From: an uncultured archaeon
GTDB lineage: Archaea; Asgardarchaeota; Jordiarchaeia; Jordiarchaeales; Jordiarchaeaceae
NCBI GenBank assembly: GCA_964510585.1
Contig: CAZECW010000097.1
Location: 1-18,638 of the forward strand
DNA length: 18,638 bases
Direction: 5' to 3'
The notes below the pieces were generated by a model. That model was not told where the DNA came from and did not search any database. It worked only from the letters and a program-made list of their open reading frames with translations. A program made the position numbers and the translations under genes. Below, one piece after another: positions 1 to 18,638 of the stretch. Each line of letters starts with the position of its first letter. The stretch's first letter is position 1.

Positions 1-85
1 GCGTCTTGTTTAGCCCCTTAAGCCCAAGCCAAACCCTTCAGCTACCAACAATCATCATCCTTTCCTACTTTCTTATAAGCTTTTT

Positions 86-126
86 GGCGATTCATCCCCG
101 CGACTAAAGTCGGGGGCTTTCTCGCC
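86..126 (-). mobile_element. IS200/IS605-type subterminal hairpin (element end or solo remnant)
   Basis: GGCGA-TTCAT-CCCC-G-CGACT-AA-AGTCG-GGGG-CTTTC-TCGCC: nested inverted repeats. The minus strand reads GGCGAGAAAGCCCCCGACTTTAGTCGCGGGGATGAATC, resembling IS200/IS605 end hairpins as I recall them. No transposase lies in the window. Confidence 0.55.
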
Positions 127-436
127 AAGGTTCTGTAAAAAGAAATTGATAGAGCTCCAAAGTGAAACTTTACAAGTCATTGGATTCTTCTTGGGCATCG
201 CAGACTATTTTTAGCGCAAACAAAGGAGTAAAGCGGAGGAGCAGCTTAATCTCGAACACATAAATAAACAGTTCTCCATCATCGCCAAAACTGGGGATGG
301 GCTTAAAGATTTGGCGGAACATCAAAGAAATTTTGAACAAGTTCCTCCGTTGCGCGAGAGCTCCAGTTCAACATTATGTTAGCAGGTCTCCTATTCGAAA
401 ATGTCAGAAATATATATTTGGTCTGCTTATTAGTGG

Positions 437-1252
437 GTGTTAATTTGTGGGTGTTTAAAATTGGAGAAAATAGAGTCAATAAAAATTACACGCTTGGAGG
501 ATGGGCAAGCCTCAGAAATCGTGGATAAAGTGGTAAAAGAAAACATTCTGGTAATCAGGGTAAACGGCAGACAGGTTGTAGGTTTGGTCTATCTTCCCGG
601 CGAAGAGAAGGAACTCGTCTTCGGACATCTATTCACATCTGGTGTAATGCAAAACGTGTATGAGGTTCAGGATTACTCCTATTCTAATTATACTGCAAAT
701 CTCAAATTCAAAGAAGGAATAGACGTCGATGACAGAATCTCAACATGTGTTACTGGTGGTAGACTTGTGACCACATCTTGTGGGCCTCCCGAGTACTTTG
801 TTCAGTTAAAGCAAGGTGTAGGAATACCGAGAGTTTCTTCGGAGCTCAGAGTGAAGAGTGAGAAAATATTCTCTGCTGTAAGAACTTTGAGTAATGAGGC
901 GATGATTTTCCGCGAAACCGGAGGAACACACGCCGCGGCTCTTTTCACCGGGGAAGGAGAGTTGATACATTTGTCAGAGGATGTGGGAAGGCACAATGCA
1001 GTGGATAAAGTAATAGGGGCATCCCTCCTCTCCAGTGTTCAACTTGAGAAATCCTTTCTGGTAAGCACTGGTAGGCAAACCGTGGACATGGTGATAAAGG
1101 CGGCTAGAGCCGGCATACCCGTAGTCGCATCTATTTCCGCGGCCACAGGTTCAGGGGTTTCTGCAGCAGAATCGACCAACATTACTCTCATCGGCTTCAC
1201 ACGAGGAAGACGGATGAACATATATACCCACCCCCAACGTATATTACCCTAA
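437..1252 (+). CDS. fdhD: Formate dehydrogenase accessory sulfurtransferase FdhD (true start may be TTG 461)
   Basis: Motifs TSCG, ETGGTHAAAL, EDVGRHNAVDKVIG, STGR..DMVIKAARAGIPVVAS.SAAT; AT-rich TATA-like palindrome AAATATATATTT at 408-419. Confidence 0.95.
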   Translation: MLICGCLKLEKIESIKITRLEDGQASEIVDKVVKENILVIRVNGRQVVGLVYLPGEEKELVFGHLFTSGVMQNVYEVQDYSYSNYTANLKFKEGIDVDDRISTCVTGGRLVTTSCGPPEYFVQLKQGVGIPRVSSELRVKSEKIFSAVRTLSNEAMIFRETGGTHAAALFTGEGELIHLSEDVGRHNAVDKVIGASLLSSVQLEKSFLVSTGRQTVDMVIKAARAGIPVVASISAATGSGVSAAESTNITLIGFTRGRRMNIYTHPQRILP

Positions 1253-1304
1253 AGTATTAAAAATGATGTTTCTGCTACCATAACCTCGTGAGGAGAACAC
1301 TGTC

Positions 1305-1934
1305 ATGATACGCGATTCTTCCGTGGCGATTCTTTGTGGAGGAAAATCTTTGAGAATGGGTGCTGATAAGGGGCTAGTTCAACTATGCGGTAAGCCCATG
1401 CTCCTTTATGTTCTTGAAACCTGCGAAGAGCTTTTCTCCGAAATATTCGTAGTACTGGGCTCCAACTTTAACAAATCCTACGAGGAACTAATAGGGGAAA
1501 GGGCGCACATTCTAATTGATAGACTTCTTGAAATCACCAGCCCCCTTAATGGAGCCTACACCGCCTTTAACGACTGCAACAATAAATACCTCTATCTACT
1601 CTCCTGCGATATGCCCCTGGTAAATTCTGAGGTGCTCAAGCTAATGAGGGAGGTAATCACCACAGAAAATGCGGTAATACCAAGATGGCCCAACGGCTAC
1701 ATTGAACCACTACACGCCGTTTACAGAACCAAGCCCTCACTGGAAGCAGCAGAAAAAGCCCTATCAGAAAACCGAATGGACATGCTCTCCATGATAAAAA
1801 ATCTCCGAAGCGTACTTTACCTCTCCACCCTAGTAATTGAACAACTGGATCCCAAGCTGGAAACATTTTTCAACGTCAACACAATCAACGACCTAAAGAA
1901 AGCCGAACAAAAAATCAAAAAACGCACCAAATAA
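1305..1934 (+). CDS. mobA: Molybdenum cofactor guanylyltransferase MobA
   Basis: ILCGGKSLRMGADKG, LSCDMP, IEPLHAVY, FFNVNT..DL; GAGGAG SD upstream; follows fdhD on the same strand. Confidence 0.93.
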   Translation: MIRDSSVAILCGGKSLRMGADKGLVQLCGKPMLLYVLETCEELFSEIFVVLGSNFNKSYEELIGERAHILIDRLLEITSPLNGAYTAFNDCNNKYLYLLSCDMPLVNSEVLKLMREVITTENAVIPRWPNGYIEPLHAVYRTKPSLEAAEKALSENRMDMLSMIKNLRSVLYLSTLVIEQLDPKLETFFNVNTINDLKKAEQKIKKRTK

Positions 1935-2127
1935 AAACCAAAGACGCACCACCCAAAAAACAACTCGAATTTTACTAATCCAAACTAAACACATGTTCTG
2001 GTTCCCAATTTCCATCCTCCTATTACTCAACATAAAATGCTCCGACAAATTAGTAACATTAAAACTAAAAAGTGTTCAACTAAGCCCATTCTCCCAACGA
2101 GAAGAAAACCGCTAAGCTAACTAGATG

Positions 2128-2405
2128 GGCAAGAAAGCCCACCCTTATTTGGAAGCTGGGATAAGTCAAGAATTTGACAAGAAAAAAAATGGAAGCCGTA
2201 AATTAGAAGGTGCGAAAAGGAGTAATAAGAGGAGTGGCAAGCCAAAATTTCCTGACAGATAGCGATATGTGAGCAGGACATATTATTTTCGCTTGTGCAA
2301 AATTACTCCCGAATCTATGACATGGTAAACCAAGAGCGGAGGAAAACCTTCTTCTCAGGCTACTTGGAAAAACAATATATACTCCGCATAACTTGTCGCA
2401 TATGA
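2128..2405 (+). pseudogene. Probable IS605-family remnant: end motif (2128-2167) plus degraded tnpB N-terminus
   Basis: GGCAAGAAAGCCC...GGGATAAGTC resembles the 86-126 end (GGCGAGAAAGCCC...GGGATGAATC). Frame 2256-2405 reads EQDILFSLVQNYSRIYDMVNQERRKTFF, like archaeal TnpB N-termini as I recall them. Stops flank it and there is no RuvC part. Confidence 0.4.
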
Positions 2406-2481
2406 TATTAAAGACTATTTTAAGGAGCACTTTTCAAAAAGGTTGGTGCAATTTCATTTTCAGGTATGGGTAGTGTGTGCA

Positions 2482-3598
2482 ATGGAAGATTTTCTTAAAA
2501 CCATTAAGGATCCGAAATTTGCCAGTAAGATATCTGAAACCATAAAAGGTTTGGCTCCAGAGAGAAGGGTGAAGTTTGTTCACATATGCGGGACAGCCTA
2601 GAACCCTTTTCTGGACCCCGAAACATGAACAAACTATAAGTAAACACGGTTTGAGAACCCTTCTTCCAAACAATGTAGAAGTGATAGCTGGGCCAGGGTG
2701 TCCGGTCTGCGTTACACCCTCTCTAGTTCTTGATGAAGCAATTGAACTTGCACGAAGAGGGGTGATTATTACCGCTTTTGGCGACCTTATGATGGTTCCT
2801 GCAACTGAGACTTCTCTCTATGGTTTAAAGGCGGAGGGAGCTGACGTTAGGATCGTGTATGGACCGCACGATGCTGTGGAAATCGCTGAGAGGAACCCCC
2901 ACAGGGATGTGGTCTTCTGTGCGGTGGGATTTGAAACTACTGCTCCTGGGGTAGCGTCTGAAATACTAAGAGGTGTTCCCAAAAATTTCAGCATCATAAG
3001 TGCACATAGACTCATTCCACCAGCAATGGAGCTCCTTATGGGGGTAGGCGACCTCCAAATAGATGGATTCATCTGTCCAGGGCACGTGGCAACCATAATT
3101 GGAATGAAACCCTTCAGGCGGTTCTCGGAAGCCTACCGTATGCCGACCATCGTATCTGGCTTCGAGCCAAACGACGTTCTCCTCTCCCTAGCAATGCTCC
3201 TCAAACAGTTAAGGGATGGGGAGCCCAAGTGTGAAAACGAGTACATCCGAACAGTGAAGGAGGAGGGTAACATCAGAGCTCAAAAGATAATCGAAGAAGT
3301 TTTTGATGTCACTACTGCCCACTGGCGTGGAATAGGGAGGGTACCCGAATCGGGCTACGTGCTTAAAGAAGAATTCGAAGAATATGACGCAGAAAAAAGG
3401 TATGGACTCCAGATAAAAAAATCTGTGGACATTCACCCCGGTTGCAACTGCCACCTAGTTATGATTGGAAAAATATACCCCCCAGAATGTAAACTATTCG
3501 GAACTGTGTGCAGACCAGAAAAACCGTACGGACCATGTATGGTTTCAAGCGAGGGAACATGCAGAATATATTACAAGTATGGGTCTCACCTCAAATAA
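2482..3598 (+). CDS. hypD: [NiFe]-hydrogenase maturation protein HypD, join(2482..2594,2623..3598), 362 aa after removal of a 28-nt intron
   Basis: ATG 2482 frame gives MEDFLK...KFVHICGT, then TAG at 2599. The downstream frame gives HEQTISKHGLRTLLP, GPGCPVC, GFETT, PGHVA and the C-terminal Cys cluster (CNC...C...C...GPCMVSSEGTC). 113+976=1089 nt = 363 codons. The ORF-track start at 2576 is an artefact lacking the CG of the motif. Confidence 0.93.
2595..2622 (+). other. 28-nt bulge-helix-bulge intron in hypD pre-mRNA
   Basis: Central 4-bp helix CGGG(2589-92):CCCG(2617-20); 3-nt bulges AC^A (2593-95) and AA^A (2621-23); outer helix UAUG(2585-88):CAUG(2624-27); inner stem GCCUAGAA(2596-2603):UUCUGGAC(2609-16) with one mismatch and one GU pair. 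Cuts after the 2nd bulge nt give GGG AC|A CAT GAA. Confidence 0.88.
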
Positions 3599-3789
3599 TA
3601 ATCTCTATACCTAAATTTCTGCATTAAACTTGTGAAAAATGCATTCTGGATCTATCATGTTTGGCAAGGAATTCTACCAAATTTTGGATGTTTTTTTGTC
3701 AGGAATTTCCGTAAATTTCTATCTCCAATATTTGTTTTTCCAGAGTGGTTAATGGTAGGAGTTTTTTAGAATAATATGACATTATTATT

Positions 3790-3829
3790 TTTTCCTATTT
3801 TTTATCTTTAATAGGAAAATGTTTATAAG
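3790..3829 (+). promoter_or_regulatory. 10-bp inverted repeat abutting the BRE/TATA of the TA operon
   Basis: TTTTCCTATT(3790-99)-N10-AATAGGAAAA(3810-19) followed by TTTATAAG (3822-29), about 35 nt before ATG 3864. Confidence 0.55.
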
Positions 3830-3863
3830 TAGTACTCGTACCCTTTTATGTTGGGTGCTTTTT

Positions 3864-4091
3864 ATGCGAAGTACTGTGAAGGTTACAAGAAGGGGTCAAA
3901 CCACAATTCCCAAAGAGTTTAGGGAAAAATTCGGAATTAAAGAAGGGGACGAGTTAGTGGTTGAGTGTACCAAAGAGGGTTTACTGTTTAGAGTTGTTCC
4001 TAGGCTCGAAGAAATGGCCGGCAAATACTCGAAGTTTGGCAATGTGGAGGAGATAAAAAAAGAAATAGAAAAACAGAGAGAGGAATATTAG
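3864..4091 (+). CDS. AbrB/MazE/SpoVT-family antitoxin (start ATG 3864 preferred over 3819)
   Basis: MRSTVKVTRRGQTTIPKEFREKFGIKEGDEL is the AbrB-fold signature; ends 1 nt before the PIN gene. Confidence 0.9.
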   Translation: MRSTVKVTRRGQTTIPKEFREKFGIKEGDELVVECTKEGLLFRVVPRLEEMAGKYSKFGNVEEIKKEIEKQREEY

Positions 4092-4092
4092 C

Positions 4093-4491
4093 TTGAATGA
4101 AGTATTAGACAGCCGGTTTTTTGTTGAACATTTTTACTCCTCCGAAGAAGAAATAAAACACAAAACAACGAAGAAACTGAAGGAACTCATCAGGCGTAAT
4201 GAAGGTCTACTTCCCACCGTGGTCATTGTTGAGGTCTTCCAGATAGTATGCGAAAAAGTGGGAAGGGACGAGGCAGAAGCCTGTTACCTTTCCCTCATTA
4301 GGAGTGGGCTGAGAATTCAGGGTCTTGATCAAAATATTTCCAGACAAGCAGGTTTACTTAAATGCCGATACAGAAACATACCAATTGGAGACTGCATAAT
4401 TGCCGCCACAGCGATAATTAATCAAGCAAAGGTACTTTCCGATGATACCCACTTTGACGAGATAAAAGAAGTAAAACGCACATGGATTTGA
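4093..4491 (+). CDS. vapC: PIN-domain VapC toxin
   Basis: VLDS, VIVEV, IGDCIIAATA, VLSDDTHFD acidic PIN motifs; TTG start coupled to the antitoxin. Confidence 0.9.
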   Translation: MNEVLDSRFFVEHFYSSEEEIKHKTTKKLKELIRRNEGLLPTVVIVEVFQIVCEKVGRDEAEACYLSLIRSGLRIQGLDQNISRQAGLLKCRYRNIPIGDCIIAATAIINQAKVLSDDTHFDEIKEVKRTWI

Positions 4492-4566
4492 AAACCTTAA
4501 GAGACGATGAATACTCTAAAAAAAGGAAAATTGTTACGGTGTGCGAATTCGGGGTTTCCCAGTTTT

Positions 4567-5457
4567 TTATTTTATCATTATGGCTGATAGGTATCCTACT
4601 ATGGCATCTGAGCTTCCTCTAATATCGTAGCTGGTCGCGTATTGGAGTTTTATTCCCTTTGTGGCACCCAATTCCTTCGCGGCTACTATGGCACTAGTTA
4701 CGGGTGCTGCGCCGCACATGGTGAGATCCTTTGTTCGGACTAGGGTGAGTAGACCTTTGGCGTCTAGGGCTTCAATTTTGCTGATTATTTCTCCATCAGT
4801 ATCATGAACCCACTTTATAATTTTCTCGATTGGTTTTGTTCCCGCGGGAGCGTAGCCGTACATTGCTCCATAGTGAGTTAAATCTGTACTGGCGATTATT
4901 ATTGCGTTTGCTTTTTCTTCTTTGATTGCTGCAGCAACTCCTCTTCCGACTTCTTCGCAGGTTTCCCAATCAGACATTCCCAGGGCTATTGGAACTATTT
5001 TCAAATCCTTGTACAGTTCTTGTAGGAATGGAAGTTGCACCTCGAGAGAATGCTCATCCCTGTGGGCGTTGGCATCGTCCAGAATTATCGGGGCATTGCT
5101 TATTATTGCTTTGGCTAGTTTGGTGTCCACGGGGACTCTTCCTCCAGGCATTATCCAGTCACCCTCAACCATGATTGAAGCGCCAGGATAACCCATGTGG
5201 CTGGGGCCTATCAAAACAAATGATTCTGGTTTTCCATCATCAGCAATGGCTTTGTAAAGGTGCGCCGCAACTGGTCCTGAATAATAATAACCTGCATGAG
5301 GAGAAACACACGCAATAATCCTCCTAGGACCACCAAGATTGACCCTGGGAAGACTCCTTGGCCCAAACTCGCTAAGATAACACTCCCTAATCATTTCACT
5401 CAGGGCTTGTTTATTTCCCGGATAAAATCCAATTGCAGCAGGACTTCTATCCCTCAA
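4567..5457 (-). CDS. amrB: MEMO1-family protein (AmmeMemoRadiSam system protein B)
   Basis: GFYP, SPHAGYYYSG, IGPSH, EHSLEVQLPFLQ, IASTDLTHYG, TMCG, VGYLS. Confidence 0.92.
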   Translation of the reverse strand: MRDRSPAAIGFYPGNKQALSEMIRECYLSEFGPRSLPRVNLGGPRRIIACVSPHAGYYYSGPVAAHLYKAIADDGKPESFVLIGPSHMGYPGASIMVEGDWIMPGGRVPVDTKLAKAIISNAPIILDDANAHRDEHSLEVQLPFLQELYKDLKIVPIALGMSDWETCEEVGRGVAAAIKEEKANAIIIASTDLTHYGAMYGYAPAGTKPIEKIIKWVHDTDGEIISKIEALDAKGLLTLVRTKDLTMCGAAPVTSAIVAAKELGATKGIKLQYATSYDIRGSSDAIVGYLSAIMIK

Positions 5458-5966
5458 ATCTTCAAACTCTCCTTCTACTATTCTATGGAATATTTCAGAT
5501 AAATTAACATTTTCTTCTAGGATGTCCCCTCTGATATTTCTTCCTACTAATCATTAATAATATCCTTAATTTTCATGAAACCCAAGAAAAGAGTGGGCTA
5601 TACATATGTATCAGATTACACTTTACAGGTATTTTAAATTTGGAACCTTGAAATAAACCAGATCATCACCAATCTAATCTTCAAATATACTGGATTTTCT
5701 GGTTAAACAAAGTTATTTTTTCTCTGATGCTAATTGCTTCCCGCTTTGATAACTTTTAAGTGTTGTTTTAGTATTTCTAATAATTTTTGTCGGAAAAACA
5801 AGTATACAATCCACCCTTTTGGTCTTATTTTGCGAAAAAGAGCAAAAACACTTCTTTTTTTCACAGCTTCAAAAAGACAAAAATTTCTCAAAATACTATT
5901 TTTGCTAGGAAAACTCTTTTTGTTCTTGTATTAAAAGGGCAAACGTATAAGGGTTTATCATAATTA

Positions 5967-5974
5967 TTTATAAG
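5967..5974 (+). promoter_or_regulatory. TATA box of the transporter operon
   Basis: TTTATAAG about 28 nt upstream of TTG 6002, with GAGGAG at 5991-96. Confidence 0.5.
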
Positions 5975-6001
5975 TGTTGATACGAATATTGAGGAGTAAT
6001 T

Positions 6002-7609
6002 TTGATTCAACTTTTTGGGACGTGTATTAGGATGCAGGATAGAAGTTACGGTTTGGCGCTTTTAGTCTTTGGAATAATGGCTGCCTTCGCGATTTTCTGG
6101 AGTTGGCCCTTTGAAGTTGCTGAAATAGGTGGGGGACCTTCTATCCTCATTTACCTCATATTACTCCTTGGAGTTGGCATTCCCATAATTCTGATTGAAT
6201 TAGTTCTTGGCTCTTGGTCTAAATCGATTTTTCCCATGTCACTAAAGATGATAAATTCTAAGCTTGAATTCTTCGGATGGTTCGCTGTAGTAAACGCCAT
6301 CTGGCTATTCGTGGGGCTGAGTGCTATTCTCAGCTGGTGCGCAGGTTTTGCGTATTACTCATTGACCAGTTTTTATCCCCTCACCAATTGGCTTAATCCT
6401 TTGGGGGGCAGCCTTGACTTTGTAAACTTTTTCTTTCTCTTTTCCTCCCCCCTCATACCTGTGGTAGGTTTAGCAATAATATGGGTTTCGATTTTTCTAA
6501 TTCTTTTGAAAACTTCTTGGGCTTCAAGAGTGAGGAGAATATCCTTTAAAATCCTTTTATCCGCACTAGCCATCGTCTTGTTTATTATTTTTGTACTAAC
6601 TGTATCCCTTTCTGGTGGAATAAATCCGGGCTTGAACTTTTATCTGGGTTTTAGTCCCGCAGTTTTTCTTGGCGGCTCGTCTTGGCGTACCCTGTTTACT
6701 GTCATGTTCTTTAATCTGGGAGCGGGGCTTGGCATTATCAGCTTTTATTCTGGTAAAATTCCTGAGGGTGGTAAATACCTGACTTCCTACTCAATTATTA
6801 TACCCCTTTTGGGCACTGGATTGATTTTTCTTGGAGGTATGGCATTCTTTACTATGAGTGGGGAAAGTGGACTGATTAATTTGTTAAGTTCAAGTTTGCC
6901 TATGGGACTTCTCGGTTTTCCCGCTGTTCCCTTTTTAGGTTGGTCGGCGGGCTTCGCGGCTATGGAACGTGTGATGGGGCCTATAATTAGCAAAGGTTTG
7001 GCTTTCCTCTTCTACACCCTCATTTTCATCGTTGGTATTTTGGGGCTATCCTTAATCATAGAACCCATAAAGGGAACCTTGGAAACCAAGTTTAGCTTCA
7101 GTAAAAGAAAATTTTTAGCAACCTTTGCGGCTGCAGGTTTTCTGGCCAGTACTCCGTTCAGTTTGACCTCTATGTTTCCTTGGGGTTATTCTCTGACTTC
7201 GCTTTCCTACTGGTGGGTGGTGGGATTCGGCCTAACCTCCATTATTCTTGTAGAGTTGATGGCTGTGGGATGGATTTGGGGAGCAGACAATGCCATAGGC
7301 TACATAAATAGCTGCTCTCAGCTAAAAGTTCCAAAATGGTTTAAATGGATTATTAAACTGGTGGCACCCAGCATATGTATAGTTGCTTTAATCCTCGGAA
7401 TATACGATACTTTTAATGGTTACGTCTCTTATTCTTGGGGCTTACTAAATCCCCTCCTCTTATTTTGGCAAATGTTTTCACCTTGGTATGGTAGTCTCAA
7501 CTTTGTGTTTCTTTTCCTAGCTCTCGTGTGGCTGGCCACTAGTTCGGTCATAGCTTTCATTTTAACTAGAATAAGAGTCGAGGAGAAAAGTGGTGGAGAG
7601 AATGCTTGA
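6002..7609 (+). CDS. Divergent neurotransmitter:sodium symporter (NSS/SNF, LeuT-fold) family membrane protein
   Basis: About 12 hydrophobic segments; W..P...AE.GGG, GIPIILIELVLG, FFNLGAGLG, IIEP, ELMAVGWIWG and WIIKLVAP follow NSS order, but the TM1 GLGNxWRFP motif is degenerate. Confidence 0.8.
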   Translation: MIQLFGTCIRMQDRSYGLALLVFGIMAAFAIFWSWPFEVAEIGGGPSILIYLILLLGVGIPIILIELVLGSWSKSIFPMSLKMINSKLEFFGWFAVVNAIWLFVGLSAILSWCAGFAYYSLTSFYPLTNWLNPLGGSLDFVNFFFLFSSPLIPVVGLAIIWVSIFLILLKTSWASRVRRISFKILLSALAIVLFIIFVLTVSLSGGINPGLNFYLGFSPAVFLGGSSWRTLFTVMFFNLGAGLGIISFYSGKIPEGGKYLTSYSIIIPLLGTGLIFLGGMAFFTMSGESGLINLLSSSLPMGLLGFPAVPFLGWSAGFAAMERVMGPIISKGLAFLFYTLIFIVGILGLSLIIEPIKGTLETKFSFSKRKFLATFAAAGFLASTPFSLTSMFPWGYSLTSLSYWWVVGFGLTSIILVELMAVGWIWGADNAIGYINSCSQLKVPKWFKWIIKLVAPSICIVALILGIYDTFNGYVSYSWGLLNPLLLFWQMFSPWYGSLNFVFLFLALVWLATSSVIAFILTRIRVEEKSGGENA

Positions 7610-7829
7610 AAACATTTTTTGGAGATTGGAAAAATACGGTTCTCTAAGTGCCTGGATATTAATACTGTCTTTTGCCTTAGTGGGTTCTCTTTTAGCCGCC
7701 GCATTAAAAATACTTGGTTACCTTCACCCCTTCACCATAATATCCATAGTGGTTATCATGGCAGCTATTCCCGGAGTTATCCTGGCTGTTTTATATTTAG
7801 ATTATCTCAAAGAAACAGGACACAAATAG
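7602..7829 (+). CDS. Small two-TM membrane protein overlapping the transporter stop codon
   Basis: ATG 7602 overlaps TGA 7607-09; two hydrophobic helices; charged C-terminus YLDYLKETGHK. Confidence 0.7.
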   Translation: MLENIFWRLEKYGSLSAWILILSFALVGSLLAAALKILGYLHPFTIISIVVIMAAIPGVILAVLYLDYLKETGHK

Positions 7830-7879
7830 AGTAAACGGGTTTCCCGTCCTTTCCTTCGTTTGCCAAAAGAGTCTTCTAA

Positions 7880-9040
7880 TTATAGTGAGAATAGGAACTC
7901 TTCCAATCTTTTTATTCCTTCTTTTATGTCTTCCAGTGAAGCCGCGTAGCTTATCCTGAGGTGCCCCTCGCCATTGCTTCCGAAAATCCTGCCCGGCGTG
8001 AGGCATACACCCTTGCTCTCCAATAATTTTTCTGCCACTTGAAAACTGTCTCTAGAATACTCTGAAATATTTGGGAAAACATAGAATGCTCCCCTAGGCA
8101 TATGACATGAGACTCCATCAATCTGGTTTAGGGCCTTAACAATAACCTTTCTCCTCTTATCATATTCTCTCCTCATTTCCTCTACGCATTCCTGCGATCC
8201 TTTAAGTGCCTCCACAGCAGCCTTCTGCACAAAGCTGGTGGCGCAAGTTGTTGAATTTTGCTGTATCTTGGACATGGCATCAACTATTTTGGGGTGTGCT
8301 ACAGCATATCCTAGTCGCCAACCAGTCATAGAGTAGGTTTTTGAAAAGCCGTGAAAATACACGGTTTGGTCCCGAATTTCTGGGAAGCTTAAGATACTCG
8401 TGTTTCTAAATCCATCATAGGTTAGCGCATCATAAATCTCGTCCGAAAAAATGTATAAACCCTTTTCTGCCACTATGTCCACAATTGCCTTCATTTCTTC
8501 CCTTGTAAGTGCACCGCCAGTGGGATTGTTGGGAGAATTTATGATTATCACTTTGGTCTTTTCTGTTATTGCTTCCTTGATTGCCTCCTCATTGATAGAG
8601 TAATCCTCCCCAAAAAACACCTCCTTGGGAACACCCTCAGCCATTTCCACAATGTCTTTGTAGCTGGGCCAAACTGGAACCGGAATCAAAACCTCATCAC
8701 CCGGATTTATTAGAGACAAAGCAGCACAGAGAATGGAGTGCTTTCCTCCTGGAGTTACCAAAACCTGGTTAGAGTTGACCTCAGCTCCAGTCCTCCTCCG
8801 AATATCCCAAGCTATTGCCTCACGCAGTTCCGGTATCCCCTTGCTACTTGTGTACTTTACAAATCCCTCATTCATTGCCCTTATGGCTGCCTCCTTAATA
8901 TGCCGGGGAGTGTCAAAATCCGGTTCACCCACCTCTAAATGAATCACTCTCTGTCCCCTTTGTTCAAGTTCCTTGGCAATTTCCAGCATTCGGATGGTTC
9001 CCGAACCAGAAATCTTCTCCATACGCTTAGACAGCTTCAC
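7880..9040 (-). CDS. PLP-dependent class I/II (aspartate-type) aminotransferase
   Basis: LEVGEPDF, TPGGK, NSPNNPTG, SDEIYD, FSKTYSMTGWRLGY (PLP Lys), GAFYVF, LRISYA. Confidence 0.95.
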   Translation of the reverse strand: MKLSKRMEKISGSGTIRMLEIAKELEQRGQRVIHLEVGEPDFDTPRHIKEAAIRAMNEGFVKYTSSKGIPELREAIAWDIRRRTGAEVNSNQVLVTPGGKHSILCAALSLINPGDEVLIPVPVWPSYKDIVEMAEGVPKEVFFGEDYSINEEAIKEAITEKTKVIIINSPNNPTGGALTREEMKAIVDIVAEKGLYIFSDEIYDALTYDGFRNTSILSFPEIRDQTVYFHGFSKTYSMTGWRLGYAVAHPKIVDAMSKIQQNSTTCATSFVQKAAVEALKGSQECVEEMRREYDKRRKVIVKALNQIDGVSCHMPRGAFYVFPNISEYSRDSFQVAEKLLESKGVCLTPGRIFGSNGEGHLRISYAASLEDIKEGIKRLEEFLFSL

Positions 9041-9041
9041 A

Positions 9042-9072
9042 GCAATTCCTCTCCTTCAAATTAAGGAATTGC
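9042..9072. promoter_or_regulatory. 9-bp inverted repeat at the aminotransferase promoter/RBS
   Basis: GCAATTCCT(9042-50)-N13-AGGAATTGC(9064-72); minus-strand TTTAAAAA at 9086-9079; GTG start at 9040. Confidence 0.45.
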
Positions 9073-9180
9073 AACCGTTTTTTAAACATTTTGTAAAAAA
9101 TCATTCCAAAAACTGTTCCTAAGTGTGGTGTCTCAAAAATGGTTTACAAAAAAGGAAAAATGGATGAAATTGCTCCCATT

Positions 9181-9507
9181 TTAATCAGTTGATACCAGAA
9201 TATCGTTCCCTTCCACTTTAACCTTGTAAGATTTTTCATCCTTAATCTTGGGGTTGAGAGGGAATTTTGGGCCCGAAATAACCTTACCACTGGTTACATC
9301 GAATGTTGCCTTGTGTCTGGGACAGGTGACTATGTTACCAGATAATGAGCCCTTAGAAATATCTCCACCCATATGAGTACACTTGTTTCCAATAGAGTAG
9401 TATTTACCGTTTATGTTAACAATCAAAATTTCTTTTCCTTTAAGCTCAACCTTTTTCATCTTGCCGGAGGGAATCTCAGAAGCTTCTGCTACTTTTATAA
9501 ATCCCAA
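9181..9507 (-). CDS. Rieske [2Fe-2S] ferredoxin
   Basis: CTHMGG and CPRHKATFD ligand motifs; 108 aa. Confidence 0.93.
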   Translation of the reverse strand: MGFIKVAEASEIPSGKMKKVELKGKEILIVNINGKYYSIGNKCTHMGGDISKGSLSGNIVTCPRHKATFDVTSGKVISGPKFPLNPKIKDEKSYKVKVEGNDILVSTD

Positions 9508-9635
9508 AACATATTCCTCCCAAAAGCAAATTCTCTTTACTAAGCTTATATGAAAATGCGGTATATAAACAGATTGCCATTTGGGAAAAACTTGTATCCC
9601 CTTCTTTAATCCTGAACTCTATAAATGAGGAAGAA

Positions 9636-9737
9636 TCATTTAAAGCAATTTAAGGTGCTTTTTTGAAGGCATTTTTGTTCTGCTTCTTTAAGGACAAGAG
9701 GCAGCTCAAGGATTATGTTCGTGTCTATTAGAATCAA
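9636..9737 (-). pseudogene. Truncated PIN/VapC toxin
   Basis: TTG 9737 reads MILIDTNIILEL..., a PIN N-terminal motif overlapping the antitoxin end; stops after 33 codons. Confidence 0.7.
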
Positions 9738-9921
9738 TTGCTTTCACCCAAGCAGCGTGTTGAAGCTCTACAGGCGACACGTTAACCTTTAATGTACCTT
9801 TAAGGGAGCCCCAATCAACTGCCCCGCTAAACGTGAACTTTCTTATCAAATCCTCCATAGCCTTCTTCCTAAACTTTTCGGCCAATGCGCTCTCAACTTC
9901 AACCTTTACTGTTCCGGTCAT
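9706..9921 (-). CDS. VapB-like/RHH antitoxin, possibly internally deleted
   Basis: VKVEVESALAEKFRKKAME-DLIRKF and C-terminal SPVELQH; overlaps the PIN remnant; TATA TTTATATG about 25 nt upstream suggests a leaderless mRNA. Confidence 0.6.
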   Translation of the reverse strand: MTGTVKVEVESALAEKFRKKAMEDLIRKFTFSGAVDWGSLKGTLKVNVSPVELQHAAWVKAIDSNRHEHNP

Positions 9922-9959
9922 AAGTTCTTAAGTACATAAGTACCCATATAAACCCTACC

Positions 9960-10088
9960 AGCCAAAAGATTGCGTGCACTTCCCTGTTCATCTTCTTATT
10001 TAAGCATTTAAGCATCGCTCTCTCTCAGCAACTTTGCATCTCTTCAACCTGCATACAAAGCGTCAACTCTATGATCATATTTAATCAC
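9960..10088 (-). pseudogene. DUF2283-like small protein, frameshifted
   Basis: GTG 10088: MIKYDHRVDALY then, after a 1-nt shift, RLKRCKVAE, matching the YD..xDALYIRL...V.ES pattern I recall for DUF2283; 8-bp tandem duplication ATTTAAGC at 9998-10013; end coordinate approximate. Confidence 0.5.
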
Positions 10089-10449
10089 GTACTCAGGCAG
10101 TATGACATAATGATGATGAAGAGCGCGTTGTATACTCTTCTGGCTACGCTTACACACTTGATGAAGCTAAGGTTTGTGCATCGAGCACTGCAATATTAAA
10201 TCACTTCACATACTACCAAGCAAGGTTGATGAGAGAGGATGTTGAATTGAGCGTTGACTACCAGTTGATTTAGTTTTGATTTTTGCCGTTGAATCCGCGC
10301 AGTTCACAGACAGAGGTGATTTTCTTTAAACTGTTTAATAATCCTTTTTAATGATAGTCATGGCTTACGTACAGTAAGTAATACCTACCTTTTAATACAA
10401 AATCATTATGCTTACCGAGTTTTTAGATGAATTAGCCATACGTATGGGA

Positions 10450-10594
10450 TCCGACTCTAAGCATTTTTTCAATTTTTGAGTTTATTTTTTGCTTTCCGAG
10501 CTTCCTTGTGATGTAGATTCGTTCGATTTGCTTCTAAGAGGAGTGTTTATAGATCTTCTTTTTCCATTTATATTCCAAAAAGGATTAGAGTCGG
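10450..10594. repeat. 145-bp segment bounded by an 11-bp perfect inverted repeat (MITE-like candidate)
   Basis: TCCGACTCTAA (10450-60) ... TTAGAGTCGGA (10584-94); no target-site duplication visible. Confidence 0.35.
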
Positions 10595-10685
10595 ACTAAT
10601 CTATATCATTCGAACGTCCTCCTCCAAAAGTTTAAAAAAAGTCAATCTTTAATCGTTTCATCAAAATGGGCTGATGTGTGGTTTC

Positions 10686-11174
10686 ATGATTAAACTGGTT
10701 ATTTTTGATGCTGATGACACTCTTTGGACCATAGATAGAGGATTTGCAAGTCTTCTAAAACCTCCCCTAAAAAGAACGGGGTTAAACTCACTTGAGGACA
10801 CTGAGGGTAAAAAGTTGCGACTTTTTGAGGGAGTAAGAGAGCTACTAAACTTCTTGAGGGAGAAGGGTATACTTCTCTCCATTGCTAGTTCAAACCAGTA
10901 TAACCCTAACATGGTTGAGGAGTGTCTAAAAACACTGGAACTGGACTTCTTCGTCTATCCCCAAGTGAATTATAGAGACAAGGGCGAGAACGTTAAAAAC
11001 CTTTTAAACACCATCTATGAGAACCACGGAGAAAAAATCAATTACGACGAAATTATTTTCGTGGATGACAGCGAAGCACACATTTTTAATGTGAAAAACC
11101 TCTGCCCAGGAATCAAAGTTCTACATTTAGGTTCAGACATCTCAAGTGTTACCGAAATTAAAAATTACCTTTAA
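10686..11174 (+). CDS. HAD-superfamily (IIIC) magnesium-dependent phosphatase-1-like protein, copy A (alternative start 10674)
   Basis: VIFDADDTLW, SIAS, DKG, IFVDD motifs. Confidence 0.85.
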   Translation: MIKLVIFDADDTLWTIDRGFASLLKPPLKRTGLNSLEDTEGKKLRLFEGVRELLNFLREKGILLSIASSNQYNPNMVEECLKTLELDFFVYPQVNYRDKGENVKNLLNTIYENHGEKINYDEIIFVDDSEAHIFNVKNLCPGIKVLHLGSDISSVTEIKNYL

Positions 11175-11405
11175 GAATTAAAAGGATAACCCTTATAATT
11201 TTACCCTTGTTTTTAATTTTTAATTTGTATATCCTATGTTCAAAATGGTCAAAAATGTGGCTTATGCGAAGTTCTGCTGTTTTGAGGCTTTATTATGTAT
11301 ATTTCTTAAAAAAAATGTATTTTTTGCCTATTTTTTCATATTTTTTTGCGATTTTCACAATCCAAATAGTAAAATTTAAAATATTAATTTGACGCCATAT
11401 TACTA

Positions 11406-11660
11406 GTGGTAGAAATGACAACGACAGAAGTGTGGCAATACAAAATGGAACTAGAAAACGAAACCAAAAAAATGCAAGCAATAGCCCTAAAAGAAGAACT
11501 GAAAAAAATGGGGATAAGAAACGAGCAACAGGTAAAAGAACTGTGGGAAAGCTGCATAGCAAAAACACCCGCCCTCAACGGAAACTATAACTTCAACATA
11601 ACCGTAAAATTCCTAAACGCATACTGCATCACAGACATAGAACTCACACCCAAACATTAA
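11406..11660 (+). CDS. Hypothetical 84-aa protein (start may be ATG 11415)
   Basis: Open frame with protein-like charged helical N-half; no family recognised. Confidence 0.6.
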   Translation: MVEMTTTEVWQYKMELENETKKMQAIALKEELKKMGIRNEQQVKELWESCIAKTPALNGNYNFNITVKFLNAYCITDIELTPKH

Positions 11661-11927
11661 AAACCACCCAAACTCTCAAAACCACCAAATTCTATCCACA
11701 ATTCTCCCAGAGGCAAACTAACCACAAAAACGCCCCGTCCAATTTAAAATTATTCCTAGAAGACTTTAGAGCCCTCTTGAGTCTCCCAAAACTACAATAA
11801 CTAGATCCACCAACTTATGGGGAGGGTTATACTACTTCTAGCTGTCTTGCTATTTCCAAAAAGAGATAAAAATATGGTTATCTTCACTATACTACGATTT
11901 TTATAAAAAGGATGCAGAGTGGTTGCA

Positions 11928-12419
11928 ATGATTAAACTCGTGATTTTTGATGCTGATGAGACCTTGTGGGCGGCTCACGGGTACTGGGCCAGTCTACTTG
12001 TACCTCCACTAAAGAAGGTTAGCGATAGTGAAATAAGGGATTCTGAGGGGAAAAGCATCCATCTTTTCGATGGCGTAAGGCAAATACTGGAAACCCTCAA
12101 GAATAGAGGCATACTGATTTCGCTTGTCAGTATGAACGATCGGGAGCCGAACAGAGTCGCTGAGTGTTTGGAACTTTTTGGGTTAAGCCACTATTTTACT
12201 TATCCTCAAGTTAACTGGGAGGATAAGGGCCAAAACATTCTGAGAATTATAGAGCTCTTACGAAAAAATGATGGAAAAGTAATAAAGTGTGAGGAGATAC
12301 TCTTTGTAGATGACCACCTATCCAATATTGGTAAGGCCATAAAAGCTTGCCCAGGAATAAAAGCCCTCCATATTGGTACCGATATATCCCGAGTCACCGA
12401 AATAATTAACTACATATAA
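11928..12419 (+). CDS. HAD-superfamily (IIIC) magnesium-dependent phosphatase-1-like protein, copy B (alternative start 11919)
   Basis: VIFDADETLW, SLVS, DKG, LFVDD; collinear paralog of copy A. Confidence 0.85.
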   Translation: MIKLVIFDADETLWAAHGYWASLLVPPLKKVSDSEIRDSEGKSIHLFDGVRQILETLKNRGILISLVSMNDREPNRVAECLELFGLSHYFTYPQVNWEDKGQNILRIIELLRKNDGKVIKCEEILFVDDHLSNIGKAIKACPGIKALHIGTDISRVTEIINYI

Positions 12420-12612
12420 AAAAGACGGCAAGTGGGGCAGTCCGCCAATGTTTTTGGATTTTCTGGTAGACTCAAAATCTTTGGGATAGCTTAGTTTTTA
12501 TGTTTGCGAAAACTTAATATGCCTTTTAACTAGAGCGTTCTCTACTTGGAATTAAATACTCTAAATTAATGTATCAGGGTATACTTAAATACAAAATAAG
12601 GAAGTTTAGGCA

Positions 12613-13797
12613 ATGGGGCCACTTGACGGTATTAAGGTTTTAGACCTCACCCGTCTTTTACCCGGAGGTTATTGCACCCTTCTTCTGGCGGACCTTGGAG
12701 CAGAAGTCCTTAAAGTCGAAGACCCATTCTTGGGTGATTATGTTCGCTGGTATCCTCCTATAGTGGGAAAGGAAAGCGCTATGCACCACTATCTGAATCG
12801 AAACAAGAAGAGCATCACCCTCAATTTGAAGTCAGAAAAAGCCAGGGAAATCCTGTACAAACTAGTTGCCGATTACGACATTTTCATTGAAAGCTTTAGG
12901 CCGGGAGTCGTAAAAAAACTGGGTATTGATTACGAAACACTGGAAGATATAAATCCGCGATTAGTATACCTTTCGCTGACTGGATTTGGACAATATGGAC
13001 CATACAGGGAATTGCCCGGGCACGACATAAACTATATCGGAATCGCGGGGATACTAGGAATTACCGGTGAACGTAACGGGCCTCCAGTAATACCCGGCGT
13101 ACAAATTGCTGATCTCTCAGGAGGCATGTTTGCAGCCTTCTCGGTTCTTGCAGGACTAGTTTCCAGGGAAAGAACTGGCAGAGGACAATACATAGATTTT
13201 GCTATGCTTGATGGTGTAGTGTCATGGCTCTCCGTCCATGCGGCGAGATACTTTGTAGAAAAAGTTAATCCAAAAAGGGGAGAAATGCTTCTCTCAGGAG
13301 CGCTGCCCATATACAATGTTTACGAAACTAAAGACGGAAAATACATATCCATAGGCTCCCTAGAAGATAAGTTCTGGAAAAACATGTTTAAAGCCATTGG
13401 AAGAGAGGATTTAGCCCAAATCGACGAATCATTCCGGGAAATGCAACTGGACAAGCTAGACAAGGTCACAGAGGAGCTGAGAAAAATTTTTCTCACAAAG
13501 ACCAGAGATGAGTGGGTGAAACTTTTTTGGGAGAACGATGTCTGTGCAGGACCCGTTTACACCTTTGAGGAGACTTTCAACGACCCACAGGTTAAAGCAA
13601 GAAACATGGTTATAGAACTAGACGATCCCGAAGTGGGAAAGCTGAAACAGGTGGGCATCCCCATCAAGTTCTCAAAGACTCCTGGAGAAATCAGGTCACG
13701 CGCACCCCACTTGGGAGAGCACAACGAAGAAATCCTCCTTAAACTAGGCTACAGTGAAGGAGAAATAAAACAGTTAAAAAAGGAACAAGCTATCTAA
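12613..13797 (+). CDS. Family III CoA-transferase (CaiB/BaiF)
   Basis: LDGIKVLDLTRLLPG, LADLGAEVLKVE, NRNKKSITLNLK, ESFRPG, GHDINY, APHLGEHNEEIL. Confidence 0.95.
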   Translation: MGPLDGIKVLDLTRLLPGGYCTLLLADLGAEVLKVEDPFLGDYVRWYPPIVGKESAMHHYLNRNKKSITLNLKSEKAREILYKLVADYDIFIESFRPGVVKKLGIDYETLEDINPRLVYLSLTGFGQYGPYRELPGHDINYIGIAGILGITGERNGPPVIPGVQIADLSGGMFAAFSVLAGLVSRERTGRGQYIDFAMLDGVVSWLSVHAARYFVEKVNPKRGEMLLSGALPIYNVYETKDGKYISIGSLEDKFWKNMFKAIGREDLAQIDESFREMQLDKLDKVTEELRKIFLTKTRDEWVKLFWENDVCAGPVYTFEETFNDPQVKARNMVIELDDPEVGKLKQVGIPIKFSKTPGEIRSRAPHLGEHNEEILLKLGYSEGEIKQLKKEQAI

Positions 13798-13938
13798 CCC
13801 AGAACCACCAAAAAAGAGCAGACATCTAATTAACTCCTATTTTTCCTTCAGCTCCACTGTAGATTGGCATCTTATGCAACAAGTCCGGGCCTAAAAACCC
13901 ATTTTTTGTGTTTAGAAACATTGGAGGATAAATATGTT

Positions 13939-14970
13939 ATGGTGGTATCAATCAAGACCGAATTGTGCGATTTATTGGGCATTAAATATCCCATAATCCA
14001 AGCTGGGCTTGGCCCCTATTGTACGGTTAACTTGGCTGCGGCTGTTTCAAACGCTGGGGCTCTGGGAACCATTAGCATATCTGGAATGACTGTGGGGCCA
14101 GAAATTGCCTCAGAGAAAATTCGTGAGTATTTGCACACTGTGAAGAAGAAAACAAAAAACAATTTTGCTATTAACACGCCAGTGGGTGAGCATGTTCCCG
14201 AGATTATGCTCAAAACCACAGATGCCTACATAGAAACCGTGATTGAAGAAAGAGAAAAAGACCATGAGTTAAAAAGAAGATTGGTGCTGTACATTACCTC
14301 AGCTGGTTCTCCGGCTCGATACCACAAAAAAATAAAGGATTCCGGTATGCTTCACTTTCACGTGGTTCCCTCCGTGTACCACGCCAAAAAAATGGAAAAA
14401 ATGGGATTAGATGGTGTCATTGCCTCAGGTTATGAGGCAGGAGGTCATACACACCTACCCAATAGGGCGGTTCATACATTTGTATTAATTCCTTCTGTGA
14501 CAGATTCTGTTAAGATACCTGTTGTTGCAGCGGGTGGAATATGTGATGGAAAAACCTTGGTTGCGGCTCTGGCTCTAGGGGCGCAGGGAGTTCAAATGGG
14601 AACACGCTTTCTTGTAACAAAGGAGTCTGATTTTCACCCAAATTATAAAGGTTTCATTGTTGAAGCGGGGGAATGGAGTGACATGGTTGCTCCCGGAGTC
14701 TATGGACCCGCCCGCTGCTTGAGGAACAAGGGAGCAGAAGAAATCATAAAGCTAGAGGCCGAGGGTAGTCTACCAGAGGAGGAGTTAAATAAGCTTAAGG
14801 ATGAAAGACTCTGGGCATCAGAACGTGACGGCGATGTTGTCAATGGGCTGGTTAGCGCAGGTCAAGTAGCATCGAGGATAAACAATATACCCTCAGTAAG
14901 GGAGGTTATTGAAAACATTATATGTGAAGCCGCAGAAATAATTAAAAAATTAAATGGAGTTTTAAAGTAA
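13939..14970 (+). CDS. FMN-dependent nitronate monooxygenase / FabK-like oxidoreductase (ATG 13939 after GGAGGA)
   Basis: LGIKYPIIQAG, AVSNAGALG, GYEAGGH, PVVAAGGICDG, LALGAQGVQMGTRF. Confidence 0.9.
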   Translation: MVVSIKTELCDLLGIKYPIIQAGLGPYCTVNLAAAVSNAGALGTISISGMTVGPEIASEKIREYLHTVKKKTKNNFAINTPVGEHVPEIMLKTTDAYIETVIEEREKDHELKRRLVLYITSAGSPARYHKKIKDSGMLHFHVVPSVYHAKKMEKMGLDGVIASGYEAGGHTHLPNRAVHTFVLIPSVTDSVKIPVVAAGGICDGKTLVAALALGAQGVQMGTRFLVTKESDFHPNYKGFIVEAGEWSDMVAPGVYGPARCLRNKGAEEIIKLEAEGSLPEEELNKLKDERLWASERDGDVVNGLVSAGQVASRINNIPSVREVIENIICEAAEIIKKLNGVLK

Positions 14971-15041
14971 AGAAACATTTCATCATTCTTGCAACACAAA
15001 ATTTTTACTCTTAAAAATTCATTTTTGGCGGAGGCTTAATT

Positions 15042-16484
15042 TTGAGTTCAATAGTTGAGCAGCTTCACCCCCTCTACAATGCCAGGACAACTGTCATGAT
15101 TGGGCTGTCAAAAAGACTTATGAGCGTTGGCAGCATAGTCGCCCAAAATATAATTGATGGGGGCTACACTGGAAAACTTTATGCCGTGAACCCCCACTCA
15201 GAAAAAGTCTACCATGACATAAAGGCTTACCCCAAATTAAGGGATATACCTGAAGAGGTTGATTTAGCTGTTATAGTGACGCCCGCACAATTTGTACCCG
15301 AAGTAATGCAGGACTGCGTCGACAATAATGTTAAGACCTGTATCCTGATTACTGCAGGATTCTCTGAAGTGAGGACACCTGAAGGAAAAAAACTCGAGGA
15401 AGAAATAGTGAGAATAGCCAGAAGGGGCAAGCTGCGCTTCACGGGGGGAAACTGCAACGGAGTAAGCAGCATTTCGGTAAGTATGCACGCCCTCCTCTCC
15501 CCCATAAGGCCAAACTTTGGAAATGTAGGGATAATCACTCAAGGGGGCTCACCAGGAGTTGCCATGATGGGCTGGACAAAAAAATACAGAATTGGAGTGA
15601 GCAGATACACAAACGCTGGAAACGAAGCAGATGTCAAGATACCTGAACTACTTGAATATTACACCCAGGATCCCCAAACCAAGGTCATAATGATGTATCT
15701 GGAGGGCATCAAAGACGGGCGGAGATTTATGGATTCGGCCAAAACAGCCACAAGAAAAAAACCATTACTCCTTTACAAGTCGGGGACAAGCGAATTGGGC
15801 AAGAAGGCAGCTATGGCACACGTGGGCGCTCTTGCAGGGTCAAATGAAATATGTGAAGCTGTTTTCCGCCAGACAGGCATAATTCAAGCGAAAAGCATTG
15901 ACCAAATGGTGGGAATAGCTGCAGCCTTCAGCACACAGCTCCTACCCAAGGGGAGAAAAGTAGGTATACTCACAATAGGGGGAGGATGGGGTGTAGTTAC
16001 CAGCGATTATCTGGGAAAAGCGGGAATAGATGTTCCTCCCCTCCTCGAAGAAGAAGTTCAGTACTTGGACCAGTATTTACCCCCACACTGGAGTAGGGGA
16101 AACCCCATCGACACCACTGATGGAGCCTTTGATTCCAAGGTTCTTAGCGAAATCATGGAAACCCTCCTCAAAAAAGAAAATATAGACGGCGCAATACTAA
16201 TCGGGCCCGGCATGAGAGAAGCCTTCGGTAAGGTTCACTATCTCCCCGAAATAGGCGAGTTGGCATCTCAAATGGAGATTCAACTAGCAAAAGACTTAGA
16301 AAAACTTCTAGACAAATACAAGAAACCCATAATAGCAATAAAAATATACGCTCCAGAAGGTAGCCCTGCAGTCGAGGAACTAAAGCAAAGGGGAATCCCC
16401 GTCTATGAGACTCCACAAGACGGTGTAGCTGCCTATGAAGCTCTAATAAAATACTACGAGTACCAAAAAGGTAACCTTAAGTAG
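15042..16484 (+). CDS. NDP-forming acyl-CoA synthetase (acetate-CoA ligase-like) alpha subunit
   Basis: CoA-binding domain (YAVNP, VDLAVIV, ITAGFSE, GNCNG), GNEADV, YLEGIKDGRRF, AHVGALAG (phospho-His), NPIDTT; no ATP-grasp domain. Confidence 0.88.
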   Translation: MSSIVEQLHPLYNARTTVMIGLSKRLMSVGSIVAQNIIDGGYTGKLYAVNPHSEKVYHDIKAYPKLRDIPEEVDLAVIVTPAQFVPEVMQDCVDNNVKTCILITAGFSEVRTPEGKKLEEEIVRIARRGKLRFTGGNCNGVSSISVSMHALLSPIRPNFGNVGIITQGGSPGVAMMGWTKKYRIGVSRYTNAGNEADVKIPELLEYYTQDPQTKVIMMYLEGIKDGRRFMDSAKTATRKKPLLLYKSGTSELGKKAAMAHVGALAGSNEICEAVFRQTGIIQAKSIDQMVGIAAAFSTQLLPKGRKVGILTIGGGWGVVTSDYLGKAGIDVPPLLEEEVQYLDQYLPPHWSRGNPIDTTDGAFDSKVLSEIMETLLKKENIDGAILIGPGMREAFGKVHYLPEIGELASQMEIQLAKDLEKLLDKYKKPIIAIKIYAPEGSPAVEELKQRGIPVYETPQDGVAAYEALIKYYEYQKGNLK

Positions 16485-17360
16485 AATGATCGGAACTGCA
16501 AAGAGCCGGATGAACCCTTGAGTACTTGTCTAGGTAAACAATTTCTTCCAATTTCTTCCTAGGTGTTTTGGGCGGAGTTCTAGCAGGGTGGCCGAGAGCA
16601 ATTATGGAAACCAGTCTAACACCCTCGGGAATTTCAAGAATTTTTTTAATCCTCTCCTCGGCAAACATGAATCCCGCAGTCCAACAGGCCGCCAACCCCT
16701 TCGAAACCGCCGACAATAAAAAGTTTTCAACCGCAGCACCTACACTTAAAATAAACCAGATAGAAATAATTTCCCTGTACCTATCATACTTACCCACAAA
16801 AGGTTTAAAGAGAGCCTCTGGATCCCTCATACAAACTGCTACCAATACAGGGGCGCTGACAAGAGGATAGTATCCCGCGCCCTTAATGAGTGCCTGCACA
16901 TTAACCTGAAAACCCACCGCCCTACTCACCATCGGAACCAAAAAATCTTGCACAAACCCTTTTAATTCCTCGTCCTCAACACCCGCCTTAAGCGTCTCAA
17001 TAATCTGATTTTTAACCGATATTTCGCAGATTCTGCGAAGCTATTTGGGCGATTGTGATTTTTCCGTGTGGTTTTGGGTGTATGGTTGCGCTTTTCTATC
17101 AGCCCCCACCCTCATTTTCTCAAAAACTGGAATGATGGTGATAAACGCTTTGCAACTCCACTAAAGAATCCCTAAATCTGCGAAAAATGGGTTTTAACAC
17201 TTGGATCCCTAATTACGATAAACTCCCAGGGCTGAGCATTCTCAGCTGAGGGAGCCTTTCTAGCCATGTCTAAAAGTTGAAAAATATCTTGGTCAGAAAC
17301 ATCTTCACCTCTAAACTTCCTAATACTCTGCCTAGACTCAATAGCCTCAAACAAATCCAT
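16477..17360 (-). pseudogene. Nitroreductase-family gene interrupted by a 146-164 nt insertion (pseudogene or spliced gene)
   Basis: 5' part 17360-17178 MDLFEAIESRQSIRKF...APSAENAQPWEFIVIRD ends in TAG 17174. The 3' frame opens at 17040 (LRRICEISVKNQ...) and runs to SVGAAVENFLLSA..GL..CW and LGHP...PRK. Removing 146 nt gives a 245-aa ORF. Confidence 0.85.
17022..17185 (-). mobile_element. Hairpin-forming insertion bounded by an 11-bp inverted repeat
   Basis: TTTCGCAGATT at both ends in inverted orientation (17022-32 and 17175-85); internal arms pair by eye; no ORF. Confidence 0.5.
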
Positions 17361-17575
17361 TCAAATATCCTCCCAGGAACATCTAACTTTTTCTCAGCAA
17401 CCCATCCCAAGGGCATAAATAATCCTTTTCCTGATTAACATCTAACCTTAACGATGCTAACCTTCCGAAACCATCATCAGAACCAGAACGAATGTAGTCA
17501 CACCCATTTTACAGGACGAAGAGTAAAAATAAAGATTGGTTTTATGTGAACCCTTTAACCCCTTTTTTAGGGTTC

Positions 17576-18421
17576 TTAGGGGTCACTAGCTTTTTTTCGT
17601 TCTTCAGGCAGGTGTCTCTCTGGTGGCCCCGTATATTCTGTGATAATGGGTGGAATAATTCTCACAATTTGGCCACTCTTCAATTCCTCGATAGTGTGTC
17701 CAATTATTCCCGGCAGGTAGGAAACCACTCCCAGCAACTCCATTTCTAAAGGGTCAAATCCCAGCTCAGCCATAACCGCAGCCATCATCCCATCAGTATT
17801 AACGGGGATTTCCTTTCCAGAAGTTCTTACAAATTCGTCACGTATAGCTTCCATAAGCTTCACATATTCACTAAGCTTACCATACTTCTCAGCTAACTGC
17901 CTCAATCTAGCAGCCCGCGGATCCACCTTATACAATGGGTGCCCCAGCCCAGGAATCCTTCTCTTCTCCTTCCTGAATCTTTCCACAACTCTCTTCGCTG
18001 TTTCCTCCACACTCAGATTCTCATCCTTCATCAATTTGTACGCCTCTTTAAGCATCTCACCACTAGCCCGAGGCGAACCCGTAAAATGCCCAATACTTAG
18101 AATCCCACTAACCAATCCATGTATAGGATCCGGATTACCCGAAACCACATATCTAGCCGGCGGCGAAGCTGAACTTAAAAATCCATGGTCAACAATGCCA
18201 AAAAGGACAGCATCTAAGAGTTTCCCTTCCTCTCTAGAGGGCAATTCTCCCTTCAAAACAAGATAAAGCACCTCAGCAAAGCTGATATTGCCCATCAACT
18301 CGTCGAGAGGATAACCCCTAATGAGAATCTTACCCGGCGGCAAATCCGTTATAGCAGTCTTAAAATAGCCCTTCCACAAAGCAACTTCAGAAAACTTTTC
18401 TTCACCACCCATACAGACCAC
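17576..18421 (-). CDS. Citryl-CoA lyase / short citrate-synthase-family protein
   Basis: KTAI.....G.ILIRGYPLDEL, VDHG, IPGLGHP...VDPRA, PVNTDG, GIIGH..EE; 281 aa, shorter than standard citrate synthases. Confidence 0.85.
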   Translation of the reverse strand: MVCMGGEEKFSEVALWKGYFKTAITDLPPGKILIRGYPLDELMGNISFAEVLYLVLKGELPSREEGKLLDAVLFGIVDHGFLSSASPPARYVVSGNPDPIHGLVSGILSIGHFTGSPRASGEMLKEAYKLMKDENLSVEETAKRVVERFRKEKRRIPGLGHPLYKVDPRAARLRQLAEKYGKLSEYVKLMEAIRDEFVRTSGKEIPVNTDGMMAAVMAELGFDPLEMELLGVVSYLPGIIGHTIEELKSGQIVRIIPPIITEYTGPPERHLPEERKKASDP

Positions 18422-18638
18422 ACCCTAAAAGGATGTTATATTTTTAGCAACAAGCAGAAATTTAACCATCTATTTAAAGCTTTTCACAAACAACCACAGG
18501 TGATGTAGATTTATTTGTCTTTAGAAAGATTTTTGAAATTTGACGCGTATTTTTAACACACTATTTGAGGTGGTATTGCTTTGAGGCGCCCTGCTAAGAA
18601 ACAACTCCCAATCACACTCCCTGTCCTACGTGACGCGG

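What the first reader, a model, noticed from the sequence alone, without database searches (positions are those of the whole stretch)
2585..2627. Canonical bulge-helix-bulge intron inside the catalytic motif of the protein-coding gene hypD
Seen: hypD starts at ATG 2482, reads ...KFVHICGT, hits TAG at 2599 and resumes in another frame as HEQTISKHG. The extra 28 nt fold with their flanks into a strict BHB: 4 G-C central pairs (CGGG:CCCG), 3-nt bulges ACA and AAA, an outer exon-exon helix and an inner 7-bp stem with a 5-nt loop. Cutting after the second nucleotide of each bulge removes exactly 2595-2622 and yields TGC GGG ACA CAT GAA (CGTHE) in a 362-aa ORF. Established: this is the substrate geometry of the archaeal tRNA splicing endonuclease (EndA, ligation by RtcB); the CGxH cysteine is a conserved functional HypD residue; the well-known archaeal mRNA intron is the one in crenarchaeal cbf5. 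Inference: this is a spliced mRNA intron in a gene where I know of none. Frame, motif and cut geometry agreeing independently is hard to explain by chance or by assembly error.
Basis: partly seen in the sequence, partly recalled or inferred. Interest (0 to 1): 0.96.

Follow-up and report, generated by a model that had tools for sequence, protein, structure and literature searches.

The report
tRNA-type intron splitting Asgard hypD
The hydrogenase-maturation gene hypD of this hot-spring Asgard archaeon (Jordarchaeia/Freyarchaeia) is interrupted, inside its catalytic Cys-Gly-Thr-His-Glu motif, by a 28-base intron of the kind normally cut out of tRNAs, and the same intron sits at the same spot in every sequenced genome of the order, so these relatives of eukaryotes very probably splice messenger RNAs with their tRNA-splicing enzymes.

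Summary
hypD reads M...HICGT from 2482, hits TAG at 2599, and resumes as HEQTISKHG at 2624. [quoted passage not shown] Removing 2595-2622 gives a 362-aa HypD with CGTHE, the motif every uninterrupted homolog examined (about 50) carries.

The insert is not an error or a pseudogene:
- All 11 genomes of the order have an intron at this site (28 nt in this genus, 16-17 nt in the sister family). A genome of another Asgard family has a 24-nt one.
- Inner hairpins differ in sequence and length, but the 4-bp helix, both bulges and the cut register are kept.
- Both exons are under strong purifying selection.
- The exon codons that pair with the intron are frozen as TGC GGG in 12 of 12 intron-bearing genes, against 2 of 35 intronless ones.

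The genome encodes a two-subunit EndA and RtcB, three [NiFe]-hydrogenase large subunits, HypC and only this hypD. I also verified BHB introns in rtcB, ahcY and cbf5 of the same genome. Sister-family rtcB lacks its intron and reads exactly the junction the cut rule predicts.

No clean spliced RNA read was obtained. No paper on this was found. Earlier scan notes list similar introns elsewhere in this genome.

The parts
2482..2594 (+). hypD exon 1. It has 37 codons plus the first two bases (AC) of the Thr codon and ends ...KFVHICG-T(AC).
   Evidence: The exon is conserved in 11 genomes. Pairwise dN/dS is 0.08-0.5 across order genomes and 0.57 against G016 (other family), on very few sites.
2595..2622 (+). 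28-nt BHB intron with TAG at 2599-2601 in the exon-1 frame. The equivalent excision 2596-2623 gives the same product.
2623..3598 (+). hypD exon 2. It starts with the third base of the Thr codon, followed by HEQTISKHG... (324 aa) and a stop. It carries the GPGCPVC, GFETT and PGHV motifs and the C-terminal Cys cluster.
   Evidence: PF01924, E = 1e-132, profile positions 29-351. dN/dS is 0.03-0.05.
2585..2588 (+). Outer (exon-exon) helix, 5' strand UAUG. It pairs with 2624-2627.
   Evidence: Two pairs are invariant in all 12 genes. The third is A-U, G.U, G-C or unpaired.
2589..2592 (+). Central 4-bp helix, exon strand CGGG. It is the C of the Cys codon plus the GGG Gly codon.
   Evidence: 100% of cells paired, with only G-C to G.U changes. 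TGC GGG is found in 12/12 intron-bearing genes against 2/35 intronless ones.
2593..2595 (+). 5' bulge ACA. The predicted cut lies between 2594 and 2595.
2596..2616 (+). Inner hairpin of the intron: 8 stacked positions with one C.A mismatch and a loop CCCUU.
   Evidence: The mismatch is repaired as C-G in G001 and as U-A in G003.
2617..2620 (+). Central helix, intron strand CCCG.
   Evidence: It reads CUCG or CCUG in three relatives, which are wobble pairs.
2621..2623 (+). 3' bulge AAA. The predicted cut lies between 2622 and 2623. Base 2623 becomes the wobble base of the Thr codon.
   Evidence: this base is A, G or U among relatives, and the codon is always Thr.
2624..2627 (+). Outer helix, 3' strand CAUG (the His codon plus the G of Glu).

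Best explanation
Bases 2595-2622 are a bulge-helix-bulge intron in the hypD pre-mRNA.

Proposed mechanism:
1. After transcription, the exon bases CGGG (from the Cys and Gly codons) pair with the intron's 3' end CCCG. This presents two 3-nt bulges four base pairs apart, flanked by a short exon-exon helix and the intron's own hairpin.
2. The tRNA-splicing endonuclease of this organism cuts after the second base of each bulge, at 2594|2595 and 2622|2623. The enzyme is a catalytic subunit plus a His-less paralog, i.e. the (alpha-beta)2 type.
3. RtcB joins the exons. The mRNA then encodes a 362-aa HypD with an intact CGTHE motif.
4. The 28-nt intron is released, probably as a circle.

What is shown: the structure, its conservation, the exact register, selection on the exons, and the presence of the enzymes.

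What is inferred: that cleavage and ligation happen in vivo, and which enzymes do it.

The intron was present in the ancestor of the order (Jordarchaeales in the record titles). I take it to be a tolerated passenger rather than a regulator. It is one of several such introns in mRNAs of a lineage already known for intron-laden tRNA genes. A coupling of HypD output to splicing capacity cannot be excluded.
For: 1. Geometry and register. The strict BHB is at the stated coordinates. Excision gives CGTHE, which is what all ~50 uninterrupted HypD genes examined read.

2. Distribution. In all 11 genomes of the order the HypD profile match starts at position 29. In the other ~45 Asgard genomes of the first search it starts at position 2-7. 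Introns are 28 nt in six genomes of the genus and 16-17 nt in five genomes of the sister family. G016, from another family, has a 24-nt insert with an in-frame TGA at the same site.

3. Structure is kept while sequence changes.
   - Within the genus 91.7% of cells are paired, against 19-51% when the partner is slid.
   - Central-helix changes are only G-C to G.U.
   - One inner pair is C.A, C-G or U-A.
   - The sister family has a different 3-bp mini-hairpin.

4. Synonymous sites are constrained by the RNA. TGC GGG occurs in 12/12 intron-bearing genes against 2/35 intronless ones, although synonymous sites are saturated between the two families (pS about 0.85). The base after the 3' cut varies freely (A, G or U), as a Thr wobble base should.

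5. The gene is alive and needed.
   - dN/dS is 0.03-0.05 in exon 2 and below 1 in exon 1.
   - It is the only hypD in the genome.
   - Three [NiFe] large-subunit genes and hypC are present.

6. Machinery. There are two EndA genes. One has the Tyr/His/Lys catalytic residues and is closest to PDB chains 3p1z_B and 3ajv_B. The other lacks the His. RtcB is present.

7. The cut rule is validated in this lineage. The rtcB of this genus carries a 30-nt BHB insert. The sister family's rtcB lacks it and reads LPD|AHQGYG, exactly the predicted junction. ahcY and cbf5 are split the same way.

8. Weak RNA hint. In a run labelled metatranscriptomic, a contig of a relative about 86% identical stops matching at 2595. 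It continues CATGA(A), which equals the first bases of exon 2, before running into the 5' end of rps8e.
Against: - No clean spliced junction was seen in RNA.
- The two runs labelled metatranscriptomic are flagged 'probably DNA'. One of their contigs spans the intron unspliced (2576-2896), and the other is a chimera.
- No public protein at 69% identity or more has a contiguous CGTHE. Such a protein could have come from an assembled spliced transcript.
- Within the genus there is too little variation for the covariation shuffle test to be significant (334 of 500 shuffles reach the observed value).
- The outer helix is only 2 bp in four relatives. The G016 version needs a G.A mismatch in the central helix to splice in frame.
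- rtcB, the presumed ligase gene, itself needs splicing in this genus.
Confidence: 0.88

Rival explanations
1. hypD is expressed without splicing as an N-terminally truncated protein that starts in or after the insert. This is how every public annotation calls it. Exon 1 would then be an unrelated small ORF or dead sequence.
For: All database proteins of the clade are 292-340 aa and begin inside or after the intron. The ORF listing gives a 340-aa ORF from a TTG at 2576.
Against: - The annotated starts are not conserved: TTG upstream in another frame, ATG in the intron, MRTLLP, VEVIAGPG, MIAGPG.
- A truncated protein lacks the Cys of CGxHE, which is invariant in the ~50 homologs. From established knowledge of HypD, that Cys is essential.
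- Exon 1 is conserved, ends exactly at CG-T(AC) in 12 genomes, and is under purifying selection.
- The BHB and the frozen TGC GGG codons have no explanation under this reading.
Confidence: 0.04
2. The ribosome handles the insert by translational recoding (frameshifting or a gene-60-like bypass), with no RNA cutting.
For: The insert is short, structured and carries a stop right after the take-off region. This superficially resembles phage T4 gene 60. Yokobori et al. note that the cbf5 cases were once mistaken for frameshifts (PMC2738675).
Against: - Insert lengths of 28, 17, 16 and 24 nt shift the frame by +1, +2, +1 and 0, so no single recoding rule fits.
- A bypass needs a landing codon that matches the take-off Thr codon. 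The triplet before exon 2 is AAA, AGA, AUA, AGG, AAG or AUU.
- What is conserved is the BHB, which is the endonuclease substrate.
Confidence: 0.03
3. hypD is a pseudogene across the order, or is expressed as two separate polypeptides that assemble.
For: There is an in-frame stop, and no spliced product was observed.
Against: - dN/dS is 0.03-0.05 over saturated synonymous divergence.
- It is the only hypD copy in a genome with three [NiFe] hydrogenase genes and hypC.
- The exon-1 ORF ends in non-conserved tails (A-stop, or ATGPEA-stop).
- Exon 2 has no conserved start.
Confidence: 0.03
4. The 28 nt are an assembly or sequencing artefact.
For: None found.
Against: The insert is present in 11 independently assembled genomes from several studies, including a closed 3.58-Mb chromosome. 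It is also in contigs of independent hot-spring DNA runs that span it without a gap.
Confidence: 0.01

Closest known systems
cbf5 pre-mRNA intron of Crenarchaeota (Desulfurococcales, Sulfolobales)
   Same: It is a short BHB-type intron inside a protein-coding gene. It is removed by the tRNA-splicing endonuclease and a ligase, it occurs in hosts with a hetero-oligomeric (alpha-beta)2 EndA, and it was inherited within a clade (PMC2738675; PMC10485636).
   Different: The gene (hypD) and the phylum (Asgardarchaeota, Jordarchaeia) are different. Here the motif is a strict hBHBh', whereas the cbf5 motif is described as relaxed. Splicing is experimentally shown for cbf5 and not for hypD. This genome's own cbf5 also carries a 31-nt intron, inside GHAGTLD|P. 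I did not compare its position with the crenarchaeal one.
BHB-dependent processing of HVO_1309 mRNA in Haloferax volcanii
   Same: It is an mRNA substrate of archaeal EndA whose spliced form is seen in RNA-seq (PMC10485636; PMC7714728).
   Different: The host is a euryarchaeon with a homodimeric EndA. I did not check where the cut lies relative to that gene's coding sequence. The hypD intron sits inside a catalytic motif and must be removed for function.
tRNA introns of Freyarchaeia and Atabeyarchaeia
   Same: One of the two lineages is the same, and the motif and the presumed enzymes are the same. 92-95% of tRNA genes carry introns, often at non-canonical sites (PMC11291895; bioRxiv 10.64898/2026.10.13.758758).
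   Different: Those are in tRNA genes. Neither paper reports introns in protein-coding genes, going by text searches for the terms.
Unconventional splicing of XBP1 and HAC1 mRNA in eukaryotes (IRE1 cut, RtcB or Trl1 ligation)
   Same: It works alike. A protein endonuclease cuts an RNA structure, and a tRNA ligase joins the mRNA exons. A very short intron is removed (26 nt in XBP1) and the reading frame changes. This comparison rests on my own knowledge.
   Different: The nuclease (IRE1) and the substrate (twin stem-loops, not a BHB) are different. That splicing is stress-regulated. No regulation is shown here.

Membership tests
Archaeal BHB (EndA-dependent) intron | Two 3-nt bulges on opposite strands separated by a 4-bp helix, in the tRNA-like orientation (5' exon strand of the helix, then the bulge, then the intron). 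| tested here: met
   The motif is CGGG/CCCG with bulges ACA and AAA. The same holds in 11 genomes. G016 has one G.A in the helix.
Archaeal BHB (EndA-dependent) intron | Flanking helices h (exon-exon) and h' (within the intron). | tested here: met
   The outer helix is 4 bp here and 2-4 bp in relatives. The inner helix is 7 pairs here and 3-9 pairs in relatives.
Archaeal BHB (EndA-dependent) intron | Cutting after the second base of each bulge yields the functional, homolog-like product. | tested here: met
   (CGTHE in all). The rule was checked on rtcB against intronless orthologs of the sister family.
Archaeal BHB (EndA-dependent) intron | The structure is kept in relatives while the sequence changes. 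| tested here: met
   The evidence is strong between the two families and weak within the genus, where the shuffle test is not significant.
Archaeal BHB (EndA-dependent) intron | The host encodes the splicing endonuclease and the RtcB ligase. | tested here: met
   catalytic EndA plus a His-less paralog; RtcB, itself interrupted by a BHB insert.
Archaeal BHB (EndA-dependent) intron | A spliced junction or a circular intron is present in RNA. | tested here: inconclusive
   There is one unspliced contig and one chimeric contig that breaks at the 5' splice site. The runs may be DNA.
Archaeal BHB (EndA-dependent) intron | Cleavage by purified EndA at the two bulges. | not testable with these tools
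   This needs a bench assay.
HypD ([NiFe]-hydrogenase maturation protein, PF01924) | Full-length match to the family profile. | tested here: met
   One search matches profile positions 29-351 in exon 2. Exon 1 aligns with the N-termini of homologs.
HypD ([NiFe]-hydrogenase maturation protein, PF01924) | The conserved motifs CGxH, GPGCPVC, GFETT and PxHVxxxxG, plus the C-terminal Cys cluster. | tested here: met
   CGTHE exists only after excision of the intron. The other motifs are in exon 2.

The most novel reading that the evidence does not exclude
In Jordarchaeia (Asgard archaea), BHB introns have spread from tRNA genes into many protein-coding genes. These include hypD, cbf5, ahcY and, in this genus, the ligase gene rtcB itself. 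EndA and RtcB would then act as an obligatory protein-only mRNA-splicing system in a close relative of eukaryotes, and current annotations of these genomes would systematically truncate or split such genes. hypD would be the oldest dated case so far, because its intron is order-wide and has shrunk to 16 nt in one family.
Probability: 0.7. Interest if true: 0.93.

Novelty: new member of a known kind. Interest (0 to 1): 0.82.

Why it matters
A 2023 review counts only two archaeal genes with EndA-dependent mRNA splicing, cbf5 and HVO_1309 (PMC10485636). A conserved intron inside the catalytic motif of a metabolic gene would extend that list to the archaeal phylum closest to eukaryotes, and rtcB, ahcY and cbf5 of the same genome are split the same way.

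- **Evolution.** It would show that an intron-rich lineage can let introns invade coding sequence without a spliceosome.
- **Dating.** It gives a datable series of gains: the hypD intron is order-wide, the rtcB intron is genus-only.
- **Open questions.** It asks how splicing competes with coupled translation, and how a ligase gene that needs ligation is bootstrapped.
- **Annotation.** Every public HypD of this clade is annotated without its essential cysteine. Metabolic reconstructions that rely on intact genes will miscount.

Tried and rejected
**RNA evidence.**
- No RNA holder is listed for this stretch.
- I laid the two runs labelled metatranscriptomic (flagged 'probably DNA') and two DNA runs. 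No joint across 2594/2623 was reported.
- One contig spans the intron. Another ends at 2595 in a chimera with rps8e.

**Genome-wide census of mRNA BHB introns by motif plus ORF restoration, with a mirror-geometry control.**
- There was no excess over the control (2442 against 2561 hits), even with helix-length and codon-usage filters.
- The motif carries too little information, and fusions of adjacent genes pass the ORF test.
- A Pfam check of my ten best hits showed the following: one real split (cbf5), one probable (an aconitase-family gene), five pairs of neighbouring genes and three unknowns.
- The number of mRNA introns in this genome is therefore not established here.

**Degenerate DNA pattern search for the hypD site over 400 Asgard genomes.** It was swamped by chance matches and added only the G016 case, which was already known.

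**Phylum-wide HypD profile search.** The row list was cut at 150 matches. I cannot say that no further Asgard lineage has the intron.

**Database search for a protein made from a spliced transcript.** None was found.

**Rfam and ARAGORN on the window.** Nothing was found.

**Readings considered and rejected.** These were an intein, a group I or II intron (the insert is far too short), a frameshift, a bypass, a pseudogene and an assembly error. See the rival explanations.

**The tool complex prediction and structure prediction** were not used, because no claim here depends on them.
Full report
**What is in the sequence**

The window carries a hypD gene on the + strand.
- From ATG 2482 it reads 38 residues ending ...KFVHICGT, then A and a TAG at 2599.
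- From 2624, in another frame, it reads HEQTISKHG... for 324 residues up to a stop at 3596-3598.
- Pfam HypD (PF01924) matches that second piece with E = 1e-132, but only from profile position 29 of 351. The N-terminal 28 profile positions are missing from it.

Between the two pieces lie 28 extra bases. Bases 2585-2627 can be drawn as a strict helix-bulge-helix-bulge-helix:
- outer helix 2585-2588 with 2624-2627;
- central helix CGGG (2589-2592) with CCCG (2617-2620);
- bulges ACA (2593-2595) and AAA (2621-2623);
- an inner hairpin 2596-2616 with seven pairs, one C.A mismatch and a five-base loop.

The orientation is that of tRNA introns. The 5' exon supplies one strand of the central helix, and the bulge with the 5' cut lies on the intron side of it.

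ViennaRNA finds the central helix, the 5' bulge and the hairpin in the minimum-energy fold (z = -3.66). The full BHB costs 1.5 kcal/mol more than the optimum, which prefers a longer alternative outer helix.

Cutting after the second base of each bulge removes 2595-2622. It gives TGC GGG ACA CAT GAA and a 362-aa protein.

**Which organism**

Close matches in named genome records are:
- 'Candidatus Jordarchaeia archaeon' QZM_A3 and RPF2;
- 'Candidatus Jordarchaeum madagascariense';
- 'Candidatus Freyarchaeota archaeon', including the closed chromosome CP147778.

DNA holders of the stretch are hot-spring metagenomes. The genome (G000) has 3.78 Mb in 217 contigs and is 96% complete. It is thus an Asgard archaeon of the class Jordarchaeia. 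In this lineage 92-95% of tRNA genes are already reported to carry introns, often at non-canonical positions (PMC11291895; see also bioRxiv 10.64898/2026.10.13.758758).

**Is the insert real and old?**

A profile search for HypD in 61 related genomes gave a clean split:
- In all 11 genomes of the same order the match starts at profile position 29. These are six genomes of this genus and five of a second family.
- In the ~45 other Asgard genomes it starts at position 2-7.

I fetched the ten relatives and read the site.
- Every one has an insert at the same codon: 28 nt in the genus, and 16 or 17 nt in the sister family.
- In every one, excision by the same rule gives H-[IV]-C-G-T-H-E-[QH]-T-[IV]-S (G006 reads V).
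- All the uninterrupted HypD genes examined (about 50, from Asgard, other archaea and bacteria) read CGTH at this place, and nearly all CGTHE.

One genome of another Asgard family (G016) has a 24-nt insert with an in-frame TGA at the identical position. Its central helix needs a G.A mismatch to keep the register.

In a HypD tree the order forms one clade (100/99). G016 sits next to it in an unresolved fork, so one origin is neither shown nor excluded.

The insert is in independent assemblies, including a closed genome, and in contigs of independent DNA runs. It is not an artefact.

**Does the RNA structure matter?**

Four lines of evidence say yes.

1. *Pairing within the genus.* 91.7% of pair cells are standard pairs, against 19-51% when the 3' partner is slid by one to three columns. 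The central helix changes only from G-C to G.U. One inner pair is C.A in three genomes, C-G in two and U-A in one. Variation is too low for the shuffle test to mean anything (334 of 500 shuffles).

2. *Difference between the families.* The inner hairpin is replaced altogether, by 3-bp stems with 3-4-base loops. The central helix, both bulges and the register stay.

3. *Frozen exon codons.* The exon side of the central helix is made of synonymous-site choices.
   - All 12 intron-bearing genes use TGC GGG for Cys-Gly. Only 2 of 35 intronless genes do.
   - This holds although synonymous sites between the two families are saturated (pS about 0.85).
   - By contrast, the base right after the 3' cut is A, G or U. 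That is as free as the wobble base of a Thr codon should be.

4. *Chance.* My lax BHB definition is met about 2.5e-4 times per given position and length in this genome. It is met separately by the long and the short forms.

**Is the gene alive?**

- Pairwise dN/dS is 0.03-0.05 for exon 2 and below 1 for the short exon 1.
- The genome has only this hypD, three [NiFe]-hydrogenase large-subunit genes and hypC.
- Exon 2 carries the GPGCPVC, GFETT and PGHV motifs and the C-terminal cysteines.
- The CGxHE motif exists only after excision.
- Public databases hold only N-terminally truncated versions of this clade's HypD (292-340 aa), with non-conserved starts. None has a contiguous CGTHE.

**Machinery**

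Two EndA genes are present.
- One has the Tyr, His and Lys of the active site. It is closest to PDB chains 3p1z_B, 3ajv_B, 2cv8_A and 2zyz_B. From memory, these are crenarchaeal EndA structures: catalytic subunits of heterotetramers, plus a related Sulfolobus enzyme.
- The other lacks the His.

This is the (alpha-beta)2 arrangement, which the literature links to broad substrate range and to cbf5 splicing (PMC5829648; PMC10485636).

RtcB is present, but its gene has an in-frame TGA.

**hypD is not alone**

Earlier notes of this scan (unchecked AI notes) listed BHB introns in other genes of this genome. I checked three genes myself; cbf5 came from my own scan rather than from those notes.

- *rtcB* (C58:3762-3791, 30 nt). 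It has CCCG/CGGG with bulges ACA and AAG. Excision gives LPD|AHQGYG.
- *ahcY* (C4:20568-20597, 30 nt). It has UGGG/CCCA with bulges AAA and AAU. Excision gives KWE|FDN.
- *cbf5* (C18:27688-27718, minus strand, 31 nt). It is split inside GHAGTLD|P. DKCLD and the first 16 TruB_N profile positions lie on one side, and the rest of TruB_N, TruB_C_2 and PUA on the other.

The rtcB case gives a natural control.
- All six genomes of the genus are interrupted.
- The four sister-family genomes in which rtcB was found carry an uninterrupted gene 27 nt shorter in match length.
- The two sister-family genes I read (G006, G009) say LPDAHQGYG at the site, exactly the junction the BHB rule predicts.

So the cut rule is validated in this lineage without appeal to memory. 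It also shows that introns were gained at different times: hypD before the order split, rtcB within the genus.

**RNA evidence**

This is the weak point.
- No RNA holder is on record.
- Two runs are labelled metatranscriptomic and flagged 'probably DNA'.
- One has a contig of a relative that spans the intron unspliced (2576-2896).
- The other has a 318-nt contig, about 86% identical, that matches 2337-2595. It then continues CATGAA followed by 25 bases identical to the start of rps8e on contig C60.
- The break is at the predicted 5' splice site, and the next five or six bases equal the start of exon 2. This is what a cDNA chimera built on a fragment of spliced hypD RNA would look like.

It is one contig of uncertain library type, and I count it only as a hint.

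**Rivals**

- *A truncated HypD.* It lacks the invariant Cys and has no conserved start.
- *Recoding.* It cannot explain insert lengths of 28, 17, 16 and 24 nt, and there is no landing codon.
- *A pseudogene.* This is contradicted by selection and by the need for HypD.
- *An artefact.* This is excluded by independent assemblies.

Together I give these about 0.1.

**Comparison with what is known**

The mechanism proposed is the known one for cbf5 in Crenarchaeota and for HVO_1309 in Haloferax. [quoted passage not shown]

Searches of the held library turned up nothing on a hypD intron or on Asgard mRNA introns. I searched hypD with intron, Freyarchaeia or Jordarchaeia with intron, Asgard with BHB, and Asgard with RtcB. 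The library is incomplete, so this is absence in what I could search.

I file the finding as a new member of a known kind: a BHB mRNA intron in a new gene and a new phylum. The wider reading is that coding genes of Jordarchaeia are commonly interrupted. It is supported by four verified genes, but my attempt at a census failed. Its extent is open.

**Verdict**

Confidence is 0.88 that this is an intron removed by EndA and RtcB. RNA-level proof is still outstanding.

Noticed in passing
G000 C58:3762-3791 (locus L099): rtcB, the presumed splicing ligase gene, carries a 30-nt BHB insert with an in-frame TGA. All six genomes of the genus are interrupted. The sister family's rtcB is uninterrupted in the four genomes where it was found, and the two I read say LPDAHQGYG at the site. 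The ligase mRNA would need ligation, which raises a bootstrapping question.
   Followed up: yes
G000 C4:20568-20597 (locus L100): ahcY (S-adenosylhomocysteine hydrolase) has a 30-nt BHB insert with a TAA. Excision gives KWE|FDN.
   Followed up: partly
G000 C18:27688-27718, minus strand (locus L103): cbf5 of this Asgard genome is split by a 31-nt BHB candidate inside GHAGTLD|P. The Pfam domains are divided across it. I did not check whether the site equals that of the crenarchaeal cbf5 intron.
   Followed up: partly
G000 C181:4156-4188, minus strand (locus L102): An aconitase-family gene has a 33-nt candidate intron with a 9-bp inner stem. Exon 1 (46 aa) has no Pfam hit of its own, so the split is probable but not proven.
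   Followed up: partly
window 16477-17360, minus strand: A nitroreductase gene is broken into at least three frames. The N-terminal part (MDLFEAIESRQSIRKF...) ends at a TAG near 17174, and the ORF 16477-16953 matches only profile positions 90-167. One possible 26-nt excision gives SQI|AFITIIPVFEK, but its helices are poor. A second in-frame TAG lies next to a 7-bp hairpin. The gene has either further relaxed introns or is a pseudogene.
   Followed up: partly
window 2337-2595 and G000 C60:29962-29986: A contig from a run labelled metatranscriptomic joins hypD exon 1 of a relative, plus CATGA(A), to the 5' end of the ribosomal protein S8e gene. The break lies at the predicted 5' splice site. It may be a cDNA chimera or a trans-ligation product. 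It remains unexplained.
   Followed up: partly
L020 (G016:C67), hypD: A genome of a different Asgard family has a 24-nt insert with a TGA at the identical hypD codon. It has a 7-bp inner stem, but its central helix needs a G.A mismatch to splice in frame. Shared ancestry versus a second gain is unresolved.
   Followed up: partly
public protein records P0003-P0011, P0017, P0019, P0025, P0026: All deposited HypD proteins of Jordarchaeales are N-terminally truncated (292-340 aa). They start at different places in or after the intron and so lack the CGxHE cysteine.
   Followed up: yes
window 3819-4491, plus strand: Directly downstream of hypD there is a MazE/AbrB-type antitoxin (90 aa) and a PIN-domain toxin (132 aa). 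This is a VapBC-like pair.
   Followed up: no
window 10674-11174 and 11919-12419, plus strand: Two 166-aa paralogs of the Acid_PPase/HAD phosphatase family lie about 750 nt apart.
   Followed up: no
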